Of a DNA stretch of 64,000 nt, positions 1 through 64,000 are shown in pieces. The position numbers and the translations under genes were made by a program. Each line of letters starts with the position of its first letter. Positions within the stretch are counted from its first letter, which is position 1. The notes beneath the pieces are model-generated. The model ran no database searches and had not been told where the DNA came from. It saw nothing but the letters and a program-made list of their open reading frames with translations. The DNA comes from an uncultured delta proteobacterium (lineage in GTDB: Bacteria; Desulfobacterota; Desulfobacteria; Desulfobacterales; B30-G6). Location of the stretch: assembly GCA_963823335.1 (NCBI GenBank), contig CAWGLD010000001.1, positions 1,664,001 through 1,728,000 on the forward strand. The letters run 5' to 3'.

Positions 1-132
1 ACAAAGGTACCCCCCTTGATCGATCAGGGGGGGTATATCCCCCTGGCGGACGGTCGTGTGCGGGAGGATGTTTCTTATGAAAATTATCGTTATTATCGAG
101 AACTGCTGCGAAGCATTATCGAAAAAGGATAG
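1..132 (+). CDS. 3' end of uroporphyrinogen decarboxylase/methyltransferase-family protein (partial)
   Basis: Frame 1 reads TKVPPLIDQGGYIPLADGRVREDVSYENYRYYRELLRSIIEKG*, matching the URO-D-family C-terminal pattern GGYIPxxDxxVxxxVxxENY. Confidence 0.65.
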   Translation, partial: TKVPPLIDQGGYIPLADGRVREDVSYENYRYYRELLRSIIEKG

Positions 133-260
133 ACAATAAGCCATGAGCATTAAGCTGTAAGCAGAAAGCTCAGATGGTAAAAATTTCAGGTTTCGGATAT
201 TCTGATGGAAATAAATAAAAGCGGCGCAGCCGCGTCACATAGCATCGCAACGCGATGCTA

Positions 261-1238
261 TCAAGGTATCAGAATCGTAGACCCGGTGGTCTTTCTAGCT
301 TCCAGATCCCGGTGTGCAACGGGTACCTCTGACAACGGATAGGTCTGGCCGATGGAAATTTTTACGGCACCCCTCTGGACGACATCGAAAAGATCCTTTG
401 CATGCGCCAGGAGGTCCTCCCGCTTCTCGGTATAGGTCATGAGACTCGGTCTTGTCAGAAACAGAGAGCCCTTGGCTGCCAGAACGCCCAGTTCCAGGGG
501 CGGTACCGCACCGGATGACTGTCCAAAAGTGACCATGGTGCCAAGAGGCTGCAGGCATTCCAGTGACTTCATGAAAGTGGCCTGGCCCACGGAATCATAC
601 ACAACATTGACACCTCTGCCGTTGGTGATTTCCCTGACGGCTTCCACAAAGTCTTCCTGGGAGTAAAGAATCGGGTGATCACATCCGTTGGAGCGTGCTT
701 TCTTCGCCTTTTCAGCCGAACCGACCGTGCCGATAACGGTGGCACCGATGTCGTGGGCCCATTGAGAGACAATGGATCCGACCCCCCCTGAGGCGGCGTG
801 GATGAGGATGGTGTCGCCCGGGGCAACAGGGTAGCAGGCCCGTATGAGGTAGCGTGCGGTCATGCCCTTGAGCATCATGGCGGCTGTTGTCTCAAATGAC
901 AAGCTGTCGGGTATCTTTACCAGACGATGCGCGGGGATACAGCGAATCTGGGCGTAGGCGCCCGGGGGAAGCCCGGCATAAGCTACGCGGTCGCCCACCA
1001 CCAGGTCGTTCACATGCTGTCCCACAGCTTCCACGACACCGGATCCTTCCATGCCGGGTATGGCCGGCAGTGCCGGGAGCGGATAGAGTCCGGTGCGGTG
1101 ATAGACATCGATAAAATTGAGCCCGATGGCCTCGTGTCGGATCCGAACCTGACCCGGACCAGGTGTGCCCGGATCGAAATCTTCCCACTTCAGAACTTCC
1201 GGGCCTCCATTGGTATAAAATTTTATGGCTTTGGGCAT
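261..1238 (-). CDS. qor: NADPH:quinone oxidoreductase (zeta-crystallin/MDR family)
   Basis: NFIDVYHRTGLY, HAASGGVG, VYDSVG and FGQSSG motifs; ATG at 1238 preceded by AGGAGG. Confidence 0.9.
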   Translation of the reverse strand: MPKAIKFYTNGGPEVLKWEDFDPGTPGPGQVRIRHEAIGLNFIDVYHRTGLYPLPALPAIPGMEGSGVVEAVGQHVNDLVVGDRVAYAGLPPGAYAQIRCIPAHRLVKIPDSLSFETTAAMMLKGMTARYLIRACYPVAPGDTILIHAASGGVGSIVSQWAHDIGATVIGTVGSAEKAKKARSNGCDHPILYSQEDFVEAVREITNGRGVNVVYDSVGQATFMKSLECLQPLGTMVTFGQSSGAVPPLELGVLAAKGSLFLTRPSLMTYTEKREDLLAHAKDLFDVVQRGAVKISIGQTYPLSEVPVAHRDLEARKTTGSTILIP

Positions 1239-1326
1239 GTTATCCCTCCTTTTTTTGACTTGCTGGAAAAAATGATTAGTACATTGTAGTATAGGAACGA
1301 AAACGGACAAATCAAATCAAACGAAC

Positions 1327-1472
1327 TAGAACCCATCTCAAAAATAGGATTTTGTTTCAAGATCAAGGCGATCTCAAGTTTCAACCCGCAGGAATACTTT
1401 TGTATTTTGAGGAGTTGAAACGAGAGAGCAACACAGAGATTGGGACAAAAAACATTTTTGAGACAGGTTCTA
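1327..1472 (+). mobile_element. Palindromic MITE/RPE-like element, family A, copy 1
   Basis: Flanked by TA on both sides; terminal inverted repeats GAACCCATCTCAAAAAT / ATTTTTGAGACAGGTTC; 3 further copies in the window. Confidence 0.85.
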
Positions 1473-1553
1473 TAGAAACCCTATTTTAACCGGTATGGTA
1501 GTTGATCTTACATTGTGACAGGGGTTTAGCCGGAATACAAGGTGGTAATAAAT

Positions 1554-2579
1554 ATGAAACAAAATGAGGGTAAATTCGAACTGGCTACATTTGCGGGTGG
1601 CTGCTTCTGGTGTATTGAAGCGGATTTTAGAAAAGTTGCGGGGGTTTTGGATGTCGTGTCGGGGTATACCGGCGGGGACACGGATAACCCGGCCTATCAG
1701 GATGTTTGCAGCGGTGTCGGCGGCCATGTGGAGGCCGTTCAGGTCCGGTATGATCCCCAACGAGTTTCATACCGGGAGCTGCTGGACGTTTTCTGGCGGC
1801 ATGTCGACCCGACCGATGGTGAAGGGCAATTTGTGGACAGGGGTCCCCAGTATCGGACAGTCATATTCACCCATTCAGAGGATCAGCAGCGTATGGCCGG
1901 GGAATCCAGGCAGGCCCTGGACCGGTCCGGCATCTTCCCTAAACCTGTTCTTACCGAAATTGTCCCTTTCACGGTATTCTACAAGGCTGAGGATTATCAT
2001 CAGGGATATCACAGAAAAGATCCTCTGCGGTATGCCAATTATCGTCGAAATTCCGGAAGAGATCAATTCCTGACATCCGTCTGGAAAGAAAAAGAAGAAG
2101 AGCGGGCTGATTCTTTGAAAACGGAGGTCCATCGACCGAGACCTTCGGACGGCGAACTACGTGTAAAATTGTCACCTCTGCAATACAATGTGACTCAGCA
2201 GAACGCCACAGAGCCGCCTTTTCAAAACACCCATTGGGACAACAAAAAACCAGGCATCTACGTGGACATTGTAACCGGGGAGCCCCTGTTCAGTTCCCTG
2301 GACAAATTTGATTCAGGTTCTGGCTGGCCCAGCTTTACACGCCCTATGGCACCGGACAATATCGTGGAGAAGAAGGACCATACGCTTTTCGCGGTCCGGA
2401 CCGAAGTCCGCAGTCGTCATGGTGACTCTCACCTGGGCCATGTTTTTGATGATGGACCCCGGCCTACAGGGCTGCGCTACTGTATCAATTCCGCATCTCT
2501 CAGGTTTATTCCCAGGGAAGATCTGGAAAAAGAAGGCTATGAAGCTTTTTCAACTCTTTTTCAGGATGGATCGGCGTGA
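1554..2579 (+). CDS. msrAB: Bifunctional peptide methionine sulfoxide reductase MsrA/MsrB
   Basis: GGCFWC and AEDYHQ (MsrA); [14 protein letters not shown] and RYCINS (MsrB). Confidence 0.95.
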
Positions 2580-4583
2580 AGCTTTTTCCACCTTCCTCAA
2601 TGACACCCGGGTCGTATTGAATCGGGGTCCATTACCCATGGTCTGTGGTTGACTGCTTGTCAGGCTGTTCTGGGCAATACCGTCCAGGTCCGCGGCTTCC
2701 TTGGGAGACCAGACAACACCTTGCGGCAGGGCTTCTGAAATGACAGCCTGCAGCCTGAGACGGCCGAGGTGGTTTCGCAGTAGAACGATTTCTCCATCGT
2801 CAATACCAGCGTTGGCAGCATCTTTCGGATTGATATGAACCACTGCGGGGATGTTCCCGTAGACTTCCTGGAATTGGGTATGGGTATGGTTTGACACGGA
2901 ACTGGTCATGAAAATGAATTGTCCTGTTCCCGCCACCCATTCCTTCTGCGTCGGCATAGGGGTATGGCCTCTCGCCAGTGCCCCATCGGCGTAAAATTCA
3001 ATTTTACCGGAAGGTGTTGGATAGTGATGCCTGGGTTTGCGTGCAAGCCTGAGACGCCTGCCGGACATCAGGTCCTGCATATTCCCTTTTTCAAACGCAT
3101 CCCGCATGGCGAACGTTATGGCCGTGAGGGCATCTTCGTAAAGCCATGGTTCTTGTAATCCTAAACGACGGGCAAGATCTGTCATGACCTGGATTTCATG
3201 GCGACTGTCGGTCACGGGTGAGATAACCTGCCGGCTGTACTGGACACAGTTGTGACTGTCCGGAATGACGATATCTTCTTTTTCCAGGAATGTGGGGGCC
3301 GGCAAGACAATGTCAGCGAGCTTCGCCGTCTCGGTCCAGTGGGATTCATGAACAATCAGAAACAGGTCGTCGCGGGCCAGGCCTTCTTGAAACGATTTCT
3401 GGTTGGGGAGCGTCATGGCAGGATTCATGCAGCTGACGTACACAACTGAAAATTCGCCTTTTTTGATGTGATCGGCCACGGCAACCTGTTGGATGATTTT
3501 CGGCGTCCTGTTTGCCAACGACTTTCCGCTGATGAGCGGTCTGTCCAGAAGGTAGGCACTGCCATTCCCATAAAAAAAGCCCCGGTGGATCCCCAGTATG
3601 GACGGTATCATGGCCACGGCCCTCGCCTGGTCCGCGCCGTTTTCACAGTGCTGAAGACCATAACCGATAAGGGTCATGCTCGGCTTTTTATCGGCATACA
3701 GATTTGTCAGCGATTGCAGTCTGTCCGGCGAAACACCGCTAACCCGCTGGATGCTTTCGGAGGTCCACTTTGCCGCCTCTGCTTTCAAGCGGTCAAATCC
3801 GTAAGTCCATTTTTCGATAAATGGGGCATCGGTATTCCCGGATGTGATAAGCCGGTTAAGAAGACCGTAAACCAGAGCCACATCCGTGCCCGGTTTTGTC
3901 CGGATCCACAGGTCAGCCTTTTTGGCCGTGTCTGTCTGGATAGGATCCACCACAACGATCGTGGTCTGTCCTCTTTTTCGGGCTGTGAGGGCCAGATGCC
4001 ATATATGGGGCGCACTCACCGCTGCATTGAATCCCCAGAAAACAAGGAGTTTCATGGAGGGTATCTCCAGCGGATTGGCACCGTAACTGTCACCATAATG
4101 CATGGATATGCCGGTATGTCCTGATTTACTGCACAGGGCGCCGTCGGTTTGAGCGGCACCCAATGCATTCCACAAGCGATTTGGAAAGGCATTGGCCATC
4201 AGACCGGTGTTTCCGGCATAATTTAGAAAAAGAATCCCATGGGGTCCTTGTTTGGCAATGGTATGGGCGAGTTTGCGGGATATGAGATCGAGGCTCCGGT
4301 CCCAGCTGATCCTTTTGAAACCGGTGGTCTCTTTTACAAAGGGACGGTCGATGCGATTGGATAGCAGTCTGTCCCGGTCCCTGGCACTTCTGGGACAGAT
4401 TTTTCCTCTGGTCAGCGGGTGCCCGGCATCCCCATGAACGGATGTGATTTGTTGATGTTCATCAACATGGAAAACCAGCGAACAGGCATCATAGCAATCA
4501 CGGGCACAGACAGTTTTGATCGGGTTTGTTGTATTCGTTGGGTTTATTGGGTTCATTGAGTTTATTTCGTTTGTTGGGCACAT
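2550..4583 (-). CDS. Molybdopterin (bis-PGD) oxidoreductase catalytic subunit, substrate unknown
   Basis: N-terminal CxxDCxxxC...C [4Fe-4S] motif, PGTD, ADIVLPA, and C-terminal molydop-binding domain (INPKDA). Confidence 0.85.
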
Positions 4584-4662
4584 AATGCTTGGAGGCCGGG
4601 AAGCTATGGTGCTGCCGTCAGTTCATGGCTTTTAGCTACCTTCCAACCCTTGAACCCTTCTC

Positions 4663-5802
4663 TTAATTGATACACCGGATGATATCTTCTCCAAATTCAC
4701 GAATCTGCCATGATTTGAGGCTGGCGATGTCATATAAATCGCGTACGGTGCCGGGAGAGATCCTGACGATGTCCATTGTCTGGGATTTGTTCAAAAGCAG
4801 AGAGGGGTCGATGGCCAGACCGGCCGCTTTTTTTTCTTTCCAGCTTTTCAGTTTTTTTGCTAAACGGATCTTCGATTCCGGCAACCTGGCCACACGTGTC
4901 CTGGGGTAAACCGGAAGACAGTCCTGCGGCTTTTTCAGGCCTTTGTCGACAGCGTCCAGAAGCTGGGAGCCATACATGCCGATCTGCCTGGCGCTCAGGG
5001 CACGGCTCGTTTCCAGGGTTTCCCTTGTCTGGGGTTTTGTTCGAACCAGGGTCAGCAAAGTATTGTTACCGACAATTTTGAAAAGCGGAAGGTCTTTTTT
5101 TCGGGCAGCCCGTATACGCCAGATCAGAAGTTCTTCAAGGACAGCCAGGTCTTCCGGTGACAACCTGCCTGCCCCTTTGAAGCTGAGAAACAAGGGCTTG
5201 GCATTTGTTGTGTTGGGTCGGACGTTACTCAGCAGATCACACTCTTCCTCGACCCAGGATAAACGATTTTTCTGGGAAAGATCTTCCTCCAGGAGCTTCG
5301 CCAGGGAAAGCAGGTGGTGAACATCCCCGGCTGCATAGGATATCATGGCCTCAGGCAGCGGTCTCATGGACCAGTCTTTTTTCTGGTATTTTTTCTCCAG
5401 CTTGACATTGAAGAAGGTCTGAAGCATGGCATCCAGACCACTTTGCTGGAAACCCAGGAATCGGGAGGCCAATTCCGTATCGAAAAGGTTGTGAATAATA
5501 ATGTCGAAATCTCTGAAAAGAGAGCGGACATCATAGTCGGAACCATGGAAAACCTTTTTGACCCGGCGGTTTCCGAACAGGGGTTTCAGTGCTGATAGAT
5601 CCTTGACCTGTATGGGGTCCACGATAAACAGGTGGCGGTCCGAGGCTATCTGGATCAGACAGACTTTTTCCTGAAAGTGGAACATGGAGTCAGCCTCCAG
5701 ATCTACGGCCACGGCATCGACACCCCGGAGGGCTTTTAAAACAATCTCCAAACCGGACAATGTGTTCACAAATTCGAATTGGAATTCAGAATCCTGCTGC
5801 AT
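4663..5802 (-). CDS. rnd: Ribonuclease D (DEDD exonuclease plus HRDC domains)
   Basis: AVDLEAD, KVFHGSDYD, FDTELA, DWSMRPL and YAAGD motifs. Confidence 0.9.
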   Translation of the reverse strand: MQQDSEFQFEFVNTLSGLEIVLKALRGVDAVAVDLEADSMFHFQEKVCLIQIASDRHLFIVDPIQVKDLSALKPLFGNRRVKKVFHGSDYDVRSLFRDFDIIIHNLFDTELASRFLGFQQSGLDAMLQTFFNVKLEKKYQKKDWSMRPLPEAMISYAAGDVHHLLSLAKLLEEDLSQKNRLSWVEEECDLLSNVRPNTTNAKPLFLSFKGAGRLSPEDLAVLEELLIWRIRAARKKDLPLFKIVGNNTLLTLVRTKPQTRETLETSRALSARQIGMYGSQLLDAVDKGLKKPQDCLPVYPRTRVARLPESKIRLAKKLKSWKEKKAAGLAIDPSLLLNKSQTMDIVRISPGTVRDLYDIASLKSWQIREFGEDIIRCIN

Positions 5803-5938
5803 GTCTCTCCAATTTCTTCTTGACCCAGTGTTGCAATTGGCCTAAATAAAAAAGTTTACGGGTAGTAGAACAAGCGCCCGGGAAGCTCTCTTAACACATA
5901 TAAAATCGTAAAACGATTTTATAACAAGGTGACAAACA

Positions 5939-7852
5939 ATGATCAATATAACATTTCCTGATGGAAGCACAAAGTCTTTTGATCACCTTCCCACCGGTTT
6001 TGACATTGCCGGAAGTATATCGGAAGGCCTGGCCCGGGACAGTGTGGCCATGGAACTGAATGACAAGCTGGTTGACATGAGCACGGTCGTAGAAAAAGAT
6101 GCCGCGATCCGGTTGATAACGACCCGGGACAAGGAAGCGCTGGAGATCATGCGCCACAGTGCCGCCCATGTCATGGCACAGGCTGTGTTGAGAATTTACA
6201 AGGACGCCAAACTGACCATCGGCCCGGTGATTGAGGATGGGTTTTATTACGATATCGACATGGAGCCGGTTTCGGAAGATGATTTTCCCAAAATAGAATC
6301 CGAGATCAAAAAACTGGTCAAAGAGAAAATCCCGATCCAGCGCAGTGAGGTTTCCAAGGCTGAAGCCCTGAAGATCTACAAGGATGAACCCTACAAGCTG
6401 GAAATGATTTCAGCTCTGGAAGATGGCCAGATATCCCTTTACGAACAGGGGGAGTTTACGGATCTCTGCCGGGGACCCCATGTGCCCCATACCGGATTTG
6501 TAAAAGCCATCAAGCTGACCAAGGTGTCTGGTGCTTACTGGCGTGCCGACCAGACCAAGGCACAGTTGCAGCGATTGTATGGAACAGCTTTTTTTGACAA
6601 AAAAGAGTTAAAAGATCATCTGCGTTACCTTGAAGAGGCCAAAAAAAGGAATCACCGCAGGATCGGCGAAGCACTGGACCTGTTCAGCTTCCATGACGAG
6701 GCACCGGGTATGCCATTTTTTCATGCCAAGGGCATGGAGATCTGGAACACCTTGCTGGAATACTGGCGATTTGAACACAAGGCTGCGGGTTACGTGGAGA
6801 CCAAGACCCCGATTATGCTGGATCGATTTTTGTGGGAACGCAGCGGTCACTGGGAAAATTATCGGGAAAATATGTACACCACCATGGTGGATGAAAACGA
6901 ATATGCCATCAAACCCATGAACTGTCCCGGCGGTATGTTGCTATACGGAAACCGGCCCCATTCTTATCGGGAATTTCCCATCCGGGCGGCAGAAGTGGGT
7001 CTTGTTCACCGCCACGAGTTGAGTGGTGTTCTCTCCGGTCTTTTCAGGGTCAGGGCTTTTCATCAGGACGATGCCCACATTTTCATGACGCCGGATCAGA
7101 TCCGATCGGAAATTATTGGGGTTCTGGAGCTGGCACAAAAGGTTTATGGAACATTCGGGCTTGATTTTCGGCTGGAGCTTTCCACGCGGCCTGAGAAATC
7201 TATCGGTACTGATGCACAGTGGGATGTTGCCACGGACGGGCTGCGGAGCGCGCTGGATGCCTATGGGCATGAATACCGGCTCAATGAGGGGGACGGTGCC
7301 TTTTATGGCCCGAAAATCGATCTGCACATCATGGATGCCCTGAAGCGAACCTGGCAATGTGGTACGATTCAGCTGGACATGTCCTTACCGGAACGGTTTG
7401 ATCTCGGCTATATTGGCCAGGACAATGAGAAGCATCGTCCCATTATGATTCATCGCACCATTTTAGGGTCCATCGAGCGATTCCTGGGTATTTTGATTGA
7501 ACACTTCGCAGGTAAGTTTCCGCTGTGGATGGCGCCGGTTCAGGCCGTGGCCCTTCCCATCAATGATGAACTCATACCCTATGCTCTGGAAGTCAAGGAT
7601 AGCATGGAAAGGGCCGGGTTGCGCACCGAAGTCGACAGTAGAACCGAAAGCCTGAATAAAAAGATTCGTGCGGCACAACTGGCCAATATCCCCTTGATCC
7701 TCACCATCGGCGCCAAGGAACAGGCATCAAACACCCTTTCCGTGAGAACCCTGGACGGCCATGTCAAAATGGGTGTTTCCCGGGATGAATTTATCCAGGC
7801 AGTTTCAAAAAATATAGAAAAAAGAGAACTGGACCTTACCCTGTTTAAGTAA
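5939..7852 (+). CDS. thrS: Threonyl-tRNA synthetase
   Basis: TGS domain, HSAAH, DLCRGPH, KPMNCP, GAFYGPK, WQCGTIQLD. Confidence 0.98.
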   Translation: MINITFPDGSTKSFDHLPTGFDIAGSISEGLARDSVAMELNDKLVDMSTVVEKDAAIRLITTRDKEALEIMRHSAAHVMAQAVLRIYKDAKLTIGPVIEDGFYYDIDMEPVSEDDFPKIESEIKKLVKEKIPIQRSEVSKAEALKIYKDEPYKLEMISALEDGQISLYEQGEFTDLCRGPHVPHTGFVKAIKLTKVSGAYWRADQTKAQLQRLYGTAFFDKKELKDHLRYLEEAKKRNHRRIGEALDLFSFHDEAPGMPFFHAKGMEIWNTLLEYWRFEHKAAGYVETKTPIMLDRFLWERSGHWENYRENMYTTMVDENEYAIKPMNCPGGMLLYGNRPHSYREFPIRAAEVGLVHRHELSGVLSGLFRVRAFHQDDAHIFMTPDQIRSEIIGVLELAQKVYGTFGLDFRLELSTRPEKSIGTDAQWDVATDGLRSALDAYGHEYRLNEGDGAFYGPKIDLHIMDALKRTWQCGTIQLDMSLPERFDLGYIGQDNEKHRPIMIHRTILGSIERFLGILIEHFAGKFPLWMAPVQAVALPINDELIPYALEVKDSMERAGLRTEVDSRTESLNKKIRAAQLANIPLILTIGAKEQASNTLSVRTLDGHVKMGVSRDEFIQAVSKNIEKRELDLTLFK

Positions 7853-7891
7853 GACGCGACTTCTAACAGAACCTCACAAGGCTTTTTCAGC

Positions 7892-8119
7892 ATGCCAAAA
7901 AGGAAACCAAGCGGGCAGGACAATGCCGGTGTCACGACCCATCGGGTTCAATGGTGTGACAACCGCTGCCCACATGCCGACTTTGCCAAGCTTGATGCCA
8001 TGGATGGGAGCTGTCGCACGTTTCAATCCTTGTGGTGTGGTTTGCTGCAGAAACACGTGACCAAAAATGCCCCCTGTGAAAATCGATTCGGGAAAAGACG
8101 CCCGACAACAGGATTTTGA
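7892..8119 (+). CDS. Small cysteine-rich hypothetical protein (75 aa)
   Basis: ATG ORF between thrS and the vanZ-like gene on the same strand; 5 Cys in the pattern WCDNRC...SCRTF...WC...PC. Confidence 0.5.
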   Translation: MPKRKPSGQDNAGVTTHRVQWCDNRCPHADFAKLDAMDGSCRTFQSLWCGLLQKHVTKNAPCENRFGKRRPTTGF

Positions 8120-8138
8120 GGTAAAACGACATCCAAAC

Positions 8139-8528
8139 ATGGCGATCTCTTGGAGCAGATATATCAGAATTTTTGTTTTCTACTGGCTTCCGGTGTTTCT
8201 CTACTGTCTTTTGATCTTTATCCAGTCATCCTATCCCGTCACCAAAATTCTTCCCTCGATTTCCCATATGGACAAACTGGCGCATGCCGGTGCCTATGCG
8301 CTGCTGGGATTTCTTTTTTATCGTGCGTTTCATAGGACAAGAATCCAGAAAAATGCACTGACGTTGGTGGTTCTAAGTGTATTGGCTTCGTCGATTTACG
8401 GTATCAGTGATGAAATCCATCAGTACTTTGTACCTTCGCGAATGGCCGATATCGCTGATGTGGCGGCCAACACCGTGGGAAGTATCATGGGTGCCATTGC
8501 GGCACAAATGAGCTTGAACCGGCAATAG
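8139..8528 (+). CDS. VanZ-like membrane protein
   Basis: DKLAHAGAYALLG, YGISDEIHQYFVPSR and DVAANTVG signatures. Confidence 0.9.
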   Translation: MAISWSRYIRIFVFYWLPVFLYCLLIFIQSSYPVTKILPSISHMDKLAHAGAYALLGFLFYRAFHRTRIQKNALTLVVLSVLASSIYGISDEIHQYFVPSRMADIADVAANTVGSIMGAIAAQMSLNRQ

Positions 8529-8552
8529 CGATCATTCCCTTCACAACAAAGC

Positions 8553-10373
8553 TCAAAACACGAATACAGCAACGGCGATTGCGTGAAAGACAATGGCCGG
8601 GAAAATGCTGTGACTTCTTTCCCTGACAACGCCATTGGCTAGTCCGAATGCGAATGCGGCAAATGCCGTTTCCGGAATGGATTCCACTTGCAATGCTCCA
8701 TTGAAGATCTCTGGAAGGAATACCAGGCAGGTCATAAAAGATGTGTACAAAATTGCCGAAGCAACCACCGGAAAGGAAAAAAACCATCGGCTGTTACATC
8801 CTTTTGTCGGGGTGCCTTCGGCTAAAATGCCGTAAGCCAAACCACGGAAGAGTAACTCTGATGCCAAAGGGATGATGATAAATACATATCCAAGGGTTTC
8901 TTTAAAATTCAACAAATGGAAAGCCGAATCCGGAAAATAGACACCGTTTCCCATGGCAGCCAGAGCAATGACCGGTAAAAGAATCCACCAGTCTTTACCT
9001 GTTGGGACCCTGACGCCAAATTGCCACAATCGCACGCGTGATATCAATACCAGACCCACCGCCGTAAAAAATATCAATGCACCGAAAAATGAGATATAGG
9101 TTTTTGAGAGCAGACCGGTTGCGGCCGTATCGCTGAACCAGGGGCTGGAAGTAACAAATAAATTGCCTATATAAGCCGCCCCTGTTATTGCGAATACCAT
9201 GACCATGGCATAGAAGAAGTGGAACGTATAAACGGCTGTACTCGGGTTCTGAAAGGCATCACGGCAGGCTTGTGCAATTTCGACAGGGGTTAGTTTCGTA
9301 ACAAATCCTCGCGGAGAGCCTCCAATGTCACCGGATCCACCCCATTGATTGCTATTTTTTCGACATCTGACACCAGGATCCATATAGTTTAGTATCCGAT
9401 AAACATCGCTTAGATCACCCGGCATGAAAGGGTCTACGCGGCGCAAGGTATATAGCCCTTCTCCTTTTTTGAGAATTACCAGCCCAAGTCTTTCGCCATA
9501 GACCCTTTGCAGAGGGGACTCAAGCTCGTATATTCCCAGATCGGCTTCGATGACGATGGCAATTCGATTACATGCCAGCTCAACCCGCGCCAATTCCTTT
9601 AATTCTTTAAAATCAACAAGATCTTCCGACCTGTAAATGATTCTGTCAATTTTTTGCAAGATTAACGCGGTGTGTTCAAGGCTGTCTTTTTCCTCCCACA
9701 GGGCGTTCTTTTTTAAATCCATTTCCTCTATACGCAAATAATCAATCACTTCTAGCGTCTTATTATACAATTCTGGTGGCAATCCGCTAAACTCGGTCAT
9801 CTCCAATCCGTGAGAATCAATGACCCCCTCGAGACGAATCAGCGCATATAAAAAACGCAGACGGTCGGAATCTTTCTTCCGAACCCGCAGGTGATTTAAA
9901 ATAAGCCAGATTGCCAGGATTGTGTCCAAATCAGGCTCGTTTGCCCATACGCTCCAGTCCCGGCTACGTAAATCCATGCCCTTCAATATCATTACTAAAA
10001 CCTGTTCACAGGTTGAAAGTGTAAATGGTCGTATACATCCTTTATGGTGGTCAAAGTTATAAATCTGCTTTTCATTGTCCATGAAAGGCTCACACTGAGC
10101 GACGCCGTCGAGATATATTGTGCCCGGAGAAGATTTGCGGGCCGCCGATGCGGAGATTGTCAGTCCGGTCTCAACACGAACTGCAATATTAGGGGCTTCA
10201 AGGCAGATTAAAACCCTTCCGGCGCTGGAATCATTAATGACGTACCGATTTGGTAGATGTGTGGTGCTGGTTTCTCTATCCATGCGTTTTTTCTCTGTGG
10301 AAGTGCTCAAAAGCTGAGTATCATCTGTATCTGCTTGAGCACCTGTTTTATCCTTCTCAAAACACATAGACAT
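8553..10373 (-). CDS. Large soluble domain (DHH-like motifs) fused to a C-terminal CPBP/Abi intramembrane protease-like domain
   Basis: C-terminal SELLFRG and AIVFH within hydrophobic helices; N-terminal YLDG, FDHH and NEPDLD; start uncertain. Confidence 0.7.
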   Translation of the reverse strand: MSMCFEKDKTGAQADTDDTQLLSTSTEKKRMDRETSTTHLPNRYVINDSSAGRVLICLEAPNIAVRVETGLTISASAARKSSPGTIYLDGVAQCEPFMDNEKQIYNFDHHKGCIRPFTLSTCEQVLVMILKGMDLRSRDWSVWANEPDLDTILAIWLILNHLRVRKKDSDRLRFLYALIRLEGVIDSHGLEMTEFSGLPPELYNKTLEVIDYLRIEEMDLKKNALWEEKDSLEHTALILQKIDRIIYRSEDLVDFKELKELARVELACNRIAIVIEADLGIYELESPLQRVYGERLGLVILKKGEGLYTLRRVDPFMPGDLSDVYRILNYMDPGVRCRKNSNQWGGSGDIGGSPRGFVTKLTPVEIAQACRDAFQNPSTAVYTFHFFYAMVMVFAITGAAYIGNLFVTSSPWFSDTAATGLLSKTYISFFGALIFFTAVGLVLISRVRLWQFGVRVPTGKDWWILLPVIALAAMGNGVYFPDSAFHLLNFKETLGYVFIIIPLASELLFRGLAYGILAEGTPTKGCNSRWFFSFPVVASAILYTSFMTCLVFLPEIFNGALQVESIPETAFAAFAFGLANGVVRERSHSIFPAIVFHAIAVAVFVF

Positions 10374-10710
10374 TCTCACAAGAATCCGAAAAAAGCGATA
10401 CTTAGATCATTTTTTTTTAAAAAAATTGTTCCGGACAAACCGATTGAAATGATTTTCAAGGTGCCAAGGTCTTTATTTTATGGTTTTATATAGCAAAAAA
10501 CATCATAATACCAAGCTGTTACTGCTATCTGCAACACCCCGGTATCCATTATGGTATTGCAGCATCAATATTGTTAATGATAAAGTCAAGCAGGTTTACC
10601 AACTGGGCAAAAAAACTTTTTTGAGATAACTTCTAACAAACAGTATAAGCAAGCGCTTGTGGAACCCGAACGTCAGGAGACCTGCCGTCTCCTGATGGAA
10701 GGAAATCGTT

Positions 10711-11889
10711 ATGAACGTTGTATTTCTGTCACCCCATTTTCCACCCCATTTCTTCCGGTTTTGTCTGAACCTGAAAAAAGTCGGCGCCAATGTTTTGGGT
10801 ATCGGTGACGAACCATACGGCAGCTTGTCTGCAGACGTTCGTGGTGCCCTGACCGAATATTATCAGGTCGATGATATGCACGACTATGATGCCCTGGTAC
10901 GCGCCTGTGGTTTCTTTACCCACCGCTACGGAAAAATCGACCGTGTCGACTCACTCAATGAATACTGGTTGAGCACCGAGGCCCGTTTACGGGACGATTT
11001 CAACATACTCGGTGTTCGCGGCAACGAAATTGATTTCATTCGCCGTAAATCCTATATGAAGGTCAGATTCCGCGAGGCCGGTGTGGCCGTTGCCCGGGGG
11101 CGGGTAGTCCAGCACATCGAAGATGCACGATCTCTGATACGGGAAACCGGATATCCCGTAATTGCCAAACCTGATGACGGGGTGGGTGCCATTGCAACAT
11201 ATCGACTGGACAACAACCAGGACCTCGAATCTTTTTTCAAGACCAAGCCCGACACCGACTACATTATGGAGGAATTCATAGACGGTACCATTTATTCCTT
11301 TGACGGACTGGCGGACCGCGACGGCAACCCTGTCTTTTACACAGCCCACACCTACAGCCAGGGCATCATGGAAACCGTCAATGAGGCGCGCCACGTCTAC
11401 TACTATTCACTACGGGATATTCCCGCAACGTTGGAAAAGCTCGGCCGTGAATGCCTCAGGTCTTTTAACGTGAGGGAGCGATTTTTTCACATCGAATTTT
11501 TTAAAACAGACGGCGAGTATGTGGCCCTGGAAGTCAATATACGGCCCCCGGGCGGTTATACGACCGATATGTTTAACTATGCCTGTGATATCGACATCTA
11601 CCAGACCTGGGCCGATTTGCTGGTCCACAATAAGACGGAGTTGAAGCATAACCGGGACTACCATTGCTGTTATGCCAGCCGTAAATATCGCCAGCGCTAT
11701 GCTCACACCCATGAGGATATCTTGTCACACTACGGAAAATATATCTTACAAATCGAGAGCGTTCCCGGGGTGTTCAGCAGCGCCCTGGGCGATATCGGCT
11801 ATATTTTCAGAACCGAGAGCTTGGATGAACTGTTGGAGATTGTTCAGTTTATTCATAAGTTGGAAGAAGGACATTCACGTGCACATTGA
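10711..11889 (+). CDS. ATP-grasp carboxylate-amine ligase family protein
   Basis: IAKPDDGVGA, IMEEFIDG, FFHIEFF and LEVNIRPPGG motifs. Confidence 0.85.
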   Translation: MNVVFLSPHFPPHFFRFCLNLKKVGANVLGIGDEPYGSLSADVRGALTEYYQVDDMHDYDALVRACGFFTHRYGKIDRVDSLNEYWLSTEARLRDDFNILGVRGNEIDFIRRKSYMKVRFREAGVAVARGRVVQHIEDARSLIRETGYPVIAKPDDGVGAIATYRLDNNQDLESFFKTKPDTDYIMEEFIDGTIYSFDGLADRDGNPVFYTAHTYSQGIMETVNEARHVYYYSLRDIPATLEKLGRECLRSFNVRERFFHIEFFKTDGEYVALEVNIRPPGGYTTDMFNYACDIDIYQTWADLLVHNKTELKHNRDYHCCYASRKYRQRYAHTHEDILSHYGKYILQIESVPGVFSSALGDIGYIFRTESLDELLEIVQFIHKLEEGHSRAH

Positions 11890-12625
11890 AGAACACCAAT
11901 GGTGGAGCAAGCATCTAAAGCGTGATATGGCCCTGAAGATATACGGCCATTGGGGAAAACCGTATATCGTTTTTCCCTGCTCCCGCGGCCGATATTTTGA
12001 TTATGAAGGCATGGGAATGATTGACGCTGTTGCCGGCTTTATCAACGCCGGCAAAATCAAACTGTTTTGTGTGGACAGTGTCGATGAAGATTCCTGGTAT
12101 AATTTTGCTGTTTCAGCACAGGATCGCAACACCCGGCACGAAGCCTACGACCGTTACATCGTGGAGGAGGTTATTCCTTTTATCCGCCGGCATTGCAAAT
12201 CACCCCAAGAGCGGGTGATGACCAATGGCTGCAGTATGGGCGCTTACCATGCGCTGAATTTTTTTTTAAAGCATCCGGATATCTTCCAGGGAACCATCGC
12301 CTTGAGCGGTCTCTATCGTCTGGACCGGCCCGAATTCAAACTGTCGGCGGTTGAATTGTGCGCTGTCTATTTCAACTCCCCCTTGAGCTATCTGCCCGGC
12401 ATGAATGATTCCTGGTATCTGGATCTGTATCGACAAAGCAAGATCGTTGTGTGTGTCGGCAGGGGCGCCTGGGAGGATGAGGCCATCGAAGACACTCGTT
12501 ACCTGGACTTTCTGCTCAGAGAAAAATCCATCCCGGCATGTGTCGACTACTGGGGTCATGATGTAAACCATGACTGGCCCTGGTGGTTTAAACAAATGAA
12601 TCATTTTCTGGGATTCCTTTTATAA
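11879..12625 (+). CDS. Esterase (alpha/beta hydrolase), coupled to the ATP-grasp gene
   Basis: GCSMGAYHA nucleophile elbow and HDWPWW; GTG start after GAAGGA, overlapping the upstream stop. Confidence 0.85.
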   Translation: MHIEEHQWWSKHLKRDMALKIYGHWGKPYIVFPCSRGRYFDYEGMGMIDAVAGFINAGKIKLFCVDSVDEDSWYNFAVSAQDRNTRHEAYDRYIVEEVIPFIRRHCKSPQERVMTNGCSMGAYHALNFFLKHPDIFQGTIALSGLYRLDRPEFKLSAVELCAVYFNSPLSYLPGMNDSWYLDLYRQSKIVVCVGRGAWEDEAIEDTRYLDFLLREKSIPACVDYWGHDVNHDWPWWFKQMNHFLGFLL

Positions 12626-12722
12626 GGCAACACACAGCATTGACAAAACCATTGCTTTTGGTTACATAACTCCGATGGTAGCAACCCGATTTATCTAACG
12701 ATTGGATGCAGAGGATTTGCAT

Positions 12723-15491
12723 ATGAATGATCAGGAAAAAATTATCATCAATGGAAATGCGTTTTCATTCGAACCCGGAGAAACCATTCTGGCTGTTGCC
12801 GGAAGAAATCACATCGATATCCCCACGCTATGTCACCTGAAGGGGGCCTCCCCAACGGGCAACTGCAGGATATGTGTGGTCAAAATAGAGAATGAGAAGG
12901 ATCTTTTGCCTTCCTGTGCCACCCTGGCGGAAGCCGGCATGGTGGTGCATTCGGAATCCTCGGAAGTTGTAAGGGCCCGCCGATTGATCATTCAACTCAT
13001 GCTCTCCACCGGTAATCACAACTGCGCCATCAGGGGGACCAGCAGTGACGACTGGACCCAGTTTCAGTTGAACGTCCAGCAGCATGACGACAGTTCAGAG
13101 CTTTGCCCGGTCTGGGGAGACTGCCGGTTACAGGACTTGGCCTATCGTTATCAGGTGGAGCCTGGAAGGTTTTCGGATGCGGGAACGCCCTATCCCATGG
13201 AGACGGTCAACCCGTTTATCGTCAGGGACTTTTCCCGCTGCATAAAATGCGGCCGGTGTGTTCAGGCCTGCAACGATATTCAAGTCAACAATGCCATTCA
13301 GTTCGGTTACACGGGCAGCAATTCTAAAATAATCGCTGCCGGTGATAAACCACTGAAAGATTCGGACTGTGTTTTCTGCGGCGAGTGTGTTCAGGTGTGT
13401 CCGGTGGGCGCTTTGGTGGAAAAAGACATCCGCTATCGGGTACGGCAATGGGAAACCGAAAAAGTCCGTACAACCTGTTCTTACTGCGGTGTGGGATGCC
13501 AGCTCTATCTGCATGTCAAGGACAACCGGGTTGTCAAGGTTTCCGGTGTCGAAGGCGTTCCCCCGAACTATGGCAGTCTGTGTGTCAAAGGCCGGTTTGG
13601 GTTTGATTTCATCCACTCGCCGGAGCGTTTGACCGCTCCCATGATCAAGGAGAACGGCACCTTCAGGGAAGCCACCTGGGACGAGGCCCTGGATATGGTG
13701 GCCAGGCGTTTCAGTGAAATAAGGGAAACCCACGGATCGGACAGTCTTGGTGTCCTGACCTCCGCGAGAATAACCAACGAGGAGATCTACATCACCAATA
13801 AGTTTGCACGGGCGGTGCTGAAAACAAACAACATCGATCACTGTGCCCGGCTCTGACATTCCTCGACCGTAGCCGGTCTGGCTGCAGCATTCGGAAGCGG
13901 TGCCATGACGAACACCATCAGCGACATCGAAACGGCGGACGTCATTCTGGTCACCGGATCCAACACCACAGAGAACCACCCAGTCTTGTCATCCTTCATC
14001 AAAAGGGCGGTCACCTTCAAGGGAGCCAGGCTCATCGTAGTCGATCCGCGGTTTATCCGGATTGCCAAGTTTGCCGATCACTGGTTGCGGCAAAAACTGG
14101 GGACCGATGTGGCCTGGATCAACGGCATGATGAACGTCATCATCGATGAAAATCTCTATGACCGCGCATTTGTGGAAAAGCGAACCGAGGGTTTCGAAGA
14201 ACTCAAAAAGAGTGTGGCAAAATACACACCGGCCTATGTGGAAGAGATCACCGGTATCCCCCAGGCAGACCTGGCCGATGCCGCCAGGATGTACGCAAAT
14301 GCACGCGCCGGAAGTATCTGTTATTGTATGGGCATTACCCAGCACACCTCGGGGACGGACAATGTCAAATCCCTGGCAAACCTGGCCATGCTTTGTGGCC
14401 ATATGGGGGTCGAAGGGGGTGGTGTCAATCCGTTGAGGGGTCAGAACAACGTCCAGGGCGCCTGTGACATGGGTGGACTGCCGAATGTTTTTTCGGGCTA
14501 CCAGCCGGTGGCTGATCCGGCCGTCTCAAAGAAGATGGCCGATGCCTGGGGCGTCAGCGATCTTCCGACCCAGCCGGGTCTGACCGTTACCAAAATGATC
14601 CCCAAGGCACATGACGGGGAGTTCAAAGGGTTGTATATCATCGGTGAGAACCCGCTGGTATCGGATCCAGATCTGAATCATGCCAAAAAAAGCCTCAGCA
14701 ATCTCGACTTCATGGTGGTGCAGGATATCTTCATGACCGAGACGGCCCAGCTTGCTGACGTGGTACTGCCGTCCAGGTGTTTTGCCGAAAAAGAGGGAAC
14801 CTTTACCAACAGTGAGCGGCGGGTACAGCGTGTACGCAAAGCTGTGGAAGCGCCGGGCCAGGCCATGGACGACTGGAAGATCACCACGGAAATTGCCGCG
14901 CGTATGGGGGTTGCCATGGCTTACGGCGATAGCCGGGAGATCATGGCAGAACTGGCTGCCGTGACGCCGTCTTATGCCGGGATCGACTATGAGCGGATAG
15001 ATTTCGAGGGCATTCACTGGCCCTGCCCCACCAAGGAACACCCTGGGACACCCATCCTTCACCGGGAGCAGTTTACGCGGGGCAAGGGTCTTTTTCACGC
15101 CATCGATTACAGGGAGCCGGCCGAAAACACCGACACGGAATACCCCCTGTTCCTGACGACCGGTCGCCTCCTGTACCACTATCATACCGGGACCATGACC
15201 ATGAAATCAGAGGGGCTCAATGAAAGGGCTCCGGTCTGTTTTGTGGAAATTTCAGCCGATGACGCCCAGACCTATGACCTTGAAGACGGTTCCATGGTCA
15301 AGGTTGAATCCCGGCGGGGCGACATCCGTGCCGCCATCAAAATATCTGACATGGCAGTGGCCGGAACTGTTTTCATCCCCTTTCATTTTGCCCAGGCCGC
15401 TGCTAACAAGCTCACGAATGCGGCCCTGGATCCTGTATCGGGGATTCCGGAGTATAAGGTGTGTGCGGTGAAGATCTCCAAGGCAGCGTAA
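12723..15491 (+). CDS. fdhA: Selenocysteine-containing formate dehydrogenase alpha subunit with N-terminal NuoG-like Fe-S domains (Sec378)
   Basis: Two in-frame ORFs joined by TGA 13854-13856, giving [26 protein letters not shown] (canonical FDH active site); PLRGQNNVQG. Confidence 0.95.
13869..13885 (+). promoter_or_regulatory. SECIS-like hairpin of fdhA
   Basis: GUAGCC-GGUCU-GGCUGC starting 12 nt after the UGA; loop resembles the E. coli fdhF SECIS (GGUCU). Confidence 0.8.
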
Positions 15492-15503
15492 CTGTCTTGG
15501 AGA

Positions 15504-15685
15504 TAGGGTTGGAGGTTTGAAGGGTATGAGGGTTGGAGGGTAGCAATTAGCTGTAAGCCATTCCCTCAATTCGTTAGATCTATCTGTAAAAACAAAAAGC
15601 CCTAAACGGTAGGCGCTAACAGCTTACTGCTTAGGGCTTTTTCTTTTGAAATATTACCCTCAGACCCTTCAAACCTCCACCCCTA
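15504..15685. repeat. About 30-bp G-rich octamer inverted repeat pair flanking a terminator
   Basis: AGGGTTGGAGGTTTGAAGGGTATGAGGGT at 15505 and its near-perfect reverse complement at 15655-15685. Confidence 0.8.
15593..15645. terminator. Bidirectional intrinsic terminator between fdhA and the OMP gene
   Basis: AAAAAGCCCTAA...TTAGGGCTTTTTCTTTT between convergent genes. Confidence 0.7.
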
Positions 15686-15689
15686 TTTT

Positions 15690-16232
15690 CTACTCTGTCT
15701 CCTGGGGTTTCTTCACGGTTGGTGACAGGAAGTCAAAATAGTAATGGATTCCGGCACCGATGAAGGAATCAGCCATGGTTCCAAAGGACGTGTCGTCATC
15801 ATAGTCCATCATGGTAAGACCGACCTCGGTTGAAAATCCGAGATTGGGCAGGCCGCTGAAAAAATATTCTAGCCCGATGCCGATGCTGAGCCATTTGGCC
15901 GTCTCGGTGCTGCCTTTATCCGGATCGACACGGGCAAATCCCAAACCCATAATGCCATCCACGTGAAGATTCTCTTCATCTTTTATTTTGAAGTATACCT
16001 TGCCACCCACGTCCGTTTCACTGGGCCCATCGGAGTAATTGAATCCCAGAAGAGCCTGGACGGCGAGTTCATTGTTGATCCAGTATTTCACGGACAGTGA
16101 GTCCAAATCCTCTGGACTGAATTGAGAGTTAAAACCGACCCCCAGATTACCTTTCAACTCTTTTGCAAGAGCAGGACACGCAAGAACACCGAGTATAAGT
16201 ATGAACACGCATAATGTCTTAATTGTTTTCAT
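15690..16232 (-). CDS. Small outer-membrane beta-barrel protein
   Basis: Signal peptide ending ALA; alternating beta strands; GAGIHYYF near the C-terminus. Confidence 0.7.
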   Translation of the reverse strand: MKTIKTLCVFILILGVLACPALAKELKGNLGVGFNSQFSPEDLDSLSVKYWINNELAVQALLGFNYSDGPSETDVGGKVYFKIKDEENLHVDGIMGLGFARVDPDKGSTETAKWLSIGIGLEYFFSGLPNLGFSTEVGLTMMDYDDDTSFGTMADSFIGAGIHYYFDFLSPTVKKPQETE

Positions 16233-16262
16233 GATGCTCCTTTCATAAAAGCGATACTTTTA

Positions 16263-16313
16263 TTGAAGAACCCCGCAGCAAGCTACGAGGAATGCGCTCG
16301 CTATTGCGGTTCA
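16263..16313 (+). repeat. Short hairpin repeat family B (IS200/IS605-end or REP-like), copy 1
   Basis: TTGAAGAACCCCGCAGCAAGCTACGAGGAATGCGCTCGCTATTGCGGTTCA; related copies at 39837-39911 and 40748-40776. Confidence 0.7.
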
Positions 16314-16345
16314 GGGCCGGGCCCTCTGGATCCGGGTATCTACTG

Positions 16346-17290
16346 TTAAACCTTCGGGCGCGGCAGGACCTTTGCCTGCTCGGCAATTTCCGGGACTTTG
16401 TGCTCCCACTCGATGGCCATGAGATGAACGCCGGCAACCCCTTTCATCTCCTTGAACTCCTCGATCTGCTCACAGGCGGCCTTGATGCCTTCTGCCGCGA
16501 CCTTTCCTTTTTCAGCTCCCTGGAGTCGTTTGATAACCTCGTCCGGTACATCCATCCCAGGCACCTTGCTCTTCATATACTTGGCCATACCGACACTCTT
16601 CATGGGTGTGACACCTGCCAGGATGTAGACTTTTTCAGTCAAGCCCATATCGTTGGCCCGCTTGATGAATTCTCTGAATTTATCCATGTTGTAGATGCAC
16701 TGGGTCTGGATGAAATCGACACCGGCACTGATCTTCTTGGCCAGTCTGTGAACGCGCCACTCAAAAGGGTCGGCAAACGGGTTGGCAGCCGCACCGATAA
16801 ACATCTTGGGGGCGATTTCCAGGTCGGCACCACCCAAGAATTTGCTTTCGTCACGCATTTTTTTGACCATGCCGATGAGTTGGATGGAATCGATATCAAA
16901 AACACCTTTTGCCTGGGGATGGTCGCCGAATTTTTGATGGTCGCCGGAGAGGCACAGCATGTTCTTGATACCGTGGGCTGAAGCCCCCAGGATGTCGGAC
17001 TGCATGGCCAGACGATTCCGGTCGCGGCATACCATTTGAAAATTGGGTTCCAGACCCTCCTGCATGATCAGAAGACTGGCTGCCCAGCTGGACATCCGTA
17101 CCATGGCCGTCTGGTTGTCGGTAATGTTGACCGCGTCCACCACTCCTTTCAGGTGTTTCGCTTTTTCCCTTACTTCCTCGGCATTGGAACCCCGCGGCGG
17201 ACCAAGTTCGCCTGTAAATGCAAAATGACCGGCCCGCAAGATTTTTTCCAAGTTACTTCCTGATTTGAAACCGTTTTCCTCTGTGCTCAT
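16346..17290 (-). CDS. metF: Methylenetetrahydrofolate reductase catalytic subunit
   Basis: NITDNQ, CRDRNR, LSGD, FIQTQ and GVHLMAI motifs. Confidence 0.92.
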   Translation of the reverse strand: MSTEENGFKSGSNLEKILRAGHFAFTGELGPPRGSNAEEVREKAKHLKGVVDAVNITDNQTAMVRMSSWAASLLIMQEGLEPNFQMVCRDRNRLAMQSDILGASAHGIKNMLCLSGDHQKFGDHPQAKGVFDIDSIQLIGMVKKMRDESKFLGGADLEIAPKMFIGAAANPFADPFEWRVHRLAKKISAGVDFIQTQCIYNMDKFREFIKRANDMGLTEKVYILAGVTPMKSVGMAKYMKSKVPGMDVPDEVIKRLQGAEKGKVAAEGIKAACEQIEEFKEMKGVAGVHLMAIEWEHKVPEIAEQAKVLPRPKV

Positions 17291-17344
17291 ATGCATCACC
17301 TTATGTCAGATAAATGGTCATCCCTTTAAATGTGTTATGCGATT

Positions 17345-18025
17345 CTATTTTGTGTTGGCTTTCTCAGGTTTTTTATATCCCGGCTGGATCAACGTCCTGG
17401 GAACCTGGTCGTTCCATCCCACAGGCTCCTTGATACTGAGAATACAATCAAGGCGATCCTGAGTTGCCAGACGTTCGTAGATTCTGAACCAGGCACAGGG
17501 CTGATCGTCACTGATTTCACAGTTGCCGTCATTGGTTCCGCCACAGGGGCCGTTGTAAAGACCCTTGGCGCACATGGTAACGGGACAGATACCGCCCGTC
17601 ATTCCCAGAACACATTCACCGCAGGATCGGCAGCGTTCCTCGTACCATCCTACTGCCAGGTTGGCGGACATGCCGGTGGTATCCACCGCCGGGTAGACGG
17701 GGATACCCGGAAAACGTTCCGCTAAAAACTGGATACCGACCCCGCAGGCCATGGACAGAATGGCATCGTAATTCTTGGCAATGGGGTCGAAGGGCTCCAG
17801 GTATTCCACATCACACTGCCGTTCCACGGTGATGGTGCCGGTTTCCAGAGGCTTGTTTTCAAGTCTTCTGGCCATGTCGAGCTCTGCATTCAGGACATCG
17901 ACTTCCTTTTCGCCGCCCGCAAGGCAGACGGCCACACAGGTTCCGCACCCGGCGATGAGGACCTTTTTATGCCCTTTGAGCAGTTCTTTTATCTCGTCAA
18001 ACGGTTTCCTTTTGGCGACTATCAT
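17345..18025 (-). CDS. metV: Methylene-THF reductase Fe-S subunit MetV
   Basis: GCGTC, ACGVG, CRSCGEC, CPVTMCAKGLYNGPCGG and CAW motifs; directly upstream of metF. Confidence 0.9.
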   Translation of the reverse strand: MIVAKRKPFDEIKELLKGHKKVLIAGCGTCVAVCLAGGEKEVDVLNAELDMARRLENKPLETGTITVERQCDVEYLEPFDPIAKNYDAILSMACGVGIQFLAERFPGIPVYPAVDTTGMSANLAVGWYEERCRSCGECVLGMTGGICPVTMCAKGLYNGPCGGTNDGNCEISDDQPCAWFRIYERLATQDRLDCILSIKEPVGWNDQVPRTLIQPGYKKPEKANTK

Positions 18026-18033
18026 GTTTCCTC

Positions 18034-19353
18034 CTACATCTCCGATTCGGGATGAAATACGTCGACATCCTTTAGATCATCTCCCAGATAAGCCCGTTCG
18101 TTGGGTCCCAGGATGCCCAGGGAGAGGCAGATCAGGGTCCATAGGTGAACCGTTTCCCAGGCATGGTCGCGTTGATCCGCCAGATCGTGGACCTGGGCGT
18201 GGCAGTTGTGACACGGCGTGATGCAGTAACTAGCCTGGGTGGCCAGGATCTGGTCAGCCTTGCATTTTCCATAGGCGCGGCGCTCTTCCGGGTATCCGGA
18301 TTGGAGGAACCCGCCTCCACCACCGCAGCAGTAATTATTCGAGCGATTCGGGTACATTTCGACGAAATTCTCTTCACCCACCACGGCTTTGACCACGTAG
18401 CGCAGATCCTCGGCAACAGGGTCCCCAAAGGATTTCCGCACCAGCTGACACGGGTCCTGTACCGTAAATTTGACCTGGCGTTCCCGGTTCCACTCGGAAC
18501 TGACCTTGAGTTTGCCATCGCGAATCCATTCGGCGTAGTATTGAATGATGCTCTTGATTTCGAAGTTGAAATCTATCTTGAATTTTTTCAGTCCGGCCCG
18601 GACTGCGAAAAGTTCGTGCCCTCACTCGGTATTGAGCCAGACCGCGCACCCGAGATCCTGCACCGCTTTTGCTTTTATACGCACGATTTTTTCCCAGTTT
18701 TCGTTGTCGGCCATGAACATACAATAGTTTTCGGCCGCCCAGCCCTTGGTCCCGTAAGTCCAATCAGCCCCGACAAGATTGAGGATTTTCCATAAGGGCA
18801 CCATTTCATCCGGTTCCGTGACCGGTTCGCGGGAGTTCTGGTTCAGAAAAAATTTAGCTCCTTTCTTGTTGACAGGTGCCTGCATGTCCTTGAACTCCGG
18901 TTGGCTTTCCTGATACTCTTCAAGCACATCCTCCACCACGAACTGGAAGTCTTCTTCCGTGGCACCCATGGCGCTGCAGGTGTCGTTACGAAGTGCCATA
19001 TCACAGGACCCCACAATTCCCTTGGGGCGCTTCTCTCTCGGCCAGGATCCCCGAGCATTGAAAACGAGCTGGGGAATGTCTATTTTCATGGGACAGACAT
19101 AGATGCAGCGTTGGCACATGCTGCACCACCACGGCCATTCAGACTTCAGAATTTCTTCATCCATTCCGAGTGCCGCCATACGTAAAAATTTACGGGGGTC
19201 CATGCCCCCGATTCCCGTGGCAGGGCATCCCGAAGAGCAGGCACCGCAGGTCAGACAAAGATTCAGGTTTCCTCCTTCAGGGAGTAGATCCTTTACCTTG
19301 TCCAGAAAGATGCTCTTCTTTTTCCCGCCAAGTTTAATTGCTTCTTCAGCCAT
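18034..19353 (-). CDS. HdrD-like (Fe-S plus CCG domain) oxidoreductase, selenoprotein (Sec244)
   Basis: TGA at 18622-18624 read through in frame gives WLNTE-U-GHELF (family motif ECGH), continuing to QDPC, CCGGGGG and PCHNC; hairpin CAGUCCG-GGC-CGGACUG at 18589-18605. Confidence 0.88.
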
Positions 19354-19368
19354 GTTCGTTCCTCCGTT

Positions 19369-19791
19369 TTAGGCTTTCCCCGATTCCTTTAATGGATTGG
19401 GTCCCATCGCCTTGATATTTTCTGTCATTTCCTTGGCGTAGGCCGCAAAGGTCGGTCCTTCGCCAGAAGAAAGATTATACATTCTAACCCTGTCCGCTTC
19501 AAGGCCTATTTCCTCCAGGAGCATGCGTACGTGCTCGACCCGTTCACGGGCCCTGAAATTACCTTCGTTGTAGTGACAGGACCCTTCCAGGCAACCCACC
19601 ACATAAACACCGTCCGCCCCCTTCTGGATTGATCTGAGGAGGTACATGACATCCACTTTTCCGGTACAGGGTACGCGGATTATCTTGATGTTTGCCGGAT
19701 AGTCGAGCCGCATGGAACCTGCCAGGTCCGCTGCCGAATATCCTCAATAATCACAACAAAATGCGATAATCGTCGGTTCAAATTCCGTCAT
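19369..19791 (-). CDS. mvhD: MvhD/FlpD [2Fe-2S] subunit, selenoprotein (Sec16)
   Basis: ATG 19791 overlaps the hdrL stop (TAATG); [25 protein letters not shown] with TGA at 19744-19746; RVPCTGKV and GCLEGSCHY. Confidence 0.9.
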
Positions 19792-22700
19792 TATAGGCCT
19801 CCTGCCAGTAGCGCGTCTATTTTACAGAGAATCTGGTCGTCTTCATAATAATTCAAGCTGATGGCCTGACGCGGGCAAACCGAGGCACAGACGCCGCAGC
19901 CGTGACACATGGCTTCGTCGATGACGATTTCTCCTTTTTCGATATCGAACTTGGGCACGTCAAAGGGACACGAGCGGACACAGGTCAGGCATTTGACGCA
20001 GTGTTCCACATCCACCTTGGCCGTGATGGCCGACAGCTTGATTTCATCTTTTGAAAGAAAGGTCATGGCCCTGGAGGCGGCAGCCTGGGCCTGGGCAATG
20101 GTTTCGGATATCAATTTTGGCGCATGGGCGGTACCGCACAGGAAGGTGGCATCGCTTCCCATGTCCACAGGTCTGAGTTTTACGTGGGCTTCAATGAAAA
20201 AACCCTCGGGATTCCGGTTCAGTTTCATGGTCTGGCTCAGTTCTTCCGTGTCGGCAGCTGCAACCCCGGCGCTGAGCACCAGCAGATCCGAGCGGATCTG
20301 GATCGGTAGCTGGAGCACGTGATCTTTGACGGTAACCAGCAGACCATCGTCAGTGGCTGTGACCTCGGGTGGTTGGTCCTTTTCGAAGCGAACGAAGATG
20401 ACGCCTTTTTGCCTGGCTTTGGTGTAATAATCCTCCAGCAATCCATATGTCCGCATGTCTCGATACAGGATAAATACCTGGGTATCGGGGCTGGCCTCCT
20501 TGATGGCCAGCGCATTCTTAACGGCCGATTGGCAGCAGATTCTAGAACAGTTGGGGTTTTCTTCGTTCCGCGAGCCCACACACTGGATCATGGTGACGCA
20601 CTCTAGCTTTTCAGCACCCTCGTTATGGAGGTGGTCTGTCAGTTCCACCTGGGTTTTGACACGCTCGTCCGTGCCGTAGAGATATTCCTTGGGTTCATAT
20701 TCATTGGCGCCGGTGGCCACCAGGATGACGCCATGTTCGATGACCCTGGGTTCCCGCATTGGGCCGACACCGATTTCGGTGGCGAAGTTACCCTGGAAAC
20801 CGTCAGAGGACATCACGACGGCGTTCGTCACGATGTCGATATTTTCCCGGGCGTTCACGGTTTCGATGAGTTCTTTTAAATAGTGCTGAATGTCTGCACC
20901 TTCGATGGTATGGTGGAGCCTGCGCGCCATTCCTCCCAGTTCGGGTCCTTTTTCGAGGAGGGTTACGGGAAGACCCTGTTTACTGATATTCAGGGCGGCA
21001 TTCATACCGGCGATACCACCGCCTATCACCAGGGCACGCTTGTTGACGCCGATAATTTTTTCCTTCAGCGGTCTCAGACGACTGGCGCGTGCCACGGCCA
21101 TCCGTACCAGATCCTTCGCCTTCTGGGTGGCGATGTCGGGATTGTTTGCATGTACCCAGGAGTTGTGATTACGGATGTTGGCCATCTCGAAGAGGTATTT
21201 ATTGAGGCCGCAGGCTTCCAGGGTTTCCATAAACATGGGCGCATGTGTTTTGGGGCTGCACGATGCCACCACCACCCGGTTCAGTTTTTCTTCCTTGATC
21301 TTTTTCTTGATGTCTTCCTGGGTATCCTGACTGCAGGTAAATAGGTTGTTATCCGTGTATACGACGTCGGGCAGGGTGGCGGCATAGGCCTGGACACCCG
21401 GTACGTCCACCACACCGCCGATGTTGATACCGCAGTTGCACACAAAGACACCGATTCTGGGTTCTTCCTCGCTGACGTCGAGTTCTTCGATCAGGGCGAT
21501 CTTTTTGATGTGCTTGCCTCTGGCTTCCGCAATATCCATACCGGCGGCACTTGCGGCAGCGCTGGCTTCCGTGACAGACGAGGGAATATCCTTGGGTCCC
21601 TGGAAGATGCCACAGGTGTAAACACCGGGTCGCGACGTTGCAACCGGTGTAAAGGGATCCGTGTTCACAAAATTGTAATGATTGAGGTCAATTTCGAGTC
21701 GTCTGGCAAGTTCGACGGATGCTTCGCCGACCTGCAGCCCCACGGACAGTACCAGCATGTCGAAAATCTCTTCCTGCATCTGCCCGGATTCATCCGCAAA
21801 GGTCACTTTCAGATTGCGGCTTTCAGGATCGTCGGCTATGGTGTGTACCCGGGCTTTGACAAAGCGCACCCCCTCCCTGTTTTTGGCCCGATCGTAGTAT
21901 TTTTCATAATCCTTGCCAAACGTGCGAATATCCATGTAGAAAACAGTGCAGTCCAGATCCTCTCCGGCGTGCTCCTTGGCGATCATGGCATCCTTGACGG
22001 CGTACATGCAGCAAACCGAGCTGCAGTAGCCATTACCGCAGCGGTTGGTGTCACGCGAGCCCACGCATTGCAGCCAGGCAATATTTTTGGGTTCTTTCTC
22101 GTCCGAGGGTCTTACAAGATGACCCATGGTCGGTCCGGAAGCGCTCAATATGCGTTCAAATTCCAGACTGGTCATGACATTCGGGTTGACACCGTAGTGA
22201 TAGAATTCCTTCAGACCGCTGGGGTCGTACAGGTCTGTTCCAGAGGAAAGAATGACCGAGCCGACCTTGATTTCTTTGTCTACCGGTGTCTGGTCATGGT
22301 CCACCGCTTCTGCCAGACAGGCCTTGACGCACTGGTAGCATTCCGAGCAGATACCGCATTCCAGGCATCGCTGGGCTTCGGTTTTTGCTTCGGTTTCATC
22401 ATAACCGAATGAGACTTCCAGAAAATTACATTCCCGGGCTTCGGGGGCCAGGCAGCGCACAGGCGTGCGGGCTTTTTTAGGCTCGTTTTCTAGATCGGGT
22501 TTTTCAAATTCCCAGTTCTTTTCACGGTCTGCTGCCAGGTCCTGGCCGTTCAGAAAGCGGTGAATGCTCTCGGCGGCTTCTTTACCGCAGGAGACGGCAT
22601 CCACCACGGATTTGGGGCCATAGAAGGCATCACCACCGGCAAAAACCCAATCGATCCCTGTCTGGAGAGTCAAGGGATCCGCTTCGAGTCCACCTCTGGG

Positions 22701-24221
22701 TGTGACGGGAATTCCCTGGGCCTTGATGAGTTCGAGCTGCGCGCTCTGGCCGATGGCGACAATCACCGTGTCCCCAAAAAACGGCTGGCAGGCATTGTCA
22801 TCATATTGTGGGTTGAATCGACCCCCTTCATCAAAAACGGTCGTACAGGTTTTGAACTCGATTCCGGAAACCTTGCTGGTCTTGTCGATGAAAAAGGATT
22901 TGGGGCCGAAACTGTTGACGATCTGGATATCGCTTTCCAGGGCTTCTTCGATTTCGTGCTGCCAGGCCGGCATTTCATCCCGTGCTTCAAGACAGATCAA
23001 AGTGACGTTTTTGGCACCTTTGCGTTTGGCGGTCAGGGCGACATCGATGGCCACGTTTCCGCCGCCCACCACAACCACGTCTTCACCGATGGCAACATCT
23101 TTGCCCAGGGCGCAGTCCCTCAGAAAGTCGACACCCTGAAGAACGCCTTCGGCATCTTCGTTTTCGACACCGAGCTTACGGCCGCCGTGCAGACCTATGG
23201 CCAGAAAGACGGCGGAAAATCCATCTTTTTTCAGACTTTCAAGCGTGATATCTTGGCCAAACGTCACACCGGTCTTTATCTCGACACCCATTTTCTGAAT
23301 GACGCGAATTTCGTCGGCCAGAAGATCTCTGGGGAGACGATATTCGGGAATTCCCACGGCCATCATGCCGCCGGTGACAGGGAGTTTTTCATATATGGTT
23401 ACCTGGTAACCCTGTCTGGCCAGACAGTAGGCGGTTGTCAGGCCCGCGGGTCCGGATCCGATAATGGCCACTTTTTCTTTCCGGGCCTCGGCCACTTCCG
23501 GTATATACCAGTCACCCTGCTGCCGCTCGTAGTCCGCCAGAAAGCGATGCAGCTCCCGGATGGCAAGTGGCTGATCCACGTCGTTACGGGTACAGATCTC
23601 CTCGCAGGGGTGATGGCAGACCCTGCCGCAGATACCGGGGAAAGGATGCTCCTGCTTGAAGAGTTCAAGGGCTTCCCTGTTTTTGCCCTGGTTGATAAGG
23701 GCGATATAGCCCTGGATGCTCACATGTGCGGGGCAGGTGGCCTTGCATGGCGCGGTACCACGTTTTTCGATACCATAGGCACCAGGAATGGCCTGGGGAT
23801 ATTTCTTGAAAGCGGCTTTGCGTGTCGAGAGCCCTTCATCATATTCGTTGGAGCATGTAATGGGGCAGACCTTGGCACACTCGCCACAGCTGGTGCACTT
23901 GTCCGGGTCGATGAAGCGGGGTGTCTGGTGAACTTTTGCCGTAAAATTACCGGGTTCCCCCTTCAGATCCACCAGTTCCGTGTTGGTGAGCAGTTCGATG
24001 TTTAGATGCCGGCCGACCTCGACCAGTTTCGGTGAAATGACTCACATGGCACAGTCATTGGTGGGGAAGGTCTTGTCCAGTTGGGACATGAGCCCGCCAA
24101 TGGCTGATGATTTTTCGACCAGATAAACATAATAGCCGGATTCGGCCAGATCCAGGGCTGACTGCATCCCCGCGATTCCGCCGCCGACCACCATTGTCGC
24201 ACCTATTATATCCTTAGGCAT
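19791..24221 (-). CDS. hdrA: HdrL-type large HdrA-family flavoprotein with inserted GltD/NAD(P)H-binding module, selenoprotein (Sec60)
   Basis: GGGIAG...[23 protein letters not shown] with TGA at 24042-24044, in frame with the 1393-aa ORF; two QCVGSR/CSxxCC modules; CGRVC and GSGPAG of the GltD-like insert. Confidence 0.9.
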
Positions 24222-24649
24222 GGTTAGCTTCTCCTGAGTGTTCTGGTTGGGTTTATTTTTCCAAATCGTTGTCAGGGACGAGACACAACAAGGCGCTTCA
24301 AGGGGGCCTTGTCCACCTTTTGCCTGTCCACCACGCAAACCAAAAAGAATGTGTATATAACGGACAACGCCTTGTCAATAAAAATTGAACGTTTAAATTC
24401 CCTGTCTCGGTATCTATCCGGCATGGAGGCCGGGCTGTCACCGAGAACCTTTTAATTGCTTGAAATACAGATATAATTTTGTTTAATGTTTCGTTTTGTA
24501 AACGCTGTTATCAATCCAATTCTTTGCTTGCAAGATCTGGATTATATGATTATGTTGCTCTGCGCAGAACAACATCTGGTTATATGGATTGTATACAAGA
24601 GATATTCATCCAAAAGAAGGCAATTCAACAACGTGAAAGCGAGTATAAA

Positions 24650-26239
24650 ATGTCACAAGACAATTACAGATCCTGGCCTTTCAAAGAGGCGTTAAAACTG
24701 CAAAAACGGTATGCCGAACCTCCTTCAGGGCCGGTAAAATTCGAAACCGGATTCGGACCCAGCGGTCTGCCTCATATCGGCACCTTTGCGGAAGTGGCCC
24801 GCACCACATGGGTGCGCCAGGCTTTTGAATTCCAGACCCGTTGGCCCACGGAGCTCATCGCCTTCAGCGACGACATGGACGGTTTGCGGAAAGTACCGTT
24901 GAACATGCCGCAACAGGAGATGCTGAAAGAGAACATCGGCAAGCCTTTGTGCCAAATTCCAGATCCTTTTGGCGAATGTGAAAGCTACAGCGGTTACATG
25001 AACCAGAAGCTGAAACAGTTTCTGGACAGCTATGAATTCGATTACACGTTTCAAAGTTCCCAAGAGGCCTACACCAGGGGTGATTTCAATACAGGTTTGA
25101 CCACCATTCTACAGAATGTGGAGGCCATCAAGTCGATTATACTGCCCACCCTGAGCGAGGGCAAACGGGGGAACTGGTCTCCTTTTTTCCCAGTCTGTGA
25201 AAGCTGTGGCAGGATCAACAGCACGCGTGTTACGGCCTACCATGTGGACAGCAATACCATCGATTATGTCTGTGATCAGGAAGACGGGCTTTTGCAGAGC
25301 TGCCGCCACCACGGCACGGCATCCATATTTGACGGCAATGTCAAGGTAGGTTGGAAGGTGGACTGGGCCCTGCGCTGGTTTGCCTATGACATCGGCTATG
25401 AAATGTACGGCAAGGATCTGATTGAATCGGCAAAACTCTCGGGCAGAATTACGCGCGCCATGGGGAAGCAGCCGCCCACAGGCATCTTCTGTGAGCTTTT
25501 TCTGGATGAAGACGGCCGCAAGATATCCAAAAGTGTGGGCAAGGGCTTGACCATCGACTCCTGGACAACCTACGCCCCCCTGGGGTCGCTGCTCTACTAT
25601 ATATTTCAGAACCCCAAACAGGCCAAACGACTCTACTGGGGGATCGTTCCCAAGTCGGTGGACGAGTACCTGACAGGTTTGAAGCATTACCCGGCCCTGG
25701 AGAAAGAGAAACAGCCGGATTCGCCGATCTGGCATCTTTTCAACATGGGCGAACAAATACCGGTTTACGGGTCGTCCATCAATTTTTCGCTGATCAACAA
25801 CCTGATTTCCGCTGTTGGGGCCGATGACAGGGAGCTGATCATGGAATACCTCAAACGCCATGATCCCGGTCTGAGTGCGTGTCAGGATATTGTTACGGAC
25901 CTGGTGGACAAAGCCATGTCCTATTACCGGGATTTTGTGTTGCCGCTCAAGCGATACCGCAATCCCAGTGCGCAGGAAAAGGAGATGCTGGGACAGCTGC
26001 GCCAGGATCTGGCCGCCTGTGATATTACAGATGACAACGCGTTACAGACCATGCCGTTCGCAGTGGCCCGAATGTTCGAGGTGCAACCCGGAGACTTTTT
26101 CAGGATGTTCTATGAGGTGATTTTCGGCCAGGAGCGGGGTCCCCGTTTCGGCACCTTTGTTCAACTGGTGGGAAAAGACAAGGCGCTTTCCATGCTGGAT
26201 GAGGCCATCAGCCAAAAGCCAAACAGAACAGACTTATGA
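24650..26239 (+). CDS. lysS: Lysyl-tRNA synthetase, class I
   Basis: ETGFGPSGLPHIGT, SDDMDGLRKVP, KVDWALRW, KISKS and GPRFG motifs. Confidence 0.93.
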   Translation: MSQDNYRSWPFKEALKLQKRYAEPPSGPVKFETGFGPSGLPHIGTFAEVARTTWVRQAFEFQTRWPTELIAFSDDMDGLRKVPLNMPQQEMLKENIGKPLCQIPDPFGECESYSGYMNQKLKQFLDSYEFDYTFQSSQEAYTRGDFNTGLTTILQNVEAIKSIILPTLSEGKRGNWSPFFPVCESCGRINSTRVTAYHVDSNTIDYVCDQEDGLLQSCRHHGTASIFDGNVKVGWKVDWALRWFAYDIGYEMYGKDLIESAKLSGRITRAMGKQPPTGIFCELFLDEDGRKISKSVGKGLTIDSWTTYAPLGSLLYYIFQNPKQAKRLYWGIVPKSVDEYLTGLKHYPALEKEKQPDSPIWHLFNMGEQIPVYGSSINFSLINNLISAVGADDRELIMEYLKRHDPGLSACQDIVTDLVDKAMSYYRDFVLPLKRYRNPSAQEKEMLGQLRQDLAACDITDDNALQTMPFAVARMFEVQPGDFFRMFYEVIFGQERGPRFGTFVQLVGKDKALSMLDEAISQKPNRTDL

Positions 26240-26360
26240 CAACGGTTATATAGGGGTTGTCAGAAAAACGTTCCGATTGAGGACCTTTTTTCTGCTACAA
26301 CCCCTTATGCCGCCATCCTATTTTCGGAACATTATTATGACAAGCGGTATAACTATCCCG

Positions 26361-26487
26361 AACCCGTACATTTCACAAACTGATCGGCTCCGGAGCAAGG
26401 CATTTCAGTCTGAAGCCGTAGTGTACTACTGCGAAGACTGAATAACACAGCGCCGGAGTCGATCAGGCCATGTGAAATGTACGGGTT
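26361..26487. mobile_element. Palindromic element distantly related to family A
   Basis: 17-bp perfect terminal inverted repeats AACCCGTACATTTCACA / TGTGAAATGTACGGGTT; inner arms TGATCGGCTCCGG / CCGGAGTCGATCA. Confidence 0.75.
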
Positions 26488-26950
26488 AGCCGTGGCAGGG
26501 CTTGCATGTGCTGGTGGTTTTCGGGTTTCCATGACACCGCTTGCAGGATACGGGGTCAATTCTTCCATCGATTCTGTGCCGCGAAAGGTAGTCGCCGCGA
26601 TGCGGTGTGCGACGATAGGTTCCGGTTGGATCCCTGCGGGACGGGGTTAGTTCGATACCGACCCCATGGCAGGCATCACAGTAGCTCGGCTGGTGACACA
26701 TGCTGCAGACGTTCCGGCTCTGATAGGCCACCAGGCGATGGTCATCCGCAAAAAAAGGTGTGTGGACAAAACGTCTGAAGGGAAAATTCTCATCGGTTTC
26801 ATCGTGGCAGTCCAGACAAAACCGCAGGTCCTCCCCTTCTTCCTGGATATGCCGAATGGGCAGCGATGGCCGTTCTTCGGCGGCGCATGCCAGAAATATT
26901 CCAGTCAAAACAACCACCAGCCCTATCTTCAAAAGTGTATATCGGGTCAT
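26486..26950 (-). CDS. Pentaheme c-type cytochrome, probable lipoprotein
   Basis: CLDCH, CSMCH, CDACH, CKRCH and CKPCH; signal peptide with lipobox-like FLAC. Confidence 0.85.
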   Translation of the reverse strand: MTRYTLLKIGLVVVLTGIFLACAAEERPSLPIRHIQEEGEDLRFCLDCHDETDENFPFRRFVHTPFFADDHRLVAYQSRNVCSMCHQPSYCDACHGVGIELTPSRRDPTGTYRRTPHRGDYLSRHRIDGRIDPVSCKRCHGNPKTTSTCKPCHG

Positions 26951-26998
26951 ATGTTTTCCAGAACTGCCCCTGCATGGTTCAAGGCGGGACGCCATCCG

Positions 26999-28282
26999 TC
27001 AATATTCGTATTTTAAAACAACCGTAAGCCGGGCATCGTTGTCAAAATAAGGATCCGAGCTGTAATCCCCTGAAATCGAAAGCTGGAGCGTGTCTTCCAG
27101 AAGGTGCTTTCCGCCGCCCAGGGAAACGAACCAGGAGTGGTCTTTGCCGTAAATGTCTTTATTGTACTGAATAAAAAGAATATCGGAGCTCATAAACCAG
27201 CTTTCAGCTGTATTGAAAGGCCCATTCCAGAACAGATAGCCCCGCCCGAGGCGATACCGGTTTTCACTCGACTCGCCATCCATGATGCCGCCTTCGAGGC
27301 CATAGCGGATTGTATCGTTTGGATAGAAATTCAAAATAGCTGCCATGTATAGGCTGGTTTCACTGCGCTGATCATAATCGTACTGTTGGATTCTGATGCC
27401 TGCATCGAATGCTGGATTCTGCTGCCAGATAACATCAGTACCAATGAGCGCGAGTTTTTCTTCTGTTTTCTGCAGAAAACGAAAAGGCTGAAAATCTGTG
27501 TCCTCATCTGTAAAATAGTCTTCGAACCGATATGCCTGGTAAACCGGCTTCAGCAGCAGAGAATCCAGGGTAAAGGCGGCTTCATAGGTGTGCTCTCGCC
27601 ATTGATTGGTTTCAATGTTCCAGCTGGAGATGCCCAGCAGTGTCAGACGGGTGCTGAAACTGAAGGACGTGTCCAGACCCAGCGTATTTTCGATGATCTC
27701 ACTGTCATCGGTGATTCTTTTGTATGACAGGCCTATTTCACTGAACTGGCCGGTAGAAAAAGCTGCCCGGCCACCTAGGAAGCTGTCACCAGAGCGGCCG
27801 TTTTCTTCTTCCAGGGCGACCGGAACACCTCCGAACAGTTCGACGCTCACCCGGGGGCTGAACATTCCCAGAACCCCGATGCCATCGATACTATCATTGA
27901 TGATTCCTGAAAAAACATGCTGTCTGCCGATTTTAAGATTAAACCCGTTGGCAGGGGGCATATATTCGACATACCCGTAGAGCAGTTCCCCGTCGGTATC
28001 ATCCTCGTAATAGTCGCCATCTCCCGTATCCGCGCGCAACCATCCGTGAAGATGGAGAGAAAGCCCTTTGGTCTCGATATGTCCGTAATCAAGCTGCATG
28101 TATTCATAAACGGGAATTACCTGCCGGGATGCGCCTTTGTCGGTTTCCCACTCAAAGGCAGACAAAATAGTTTCGCTTTTCACGTGGAGCTCAGGCTCTT
28201 CTGCCGAGATGGAAAATGACAGCATCAACAGCAGTATCAGGATCGAAAACATCTGAGCGCTAATTTTGGTATGTGTCGTCAA
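26999..28282 (-). CDS. Outer-membrane beta-barrel (porin-like) protein
   Basis: Signal peptide, amphipathic beta strands, aromatic C-terminus VVLKYEY; upstream of the multiheme cytochrome. Confidence 0.7.
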   Translation of the reverse strand: MTTHTKISAQMFSILILLLMLSFSISAEEPELHVKSETILSAFEWETDKGASRQVIPVYEYMQLDYGHIETKGLSLHLHGWLRADTGDGDYYEDDTDGELLYGYVEYMPPANGFNLKIGRQHVFSGIINDSIDGIGVLGMFSPRVSVELFGGVPVALEEENGRSGDSFLGGRAAFSTGQFSEIGLSYKRITDDSEIIENTLGLDTSFSFSTRLTLLGISSWNIETNQWREHTYEAAFTLDSLLLKPVYQAYRFEDYFTDEDTDFQPFRFLQKTEEKLALIGTDVIWQQNPAFDAGIRIQQYDYDQRSETSLYMAAILNFYPNDTIRYGLEGGIMDGESSENRYRLGRGYLFWNGPFNTAESWFMSSDILFIQYNKDIYGKDHSWFVSLGGGKHLLEDTLQLSISGDYSSDPYFDNDARLTVVLKYEY

Positions 28283-28544
28283 GCGGCCATCCTTAAGCTA
28301 ACAACCCTGATGATACATGAATTCTTCCTTTTTGTAAAACATGAAAAAAGAACCGCAACAGCGGGCACATTTCCCATGGCTTGCTGTGATGTTTGTTAAT
28401 AAATGAATTTTTATTCATTTTTTTTGCGGGCTGTTAAAAACAGAGCTGAAAACATGTTCTCCATAGTAAAAATAATCTTTATCATGCTGATAAATTAGAT
28501 TATTTAAAAATAACAGTCTCTGGAATCGAAACGGAAAAATTGGC

Positions 28545-28590
28545 TTGACAAGTACTTTTATAGGGGCTAAATTGAATGAATATTCATTCA
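28545..28590 (+). promoter_or_regulatory. Sigma70 promoter with overlapping FadR(YsiA)-type operator
   Basis: TTGACA (28545)-17 bp-TAAATT (28568); perfect palindrome TGAATGAATATTCATTCA at 28573-28590. Confidence 0.8.
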
Positions 28591-28623
28591 TAAAATTTAG
28601 ACCTGTGCTCCCGGAGGTGCGAC

Positions 28624-29229
28624 ATCAATAAAAAACGTAAAGAAAATGATAAATACCATCGCATACTCGAGGCGGCTATCAAGATATTTGCCGAAAACGG
28701 GTTCTTTCAGTCGACCATTGCTCAGATTGCCAAAGAAGCCGGCGTGGCTGATGGCACCATCTATCTTTATTTCAAAAACAAAGATGATATTCTGGTTCAG
28801 TTCTTCAATTACAAGACCAAGCAGGTTTTCGGGCGCTTCAGGGAAGAGGTGGACAAGGCCGAAGATGCCATCGATAAACTTCGAAACCTGATCCGGCGTC
28901 ATCTGGAAGAGTTTCAGGCGGACCGGAATATGGCCATTCTCTACCAGTCGGAGACACACCAGCGCACACGCATGGTGGAAGATCAGATCCGGGAAATGTC
29001 GATTATGTACCTGGACATTGTCACTGAAATTGTGGAACGGGGTCAGGCACAAGGGCGTATGCGCAAAGATCTTTATCTGAGCCTGGTCAAGCGGTTTATC
29101 TTGGGGGCGGTGGATGAGGTCATCAATACCTGGCTTCATTCAGATGGGGAATATGACCTGGTAAGCATGACCGAGCCACTGGTGTCGCTCTTTATTAATG
29201 GTATCGGGAGCACTGAAACCAAGCTTTAA
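28624..29229 (+). CDS. TetR-family fatty-acid degradation regulator (Bacillus FadR/YsiA-like); probable ATC start
   Basis: Frame reads INKKRKENDKYHRILEAAIKIFAENGFFQSTIAQIAKEAGVADGTIYLYFKNKDD; in-frame TAA at 28591; GGAGGT 5 nt before the ATC. Confidence 0.85.
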   Translation: MNKKRKENDKYHRILEAAIKIFAENGFFQSTIAQIAKEAGVADGTIYLYFKNKDDILVQFFNYKTKQVFGRFREEVDKAEDAIDKLRNLIRRHLEEFQADRNMAILYQSETHQRTRMVEDQIREMSIMYLDIVTEIVERGQAQGRMRKDLYLSLVKRFILGAVDEVINTWLHSDGEYDLVSMTEPLVSLFINGIGSTETKL

Positions 29230-29260
29230 GCTAAAAAAAACATAACCAAGGAGAGAAAAA

Positions 29261-31078
29261 ATGGCACAACTACTTGCGGATCGAAGGGATGTCGATTTTG
29301 TCCTTCACGAACAGCTGGATATCGCACGCGTCAGCAAACATGAAGTCTTTGCAGAATTTAACAGAAAAACCATCGACTTGATCGTTACCGAGGCGCGAAA
29401 TCTGGCAATCAAGGAGATTTTGCCCACACGTGAAATCGGTGACAGGGAAGGCACCCGCTTCGAAAACGGTCAGGTAACCGTCCCCAAGGAATTTCACAAA
29501 GCCTATGAACTCTTTGTCGAGGGTGAATGGCTGGCCATGACCGAAGACCCGGAATGGGGTGGTCAGGGGATGCCGAGAACAGTGGCTCTCTCGGCCGGAG
29601 ACTATTTCAATGCTGCCAATTATGCCTTCATGATGTACCCGGGCTTGACCCACGGTGCCGGAAAGCTTGTGGAGTCATTTGGAACGGACAAACTCAAGAA
29701 GACCTTTCTCAAAAAAATGTATACAGGCAAGTGGACCGGGACCATGCTGCTGACGGAGCCGGAGGCTGGATCGGATGTAGGGGCATTGACCACGACGGCG
29801 ACCAGAAATGAAGACGGGACCTACAGCATTGCCGGCAGCAAGATTTTCATTTCTTCAGGTGAACACGATCTTTCTGAGAATATCATCCATCCGGTTCTTG
29901 CACGTATCGAAGGGGCGCCGGAGGGCACCAAGGGCATCTCCCTGTTTCTGGTTCCCAAAATATGGGTCAATGATGACGGCAGTCTGGGCGAACCGAACGA
30001 TGTTGTCTGTACCGGTACGGAAGAAAAGATGGGAATTCATGGCAATTCAACCTGCTCTTTGACACTGGGTGGCAAGGGCAATTGCCGGGGTATGCTGCTG
30101 GGAGAAGAAAACAAAGGCATGCGGGCCATGTTTCTGATGATGAACGAAGCCCGGCTTCTTGTGGGGCTTCAGGCCTTGAGCTGTGCCAGCGCCTCCTATC
30201 TTAATGCCGTCAATTATGCCCGGGAGCGCGTTCAGGGTAAACATCTTCTGAGCTTCATGGACGAAAACGCAACCGCAGTACCCATTATACAGCACCCGGA
30301 TATCCGGCGTCAGCTGCTGACCATGAAAGCCTATGTCGAGGGCATGCGAAGCCTGCTGTACTATGTGGCCTATTGCGACGACATGATCGAAATTTCAGAC
30401 GACGATGCGGAAAAAGCCAAGTACAAGGGGCTTGTGGATATCCTGATTCCCCTGGCCAAGGGCTATGTTTCAGATCATGCATATGATGTATGCAATATCG
30501 GTATGCAGGTGTACGGTGGGTATGGATACATAAGGGAATACCCCCAGGAACAACTTGTCCGGGACTGTAGAATTACCATGATATACGAGGGTACCAACGG
30601 CATCCAGGCCATGGACCTTTTGGGCAGAAAACTTGGCATGAACGAAGGCAAGCCGATTATGGATCTTCTGGGAGAAGTCCAGTCGGTGATCGCCATGGCC
30701 AAGGCCATTCCGTCTCTGACGGATCTTGCGGAAAAGCTCACCGAGACCGTCAACAGGCTGGGTGAGGTTGCCATACACATGGGCAAGACAGCCATGTCTG
30801 AAAAGGCCTTGGATGCCTTTGCATTTGCCTATCCCTTCATGGAGGTCATGGGTGATGTCACCATGGCCTGGATGTTGCTCTGGCGGGCATCCATTGCAGC
30901 CAAACGCCTGGACGAGGGAGCAAAGAAAAAAGATCAGGCCTTTTATGAGGGCCAAACCAGGAGTGCTGAATTTTTTATCCATTCGATACTGCCGGTCAGT
31001 ATGGGCAAAATGAATGCAATTCTGAACTGCAACGATGCCATTACCCGTATTTCAGAAGATGCCTTTGGCGGGAAATAA
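29261..31078 (+). CDS. Acyl-CoA dehydrogenase
   Basis: LTEPEAGSDVG, KIFISSG, KMGIHG, GGYGY and IYEGTNGIQ motifs. Confidence 0.95.
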   Translation: MAQLLADRRDVDFVLHEQLDIARVSKHEVFAEFNRKTIDLIVTEARNLAIKEILPTREIGDREGTRFENGQVTVPKEFHKAYELFVEGEWLAMTEDPEWGGQGMPRTVALSAGDYFNAANYAFMMYPGLTHGAGKLVESFGTDKLKKTFLKKMYTGKWTGTMLLTEPEAGSDVGALTTTATRNEDGTYSIAGSKIFISSGEHDLSENIIHPVLARIEGAPEGTKGISLFLVPKIWVNDDGSLGEPNDVVCTGTEEKMGIHGNSTCSLTLGGKGNCRGMLLGEENKGMRAMFLMMNEARLLVGLQALSCASASYLNAVNYARERVQGKHLLSFMDENATAVPIIQHPDIRRQLLTMKAYVEGMRSLLYYVAYCDDMIEISDDDAEKAKYKGLVDILIPLAKGYVSDHAYDVCNIGMQVYGGYGYIREYPQEQLVRDCRITMIYEGTNGIQAMDLLGRKLGMNEGKPIMDLLGEVQSVIAMAKAIPSLTDLAEKLTETVNRLGEVAIHMGKTAMSEKALDAFAFAYPFMEVMGDVTMAWMLLWRASIAAKRLDEGAKKKDQAFYEGQTRSAEFFIHSILPVSMGKMNAILNCNDAITRISEDAFGGK

Positions 31079-31254
31079 TAAATTTTAGGTGTTATCAACC
31101 AAGAATACCGGAAGTATATGCCATCTGAAGGGGCTTGCCCGGGTGGCGGTTTTATGGTAACGACTTCTGCGGTTATGAAACAGATTTAGGGTGAACCATG
31201 GCTCAATAAAATCTTTGCACGTTTTTATGCGGGTATAGAAAAGGATACGATTCA

Positions 31255-33354
31255 ATGGAAACTGTTTTGATTCCACCGGCCAGCGCATATTTTCTCGGAA
31301 TACCGACCATCGTTTTTTCATTTCTGATTCCCATCGCGGGTATCGTCATTTTTTCGTATATAATGGGTATGCGGGTGATGCCGTTGTTGAAAGCGGCACC
31401 GGAAAACCGCTGGAACCGCTTTGGTGAACGATTCAGAAATCTGGTGAAGATCTGGCTGTTTCAATACCGTCAGCCACGCTATCTGTTGGCGGGTGTGCTG
31501 CATATCGTAATTTTTGCCGGCTTCCTCATTTTGAGTATTCGTTCCACTTCACTGGTGATTCTTGGCATTTCGGAAAACTTTGTTTTTCCCGGGCTGGGAG
31601 GCCCCTTAGGGACTGTTTACAATCTGTTCAAAGACTATGCCGCCACCATGGTCCTGGTGGCCTGTGTCATCGCCATGGTCCGCAGGGGTATCTTGACGCC
31701 TGAAAGATATGCCGTTCCGGAACGTTATGGAAAAGATCATACCGCGGAAGCCGTTTTCGTTCTCTGCATCATATCGACGCTCATGATTTCCGAGAGCCTG
31801 TTTGAGGCCAGTGCCGCGGTGGCCCAGTCCCAGAAGGGCTTACATGCTGAGTTCATCGCGCCGTTCAGTATCGCCTGGCTCTTCAAGATTCTGATGGGCG
31901 ATGCAAGTGTGGGGACATTGCAGACAACCCACCTGGTCACATATTATATTCATGATGTCACCTTCTTTTATTTTCTGTGTTTTCTCCCCCTGGGAAAGCA
32001 TTTTCATGTGATCACCTCGATTTTCAACGTGTTTTTCATGCGGATCGAGCGGGGAAATATCAAACCGGTGCGGCACGGTGTCAGTGACGAGCAGCTGGAT
32101 GACCTGGCATCTTTCGGTGTGAAAAAACTGGAAGATTTTACCTGGAAACATATGCTTGACTTTTACTCATGCGCCGATTGTGGCAGGTGTTCTGATCAGT
32201 GTCCTGCCAATGCCGTCAAACGGCCGCTGTCGCCGAGATTCATCTCCATCAAGGGCAGGGACGCCATCTTCAAAAATTATCCCATCTATCCCGTCGGCGC
32301 CTTTGCTCCGGAGAGTGAACCGCTCATGGGAAACGTGTACCAGGAAGATGAAATATGGTCGTGTACAACCTGTGGCGCCTGTGAGCAGGAGTGCCCGCTG
32401 GGAATCGAGTATATCGATAAGATCGTCGACCTTCGCCGGGGCATGGTTGACGAAGGCACGGTACCACAGTCCCTGCAGAAACCATTGAGTGCCCTGGAAA
32501 AAAGGGGTAACCCCTGGGGCAAGATGGAGAAAAAAAGGGCCGACTGGGCAGAAGCTCTGCCGGAAGAGGTTCAGGTAAAGGTTCTGGGGAAAAAGGAAAC
32601 CGCCAGAACGCTTTATTTTGCCGACAGCATTACCTCCTATGATGACCGGATGCAGGATATCGGTCGAGCCAGTGCCAGGATCCTGCAAGCAGCTCACGAG
32701 GATTTCGGTATTCTCGGTAAGGCCGAAAAGGACAGTGGTAACGAGGTCCGGCGGTTTGGTGAAGAGATGCTGTTTCAGGAGCTGCGGGATAAAAATACGG
32801 AGGCGATTCTCGCTTCGGGTGTCGAGGGAATTGTCACAGCTGATCCGCATGCATTCAATGTCCTCAAGAATGAGTATGCCGATATTCCGCCGGTGGAACA
32901 TATCAGCCAGTATGTCCTGCGACAGCTCAAGTCCGGAAAGCTGAAATTTGTGCCGGCCGACAGCAGCGGCAAGGTTTATACGTACCATGACCCCTGCTAT
33001 CTGGGACGGCATAACGGACTATACGAAGAACCCAGGGAGGTCATCGATGCAATTCCCGGTATCAAGCGGGTCGACATGAAAAAATGTCGGGACCGCTCGT
33101 TCTGCTGTGGTGGCGGAGGGCTGATGCTTTTCTATGAACCCGAAGAGGAGCAGCGTATGGGCGTTCTACGGGTTGAAATGGCAGTCGAAGCGGGCGCCGA
33201 TGTCATTGTTACCGCATGCCCTTTCTGTCTCGTAAACATAGAAGACGCCATCAAGGTCGCTGGAATGGAAGGCAAGATGGAAGCCATCGACCTGGCCGAA
33301 CTGGTGATACAACACACGGCTGAAAATGTGGAACCGGCAGTATCTGAAGCGTAA
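31255..33354 (+). CDS. Membrane Fe-S oxidoreductase, FadF/EMO type (ETF:menaquinone oxidoreductase-like)
   Basis: N-terminal transmembrane domain; CADCGRC and CTTCGAC ferredoxin motifs; HDPC, CCGGGG and ACPFC; lies between the acyl-CoA dehydrogenase and etfBA. Confidence 0.88.
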   Translation: METVLIPPASAYFLGIPTIVFSFLIPIAGIVIFSYIMGMRVMPLLKAAPENRWNRFGERFRNLVKIWLFQYRQPRYLLAGVLHIVIFAGFLILSIRSTSLVILGISENFVFPGLGGPLGTVYNLFKDYAATMVLVACVIAMVRRGILTPERYAVPERYGKDHTAEAVFVLCIISTLMISESLFEASAAVAQSQKGLHAEFIAPFSIAWLFKILMGDASVGTLQTTHLVTYYIHDVTFFYFLCFLPLGKHFHVITSIFNVFFMRIERGNIKPVRHGVSDEQLDDLASFGVKKLEDFTWKHMLDFYSCADCGRCSDQCPANAVKRPLSPRFISIKGRDAIFKNYPIYPVGAFAPESEPLMGNVYQEDEIWSCTTCGACEQECPLGIEYIDKIVDLRRGMVDEGTVPQSLQKPLSALEKRGNPWGKMEKKRADWAEALPEEVQVKVLGKKETARTLYFADSITSYDDRMQDIGRASARILQAAHEDFGILGKAEKDSGNEVRRFGEEMLFQELRDKNTEAILASGVEGIVTADPHAFNVLKNEYADIPPVEHISQYVLRQLKSGKLKFVPADSSGKVYTYHDPCYLGRHNGLYEEPREVIDAIPGIKRVDMKKCRDRSFCCGGGGLMLFYEPEEEQRMGVLRVEMAVEAGADVIVTACPFCLVNIEDAIKVAGMEGKMEAIDLAELVIQHTAENVEPAVSEA

Positions 33355-33732
33355 AACAACTACCGGCATGCAAGCATGGCGACGGTATATAGTGCGGCCG
33401 GTGGATAATCCCTGTTCGACCGTGAAAAACTCGCTCAAAAGAGGCCGTAATACCGAACAGCGCCATATCTTGATGATGAGTTCTTATCGGTTTTCCGGGT
33501 GTGATTACATATGTAGCTATCTCAAACTGTTCGGTATAACGGTCTCTAATGACCTCAGACAGTTTCACGATCTCTCATGGATCACCCATCGGCCTTGGAG
33601 GTGCTGCCCTTCTGGGTTTATAGGCTTGTATGAGAATTGAAGCAAAAGTATCGTTAAATAGCGACAACGTCGCGTCAAATAAAATCGTGCAACGATTTTA
33701 TCATGGAATAAATTTTAAATGGGAGGACGGTT

Positions 33733-34524
33733 ATGGAGATCTTGGTATGCGTCAAAAGAGTTCCGGATACAGCGGAAAATGAAATCGAGGTTAATAAGGA
33801 CGGCACCGGCATCGATACAGATGACCTGGTCTACTCGGTGAACGAGTGGGACAATTATGCTGTGGAAGAGGCAATCCAGATACGAGACGATGTGGGGGGA
33901 AGTGTCACCATCGTATCGGTGGGCGACGAGGAATCCGAAGAGGTGGTAAGACGGGAAATGGCCATGGGGGCCGACAATGGCCTGCTCTTGACGGATGATG
34001 CCTTTGAAGGCTCTGACGGGAAAGGTACTGCGACATTATTGAAAGCAGTTGTGGAGAAGGGCAATTATGATCTTATCCTGACGGGCGCTCAGGCAGATGA
34101 CGGGGCCGGCCAGGTCGGTGGTATGGTGGCGGCCATGCTCGACATGCCCTATGCTTCGCTGGTAAACGCCATCGAGGTATTGGATGACAAGAAACTGAAG
34201 ATCGGCAGGGAAATAGAGGGCGGCAACCAGGAGATGAGCGAAATAGAGCTGCCCTGCGTCCTTTCCATCCAGACCGGTATCAATGAGCCTCGCTATGTCG
34301 GTATCCGGGGTATTCGCAAAGTGGCATCCATCGAAATTCCTGTTTACGGCACAGGTGACCTGGGGGTTTCCGCCGAAACGGTGGGACAAGCCGGAGCCCG
34401 GGTCAAACGCATGGATTATTTTGTGCCCGAACTCGGTGAAGGCGCCGAGATGCTGGAAGGGAGTACCGAAGAGATTGTTACGAAACTGATTGAATTACTC
34501 AAGGCCAAAGGAGGGATCAAATAA
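33733..34524 (+). CDS. etfB: Electron transfer flavoprotein beta subunit
   Basis: VCVKRVPD, NEWDNYAVEEA, AMGAD and NEPRY motifs. Confidence 0.95.
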   Translation: MEILVCVKRVPDTAENEIEVNKDGTGIDTDDLVYSVNEWDNYAVEEAIQIRDDVGGSVTIVSVGDEESEEVVRREMAMGADNGLLLTDDAFEGSDGKGTATLLKAVVEKGNYDLILTGAQADDGAGQVGGMVAAMLDMPYASLVNAIEVLDDKKLKIGREIEGGNQEMSEIELPCVLSIQTGINEPRYVGIRGIRKVASIEIPVYGTGDLGVSAETVGQAGARVKRMDYFVPELGEGAEMLEGSTEEIVTKLIELLKAKGGIK

Positions 34525-35486
34525 TGGCAAAGATGTTTACCTATATTACGTATAAGAACGGGGTCCCTGATGATTCAGCTCTGGAGCTGGTGAACGCCGC
34601 TAAAAAGATAGCACCCGACGCATCGCCCACGGCGGTTGTTGTGGGCTCGGGAATCGATGCGCTGTGTGGCGAGGTGGCCGCTTCCTATGCCGAGGTCTGG
34701 AAGGTCGATAGCGAGGCCCTCGCCTATCCCAATGCAGAGGTCATCCGCAAAGTGCTGTCGAACATATTGCCCCAGGGTTGTATTCTCCTGGTACCGCACG
34801 ATACTTTTGGAATGGACCTGTCACCGGGTCTGTCCATAAAAATGGATACGGTATTCATACCGGACACGGTCGGGTTTGAAGGCCTCGAAGGATCGATACT
34901 GAAATGTATCCGGCAGGAATATGGTGGGGCTGTCAGCACCCATGTGTCATGCGATATCACCGGGGGAGCCATCATCAATATCCGTGCCGGGGCATTCCAG
35001 CCGGATGAGAGCAAGGCTGCCTCCGGTCAGGTTGTTGACAAATCGGCGGATGTCGGTGATCTGTCCACCAAACGTAGGTATCTTGAAACCGTGGCGGCCG
35101 AAGTGGGCGATGTAGACATTACCAAGGAGGATGTGCTGGTTTCCATTGGACGCGGTATCGAGGAAGAAGACAACATCGAAATCGCAGAAGACCTGGCAAA
35201 AGCAATGGGTGCCGTGGTCTCCTGTTCGCGACCCATTGTAGACGCCAAATGGCTTGAGAAATCCCGCCAGGTGGGAACGTCCGGGCAGACGGTCAAACCC
35301 AAAGTCTACCTGGCCTGCGGCATCAGCGGTTCGTTTCAGCACCTGGGTGGCCTCAAGGGGAACCCCTTTGTCGTGGCCATCAACAAGAACCCCAAAGCAC
35401 CTATTTTCCAGATAGCTGACGTGGGTATCGAAGCCGACATCCTCGAGTTTCTACCGGAGCTGACAGAGGCTATCGAAGCCCTTTAA
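34524..35486 (+). CDS. etfA: Electron transfer flavoprotein alpha subunit
   Basis: SRPIVD, QVGTSG, GISGSFQH and AINKNPKAPIF motifs. Confidence 0.95.
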   Translation: MAKMFTYITYKNGVPDDSALELVNAAKKIAPDASPTAVVVGSGIDALCGEVAASYAEVWKVDSEALAYPNAEVIRKVLSNILPQGCILLVPHDTFGMDLSPGLSIKMDTVFIPDTVGFEGLEGSILKCIRQEYGGAVSTHVSCDITGGAIINIRAGAFQPDESKAASGQVVDKSADVGDLSTKRRYLETVAAEVGDVDITKEDVLVSIGRGIEEEDNIEIAEDLAKAMGAVVSCSRPIVDAKWLEKSRQVGTSGQTVKPKVYLACGISGSFQHLGGLKGNPFVVAINKNPKAPIFQIADVGIEADILEFLPELTEAIEAL

Positions 35487-35538
35487 AATCGCTTTGCGAT
35501 TTTAAAGGGAGGCGACTTTGTCGCTTGACTAGTTGTAT

Positions 35539-35582
35539 TAAAAACCCCGATTCGGCTTTTCAAACCGATCGGGGTTTTTTAA
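35539..35582. terminator. Bidirectional intrinsic terminator after etfA
   Basis: AAAAACCCCGATTCGG...CCGATCGGGGTTTTTT. Confidence 0.75.
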
Positions 35583-35659
35583 CGACGGACGGATCCCCAG
35601 CTGAGAATCGAACCCAGGATTAGAAGGCCGCAGCCAATCCACAGTCTCGTTCCCGGCAC

Positions 35660-35951
35660 AACTGTGAGATATAAACAGCAGCAGCATATAACTCACGAAC
35701 AGTGCGCCGCAGCCTAGCAGGTATCTTAGCGGCAGCCGCATGATTTACTGCCGTCTCCGACTGGAGCGCAGAAGGGAGACCAGGGCGGCAATACAACTGA
35801 CACTGTAAACGGATGCCGCGGCGGTTACCGGACCAAGCTGCTCGGAAAGACTGCGGGCAAAGGCGACCGTCGTGCTCCAGATCAAAATGGACCCAAAACC
35901 GCCTGCCGTGGCAAAATATGAATTGTTCGCTGTTTTCGTGGTGTGGGGTAA
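35660..35951 (-). pseudogene. Truncated YddG-like (EamA/DMT) exporter remnant
   Basis: FATAGGFGSILIWSTTVAFARSLSEQLGPVTAAASVYS...RRRQ*IMRLPLRYLLGCGALFVSYMLLL resembles the YddG N-terminus; TAA at 35745-35747; no start codon; remainder missing. Confidence 0.7.
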
Positions 35952-35959
35952 GGCCTCTC

Positions 35960-37429
35960 CTATTCCAGGCGATCGATGAGCTCGCAGAACAGGCGCACAC
36001 CGAAACCGGTACCGCCGGGATCACAATAGGCTGTCCCCTTTTTCTGGTGGGCAGGGCCAGCGATATCGATGTGCGCCCAGCGGGTGCCTTCTGCAAAACC
36101 CGACAGAAACAGGGCCGCTGTAATGGCCCCGCCCCAACGTGTACTGCTCATGTTGTTGGTGTCGGCAAGTTCGCTTTTCAGGAGCTCCCTGTAATCTTCC
36201 GGCAGGGGCAGCCGCCAGATACGTTCATGGGTTTTTTGGCCGGAATCGATGATGGCCTGGGCCAGGGCATCATCCTGTGTAAAAAGACCGGCAATCTTTT
36301 CCCCCAGCGCCATGACACATGCACCGGTCAGGGTGGCGATATCGATCATGACGTCGGGCTTGTATTTCTTCATGGTGTAGGACATGGCATCAGCCAGAAT
36401 CAGGCGGCCCTCTGCATCCGTGTTGCCGATCTCGATGGTTTTTCCGGCATGGCTCGTGATGATGTCACCCGGTCGCGTGGCGCTGCCTGAAATCATATTT
36501 TCCACCAGGGGAATAATGCCGAGGATCCTGACCTTGGGTTTCAGTTTTGCCGCGGTGATGAGTGTGGCGGCGACGGCTGCCGCACCCGACATATCGCACT
36601 TCATGTCCTCCAAGCCACCCGTGGGCTTCAGGTTAATGCCGCCGGCATCGAAGGTAACACCTTTGCCCACCAGGGCAATGGTTTTTTCTGCACTTTTGGG
36701 CGCATATTCCAGGACTACCAGCCGGGGTGTATTCTGGCTGCCGGCTGCCACAGCCATGAGGGCGCCGAATTTTTCCTGTCGGAGTTGTTTCGGGTCAAGA
36801 AGGGTTGTTTTGAGATTTTCTTTGCCGGCCAGAGTAATGAAGTCCTTGCTCAATTGGGCCGGTGTTTTGTCATTGGAGGGTGTGCTGACCCAGTCTCTGG
36901 CCAGGAGGGTTCCCTGACAGATGACTTCGACCCGCTTGGGTAGTTCCGCATACACCTTGACGGTACTTGCCGGGAGTGCCAGGGTGATATGTTTCAGCGG
37001 TTTCAATTCTTTCTTCTCTTTATAGCGGTCGAAAACATGGTTGCCAAGACAGGCTCCCTCTAAAATCGCCGAAACCAGATTTTCTTCCGCCACGGGCACC
37101 AGGTCCGAAGACGGTGTTCCAATCACGATCTCCTTGAGTCCGCGTTTGATGCTTGATTTGACGGCTTTTCCGGAGAAGGCCCGCAGTTTCTCGGAATTCA
37201 GTTTCCCGTGTTTGCCGAGACCGATAAAGATCACCCGTTCCACCTGGGTGCCGGCAGGGTTGTAGAGGGTGAGTTTCTCATCCTGTTTGCCATGGAATTC
37301 TTCTATTTTCTTGGCCTCTTCTGCCAGAGTTGACAGGAGGTCTGTATGGATGTCCTTGTCTTCACAGACAGGTATGGCCAGTGTGGATATCTTGTCTTTT
37401 TTAAGATCATAGGTTTTCAGTTTTAGCAT
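35960..37429 (-). CDS. pepA: Leucyl aminopeptidase (M17)
   Basis: VGKGVTFDAGG, MKCDMSGAA, NTDAEGRL and WAHIDIAG motifs. Confidence 0.95.
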   Translation of the reverse strand: MLKLKTYDLKKDKISTLAIPVCEDKDIHTDLLSTLAEEAKKIEEFHGKQDEKLTLYNPAGTQVERVIFIGLGKHGKLNSEKLRAFSGKAVKSSIKRGLKEIVIGTPSSDLVPVAEENLVSAILEGACLGNHVFDRYKEKKELKPLKHITLALPASTVKVYAELPKRVEVICQGTLLARDWVSTPSNDKTPAQLSKDFITLAGKENLKTTLLDPKQLRQEKFGALMAVAAGSQNTPRLVVLEYAPKSAEKTIALVGKGVTFDAGGINLKPTGGLEDMKCDMSGAAAVAATLITAAKLKPKVRILGIIPLVENMISGSATRPGDIITSHAGKTIEIGNTDAEGRLILADAMSYTMKKYKPDVMIDIATLTGACVMALGEKIAGLFTQDDALAQAIIDSGQKTHERIWRLPLPEDYRELLKSELADTNNMSSTRWGGAITAALFLSGFAEGTRWAHIDIAGPAHQKKGTAYCDPGGTGFGVRLFCELIDRLE

Positions 37430-37448
37430 GGGTCACCTCGTAGGAATT

Positions 37449-37594
37449 TAGAAGCTATCTCAAAAAAGTTCTTTGGTCCAATTTCTGTGTTGGTCCCTTG
37501 CTTCAACTCCTCGGAATACCACAGTATACCTGTGGGTTGAAGTACGGGTCCGCCTTGAACTATAACCAAAATCCTTTTTTTGAGATGGCTTCTA
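37449..37594 (-). mobile_element. Family A palindromic element, copy 2 (inverted)
   Basis: TA-flanked 146 bp, colinear with the reverse complement of copy 1; TIRs GAAGCTATCTCAAAAA / TTTTTGAGATGGCTTC. Confidence 0.85.
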
Positions 37595-37713
37595 GTAAGA
37601 AAGCTGTTGGCGACGAGTCTTTCGCACAGAAGAGACAAGGTCGCGATTCATTAAATCGTTTAGTGCTTTAATTGTTTATATGCACGTAGTTATAAGATCG
37701 ATTGGCAACCGTG

Positions 37714-38439
37714 TCAATGTGTGGGAGAAAATGGCCTGCAAGTGCCATGCCCCGGGCAGAGGATGCCTGATATGCCCAATTGTTTGATTTTCTCATGAGA
37801 TACCTCCTGATCCTCCGGGCTCGACACAAAACTGTTGAGTAAGACCCCGCCGTTGAGAACAACGATAAAATCCCCGGAAATAAAGACCCTGGATTCGGGA
37901 TCCCAGAAAGAGGTTTCATCGGGTCGATGACCGGGTGTCTGCAGGGTCAAAAAACCGGGCAGGACGTTCGTCTCATCGGCGAAATAGTTAACACGATCCT
38001 GTGGGAAACCTTTTTTAAAGGGTGTTCCATAAAGTGCCCCTCGAAAGACATCCCTCAGGCTGGGCCGGTAAACATACGCCTGCATGCAGGGAATCAGAAT
38101 CTCTTTGAGGGCCCGGGACCCGGGAAAAGGGACCGTCTTCTGTCCCCGAACAAGGGGTCTGGCTTTTTCATGAAACCAGATCTCGGTCTTTTGGTAGATT
38201 TTTTTTAACCCGATCCAGCCCGATATATGATCCACGTGAAAGTGAGTGCAGACGACCCGTTTCAAGGGTGGAAAATCCCTTAACACCTTCAGGAGGAACA
38301 GGGTGTCGGACGGCATACCGCAATCCACCAGATAGGTCGTATTAGCGTCAGTGTCCACAAGCAGGTAGCAGTTGCTGGTGCTGCCCCAGAACTGGTAGAG
38401 CGCTCGCGAGCCCGACAGCTTTTTTGTGTACAGGATCAT
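37714..38439 (-). CDS. Metallo-beta-lactamase-fold hydrolase
   Basis: THFHVDH, TPGH, SGD and CPGHG motifs. Confidence 0.85.
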   Translation of the reverse strand: MILYTKKLSGSRALYQFWGSTSNCYLLVDTDANTTYLVDCGMPSDTLFLLKVLRDFPPLKRVVCTHFHVDHISGWIGLKKIYQKTEIWFHEKARPLVRGQKTVPFPGSRALKEILIPCMQAYVYRPSLRDVFRGALYGTPFKKGFPQDRVNYFADETNVLPGFLTLQTPGHRPDETSFWDPESRVFISGDFIVVLNGGVLLNSFVSSPEDQEVSHEKIKQLGISGILCPGHGTCRPFSPTH

Positions 38440-38565
38440 GTGGTTATCATGCCGGAAATCGAGTGCCTTGTCAAAGAGGATGACAAGGTGAACATAAACC
38501 CCTTGCACCGGCGGTCATACTGTGGCATGCCAGGCATACGTAAAATTTTTCAAAGGAATCGCTTG

Positions 38566-39798
38566 ATGACGAATATGACGGGTTCCGATACTGCTCTCCG
38601 ACTGCAAGAGGCCCTGGAGATGACACTGGCGCATGTCCATCCGTTTCCGGGTGTTCGGGTTCCGCTGTCGGAAGGTCTCAACCGGATCATCGCCTCGGAT
38701 ATCCGGTCCAGGGTTGATTCACCCTCCATGGACGTATCCTTGATGGATGGTTATGCTGTAAGGTCGACCGATCTTTCCAGGGCGGCAAAAGAACGGCCGG
38801 TGCTACTGGAACTGGCTGGGACAGTGGCTGCAGGCGGACTTCCGGGTCGAATTGTCAAACCGCGGCATACCATCCGGGTGTTGACCGGAGGGCCGATACC
38901 GACCGGTGCGGATGCGGTGATTGCGGAAGAAGTTACAACACGGCAAGACCGTCTCGTTGAATTTTATCAAAGCGCTGAATGCGGCCACAACATTTTGCCC
39001 AGGGGAAGTGACGTGGCAAAAAGACAAGTGGTTGCCAGGGCGGGGTGTCTGCTAAGACCTGGATTGCTGGGCATGCTGGCCGCAGCGGGTCACAGCCATG
39101 TCGAGGTGGTTCGAGCACCCGAGGTCGCCATCATCGGCACGGGCGATGAGGTGGTGACCCCTGGAGACCCGTTGCCGGAAGGAAAACTCTATGCCAGCAA
39201 TATCACCACGATGGCCGGCTGGTGCCGGCGTTATGGTTTTCGAACACGGCTTGGCCTGGTTGGTGACGAGCCAGAGGACATTGCCCGGACCCTGGGTCCA
39301 ACCATCGATCAGGTCGATGCCGTCGTTACCAGCGGCGGTGCCTGGGCCGGTGACAGGGACATGGTGGCAGCGGTGCTCCGGCGCCTGGGGTGGAAGCAGG
39401 TTTTTCACGGGATTCGCATGACCCCGGGGAAGGGGGTTGGTTTCGGTTTGCTCGACCAGAAGCCCATTTTCATGCTGCCGGGTGGGCCGTCAGCCAATGC
39501 GATGGGTTTTCTGCAGATTGCGCTGCCGGGGCTGCTGAGACTGGCAGGGTATCGCCATACAGGTCTGCCCGAAATGAATGTTCAACTGGCAGGGGAACTG
39601 CACGGCAGGCATGCTGACTGGACGCAGTTTGTCTTCGGAACAATAGAAAAACAAGGCGGCCGGCAGATATTCAAGCCTTTGCTGATCCGCAGTAGACTTC
39701 AGGCAGTGGCCATGGCAGAGGCCATCGTGGCCATACCCGAAGGAGAGACCCGTATGGCGGTCGGTACGGTCGTCAGGGCCCAGATTTTAAACACATAA
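38566..39798 (+). CDS. moeA: Molybdopterin molybdenumtransferase
   Basis: SLMDGYA, TGGPIPTGADAV, TGDEV, TSGG, PGK and LPG motifs. Confidence 0.92.
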   Translation: MTNMTGSDTALRLQEALEMTLAHVHPFPGVRVPLSEGLNRIIASDIRSRVDSPSMDVSLMDGYAVRSTDLSRAAKERPVLLELAGTVAAGGLPGRIVKPRHTIRVLTGGPIPTGADAVIAEEVTTRQDRLVEFYQSAECGHNILPRGSDVAKRQVVARAGCLLRPGLLGMLAAAGHSHVEVVRAPEVAIIGTGDEVVTPGDPLPEGKLYASNITTMAGWCRRYGFRTRLGLVGDEPEDIARTLGPTIDQVDAVVTSGGAWAGDRDMVAAVLRRLGWKQVFHGIRMTPGKGVGFGLLDQKPIFMLPGGPSANAMGFLQIALPGLLRLAGYRHTGLPEMNVQLAGELHGRHADWTQFVFGTIEKQGGRQIFKPLLIRSRLQAVAMAEAIVAIPEGETRMAVGTVVRAQILNT

Positions 39799-39836
39799 TC
39801 TATAAGCAACTTTTATGGTTGACTTGAGATTTCAAA

Positions 39837-39911
39837 TTGAAGAACCTCGCAGCATGCGAAGCACTGCCGAACGGCAGAACCTACGGGGAATGCGCTCGCT
39901 GTTGCGGTTCA
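39837..39911 (+). repeat. Family B hairpin repeat, copy 2 (with internal insert)
   Basis: TTGAAGAACCTCGCAGCA...CTACGGGGAATGCGCTCGCTGTTGCGGTTCA. Confidence 0.7.
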
Positions 39912-39994
39912 AAATTCGATGTTGGGCGTTCAATGTTCATTTCGTGTTTTCGTGATAAAAGATCTTTTTTTTCGGATTTTACTGTTCAAAATGA

Positions 39995-40111
39995 GCAGGG
40001 CTGAAGCCCTGCGCTACGGTTTGATGTCTGTGTGACTTTGTAAAGCAGGACTGAGCCCTGCGCTACAGTTTGATGCCTGTGTGACCTTGTAGCCCAGCCC
40101 TTTAGGGCTGC
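39995..40111. repeat. Cluster of three GTAG-type REP elements within a tandem unit of about 50 bp
   Basis: Two reverse copies of GTAGCGCAGGGCTTCAGCCCTGC and one forward GTAGCCCAGCCCTTTAGGGCTGC. Confidence 0.75.
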
Positions 40112-40134
40112 CGGAATAATAACATCCGTACTAA

Positions 40135-40674
40135 ATGGAGTCATATATGCCCATACCCATCCTATCCATTGTCAGTAAAAAGAATTGCGGCAAGACCACC
40201 TTGCTCGAAAAACTTATTCCGGAGTTGAAGCGGCGGGGGTATCGTGTGGGTACGCTCAAGCACGATATCCATGGTTTCGACATCGATCACGAAGGCAAGG
40301 ATACCTTTCGGCACAAGGCTGCCGGAGCAGATGTCGTTGCCATTTCCTGTCCCTGGAAGGTGTCCGTCATCAAGGATGTTGTGCAAGAACTGACACCGCA
40401 GCAGATCGTCGAGCAATATTTCGAGGATGTGGATATTGTTTTGACGGAGGGATACAAACGAGCGAAATTACCCCAGGTCGAGGTTTTTCGCAAGCAGGCC
40501 CACCATCAACCCATCCATACTAAGGATCAACCCAAAACCCTTATTGCCCTGGTGTCTGATGTGCCCCTGGACCTGGGCGTACCCCATATCGATATCAACG
40601 ATTTCAAAGCACTGGCAGACCTGATAGAAAAACGGTTTTTAAAAAATCCGTCTCAGAACAGCAAGTCGGTCTGA
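40135..40674 (+). CDS. mobB: Molybdopterin-guanine dinucleotide biosynthesis protein B
   Basis: GKTTLLEKLI, LKHDIHGFDID, GKDT and EGYK motifs. Confidence 0.92.
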   Translation: MESYMPIPILSIVSKKNCGKTTLLEKLIPELKRRGYRVGTLKHDIHGFDIDHEGKDTFRHKAAGADVVAISCPWKVSVIKDVVQELTPQQIVEQYFEDVDIVLTEGYKRAKLPQVEVFRKQAHHQPIHTKDQPKTLIALVSDVPLDLGVPHIDINDFKALADLIEKRFLKNPSQNSKSV

Positions 40675-40679
40675 GTGCC

Positions 40680-40746
40680 TGCCATTTCGGCGAAGGCGGG
40701 AATCCAGCCGGCCTTTTTCCAGACGCCCGCTTTCGCGGGAGTGACA
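40680..40746. repeat. GTCATTCCCGC-type REP doublet (degenerate)
   Basis: GCCATTTCGGCGAAGGCGGGAATCCAG...CCCGCTTTCGCGGGAGTGAC; related half element at 49472-49523. Confidence 0.65.
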
Positions 40747-40783
40747 ATTGAAGAACCCCGCAGCATGCGAAGCACTAATTATT

Positions 40784-40929
40784 GAGAAACGCTCTAAAAA
40801 ATAGGATTTTGGCTCAAGGACAAGGCGGACGAGCGTTTCAACCCACAGGAATACTTTTGTATTTCGAGGAGTTGGAACGTGAGCCCAACGCAGAGAGTGA
40901 GCCAAAAGATATTTTTACGAATGCTTCTC
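40784..40929 (+). mobile_element. Family A palindromic element, copy 3, overlapping the carB 3' end
   Basis: Colinear with copy 1 (AATAGGATTTTG...CAAGGC...TTTCAACCCACAGGAATACTTTTGTATTTCGAGGAGTTG...AACGCAG). Confidence 0.8.
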
Positions 40930-43900
40930 GTAGTATTCCTGCAGGCAGTTATAGGTCATGGGCTGCTGACGCATCATTTTCAGACCACGTACGATGGCTT
41001 CGGCCGCGGACAGGGTGGTGATGACCGGAACCCGGTATTTGGTGGCAGCCCACCCGATGGCGAATTCATCGGAGCGGGCCCGCTGGCCCAAAGGGGTATT
41101 GATGATCAGATCGATACTGCGGTTCTTGATGTCGTCCACCACATTGGGCCGACCTTCGCTGGCTTTCAAAACTTCTGTTACGGCAATGCCCCTGTCGGCG
41201 ATGTAGGTCGCCGTTCCCCTGGTGGCCACCAGCTTGTAATTCATCTTCTGCAGACCGGCGGCAATGGGCACGATTCGCGGTTTGTCATTGTCGTTGACGC
41301 TCAGGAACACGGTGCCGGATTCGGGCACGGTGATACCGCTGGATAGAAAGGCCTTCATGACAGCCTCGCTGAAGGTCGGTGCTATGCCCATGACCTCGCC
41401 GGTGGACCGCATTTCCGGACGCAGGTATATATCGGCCTTGTCAAAGCGCTCAAAGGGGAAAACAGATTCCTTGACGGCGACATAGGCCGGTCGATCCCGA
41501 AAACTGACCTTGAACCGCTCTAACGATTGACCGGCCATGACCTTGACGGCAACCTTGGCAATGGGATTTCCCGTAGCCTTACTGACAAACGGGATCGTTC
41601 TGGATGCCCGGGGGTTGACCTCGAGGACATAGAGCGTATCGAACAGGATCGCAAACTGAATGTTGATCAGGCCCTTTACTTTCAGGGCCTTGGCCAGCAG
41701 GCGGGTATATTCCTTGATATCCTGCAACTGGTTCATGCTCAAAAGATAGGGCGGCAGGACAGCCATACTGTCACCGGAGTGTACGCCCGCTTCTTCAATA
41801 TGCTGCATGATGCCGCAGATTTTCGTGATTTTGCCGTCGGATACGGCATCGACATCAAACTCGTAGGCATCCTCAAGGAATCGATCCAGCAAAACAGGGT
41901 GTTCCTCAGAAGCGCTGACGGCATTTTGCATGTACTGTTTCAGGGATTCGGTGTTATAGACAATTTCCATGGCCCGGCCTCCCAGAACATACGAGGGCCT
42001 GACAACCAGCGGGAATCCGATTTTGTGACCCACATGCATGGCAGCGTCGATAGAGGTGGCAGTTCCATATTGAGGGTGCGGAATGTCCATTGAATCCAGG
42101 AGAGCCCCGAAACGATCACGATCTTCCGCCAGGTCGATGGAATCCGGTGATGTACCCCAGATCGGCACACCCGCTTTTTCCAGGGCCAGGGCCAGCTTCA
42201 AGGGTGTCTGCCCTCCGAACTGAACGATGACACCCAACGGTTTTTCGAGTTCGATCACATCCAGGACATCTTCATAGGTCAAGGGTTCGAAATAGAGCTT
42301 GTCAGCCACATCGTAGTCCGTGCTGACGGTCTCCGGATTACAGTTGATCATAATAGCTTCGATTCCCAGTTCTTTCAGGGCCAGGATGCCGTGAACACAG
42401 CAATAATCGAATTCAATCCCCTGGCCTATGCGATTGGGACCGCCGCCTAGAATGATGACCTTATTGTTTTCTGAAGGAATGGACTCATTCTCGGGATCAT
42501 AGGTGGAATAATAATAGGGTGTAAAGGATTCGAATTCGGCCGCACAGGTGTCCACGATTTTATAGGCGGGCAGCACGCCCTTTTCTTTGCGCAGGCTGCG
42601 AATATCAAGCTCGGTCTTACCGGTCAGCAGGGAGAGGTGCTTGTCAGAAAAACCAAAGCGCTTGGCTTTTCTGAGAGTTTCCGGTGCAAAGGTCTGGAGC
42701 TCTTTATAGGTTTGGGACAGGTGCTTTTCAACGTCGACCAGCTGTTGAAGATTTTCCAGGAACCAGATATCGATGCCGGATACGGTCGATATTTCCTTGG
42801 GGCTGATGCCGTTGAAGAGGGCTTGCCAGATCTTCAGGATACGATCCGGTGTTCCCCATCTCAGGTCATCCATCAAATCATCATGGGTGAGCTGGTCGTA
42901 AGAGAAGTTCCCATGGGCATGAAAACCCGACCAGCCGTTTTCAAGGGACCGCAGGGTCTTGTTCAAAGCCTCTTTGAAGGTCCGACCGATGCCCATGGCT
43001 TCACCCACCGACTTCATCTGCGACGTCAGGCGGTGGTCGTTCCCGGGGAATTTTTCGAAGTCCCATCGGGGGATCTTGACCACAACATAATCGATGGCGG
43101 GTTCAAAACAGGCCGGTGTTTTTCTGGTAATATCATTGGGAATTTCATCCAGGTGGTATCCGATGGCGAGCTTGGCGGCAATCTTGGCAATGGGAAACCC
43201 GGTGGCTTTGGATGCCAGGGCGGAGCTTCGGGATACCCGTGGGTTCATTTCGATGACCACCATTTCACCGGTTTTCGGGTTGAGCCCGAACTGGATATTG
43301 GCCCCTCCGGTTTCAACACCGATTCTGGTCACGATTATTTTGGCTGCATCCCGCATGGCCTGGTATTCCGCATCGGTCAAGGTCTGGGCCGGGGCAACCG
43401 TGATGCTGTCTCCCGTATGAATGCCCATGGGGTCGAAATTTTCGATGGAACACACGATCACAAAATTATCGGCCGCATCCCGCATGACTTCCAGTTCGTA
43501 TTCTTTCCATCCCAGGATGGACTGTTCGATCAAAATTTCCTTGACCGGGCTGGCGTTCAGCCCCCACTGGGCTGCCTGGGGAAATTCTTCTTTGTTGTAG
43601 ACAACACTTCCGCCGATACCTCCGAGGGTGAACGCAGGTCTGATGATCAGCGGAAAACCGATGGTGGCGGCCAGTTTCTCTGCCTCCTCCATGGTGTGTA
43701 CGCAGCCCCCATCGGGAACGTTCAGACCGATCTCCTTCATGGCATTGCGAAAAAGATCCCTGTCTTCCGCCAGTTGGATGGTTTCCAGATTGGCGCCGAT
43801 GAGTTCTACACCGTACCGATCCAGGACCCCGCTTTGGGCCAGCTCGACGGCCAGGTTCAGACTGGTTTGACCACCGATTGTGGGCAGCAGCGCATCAGGG

Positions 43901-44145
43901 CGTTCTTTTTCGATGATTTTGGCGATGACATCGGCCTGTAAGGGTTCGATATACGTTCGATCCGAAAATTCCGGGTCCGTCATGATGGTGGCGGGATTGT
44001 TGTTGATCAGAATGACGATAAACCCCTCTTCCCGGAGGGCTTTACAGGCCTGGGTGCCGGAATAATCAAATTCGCAGGCTTGCCCGATGACAATGGGGCC
44101 GGATCCGATGACCAATATTCGTTTTAGATCTTTACGTTTTGGCAT
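40915..44145 (-). CDS. carB: Carbamoyl-phosphate synthase large subunit
   Basis: [17 protein letters not shown], duplicated ATP-grasp domains, MGS domain. Confidence 0.98.
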
Positions 44146-45244
44146 GGAATTGTTTCATTTCCTCTACAAATTGTTTGAAAAGATAGCGACTGTCGTTGGG
44201 CCCGGGCGATGCCTCGGGGTGATATTGTACCGAGAAGGCCGGCAGGTGTTTGTGTCTGAGACCCTCGAGGGTATTGTCGTTCAAATTGATGTGGGTGATT
44301 TCAATTTCCTCCCGGGGCAGGCTTTCAATATCGACATTGAAGCCATGGTTCTGGGAGGTGATCTCCACCGCCCCGGTGTGCAGGTTTTTTACCGGATGAT
44401 TGGCACCGTGGTGACCGAACTTCAGCTTGACGGTTTTGGCCCCCATAGCCAGGGATAGGATTTGATGCCCCAGACAGATGCCGAAGATGGGTATCCGTCC
44501 CAGAAGATAGCGTGCTGCCGCCACTGCGTATGTCACCGGTTCGGGGTCGCCGGGTCCATTGGAAAAAAAGATGCCATCCGGTTTCCAGGCCAGGATTTCT
44601 TCCGGTGGCGTGTGGGCCGGAAAGATGCGCAACTTGCAGCCGTGATCGTGAAGCGCCCTCAAAATCGAAAACTTGACGCCGAAGTCATAAACGGCCACCC
44701 GGTGGTTGTGTGGGCCGGTTTTGTCGCCAGGGTCTTCAAGGGGCCAGGCATAACTTTCATTGGTGGTAATTTCCTGAACGATATCCCTGCCAACCAGCTG
44801 TTTACTGTCCGCCAGTTGTTTGGCAAGGGCCGACAAGGGTTCATCAGAGGTGGTGATCAGGCCCATTTGAGAGCCATGGTCCCTCAGGTGCCGGGTGATG
44901 GCCCGGGTATCCACATCGCTGATCCCGCCTACACCATGGTGGGTCAAATATTCATCCAGGGATCTGTCGGCTTGCCAGTGACTGACAACCGGGCTGTATT
45001 CCCGAATGATGAAACCTGAGGCGTAGATACGTCGGGATTCAAAATCCATTGGATTGACGCCGTAATTTCCTATCTGGGGGTAGGTCATGACCACCATCTG
45101 AAAATGGTAGGAGGGATCGGTCAGGATTTCCTGATATCCCATCATGGCTGTATTAAAAACCACTTCTCCGATGGCGGTTCCCTCGGCCCCCAGGGAAAGA
45201 CCTTCAAAACAGGTGCCGTCTGCCAGTAGTAGTCTTGCTTTCAT
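44132..45244 (-). CDS. carA: Carbamoyl-phosphate synthase small subunit
   Basis: GEVVFNT, SNGPGDP, GICLGHQ and [10 protein letters not shown] motifs. Confidence 0.98.
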
Positions 45245-45277
45245 AGTTTTATATTCTCTACTTTACGAATCTGCCCT

Positions 45278-45348
45278 TTTAGGTGTTTAGACTGTCAGGC
45301 TGTTAGACTGTTAGCCGCTAACAGTCTAACAGCCTACAGCCTAACCTC
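45278..45348. repeat. Short-period (7-8 bp) palindromic tandem repeat between argG and carA
   Basis: TTAGACTG TCAGGCTG TTAGACTG TTAG followed by the inverted series CTAACAGT CTAACAGC CTACAGC CTAAC. Confidence 0.7.
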
Positions 45349-45362
45349 CTTGTGTTTCGATA

Positions 45363-46622
45363 TTAATCTCTCTTGAATTTACTGTAATCCGGCTGACGAT
45401 ACCGGCTTTCACCGCTGCCCTCGATGTCCAGAAGTGCCTCCACCTTCAAGGGCAGACCGAACAGCTGAATAAAGCCGTGGGCATCCTGTTGGTTGTAGAC
45501 ATTGTCTTCCCCAAAGGAAGCGTAATCCTCGCGATACAGGCTGAAAGGACTTTTGCGGCCTGCAATGGTAGCATTGCCCTTGTATAGTTTCATGCGGACC
45601 GTTCCCGTAATCTTATGCTGGGTTGTCTTTACAAAAGCATCCAGGGCTTCCCGAAGCTGCATGAACCACATGCCGTTGTAGACCAGTTCTGCATATTTGA
45701 CGGATACGAAGTCTTTATAGTGCATGGTGTACTTGTCCAGGCAGATACTTTCGAGGGCCTGGTGCGCGCGGTATATGACGGTGCCTGCCGGTGTTTCGTA
45801 AATGCCGCGGCTTTTCATTCCCACCAGACGGTTTTCGACAATATCCACCCGACCGACACCGTGCTGACCGGCAATCGAATTTAAACGGGTGAAAAGTTCC
45901 AGGGCGTTCAGCTTTTCGCCATCAAGGGCAACCGGGTTTCCCTTGTTGAACCCGATTTCAATATAAACGGGTTTATCGGGTGCATCTTCAGGGCTGACCG
46001 TCAATTGAAACATCTCCTTGGCAGGTTCGTTCCAGGGATCTTCGAGGAGACCCCCTTCATGGGAGAGATGGAAAATGTTGCGGTCGCGGCTGTAAATGTC
46101 CTTTTCTGTCTGCTGGATGGGAATGTTGTACTTGATGGCGTATTTGATAGCGTCTTCACGGCTCTTGATTTCCCATTCGCGCCAGGGGGCGATGACCTTC
46201 AATTTTGGGTTCAGGGCCATGATGGTCAACTCAAATCTTACCTGGTCGTTGCCTTTCCCGGTACAGCCGTGGGAAACAGCATCAGCCCCTTCGGCCTCGG
46301 CGACATCCACCAGTTTTTTGGCGATCAGCGGTCGGGCAATAGACGTGCCTAACAGGTACTCGCGTTCGTATACCGCACCGGCCTGCATGGTCGGGAACAC
46401 GTAGTCCACCAGAAATTCTTCGCGCAGATCCATCACCACCAGCTTGCTCGCACCAGATGCAATGGCTTTTTCTTCCAGACCGTGCAACTCTTCATCTTGT
46501 CCCAGGTCGGCAGCGAAGCAGATGACTTCGCAATTTCCATAGTTGTTCTTGAGCCAGGGTACGATCACCGAGGTATCCAGTCCTCCGCTGTAGGCCAGGA
46601 CGACTTTTTTAACCGTTGTCAT
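45363..46622 (-). CDS. argG: Argininosuccinate synthase
   Basis: [23 protein letters not shown] and KSRGIYETP motifs. Confidence 0.98.
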
Positions 46623-46639
46623 GATTGCTGCTCCTTTTC

Positions 46640-46672
46640 AAAAAAAAAACCCGGCAATTGCCGGGGGTTTTT
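46640..46672 (-). terminator. Attenuator terminator directly upstream of the argG RBS
   Basis: Minus strand AAAAACCCCCGGC-AATT-GCCGGG-T10. Confidence 0.85.
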
Positions 46673-46693
46673 GTACTTTTTGGATTTCTACCA

Positions 46694-46780
46694 TTATTCG
46701 TATTTCCACAAAAAACACCCGGGCAGTAAAAGGGTACGACAACGTCGGCGGGTGAAGTTTTGGATCTTATCGGGTGTCAT
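46694..46780 (-). CDS. Putative arginine leader peptide MTPDKIQNFTRRRCRTLLLPGCFLWKYE (28 aa)
   Basis: AGGAAGG RBS; clustered Arg codons CGC CGA CGT TGT CGT; lies between a promoter and a terminator upstream of argG. Confidence 0.75.
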   Translation of the reverse strand: MTPDKIQNFTRRRCRTLLLPGCFLWKYE

Positions 46781-46812
46781 GCTGCCTTCCTGACTGAGAT
46801 TAAATCTGGCGC

Positions 46813-46841
46813 AATATGTCAAAAAAGAAAAATCCTGTCAA
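46813..46841 (-). promoter_or_regulatory. Sigma70-type promoter for leader-argG-carA-carB
   Basis: TTGACA-17 bp-CATATT, with the -10 element 32 nt upstream of the leader ATG. Confidence 0.65.
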
Positions 46842-46884
46842 CCATGAAATATATAGGAAGTGCTAAGTGATCTAACGTTGATCC

Positions 46885-46946
46885 AGCACAGAGCTTCAGC
46901 TCTGCTCGTAGACCTTTATTTTTGCAGGTCTGAAGACCTGCGCTAC
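46885..46946. repeat. GTAG-type REP doublet downstream of argB
   Basis: AGCACAGAGCTTCAGCTCTGC...GCAGGTCTGAAGACCTGCGCTAC, same family as 39995-40111. Confidence 0.7.
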
Positions 46947-46988
46947 ATTACATGGAAAAACCAGCGCCGGCACACCGGGTATGGGTGT

Positions 46989-47792
46989 CTATCGTTTCAG
47001 GAGCGTGCCGGAGCGGCATTCACCGGCTACAATTTCCTGCAGGGTGGCAATACCTGCCCATTGGATAATGTAAACGGCAGGCACCTGATTTGCCAGCGCT
47101 TTGAACGCCGACGTCATTTTCGCCAGCATGCCTCCCTTGATGGTGCCGTCGGCAATGCGTTCCCGGGCCTGCTGTTCGGAAAGGGTCCGGCAGACAGTCT
47201 CGCCGTCTATGACACCAGGAACATCCGTGATGAACACAAGCCCCATACAGCCGATTTTCGCAGCCAGGGCTGCTGCGGCACTGTCTGCATTGACATTGAA
47301 GCTGCGCTGGTTTTCATCCCCGGAGATGGGTGAAATAACCGGTACACGACCTTTCTTGAGGGCGCGCAGGACAACCTCACCATTGATCTGTTTGATGTCG
47401 CCCACAAATCCATACTGCCTGCCGTCACGGGTCATGGGCTTCACTACAAAGAGCTGTTCGGTTTTCCCAGACATGCGTTGACAGGAGACACCGTTATCCG
47501 TCAGCCAGGACGCGATACGCGTGTTGATGGTTTCGGAGAGAACTTCTTCAATGATGGTCATGTCCTCGGCCTGGGTGACCCTGATGCCATCGATAAACAG
47601 GGTCTCACGGCCATGATCTTGCAGGGCTTTCGATATCTCGGCCCCCCCCCCATGTACGATGATCGTCTCGATATCGGGAACGGCTCTGATAGCCTGGGCC
47701 AGTTCGCGGAAACCGGATTCTTTTTCAAATGCACGCCCACCGATTTTAATCAGCAGTCTGGGGTTCGAGGATTTCAGGTTTCTTGGGCTCAT
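46989..47792 (-). CDS. argB: Acetylglutamate kinase
   Basis: IKIGG, IVHGGG, RVT, NVNAD, TDVPGV and GGMLAK motifs. Confidence 0.9.
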   Translation of the reverse strand: MSPRNLKSSNPRLLIKIGGRAFEKESGFRELAQAIRAVPDIETIIVHGGGAEISKALQDHGRETLFIDGIRVTQAEDMTIIEEVLSETINTRIASWLTDNGVSCQRMSGKTEQLFVVKPMTRDGRQYGFVGDIKQINGEVVLRALKKGRVPVISPISGDENQRSFNVNADSAAAALAAKIGCMGLVFITDVPGVIDGETVCRTLSEQQARERIADGTIKGGMLAKMTSAFKALANQVPAVYIIQWAGIATLQEIVAGECRSGTLLKR

Positions 47793-48099
47793 TGAGTTTC
47801 TTGGGCTATTGGGTTGCTTACGGCTGTTGGCGGTCGTTTTATCTGTCTATATTATCATCGATCATTAGCAAACGCCAGCCCTATAACTGTTGTCATAACA
47901 TGTTCTTTTGGACGTTATTTGCCGGAGCGGTTTCGGATCGTTTTTCTGACAAACGCTCTAAAAAAACTCAACAAACCCAATGAACTCAACGAACAAAGAA
48001 TTTCTCGAATCTTTATGTGTCTTTTGTATTTAAAGTTTCCACGGATGTCAAAGCAGGCTTTCTTTCGAAAGACATTTCTGATAATGACGATACTTGTAT

Positions 48100-48245
48100 T
48101 AGAACCCATCTCAAAAATAAGATTTTGTCCCAAGGTCAAGGCGGTCTCGAGTTTCAACCCGCAGGAATACTGTTGTATTTTGAGGAGTTGAAACGAGAGA
48201 GCAACACAGAAATTGGGACAAAAGACATTTTTGAGATAGGTTATG
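48100..48245 (+). mobile_element. Family A palindromic element, copy 4, directly upstream of pyrB
   Basis: Close match to copy 1 over its full length. Confidence 0.85.
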
Positions 48246-48271
48246 GATAATGTGTACTCAAGGAGAATAAG

Positions 48272-49354
48272 ATGAAAAAATTTGCCGAGACCACCCAGCA
48301 AACCTACGAGGGATGGAAAGAATTTTACGAAAAGCCTGCCGATGAAAAGAACCGGTTTTTCCAGTCGGGCGGTAGATTGATCGACATTATATTTGCTCAG
48401 CAGTTTGACAGATCTTTTTTAGATCGCATGAGCCGGCTGGGGGATATGATTCGACTGCTGGCGAAAACCAAGCTGGGCCAGAACCATCTCAGGCATCTTT
48501 TGCCGCATAAAAGGGCCATGCTGTATTTTTCTCAGCCGTCGACCCGAACGTTTCTTTCATTCCAAAACGCCTGTCACATGCTGGGGCTGAGCGTGTCTGA
48601 AATCCGTGGAACCACCACCAGTTCAGAGGTGAAGGGTGAATCACAGGAGGATACGATACGGACGTTTGCCAGTTATGTGGACCTGATTATTTCACGGCAT
48701 CCGGAAGCCGGATTTGCTGAAAAGACAGCCTGGGTCCTGAATCAAACCGACCGGGCGGTACCTGTTATCAATGGCGGATCAGGACCTGATCAACATCCCA
48801 CCCAGGCGCTGCTGGATATTTACACCCTCGAACGGGAGTTCAGCAAGAACGGCGGATTGGACGGTAAAAAAATTGCCATGGTGGGTGATTTGAAGAGAGG
48901 TAGAACCGTTCGTTCCTTGAGTTATCTGATGAAAAATTATCGGGATGTCGAGCTATATTTCGCTGCTCCGGAAATTTATAAGATGAAAGACGATATCACG
49001 TCTTTCTTGACACGTCATCACATCCCCTACCATGAGACCGAAGACTTTGAAAGTATCATGCCGCTGGTGGATGCCATATACATGACCCGAATTCAGAACG
49101 AATATTCGGAGGACCCAGCCCATGAAGCGGAAACCTATCCTGCTTTTCATTTCAAGAAGGAGCACCTTGACAATATCCAGGCGCACTGTGTCATTCTGCA
49201 CCCGCTGCCCCGGCGCTATGAGATCGATGTGGCCGTGGACAAGGATCCCCGGGCAGCCTATTGGCGGCAGGAACGCAACGGCATGTGGATCCGGGCGGCC
49301 TTGATTGCCTATCTCTTCAAGGTCGAGAGCGAGATTGTGGATGTGTTTTCCTGA
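48272..49354 (+). CDS. pyrB: Aspartate carbamoyltransferase catalytic subunit
   Basis: PSTRT, KGES, HPTQ, GDLKRGRT, TRIQNE and HPLPR motifs. Confidence 0.9.
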   Translation: MKKFAETTQQTYEGWKEFYEKPADEKNRFFQSGGRLIDIIFAQQFDRSFLDRMSRLGDMIRLLAKTKLGQNHLRHLLPHKRAMLYFSQPSTRTFLSFQNACHMLGLSVSEIRGTTTSSEVKGESQEDTIRTFASYVDLIISRHPEAGFAEKTAWVLNQTDRAVPVINGGSGPDQHPTQALLDIYTLEREFSKNGGLDGKKIAMVGDLKRGRTVRSLSYLMKNYRDVELYFAAPEIYKMKDDITSFLTRHHIPYHETEDFESIMPLVDAIYMTRIQNEYSEDPAHEAETYPAFHFKKEHLDNIQAHCVILHPLPRRYEIDVAVDKDPRAAYWRQERNGMWIRAALIAYLFKVESEIVDVFS

Positions 49355-49593
49355 AATAACGGGTTTTAGGTGTTACGTTTTAGGTTTTAGGAAAGCAAAA
49401 GGAAAAGATTTTTCATCACGAAAACACGAAAGTACGAAAACGCGATAAAAGAACCATAGCATCTAATAAAACTGGATTCCCTGCTGCAATTTATCCCGCA
49501 CTTGATGCGGGGCGGGAATGGCAATCTTGAGTTTTTAACTGACGGAGTAATAGCATAAGGGCCTACCCTCCAACCCTCGGACCCTCCAGCCCT

Positions 49594-50349
49594 TTATAGT
49601 CTACTCACCATCTCCTTCACCGCGGTTTTGGTGAGAGATGCCGTGTCGTAGGGCGATATTCCCGCCAGATCCGCCTCGATCAGCGCATTGTCATAGGGCA
49701 GGGATCCCAGATAATCGAAACCGGCCAGGTGGCGCTTCAGAAAATCCTCATCTTTCTGATTTCTGATTTTATTTCCGACGACTGCAATGTTTTTGAGGCC
49801 GATTTCTGCCGCCAGAAATCGGATATGTTCTGCCGTGTCGATGCTTCTTCGGCCAGGTTCCACAACCACCAGGAGTTTGTCCACCGCCTGGGCCGTGCCT
49901 CTGCCCAGATGTTCGATACCGGCTTCCATGTCCATCACCACCACTTCATCCCTTATGAGAACGATGTGCATCACCAGGGCTTTCAGGAGCGTGCTTTCCG
50001 GGCAGATACATCCGGCGCCGCCTTTTTTGACCCCCCCCAGGCGCATGAGCTTGATATTTTCGAACTTGATGGACAGGGCATCAGGCAGGTCGTCGACTTT
50101 TGGGTTCAACTTGAAAAAACCGCCGATGGTGCCGGGTTTGGCTTCCGTTCTTTCAAAAATGAGGTCTTTCATTTCGGCTATGGGGGTAATGGTTTCAGCT
50201 TTGTCGATGCCGATGGCCGAGGCCAGATTGGCGTCCGGATCTGCATCGATAGCCAGCACATGCCTGCCATCGTCATTGAGGGTTCGTATGAGGAGGGAGG
50301 AAAATGTTGTTTTCCCAACACCGCCTTTTCCGCTGACCGCTATTTTCAT
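49594..50349 (-). CDS. cooC: CO dehydrogenase/ACS nickel-insertion ATPase
   Basis: GKGGVGKT, DADPDANL, GCICP and DMEAGIEHLGRGT motifs. Confidence 0.92.
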   Translation of the reverse strand: MKIAVSGKGGVGKTTFSSLLIRTLNDDGRHVLAIDADPDANLASAIGIDKAETITPIAEMKDLIFERTEAKPGTIGGFFKLNPKVDDLPDALSIKFENIKLMRLGGVKKGGAGCICPESTLLKALVMHIVLIRDEVVVMDMEAGIEHLGRGTAQAVDKLLVVVEPGRRSIDTAEHIRFLAAEIGLKNIAVVGNKIRNQKDEDFLKRHLAGFDYLGSLPYDNALIEADLAGISPYDTASLTKTAVKEMVSRL

Positions 50350-50720
50350 GGGGATTCCTTTGCTTTGAAATTTATGTAATCGATAATATAGCCCCCTTAG
50401 GCTGCATCTTGAGCTTACCTGCCTGAGTCATTATATGATAATACAGAATGGACAAATAACAACTCATAATCAAATATCCACAAAGGTTCTTTCCGGTCGG
50501 GGCAAACCCCCCATAACTACCATATTTTGTTATCTTTAAATATTGACACACAACTTGTTGTAGGTTATATAGTCGACTACATTTCAAATGTGCGAACCAA
50601 ATCGTCTGATTTTATGGTCCGGAAGTCCTTTTTTCTGTCCTGACGGACAAAGGGAGAGGTGTATCCGTGACACCTTTTCGGTTATTTGCCGGACGACAGA
50701 GAAGGAGCAGGTCTCAATAA

Positions 50721-52121
50721 ATGCTCAAATCTAAAAAGAGCGCAATGACCGTCGTGCATGGAGATAAACTGTTTTTTGTCTCGTATGCCGGCGATACCAT
50801 GCAGGTGGACCACACGGTTTCCCTGGACCTGTTTCTGGAAGACGATTTCAGCTTATCCTCTGTCCCTGCAGCTGTCCGGGGTAGAAAAAATCGTCTTCTG
50901 GTGGCGCCTGATTACTGGGTCGGGCAGACAGACCTGACACTGCAATCCCAAAAGCGGTCTATTGTGGCGCCCTTTGTGGAAAGAAAGCTGACCTCCGAGC
51001 ATCCTGAACTACCCGATATCGGCCTATTTTTCGACTATACGTTTTCAGAGGAGCCGTCGGAACAAGGCGGTATTTATGCCTTTTTTCTTCAAGAGCCCTT
51101 GTCTTACCAGCTTTACCAAAGACTCGCAACCTATGACATGGCCCCCATGGATATCACGATACCCGCATATGTCTGGGGCAAGAAACTCCAGAGATTACAC
51201 CCGGAACTGGCCGATTCCGGTGGGGGGCTGATCCAGAAACTTTCTTCGGCCTCCTATTTATATTTTTATCATAAAGGACAGTTCCTGTTCTCGCGTAGTA
51301 TTCAATTCTCGGATTCCGCAGGGGGAGCGACAGATGCGCTCGATGCGCTGACATATGAAATCAACCAGTCGTTCTATCTTTTTTCACAAAAGGAAAAAGC
51401 CGAGCTGGAGCATATTTTTATCCATTCATCCCGTAGGGAGGATGCCGCAGAACTGGCCGAAAGTCTCGGGAGGGAGGTTCACTCCCTGGATATTGGTGAC
51501 GGAGCTGCCGGGTCGAATCAGGCAATGACTGAGATGCTGGGACCTTGCGGTGTTTTTACAGCCAACGATCTATCGCCGGCAAGCAAATACCTGGCGGTTG
51601 CGCAAAGGGACCACGCCAGAGACAGGGAGTGGCGTCCGGTTCAGGTGGCAGGGGTGATTGTCGGGATTCTGCTTTTTCTGCTTCTTGGGGGAGAACATTT
51701 TTTTCTGCTTAAATGGTCGAAACAGGATCCGGGTCTGAAAAATGCGGGTATTATGGCAGGTCGATCTTCCAGGGAGATCATCCAGCAATACAAAGTGGCA
51801 CTCGATCTCATTCTGCAGGAGACGCGTCGACCGTCTGCCTGGAAAACGATGATGGATCTGGCCGGTTGTTTTCCGGTAAATATCCGGGTCAAGGATATGA
51901 CGCTGGTGGTGGGAGAACTCCCCAAACTGGCCTTGACCTGTGTTGTCCGGTCGGAGAACATGGCGGAATTCAAAAGCTCGCTGTCCATGCTGCTGGAAAA
52001 TATTGGCAAGACTTTCACCACCAGCCCCATGTTGGAAAAGCGGGATATCGAATTGGGTGAGGTTTTACCCGGACAGGGCTATACAGATTATCCTATTCAG
52101 TTTGAACTCAGGCTGCGATGA
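50721..52121 (+). CDS. Pilus/secretion assembly protein (PilM/PilN- or MshI-like)
   Basis: First gene of the secretin-pilin operon; cytoplasmic domain (YEINQSF), single TM helix, periplasmic domain. Confidence 0.55.
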   Translation: MLKSKKSAMTVVHGDKLFFVSYAGDTMQVDHTVSLDLFLEDDFSLSSVPAAVRGRKNRLLVAPDYWVGQTDLTLQSQKRSIVAPFVERKLTSEHPELPDIGLFFDYTFSEEPSEQGGIYAFFLQEPLSYQLYQRLATYDMAPMDITIPAYVWGKKLQRLHPELADSGGGLIQKLSSASYLYFYHKGQFLFSRSIQFSDSAGGATDALDALTYEINQSFYLFSQKEKAELEHIFIHSSRREDAAELAESLGREVHSLDIGDGAAGSNQAMTEMLGPCGVFTANDLSPASKYLAVAQRDHARDREWRPVQVAGVIVGILLFLLLGGEHFFLLKWSKQDPGLKNAGIMAGRSSREIIQQYKVALDLILQETRRPSAWKTMMDLAGCFPVNIRVKDMTLVVGELPKLALTCVVRSENMAEFKSSLSMLLENIGKTFTTSPMLEKRDIELGEVLPGQGYTDYPIQFELRLR

Positions 52122-52642
52122 AAAATCGATTAATCCGAAACTGGATCGCCGTAGGGATTGTATGGGGTGGGGCCCTGGTCATGACCTATTTGAACCTGCA
52201 GACGATCCAGCAAATCAAGGCGAAACAGGAAGCCATCGAATTCATGCAAATTGATGACGCTTTTTTAAAGAATAACTTTGAAAAGGTTACCCGGGTGCTC
52301 AAGCGGCGGGCGTCCCTGCATAAACCCATCGATTCCATACAGATAGAGTTGTTGTCAATTGAAGACAGACTGAGATATCTTGCGCAAAAGAAGAATTTGT
52401 CCGAAATTCGCCTGACCAGCGATCAAACGGCCATTCAAGTGGACCGGATTCCCCTGGAGCTGTATGCACGCGGCACTTACCGGGATCTGGTTTTCTGGCT
52501 TCAGGCCCTGGAGACCGATGCGCCGTTTCTGGTGGTGACCGGTGTCAAGATGGATGAAAACAGGGATGGAGAAGGGTACCGCTTTCAGGTCGGGATCGAT
52601 TTTCGTTTCACTTTAGCCGAAAGCGAAAACGATTCCGCATAA
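52118..52642 (+). CDS. PilO/MshJ-like assembly protein
   Basis: N-terminal TM helix, coiled coil, GTYRDLVFWLQALE motif. Confidence 0.65.
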   Translation: MKNRLIRNWIAVGIVWGGALVMTYLNLQTIQQIKAKQEAIEFMQIDDAFLKNNFEKVTRVLKRRASLHKPIDSIQIELLSIEDRLRYLAQKKNLSEIRLTSDQTAIQVDRIPLELYARGTYRDLVFWLQALETDAPFLVVTGVKMDENRDGEGYRFQVGIDFRFTLAESENDSA

Positions 52643-52674
52643 AACCCTGTATTTGGGGAAAAGAAAACAGGAAC

Positions 52675-53232
52675 ATGGTAGTCAAGGGAAATCCCAAAAG
52701 ACTCATCATTGGATTGTGGGTGCTGGCAGCCCTGCTGATTTTCTGGTATAACGTCGCCGTCATGATGTCTTTGATTGACAAGCCCCTTCCGAGTCTGTCG
52801 TCAGATGCGAGGGCAACGATTGCCAAGTGGCAGCGTCTGGAAACCTACAATGCCCTGCGATTGAAAGAGATCGTAAGCCTGCAGGAAATCGAAAAAATAT
52901 TTGCCAGAATCGACGTTGGAAAGGCCAAGGCGGTCCTGCCGGCCAAGAAACGCGAGCCCATGCCAAAAACGGTCCGGAAGCCGGAACCGGTCATAAAGAA
53001 AAAGGTCGAGCTGCCTTTGCTGAACGGTATCGTGACTGTTTATGGCACGGACGGAGACGCGGTCTATCTGGCCGTGATCGACGGAAAGACCCATGAGGAA
53101 AAAAGCAGCATCGGCGATTTCGTTATTGAAAGAATTGATACCAAGGGTATTCTGCTGGCCCAAGACAAGGAAAGCTGGTTTGTACCGGCACCCACGGTAG
53201 AATTTTCGGTGGATAAGAGTATGGAGGAATAA
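52675..53232 (+). CDS. PilP/MshK/GspC-like assembly protein
   Basis: TM helix, Pro/Lys linker, LNGIV...AVIDG...IERID beta domain; directly before the secretin. Confidence 0.55.
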   Translation: MVVKGNPKRLIIGLWVLAALLIFWYNVAVMMSLIDKPLPSLSSDARATIAKWQRLETYNALRLKEIVSLQEIEKIFARIDVGKAKAVLPAKKREPMPKTVRKPEPVIKKKVELPLLNGIVTVYGTDGDAVYLAVIDGKTHEEKSSIGDFVIERIDTKGILLAQDKESWFVPAPTVEFSVDKSMEE

Positions 53233-54731
53233 TGCGCTGCGTCCCAAGAAGCAACATCTGGTTTACCGTCATCGTGTTCATGCTTGGAACGGTCGTGGGT
53301 TGTTCGGTTCATGAGCCGCGACCGGTCGATCTGGAAGGCTTTGATGACATCCAGCCCCACGAGGTGATTCAGGAGCAAAAACCGGATACAACACTCGGGT
53401 CGGTCGTCATAAAGGAAAAGCTGGCACCCATTGTCCAGGACATACAAGCGGATGCGACGATCTATTCCGGGGTATTCAGTGATGTCGCGCTGGCTGAAGT
53501 TTTAAAGGTGATTACGCGTGACAGCCATCTGAACCTGTCGGTGGCATCGGATGTGAATCTGAATCGCCGCCTCACAGTCAACCTTCAGCAGGCCACCCTC
53601 ACCGAGGCGCTCGATATGGTGGTGGTCAATGGTGCCGGGTATGCCTGGAAAATTGAAGGGGACAATCTTTATGTCAAGGTCTTTGAAGAGCGGATCTATC
53701 AGTTCGATTACCTGGATATGGCCAATGAGACCGATATCGAAATCGGTGGGGATATGCTTGCATCCAGTGTCGAAGAGTCGGGCGTGAGCGGTAAATTTCA
53801 GATCAAGGCCAACCGCGATACCAAGATAACGGATGTGTGGGTCAATATTCAGGAAACCCTGGATCTGTTCAAATCTGAAAACGGCATCGTGCGCATCAAC
53901 CGAAATGCCGGTATTATTTACATGGCAGACAAGCCCGGGAAGGTTGCCTCCATGGTTCGGTTTCTGGACTCCCTGATGGAGGCCTTGCATCGCCAGGTGT
54001 TTATCGAGGCCAAGATTATGGAGGTACGCCTCAGCGAGGACAACAGTTACGGTATCGACTGGTCCAACGTGAGCATCGCCTTCACCGATTCGGGGAATAC
54101 GCTTACGGACGTGTTCAACCTCAGCATCAACGGTGGCAGTTCCATTGTCAAGGCCGGTCAAAGCGGTTTTTCGGCCATGCTGGATTTTCTCAAGACCCAG
54201 GGGGATGTGTCCGTTGTATCGAATCCGCATCTTTCGGTGATGAACGGCCAGTCGGCGGTGCTCACGGTGGGGTATCAGTTCCCGTTTGCCGATGTGGATG
54301 GCGTAGATCGGGATACCGAGACCGGCGTTGTCACCTACGGTGCCTCTATCAAACGGGTCGTTTTAGGGTTGCAGCTCGGTATTACGCCTCACATTTCCAG
54401 TGACGGTATCGTGACCCTGAATATCATTCCCACCATTACCCGTATTCAGGGCGAGGAGGATGTGGAAATTCCCACGGATTCCCTTAGAACCCAGACCATC
54501 AGCAACCCCATTATCGATCTCCAGGAGCTTTCCACCACGGTGCGGGTTCGGGAAGGCAACTCCATTGTTTTGGCAGGACTTATCAGCCAGATCCGGCAGG
54601 CCAATCAAAAGGGGCTTCCCCTGCTCGGCAGTATTCCGGGTCTGAGATATTTTTTCGAGCACGTGGAAGATGTCATGGAGAACAAGGAACTCGTTATTTA
54701 TATCACCCCGTATATCCGTAAGGTCGAGTGA
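53232..54731 (+). CDS. Secretin, MshL-like lipoprotein type
   Basis: Lipobox VVGC; QVFIEAKIMEV, GIDWS, NPHL, LAGLI, PLLGSIP and ELVIYITP motifs. Confidence 0.9.
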   Translation: MRCVPRSNIWFTVIVFMLGTVVGCSVHEPRPVDLEGFDDIQPHEVIQEQKPDTTLGSVVIKEKLAPIVQDIQADATIYSGVFSDVALAEVLKVITRDSHLNLSVASDVNLNRRLTVNLQQATLTEALDMVVVNGAGYAWKIEGDNLYVKVFEERIYQFDYLDMANETDIEIGGDMLASSVEESGVSGKFQIKANRDTKITDVWVNIQETLDLFKSENGIVRINRNAGIIYMADKPGKVASMVRFLDSLMEALHRQVFIEAKIMEVRLSEDNSYGIDWSNVSIAFTDSGNTLTDVFNLSINGGSSIVKAGQSGFSAMLDFLKTQGDVSVVSNPHLSVMNGQSAVLTVGYQFPFADVDGVDRDTETGVVTYGASIKRVVLGLQLGITPHISSDGIVTLNIIPTITRIQGEEDVEIPTDSLRTQTISNPIIDLQELSTTVRVREGNSIVLAGLISQIRQANQKGLPLLGSIPGLRYFFEHVEDVMENKELVIYITPYIRKVE

Positions 54732-54742
54732 TACATATACAT

Positions 54743-54810
54743 TAAACACAAAACCCGAAACAGCAAACACAACGTACCAAACACCAAACACAAAACGCAA
54801 AACACGAGAT
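54743..54810 (+). repeat. Heptamer tandem repeat (AAACACA-like) upstream of the pilin
   Basis: About 9 degenerate 7-bp units; similar tract at 62790-62815. Confidence 0.7.
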
Positions 54811-54834
54811 GTCGCAACTGAAAGGAGTCTGATG

Positions 54835-55410
54835 ATGAATAGCTTGAGAAAAAAAATGACAGACAATTCCGGTTTTACCCTCGTGGAGATCGCCATAGTG
54901 ATGGTGATTATCGGTCTTTTGATCGGCGGTGTTCTCAAAGGGCAGGAGATGATCAAAAATGCCAAAATCAAGCGCGTGGTCAAGACCTCGGACGAAATGC
55001 GGGCGGCTGTTTTTACCTACCAGGACCGTTTTGGTTATCTGCCAGGCGATGACCCCGATGCTATCACGCATACGGGCGCTGCCGTAACAAACGGCAACGG
55101 CAATGGGCAGATCGCTGCGGCTGAAGACGAAGATGTCTTTATTCATATGGCTACCGTGGGGCTCATTTCCGGTTCACCCACCACGTATGCCACTGCTTTT
55201 CCGAGCCACCCGTTCGGGGGGACTTACTACGTGTTGTACCAGAACCGAAACGGCAAGTCGTCCAACTGGATTACCTATACCTTGGTGCCGGTAGATGTTG
55301 CCCTCGCCATGGACACGAGCCTCGACGACGGGGTTTATACCACGGGTTCCATTCGGGCCAGCGCCGCTTATACGGGTACAGCACCGGTGACGGTTTACGT
55401 GGATCTCTAA
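54835..55410 (+). CDS. Type IV pilin-like protein
   Basis: Prepilin site G|FTLVEIAIVMVIIGLLIGGVLKG; AAGGAG RBS. Confidence 0.9.
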   Translation: MNSLRKKMTDNSGFTLVEIAIVMVIIGLLIGGVLKGQEMIKNAKIKRVVKTSDEMRAAVFTYQDRFGYLPGDDPDAITHTGAAVTNGNGNGQIAAAEDEDVFIHMATVGLISGSPTTYATAFPSHPFGGTYYVLYQNRNGKSSNWITYTLVPVDVALAMDTSLDDGVYTTGSIRASAAYTGTAPVTVYVDL

Positions 55411-55494
55411 AACAGGTCGATCCATTGTGTGTGCGCCTGAGTGTTCTGCAAACCGCGTGTTGAAAGCGCAGCGAGGTGGTCCCTTTTGCCAACC

Positions 55495-56562
55495 ATGGAC
55501 AAAAAAGGGTTTACAATCATAGAAGTGGCCATTGTCATGGTAATTGTCGGTTTGCTGGTGGGGTTTGGCGCGACCCTGATAGGACCTTTGACGGAGCGGT
55601 CCAAACGGATGGCCACCACCGAAAATATCATGGGGGCGGTGGAATCGATTGTGGGATTTGCAGCCGCTGAAAAACGCCTGCCCCTGTGGGGAGACAACAC
55701 GGTCGACGGAAGTCTGGATGAGTTCTGTGAGGTCGTTACCAAAAGAAGAGACAGCGCTGCAAAACCCATATACTACTTTCTTGACAGTCGACTGACGACG
55801 CCCGGGAGCCTGTGCGGCCGCAAAACCACCGCTTTGACGGTCTGCCGGGACAGCGCCTGCACCGACCGCATACCCAACATCGCCTTTGCCGTCGTGAGCG
55901 GGGCCATGGACTATAACCCCCAGACCGGTATCGTGACGTCTGGCTGCCCGGCCGGACAGACCTGTATCGGCGTCTATGAACCGGGAACGGCGAACATTGA
56001 CAATTGCACCAATGGGACCAACTGCCCCAATTTCGATGGTGCGGTCGACAGGATCAACAGATCCGAATCCTATGACGATATTGTCGACTATGTCAGCCTG
56101 GGTGAACTGAGGACCAAAAGCGGATGCCAGGGTGCGCCCCTGAAGATATTGAACAACGAATTGCCGTCGGGCAGCATGAGCAGCACCTATTCCGCAACGA
56201 TTTATGCCGAGGGAGGGGTCCCCTTCGGCAGTGGCGGAAAGTATACCTGGTGCGTCGAAATCGGCAACCGCAGTGCATCCGAAGGTGTTCCGGGCGGATT
56301 GAACATAGCCCCGGGTTTCGTTCGCTATCCTGACGATACCTCTCCAACCAGTTGCTCGGACCAGGCAGAAACAGCCTGGTCGTCCTATCAGGCCGATGAC
56401 CTGGTCATTTCAAGGGGATCGGGTCTGACGGAACCAGGCTCGTTTCTGATTACCGTCAATGTTAGAGACGACAGCCGGAGCGGCAACGATCCGGCTTGTA
56501 ACAGCGCGGGAAACGAAGATAACTGTGCACGCAGGTCGTTTGTTTTGACGGTGAATCCCTAA
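55495..56562 (+). CDS. Large Cys-rich minor pilin-like protein
   Basis: G|FTIIEVAIVMVIVG; many Cys; C-terminal Ig-like segment. Confidence 0.85.
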   Translation: MDKKGFTIIEVAIVMVIVGLLVGFGATLIGPLTERSKRMATTENIMGAVESIVGFAAAEKRLPLWGDNTVDGSLDEFCEVVTKRRDSAAKPIYYFLDSRLTTPGSLCGRKTTALTVCRDSACTDRIPNIAFAVVSGAMDYNPQTGIVTSGCPAGQTCIGVYEPGTANIDNCTNGTNCPNFDGAVDRINRSESYDDIVDYVSLGELRTKSGCQGAPLKILNNELPSGSMSSTYSATIYAEGGVPFGSGGKYTWCVEIGNRSASEGVPGGLNIAPGFVRYPDDTSPTSCSDQAETAWSSYQADDLVISRGSGLTEPGSFLITVNVRDDSRSGNDPACNSAGNEDNCARRSFVLTVNP

Positions 56563-56564
56563 TC

Positions 56565-57121
56565 ATGTCTGTCCACAACAACAGGGGTATCACCCTTTTG
56601 CCTTTGATCCTCATGGTGGTGGTTTTCGGCGCCCTGTTAGGGGTCGGCATGGGTGTGGTCAAACAGCGTGTTCAGAAAATCCAGCAACAGAAGACGGCAG
56701 AAACCGTCACATCGGCGATTCAGTCCATTTTCAGCTGGTCCATTGAAACCGGCACCCTGCCCATATGGGGAGACAACACACCCGACGCCACCAGGGACGA
56801 GTTCTGTGAAATTGTAAAAGAAACCCAAGACCCGTGGCATCAGGGCTTTGTCTACATCTACGCCGGCGGGTTGACTTCGGTTGCCGGCGGTGGCATCTGC
56901 GGAAAGACATCCACGGGGATTTCCGCCGCCGCCGGTGATATTGCCTTTGCTCTTCACATCTTTAAGGGCATTGTCGGACGGTTCCGGGACGCATTCCCGT
57001 GGTCGATCTGGCCATCGGGGCGGATTTTCAGGGGACCGCCAACTTCTTCGAAGGCCTCATCGACGGTGTGGCCATTTACGATCAGGCGCTGACGGCCGAA
57101 GAAATACGGGAGAGTTATTAA
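56565..57121 (+). pseudogene. Minor pilin-LamG adhesin gene with internal deletion/frameshift
   Basis: G|ITLLPL N-terminus paralogous to the upstream pilin (LPxWGDNTxD...DEFCE); out-of-frame tail LAIGADFQGTANFFEGLIDGVAIYDQALTAEEIRESY* is a LamG-like C-terminal signature. Confidence 0.75.
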
Positions 57122-57415
57122 AAAGAAGGGTTCGAGGGTTGGAGGGTGATACAAGGATTCGAGGGTAGCTGACAGTTATCAACGGACAGCGGCATCCCAG
57201 CGTCCCAGTATACAAGGGGCTTAGGGTTAAGGGCTGATAGCAACACAATAAACGCAATGAACATAAAAACCCCCAATCAACGCGCTTATGGCGTAAACGC
57301 AAAATCGAATGCTGTGTGCCGCCAGCGGCAGGTGTGGTTCTACTGCCACGAAGCGCTGCCGCCCGGCAGAAAATATCTCGTTGTTTGCCACGAGGTTTTA
57401 CAATAATATCAACTG

Positions 57416-58462
57416 TTACAGAAAGTCGGTCATGGCAAAGCCGATACCGATGCTGGTTTCTTTGGAGTCGTAATCAATCAGGCTCTGGCCGTAGCCATGA
57501 AAGCCCTGGATGTAGCCCTTGAGGTATCTGTAATTCCACAGGGGAAAGCTCCAGGCTGCTTCCACCGCCCCCTTGTCGAAACCGGACTCCAGGTTGTTGC
57601 GTGTCATAACTGAGAAGGTATTTCTATGCCACTTGTAGGCGGCCAAGAATTCGCAATGGCCCAGGTAATCTGTAATGTCCTTGTTGTTGTCGTCTTTGTC
57701 TTTTTCGGGAAGCCGGTACCACGGTCTGATGCTAAATATCAGGTTGCCCTTTTCAAAAATGAAATTGGCATAGATCCTGTTCCAGCTTCTGGAAATGGGC
57801 TCGTTCCTCCCGTTGGACTGATGCATAATTCCAAATTGATTGACAACGTTATCAATCCCCCAAAAGGACCAGTCATTGCGGAACTGCAGCCATCCTTCCG
57901 GCTGGTAATTCGTTTCCCGGAAGGGGGCCGATAAATCGCTGTTATACACCTGCCAGTAGGACCGCACCGTATAGGCACCAAAGAAGTCAATTTTCCTGTC
58001 AAACACATCGATGGCCAGCGGCACTTTGATGCTGAGCTGGAACTGAGACTCGGTCTTGTCCAGATCCAGGTTGGAATCATTGGACGCTTCACGCCAGGGA
58101 TCGTTGTTGGGGCTGTTGTTGTAGCAGGCCAGCAAAATAAAATTGGGCTTGTGGGACATGAGGGTAAACGGCCGCAATACATTCTTGGTATCGGTGTAGA
58201 TTCTCTCTTGTATGAGACTTGCTTTGTCTTCACCGGTAGCGGTCAGTTCCTCAGACTGGCACTTGGCCCGCAGATCATCAATTGTGGACTCGCCAGGAGA
58301 GGTCTCCATGGCTCTGAAAAGACAATCCTGAAAAGCTGCATCATCCGCCTCACTGTATTCGGCAGCAGCCATTCCGAGGCAGGTAAAGACCCCAAAAAAA
58401 GCTGCCAGAATAATTCTCGTTCCTTGTGTTCCAAAAGAATATTTCCTGCTTCCGTGTTTCAT
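57416..58462 (-). CDS. pldA: Outer-membrane phospholipase A
   Basis: FQLSIK, PFRETNYQPE, HQSNG, SRSWNR and GYGQSLIDY motifs; AGGAGG RBS. Confidence 0.93.
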   Translation of the reverse strand: MKHGSRKYSFGTQGTRIILAAFFGVFTCLGMAAAEYSEADDAAFQDCLFRAMETSPGESTIDDLRAKCQSEELTATGEDKASLIQERIYTDTKNVLRPFTLMSHKPNFILLACYNNSPNNDPWREASNDSNLDLDKTESQFQLSIKVPLAIDVFDRKIDFFGAYTVRSYWQVYNSDLSAPFRETNYQPEGWLQFRNDWSFWGIDNVVNQFGIMHQSNGRNEPISRSWNRIYANFIFEKGNLIFSIRPWYRLPEKDKDDNNKDITDYLGHCEFLAAYKWHRNTFSVMTRNNLESGFDKGAVEAAWSFPLWNYRYLKGYIQGFHGYGQSLIDYDSKETSIGIGFAMTDFL

Positions 58463-58514
58463 TTTTTGCCTCCTTTTCATGTCAGTACAAACAATGGTTA
58501 TCCTTTTTTTACTC

Positions 58515-60053
58515 TCACAAGAGAGTCCGGTCAATTTCCACCACGACCCGTTGTTCTACATACCCGAAGAACGGGTTGTAACGCAGGCGCATGAGCTGAT
58601 CCAGGGGTGCGGTCAAAAGATGGGTCTCGCCGCGCGGCTGAAGTCTGCCAAGAGAAAGCCCCTGGTAAATGCCCTTGCTGTTCTCGTTGGCACCGTAGAC
58701 CGGGTCATCGGGAGAGAACGGCACTGCCACGTGCGTCAGAGAATACACATTGGGTGGCCAGGAGAGGTCAAGGGCCGTGGAATCGATGGTAGCTGACCGG
58801 GGGGCCTTGGTTCGCTGGGCCATACGATCGGAATTGCGGGTCATGTTGGTGATAACCGTGAGCCGATAGGGCAGATCCGATCTGGCCTCAAGCTCTTTGA
58901 GCGGTTTGTCGGTGGCCGTTGGAATAAAAGGCTCGAGCTGGTCAAAGCGGTTCACGTCGAACACGACGAGTTCGGCGCCCTTGTTCTCGAGCTGTCCATA
59001 GAGCCGGTGGATGGTTGCAGACGTGTCCACCGTGGCGTCGATCCACGAGAGAAAAGTGAGTACCGGTGGAAAGTCGGCAAATCTGCCGGCAGCGCGCGTT
59101 TCTTCTATCTGCTGCTGCAGTTTCTTTGTGATTTCATATGCCTGACGTCCCGCATTTTTCGGGAACGAGTTATATTTAAAGGGGTCGTACTCGGGCTTGA
59201 TGTCGAGCCATTTGAACTTCTCAAAGAAGGGTAGAAAGCTCAGGAGTTTGTGAGCGTTGGCAATTTTGCCGAAGGCTGAGACACCGATTTCCGGTGAGAA
59301 GAGCAGCAGCCGGTCCGGGCGCGGCAGGCTCGGGTCCAACAGCGAGTCAAGAGAGTACTTGACCGCCAGGGCGCCACCATTCGAATATCCTGCGATCACA
59401 AACGGCTGATCGGAACCGATCTGCTCACGGACGTGGCGTGCGCCGATCCGGCCGGCCGCCATCCAGTCCTCCCAGCGCACCGTTGTCAGGGCTTCTGGAA
59501 CGGTCCCGTGAGCGGGAAGGCGGAGACCTAATATGTAGAATCCTCTGGCGTGAAGTATCTCGCCGATGCGACGCAGGCTGTATGGCGAATCGGTGAGACC
59601 GTGTAAAAGCAGGGCACCACCCTGAATGTGCTCCGGGACGAGCTCGAATGTCCGGTTCCAGTTGCCCAGCGGGGGTTTTGGGTCCTGCGGCCCGCCGGTG
59701 CGGTAGCGGCAGAATTTCAGGTCATCCGTGGACTCCACACGGTCGTAGACCTTTTCTTTAAGATCGCGGAAGAGCCGCTCTTCCTGCTCGAGGTAATCCT
59801 GAAGCGTGCTCTTGGGAGTCTCATCACGCGCCGTGAACTCTCCCGATAACGCGGTCGTGTGCCAGATTTTCAATTCCGGCATGTTTCGTGACACAAATGC
59901 CAGGACAAGCACTACGGTGAAGGCCAGAAGCCCTGTGAGCAGAACAGCCCTCAGGATCCAGACGAGAGAGCGCTTGATACCCTTCCGGTGGTCCCCGGCC
60001 GGCGCAGAAGATTGCTGGTTTCGAGAACCGGTTTTGGGTGATTTTTTGTTCAT
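58515..60053 (-). CDS. Membrane-anchored alpha/beta hydrolase (lipase/esterase-like)
   Basis: N-terminal TM helix, LLHGLTDSP, GYSNGG nucleophile elbow. Confidence 0.85.
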   Translation of the reverse strand: MNKKSPKTGSRNQQSSAPAGDHRKGIKRSLVWILRAVLLTGLLAFTVVLVLAFVSRNMPELKIWHTTALSGEFTARDETPKSTLQDYLEQEERLFRDLKEKVYDRVESTDDLKFCRYRTGGPQDPKPPLGNWNRTFELVPEHIQGGALLLHGLTDSPYSLRRIGEILHARGFYILGLRLPAHGTVPEALTTVRWEDWMAAGRIGARHVREQIGSDQPFVIAGYSNGGALAVKYSLDSLLDPSLPRPDRLLLFSPEIGVSAFGKIANAHKLLSFLPFFEKFKWLDIKPEYDPFKYNSFPKNAGRQAYEITKKLQQQIEETRAAGRFADFPPVLTFLSWIDATVDTSATIHRLYGQLENKGAELVVFDVNRFDQLEPFIPTATDKPLKELEARSDLPYRLTVITNMTRNSDRMAQRTKAPRSATIDSTALDLSWPPNVYSLTHVAVPFSPDDPVYGANENSKGIYQGLSLGRLQPRGETHLLTAPLDQLMRLRYNPFFGYVEQRVVVEIDRTLL

Positions 60054-60628
60054 TATTGTATCTCCGAAATCATGTCGTATAACGGCAGCATAATCGAAAG
60101 GGCGATCAAGCCGAAAATACCACCGAACAGGGGGGGTTCAACATGTATTTGTGAAACTGGACCTGCCCCTTGGGCGTTTTGGTGTAGAGATAAACCAGAA
60201 ATCCCGATATCAGCGCGCCCCCCAGCAGCCAGAGCCAGGAATTCTGGCAAAAACGATTTATGTTTAAAACCACCCTGGTGACACCGGGAAGCGCCACACC
60301 CAGGTCGTCCAGAATGCTGGAAATGAGCTCGGTGTCTGACAGGGACGGTTTGATGATATAGACTGTAGAGGCCTTTACTGCCAGGGTTGTCCAGCAGGGA
60401 TCGGCAGAACGTTGTTTTGCCGGTGCCGACTTCTCCCACCAGGAGCAGAAAACCCATACGGCTGTTGATACCGTAAAGCAGTTTGTTGATGGCATTCTGA
60501 TGGGTAACGGAATAGAACAGATACTCGGGATCGGGTGTGATGGAAAAGGGTGCTTCGTCTAAATTGTAGAAGTCGAGATAGACCCTTTCTCTGGCAGGGT
60601 CATAAGTCGAAGGCCCTCTGGTATTCAT
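60053..60628 (-). pseudogene. Collapsed remnant: ExeA/MshM ATPase N-terminus joined to PilC/MshG fragments
   Basis: YLDFYNLDEAPFSITPDP...GEVGTGKTT; frameshift near 60388; then LPGVTRVVL...W...TPKG (PilC-like middle); second shift near 60133; then IALSIMLPLYDM (PilC-like end). Confidence 0.8.
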
Positions 60629-60770
60629 AGCCCTTGTTATCCGTATCCGAAATGGTGTAGGTTTGGGTGCGTATTTGCAACACTTACGCTGGGTTTGATT
60701 GTGAGCGTAAAATATATTAGAAACCATTTGAAGTCAACCACCTTCACTATACATGGATAGATACAGAATC

Positions 60771-62765
60771 ATGAAATCAATCCAAAGTAATACCGAATCA
60801 AGACCTGAGATTTTGGCCCCGGCAGGCAACAGGGCTTCCTTTTTAGCAGCCATCGCCGCCGGTGCGGACGCGGTGTATTGTGGTCTGAAGCAATTTTCTG
60901 CCCGCATGGCAGCGCCCAATTTTACTTTTGAAGAGCTGGCAGCCTTGACACGCCTTGCCCATGCCAGGGGAATCAAGGTGTATGTGGCCTTTAACACCCT
61001 GGTAAAGCCCGCAGAACTGGGCAGGGCCGAAATCTTTCTACAGCGATTGAAATATGATGTCGATCCGGATGCATTGATCGTTCAGGACTTGTCCCTGCTT
61101 GCACTGGCGCGAAAGACCGGGTTTAAAAAAGAGCTGCATCTTTCTACCCTCACAAACGTGAGTTTTCCGGAGGCTCTCAATCTCGTGCGGCATGATCTTT
61201 CTGTGGACCGTGTGGTGTTACCCCGGGAACTGAACATCGACGAAATCAAAATGATGGCGGAAGCATGTCCGGAGGATCTGGGTCTGGAAGTTTTTATTCA
61301 CGGTGCCCTTTGCTACGGTGTTTCCGGAAGATGCTACTGGAGCAGTTATTTTGGTGGAAAAAGTGGTCTCAGGGGCAGATGCGTCCAACCCTGCAGGCGG
61401 CGTTACCGTGGAGAGCATGGCAATGAAAGATATTTCTCGTGCCAGGACCTGAGTCTGGATGTGCTGGTCAAAGTACTTCTCTCGCTTCCGCAGATACGGA
61501 CCTGGAAGATCGAGGGCCGCAAAAAGGGACCCCACTATGTCTACTACACCGTCACCGCCTACAAAATGCTGCGGGACGAAGGCAGTGATCCCAAAAAGAA
61601 GCGTGCGGCCCTGGAACTTCTTGCCATGGCCCTGGGACGTGTGTCTACTCATTACGGCTTTTTGCCCCAGCGACCGCAGAATCCCATTGATCTGTCCGCC
61701 CAAACCGGATCCGGGTTGCTGCTGGGCCGTATCCAGGGTTCGAAGCATCAATCCTACCTGGTTCCCCGGGAGGCCCTCATGACAGGCGATGTTCTCAGGA
61801 TCGGTTATGAAGATGATGCCTGGCACGTGGTCAGACGCATGAAGCAGTTTGTGCCTGCCCGGGGACGTTACCATCTGAAGGCACTTTCCCGGGACCGCCG
61901 GATAAAGGGAGCACCTGTTTTTCTGGTGGATCGTCAGGAAGACCATCTTCGTGACATGATAGTGGAACTCGAGCAGGAATTGGTTATCGGAGAGCCATTG
62001 AAGCATTACTCAGAGCGGAATATCAGGTCTCTGGAAAAGACCCAAAGACCCATCGACACAAAAGCATCTGTCGTCGATATACAGGTGAATCGAAGCCCGG
62101 TTTCCAAAAGCAAGTCAGGTGAGACCGGTTACTGGCTGTCGCCGGATTCCCTGGCGGCATGTCAAAAGACCCTCGTAAAAAAAATCTGGTGGTGGCTGCC
62201 GCCCGTGCTTTGGCCCGGTCAGGCAGGAGCGCTTCATGAATTGGTCGGTCTGGCAGTCCGTTCAGGAGCCGGACGTTTTGTATTGAACATGCCCTGGCAA
62301 TCCGTTTTATTTGAAAGACCTAACCGGTTGACCCTCTGGGCAGGGCCCTTCTGCAATATCGCCAATGGTTTTGCGGTCGGGCCTTTGAAACAACTGGGAT
62401 TTTCAGGTGTCATCGTCAGCCCTGAACTGGGGCAAAAGGATTATCTGGCACTTCCCGGTCAGAGCATCCTGCCCCTGGGAATCGTGTTGTCCGCCAACTG
62501 GCCCTTGTGCATTTCCAGAACGTTGGCGGAACAATTTAAAGAAGGGACACCGTTCACCAGTCCAAAGGGTGAAACAGCCTGGGCAGCAAAATATGGAGAG
62601 GATTTCTGGCTGTTTCCCAACTGGGAAGTGGATTTACAGGGAAAAAGAGAATTGCTGGCGGCCGCGGGTTACACTGTTTTTGTGCACCTGTCTGAACCGG
62701 TTCCGAAAACAGTCAGCATCAAGCAGAGACCCGGTCTCTGGAACTGGAAACTGGGAATGAAGTAG
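60771..62765 (+). CDS. U32-family protein (RlhA/TrhP-like Fe-S RNA hydroxylation family)
   Basis: PEILAPAG, GADAVY, HLST, LPREL, HGALCYGVSGRC, RGRCVQPCR and KIEGR motifs. Confidence 0.88.
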   Translation: MKSIQSNTESRPEILAPAGNRASFLAAIAAGADAVYCGLKQFSARMAAPNFTFEELAALTRLAHARGIKVYVAFNTLVKPAELGRAEIFLQRLKYDVDPDALIVQDLSLLALARKTGFKKELHLSTLTNVSFPEALNLVRHDLSVDRVVLPRELNIDEIKMMAEACPEDLGLEVFIHGALCYGVSGRCYWSSYFGGKSGLRGRCVQPCRRRYRGEHGNERYFSCQDLSLDVLVKVLLSLPQIRTWKIEGRKKGPHYVYYTVTAYKMLRDEGSDPKKKRAALELLAMALGRVSTHYGFLPQRPQNPIDLSAQTGSGLLLGRIQGSKHQSYLVPREALMTGDVLRIGYEDDAWHVVRRMKQFVPARGRYHLKALSRDRRIKGAPVFLVDRQEDHLRDMIVELEQELVIGEPLKHYSERNIRSLEKTQRPIDTKASVVDIQVNRSPVSKSKSGETGYWLSPDSLAACQKTLVKKIWWWLPPVLWPGQAGALHELVGLAVRSGAGRFVLNMPWQSVLFERPNRLTLWAGPFCNIANGFAVGPLKQLGFSGVIVSPELGQKDYLALPGQSILPLGIVLSANWPLCISRTLAEQFKEGTPFTSPKGETAWAAKYGEDFWLFPNWEVDLQGKRELLAAAGYTVFVHLSEPVPKTVSIKQRPGLWNWKLGMK

Positions 62766-62818
62766 GGTTTACTGAGTTTTTTTTCAAATCCGAAACACAA
62801 AACACCAAACACAAAAGA

Positions 62819-63226
62819 TTATCTATCCTTCAGACCGGATTTCAGTTTTTTTTCGAGATCGGCGAAGAGGTTCTTGCGCTTTTCTTTCTGGTCGGCCTGA
62901 ATAGAGGCTACTTTCTCTGCATAGCCTTTGCGGGTGGATTTGAACTGCTTCAACGCTTCGTCAAGCTTGCTTTCCTGATCCGACATGGGGATTTCTTCCA
63001 GAAGGGTATGGTCTTTTATAAAGAGACGCATTCCATACGCACCTTCGACGATTTCAAGAATCCCCATTTCCACAAGCTTGTTGCATATGAAATGACCTTG
63101 TTCAAGGGAGAAACCCAGGAGGCTGCAAACATCTTCGATGGATGGAGGGGCGGATTTTTGATGATCTAAAATCCGGATTGCGGAAACAAATAGATGAGAA
63201 TGATGATAGGTTTTTATGGTTTTCAT
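62819..63226 (-). CDS. Hypothetical protein with winged-helix-like N-terminus and charged coiled-coil tail
   Basis: PPSIEDVCSLL...LVEMGILE pattern; clean ORF with RBS-like AAGG. Confidence 0.6.
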   Translation of the reverse strand: MKTIKTYHHSHLFVSAIRILDHQKSAPPSIEDVCSLLGFSLEQGHFICNKLVEMGILEIVEGAYGMRLFIKDHTLLEEIPMSDQESKLDEALKQFKSTRKGYAEKVASIQADQKEKRKNLFADLEKKLKSGLKDR

Positions 63227-63239
63227 TGCATGCCTTTTC

Positions 63240-64000
<761 letters not shown>

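Follow-up and report, generated by a model that had tools for sequence, protein, structure and literature searches.

The window, a stretch of 64,000 nucleotides from an uncultured delta proteobacterium, related to sulfate reducers, whose genome we call G000, carries on its minus strand, directly in front of argG-carA-carB, a leader that in our opinion is quite likely a ribosome-mediated transcription attenuator, one that would sense charged tRNA-Arg and control these three genes. At the level of sequence the anatomy of the leader is that of a classical leader-peptide attenuator, and its signal is probably Arg-tRNA. Our reading is based on the elements themselves, on their conservation, on three alternative folds, on covariation of the antiterminator extensions and on the linkage of the element to one argG clade. 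Leader-peptide attenuation is textbook knowledge for Trp, His, Leu, Thr, Ile/Val and Phe, and arginine control in bacteria is the domain of ArgR. The mechanism is of a kind already known; what is new relative to the known attenuators is the amino-acid specificity, the regulon and the taxa.

The promoter, the ribosome binding site, the 28-codon ORF and the terminator that a first-pass annotation of this DNA had proposed are all found in place on the minus strand (Table 1). Its claim that the cluster RRRCR holds the only Arg codons of the ORF also stands, codons 11-13 and 15 being the sole ones. The ORF lies between the promoter and argG, with its ATG 61 nt 3' of the -35 element, and region 1 overlaps its first Arg codon. 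From the end of the terminator to the argG ATG (46622) there are 17 nt, hence argG must be transcribed through the terminator. The same short gap leaves no room for a promoter downstream of the terminator, the arrangement that the annotation had named as speaking against its own reading.

Table 1. Features of the argG leader and its operon in the window; regions are numbered in the order of transcription
Feature	Position	Strand	Basis
Promoter, sigma-70-type, TTGACA-17-CATATT, extended -10 (TG 2 bases 5')	46813..46841	-	10/12 consensus matches
Promoter boxes: TTGACA, 17 nt spacer, CATATT	46841-46836; 46818-46813	-	
Leader RBS, Shine-Dalgarno-like AGGAAGG	46785..46791	-	sequence
Leader ORF, 28 codons + TAA, peptide MTPDKIQNFTRRRCRTLLLPGCFLWKYE	46694..46780	-	Arg-rich ORF kept in 37 Desulfobacterales-type loci
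Regulatory codons CGC CGA CGT TGT CGT (RRRCR, codons 11-15)	46736..46750	-	sequence
Region 1, CACCCG, 5' strand of 1:2 (candidate anti-antiterminator or pause hairpin)	46749..46754	-	MFE folds
Region 2, UGCCCGGGUGUUUUUUGU, partner of region 1 or of region 3 (antiterminator)	46708..46725	-	folds, duplex energy
Region 3, ACAAAAACCCCCGGCA, antiterminator 3' strand, includes terminator 5' arm	46659..46674	-	folds, duplex energy, covariation
Intrinsic terminator (3:4), CCCGGC-AATT-GCCGGG (46665-46650) + T10 (46649-46640)	46640..46665	-	sequence
argG (argininosuccinate synthase), SD GGAG 46634-46631	45363..46622	-	NCBIfam, 628 bits vs cut-off 334
carA (carbamoyl-phosphate synthase small subunit)	44132..45244	-	NCBIfam
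carB (carbamoyl-phosphate synthase large subunit)	40915..44145	-	NCBIfam

It had further been claimed that a segment within the ORF is complementary to the 5' arm of the terminator. Indeed, 46725-46708 pairs with 46674-46659 over 13 bp, with one C/C mismatch and one bulge. The duplex energy is -16.4 kcal/mol, and when the upstream segment was dinucleotide-shuffled 1000 times, 18 shuffles reached this value. At full length the G000 leader folds into helix 1:2 plus the terminator 3:4, and when the transcript is cut before the 3' arm of the terminator the minimum free energy (MFE) structure is the 2:3 antiterminator, which bears out the mutually exclusive antiterminator/terminator geometry that had been proposed. 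The stability of the leader fold as a whole is not unusual against shuffles (z = -0.16), so that global stability is uninformative here.

Helix 1:2, in which CACCCG (46754-46749) is predicted to pair with CGGGUG (46721-46716) and to enclose the Arg codons of G000, was absent from the first-pass annotation. As ACAYCCG/CGGGUGU it is also predicted around the Arg codons of L010, L045, L048 and L063, and it is predicted in all seven of the representatives folded, conserved in sequence and with little covariation. The nascent-transcript folds of 7/7 representatives pass through the same order of states, namely 1:2, then 2:3 with the terminator 5' arm captured, then 1:2 together with 3:4. In these models helix 1:2 and the UGUUUUUUGU that follows it resemble a pause signal, a role that we consider possible.

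The cut G000 transcript folds into 2:3 whether or not a ribosome is simulated on the Arg codons. Since the truncated RNA favours 2:3 even without a ribosome, termination would rely on kinetics and on 1:2 forming first. The annotation had also supposed that full translation masks the antiterminator, and this stands in part: a simulated ribosome at the stop codon covers the U-rich 3' half of region 2, but it leaves the GCCCGGG core open. Masking would therefore need tight coupling of transcription and translation, and helix 1:2.

We infer that the leader ORF is translated, that ribosomes stall on its Arg codons, that the polymerase pauses and that the whole responds to arginine, and the events could then be as follows. 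Transcription would start at the TTGACA-17-CATATT promoter, and the nascent RNA would first form 1:2 around the Arg codons, followed by the U run; 1:2 may act as a pause hairpin that synchronises ribosome and polymerase. When Arg-tRNA is scarce, the ribosome would stall on codons 11-13 and cover region 1, leaving region 2 free. Free region 2 (46725-46708) would pair with region 3 (46674-46659), no terminator hairpin would form, and the polymerase would enter argG. When Arg-tRNA is plentiful, the ribosome would cross region 2 and reach the stop codon as regions 3 and 4 emerge, the U-rich half of region 2 would be inside the ribosome and the GC core would re-pair with region 1; 3:4 would then form and transcription would end 17 nt before argG.

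The first search for relatives covered 41 genomes, G000 included, and a close ArgG (85-100% identical) was present in 10 of them. These ten are G000, G024 and eight further genomes of the genus to which G000 belongs, and each of the ten has the promoter, the Arg-run ORF, region 2 and the terminator. The leader peptides of these close relatives include MISETTQNRTRRRRRIRLLPGCFLWKYK, MNLICTRRRRCIKLQAGCFLWQVQCR and MKHALNNTRIRHCRRRCRRLLAGCLMYCT; the relatives have 4-12 Arg per leader, and the weakest Arg run of the genus is that of G000, RRRCR, with 4 Arg and one position occupied by TGT. The ArgG of the other genomes of the order is 53-58% identical and is mostly encoded behind argF or argD, and no such leader was found before argG in these remaining genomes of the first search.

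We then consider the wider argG clade. A scan of a species-representative genome collection with ArgG yielded 80 loci (67-97% identical), which by the titles of their records belong to MAGs of Desulfobacterales or of a 'delta proteobacterium', to Anaerolineae and to Caldilineaceae; all carriers seen are metagenome-assembled genomes. Both searches together, with the mis-sliced L043 and nine duplicates left out, amount to 80 unique loci, and 77 remain once three with less than 250 nt upstream are set aside. In 41/77 loci there is an ATG ORF, 6-60 codons long, in which a stretch of 5 codons includes at least 4 Arg, against 7/770 dinucleotide shuffles. At the cut-off of at least 3 Arg in 5 codons the numbers are 58/77 and 118/770, and at argG loci of other clades 4/19, none of them with the architecture. 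Among the 58 loci with a leader at this lower cut-off, 55 have an intrinsic terminator between leader and argG; in only 17 of these 55 does the terminator 5' arm pair with upstream sequence better than with shuffles (p<=0.05; median z -1.6). Thus when the upstream regions of the relatives' argG genes are checked, as the annotation had suggested, the Arg cluster proves to be conserved, and so do both the terminator and the helix that competes with it.

One architecture is common to 37 Desulfobacterales-type leaders, which make up alignment A2. ATG, in-frame Arg run and stop codon are present in 37/37, the ORFs being mostly 24-32 codons long (median 28), and a TTGACA-17-CATATT-like promoter lies about 61 nt before the leader ATG in 30/37. 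An SD-like motif, as defined by a crude pattern, precedes the leader ATG in 16/37 and is weak or missing in 21/37. Region 2 reads GCCGGGUGUUUU in the alignment, with a nearly invariant core, GCCGGGUGU, whose end is followed by the stop codon after a median of 18 nt. Region 3 reads AAAACCCCGGC; 20-38 nt (median 27) separate the stop codon from the terminator stem, and the T run is followed by the argG start after a median of 23 nt (37 leaders).

In the terminator helix of the 37 sequences 96.6% of the cells are paired, and 3 of 11 pairs are changed on both sides. Since regions 2, 3 and 4 hardly vary in their cores in this alignment, there is next to no core covariation. Column-wise, little covariation was seen for 1:2 and 2:3 on A2, where region 1 is misaligned between subgroups. 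Because of this misalignment and of the invariant cores we turned to a test of cognate against permuted duplexes. The pairing of the antiterminator continues beyond its core, where 20 nt of flanking sequence vary between subgroups with matched extensions, for example UCUGCGU with ACGCA, or UUUAUGUUG with CAACAUAAA. Across 15 subgroup representatives the cognate extensions pair with -9.97 kcal/mol, against -7.53 +/- 0.59 kcal/mol for permuted partners, and 0 of 20000 permutations reached the cognate energy. In G000 itself the extension consists of a U run facing an A run and comes seventh among the 15 partners; within its own genus the extension does no better than non-cognate partners. The covarying helices that had been asked for are thus found in the variable extension of the antiterminator, which covaries with its partner, the core itself being invariant.

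We believe that the Arg run and region 2 are under different kinds of constraint. Of the 1093 leader codons, 275 (25%) are Arg, whereas in the long ORFs of G000 Arg makes up 5.3%. Five of the six Arg codons (CGU, CGC, CGA, CGG and AGG) occur at aligned Arg positions, and the arrangement of Arg codons differs between subgroups with the frame retained. On the contrary, region 2 keeps its nucleotides and is read as AGCF or AGCL in some subgroups and as PGVF in others, so it is conserved as RNA. The peptide is not conserved outside the Arg run, and its C-terminal part shifts frame between subgroups. Given the variable Arg codons and the frame-independent region 2, the Arg run appears to be kept as codons and region 2 as RNA, a combination that fits a ribosome-sensed switch and argues against an untranslated RNA element. 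CGU, CGC and CGA make up 87% of leader Arg codons against 49% genome-wide. One idea is that this bias targets one isoacceptor; the 46 tRNAs found in the assembly, which is 94% complete, do not include tRNA-Arg(ACG).

It may be asked whether the Arg codons matter as such. A translation-coupled attenuator could do without arginine specificity, its ORF reporting on translation in general and its Arg codons being a by-product of a GC-rich helix 1. It is true that helix 1:2 and inner hairpins (in L036, for example, CGUCGCCG/CGGCGACG) include the Arg codons, which are thereby under a structural constraint as well, and the 2:3/3:4 switch would operate with any slow codons. However, the enrichment survives differing nucleotide arrangements, as in RIRHCRRRCRR, IRRRNRRRSSR and RRRRR, and makes use of five Arg codons. 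The genes served point the same way. When a covariance model built from A2 was applied to a sample of 151 genomes of the order, ten matches were both strong and full-length (79-136 bits), and all ten lie directly upstream of an arginine-pathway gene, argG (ArgG 79-100% identical to that of the window), with carA next. Moreover, Chloroflexota Arg-run ORFs of unrelated RNA sequence precede the same argG clade. For these reasons we regard an attenuator indifferent to arginine as unlikely.

At E<=0.001 the model has matches in 93/151 genomes, but apart from the ten above these either cover just the terminator half or are full-length and weak; of the latter, L124, L131 and L135 were inspected and none precedes argG. 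Within G000 an nhmmer search and a scan for Arg ORFs followed by a terminator point to one copy of the element, the argG leader being the only credible one of 14 raw matches, and no Arg leader was found before argB, argC, argF, argH or argJ of this genome. The element thus appears to be exclusive to the front of one argG clade.

A second possibility is an RNA switch that binds a protein or a ligand, in the manner of a riboswitch, PyrR or TRAP, with the small ORF left untranslated. It would account for region 2 being kept as RNA whatever the frame and for the 21/37 leaders with weak or missing SD-like motifs, and the presence of carAB makes a pyrimidine-sensing factor plausible. We nevertheless consider it very unlikely. 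No Rfam family reaches its gathering score at the leader of the window: with E<=10 there are only sub-threshold matches driven by the terminator, among them Leu_leader RF00512 (23.8 bits vs gathering 50), Phe_leader RF01859 (22.1 vs 55) and Trp_leader RF00513 (15.2 vs 41), and no T-box or cis-regulator. In 20 related loci Rfam gave no cis-regulatory family, just a tRNA (L083) and isrJ (L057, 2339-2409, 39.2 bits vs gathering 37). Besides the helices there is no conserved unpaired sequence that looks like a binding pocket, and ORFs of the type present in every one of the 37 leaders, with ATG, Arg run and stop, occur in only 7/770 shuffles.

Could the nascent peptide itself be the sensor? The leader peptide is strongly basic, and runs of basic residues can slow ribosomes; a poly-Arg peptide might then stall the ribosome on free arginine or another signal, as in the fungal arginine attenuator peptide or TnaC, rather than through limitation of tRNA. 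We find this highly improbable, since stalling induced by arginine would free the antiterminator and raise argG at high arginine, the wrong polarity for a biosynthetic operon, and since the peptide is not conserved outside the Arg run and shifts frame in its C-terminal part from subgroup to subgroup. Least probable of all is that there is no regulator, only a gene for a small basic protein with a leaky terminator and an argG served by constitutive read-through: contigs from RNA libraries do bridge the terminator, but the helix that excludes the terminator keeps a fixed position and has covarying extensions, peptide conservation is missing outside the Arg run and the linkage to argG is strict, all of which speaks against it.

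Those contigs come from estuary metatranscriptomes. In 4/4 runs a contig of 95-99% likeness bridges leader, terminator and argG, although carry-over of DNA is possible. The bridging contigs fit co-transcription, and they give no ends, strand or level. No contig of the four runs falls on 46886-47100, and contigs reaching 46841 continue into the different upstream sequence of a relative; the contigs are therefore uninformative on the start of transcription.

Returning to an attenuator that senses tRNA-Arg, we compared it with known systems. Like trpL, hisL, leuL, thrL, ilvL/ivbL and pheL, it has a short ORF close to the promoter in which codons for the end product are clustered. As in the enterobacterial attenuators, the first structural gene is immediately preceded by an intrinsic terminator, and the alternative helices 2:3 and 3:4, with a predicted 1:2, follow the same scheme. 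It differs from these attenuators in that arginine is the predicted signal, argG-carAB the controlled operon, and Desulfobacterales the hosts; variants occur in Chloroflexota. Neither in sequence nor by model does it resemble the Trp_leader, Leu_leader and Phe_leader families of Rfam. Further, the antiterminator core is followed by the stop codon at a distance of about 18 nt, whereas in classical attenuators the stop codon comes just before the core. ArgR/ARG-box repression and Arg T-boxes perform the same task of arg feedback, whereas here we see no ArgR domain, and no T-box match at the leader. The fungal arginine attenuator peptide (the CPA1/arg-2 uORF), which the annotation had offered as a functional parallel, serves to bring carbamoyl-phosphate synthetase under the control of arginine. 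This eukaryotic system acts on translation, a conserved nascent peptide stalling the ribosome on free arginine; it is not known to have an Arg-codon cluster or a terminator, and it has no homology to the present leader.

The annotation knew of no characterised classical Arg attenuator, and likewise we found none for bacterial arginine biosynthesis in the openly accessible full-text literature. Among the matches listed, 'arginine attenuator' led only to the fungal system and 'arginine leader peptide' to twin-arginine signal peptides, and the word 'arginine' has 0 occurrences in Naville and Gautheret 2010. The nearest published case of pausing at bacterial Arg codons that we found is the Salmonella orf34-speF leader, in which low arginine is reported to make the ribosome pause at consecutive Arg codons and so to select an alternative mRNA structure (PMC6386406). 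That leader has two Arg codons and acts through Rho-dependent termination, RBS unmasking and RNase G sensitivity on the mRNA of an ornithine decarboxylase; it is neither an intrinsic-terminator switch nor part of an arginine biosynthesis operon (PMC6386406). With regard to carbamoyl phosphate, the carA leader peptide of Pseudomonas aeruginosa belongs to a pyrimidine-responsive attenuator, as summarised in a passage of PMC4997734 citing Kwon et al. This leader and that of pyrBI in E. coli share with ours a leader peptide and an attenuator before a carbamoyl-phosphate-related operon, and they respond to pyrimidines via pausing of the polymerase, with the ribosome reading into the terminator. Unlike the pyrBI type, the ORF described here stops 20-38 nt before the terminator stem and has a run of Arg codons.

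The genomic surroundings are relevant to what such a device may do. NCBIfam models confirm argB upstream of the leader, and carB is the only CPSase large subunit above the cut-off in G000. The Desulfobacterales loci keep the arrangement leader-argG-carA-carB, in which 5 nt or more separate argG from carA. Given that carAB is the only CPSase found and also feeds pyrimidines, control by arginine only would starve the cell of pyrimidines unless there is read-through or an internal promoter. With positive controls, ArgR domain PF01316 had no match in G000 (93.9% complete) and PF02863 none in any of the 41 genomes of the order, G000 included. It seems that the order as a whole lacks ArgR, and this absence therefore does not discriminate carriers of the leader from non-carriers.

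Outside the Desulfobacterales, the loci L071, L074, L083, L084, L091 and L094 from Chloroflexota have short Arg-run ORFs and terminators of unrelated sequence in front of the same argG clade, with peptides such as MKTLSNINRRLRRRTRK, MKFQRRRRN and ...FARRRPAGSGR...; in these genomes carA does not follow argG. According to the folds, L071 and L074 have a clean antiterminator beside the stop codon, and in the group of L083, L084 and L091 the Arg codons pair with a distant ACGCGUCUGC segment. The duplex test of the terminator 5' arm is weak among these variants, the folds showing other long-range helices, and in several of them neither duplex test nor folds make an antiterminator involving the terminator arm evident. 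The ArgG proteins of Desulfobacterales and of Anaerolineae/Caldilineaceae are about 70-80% identical, each encoded behind an Arg-run ORF and a terminator.

It is tempting to speculate that a large family of tRNA-Arg-sensing attenuators travels with one argG clade across phyla and serves as a feedback device in lineages without ArgR, and that in Desulfobacterales the sole CPSase, and with it the supply of pyrimidines, answers to the charging of Arg-tRNA; to us this wider proposition seems evenly poised between true and false. The linkage of leader and argG suggests that regulator and gene move jointly by horizontal transfer. If the conserved Arg version is true, it would explain arginine control in ArgR-less, mostly uncultured lineages. 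An Arg attenuator would also add a class of small ORFs to annotate, and it may provide a compact natural sensor of Arg-tRNA charging for reporters. Finally, it raises the question of how pyrimidines are supplied in an organism whose only carAB stands behind an arginine switch.

The hairpins in the spacer between argB and the leader are probably the argB terminator region, which sets the leader promoter apart from argB. The hairpin between argG and carA folds at -46.5 kcal/mol (z -7.4 against shuffles) and has no U tract; elsewhere in the genome there are a few copies, all of them partial, one of which lies near argF. This hairpin may serve in the processing or stability of the RNA, or else act as a partial transcription barrier separating carAB from argG.

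Features beside the leader and in related loci (L-numbers; elsewhere, positions in the window)
Feature	Position	Strand	Context
Near-perfect hairpin, ~26 bp (GGCUGUAGGCUGUUAGACUGUUAGC...)	45288-45343	minus	argG-carA spacer
Several hairpins (the next three rows)	46880-46988	minus	argB-leader spacer, 3' of argB
Hairpin CCGGTGTGCCGGCGCTGG, then TTTTT	46978-46961	minus	argB-leader spacer
Hairpin GCAGGTC-TTCA-GACCTGC	within 46880-46988	minus	argB-leader spacer
Hairpin CAGAGCT-GA-AGCTCTG	within 46880-46988	minus	argB-leader spacer
Aspartate-carbamoyltransferase-like gene	48272-49354	+	divergent from argB
Conserved RNA after Arg-run ORFs	about 230-90 nt upstream of argG		L083, L084, L091 (Anaerolineae/Caldilineales)
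Small ORF MDSTITTKRTRRSWAWCVRWLRGSDM and strong terminator	L135:1250-1395		genome G100, directly upstream of asd (L135:1425-2510)

The product of the aspartate-carbamoyltransferase-like gene scores narrowly above the cut-off of asp_carb_tr (253.6 bits against 236.95), with a match that begins only at residue 69 of 360. Given the divergent arrangement of this gene and argB, pyrimidine and arginine genes therefore adjoin in the window.

The main Arg codons of the leader are CGU and CGC. Among the 46 tRNAs that ARAGORN finds in the whole genome (a 94%-complete assembly), the tRNA-Arg anticodons are TCG, CCT, TCT and CCG, and none is ACG. Either the ACG tRNA-Arg is missing from the assembly, or the decoding of CGU and CGC is unusual.

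A weak match of the leader covariance model brought up the ORF preceding asd, the gene for aspartate-semialdehyde dehydrogenase. This ORF differs from the Arg leader; the T-I-T-T-K run that it encodes points to a leader attenuator of the threonine type within the same order.

What looks like a separate structural class of the same Arg-leader idea is found in the three Anaerolineae/Caldilineales loci. Their Arg-run ORFs have 7-9 codons (MQRRRTI, MKFQRRRRN, MFIQRRRRS); a distal ACGCGUCUGC segment pairs with the Arg codons CGCAGGCGU, enclosing an inner hairpin, and a CCACGAUGG terminator comes after this pairing.

Within the leader-bearing ArgG clade (L031-L110), the proteins of Desulfobacterales and of some Anaerolineae are ~80% identical, whereas identity to the ArgG of other Desulfobacterales (L011-L030) is only 53-58%. 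This pattern of identities suggests horizontal transfer of argG, and perhaps the leader was transferred together with it.
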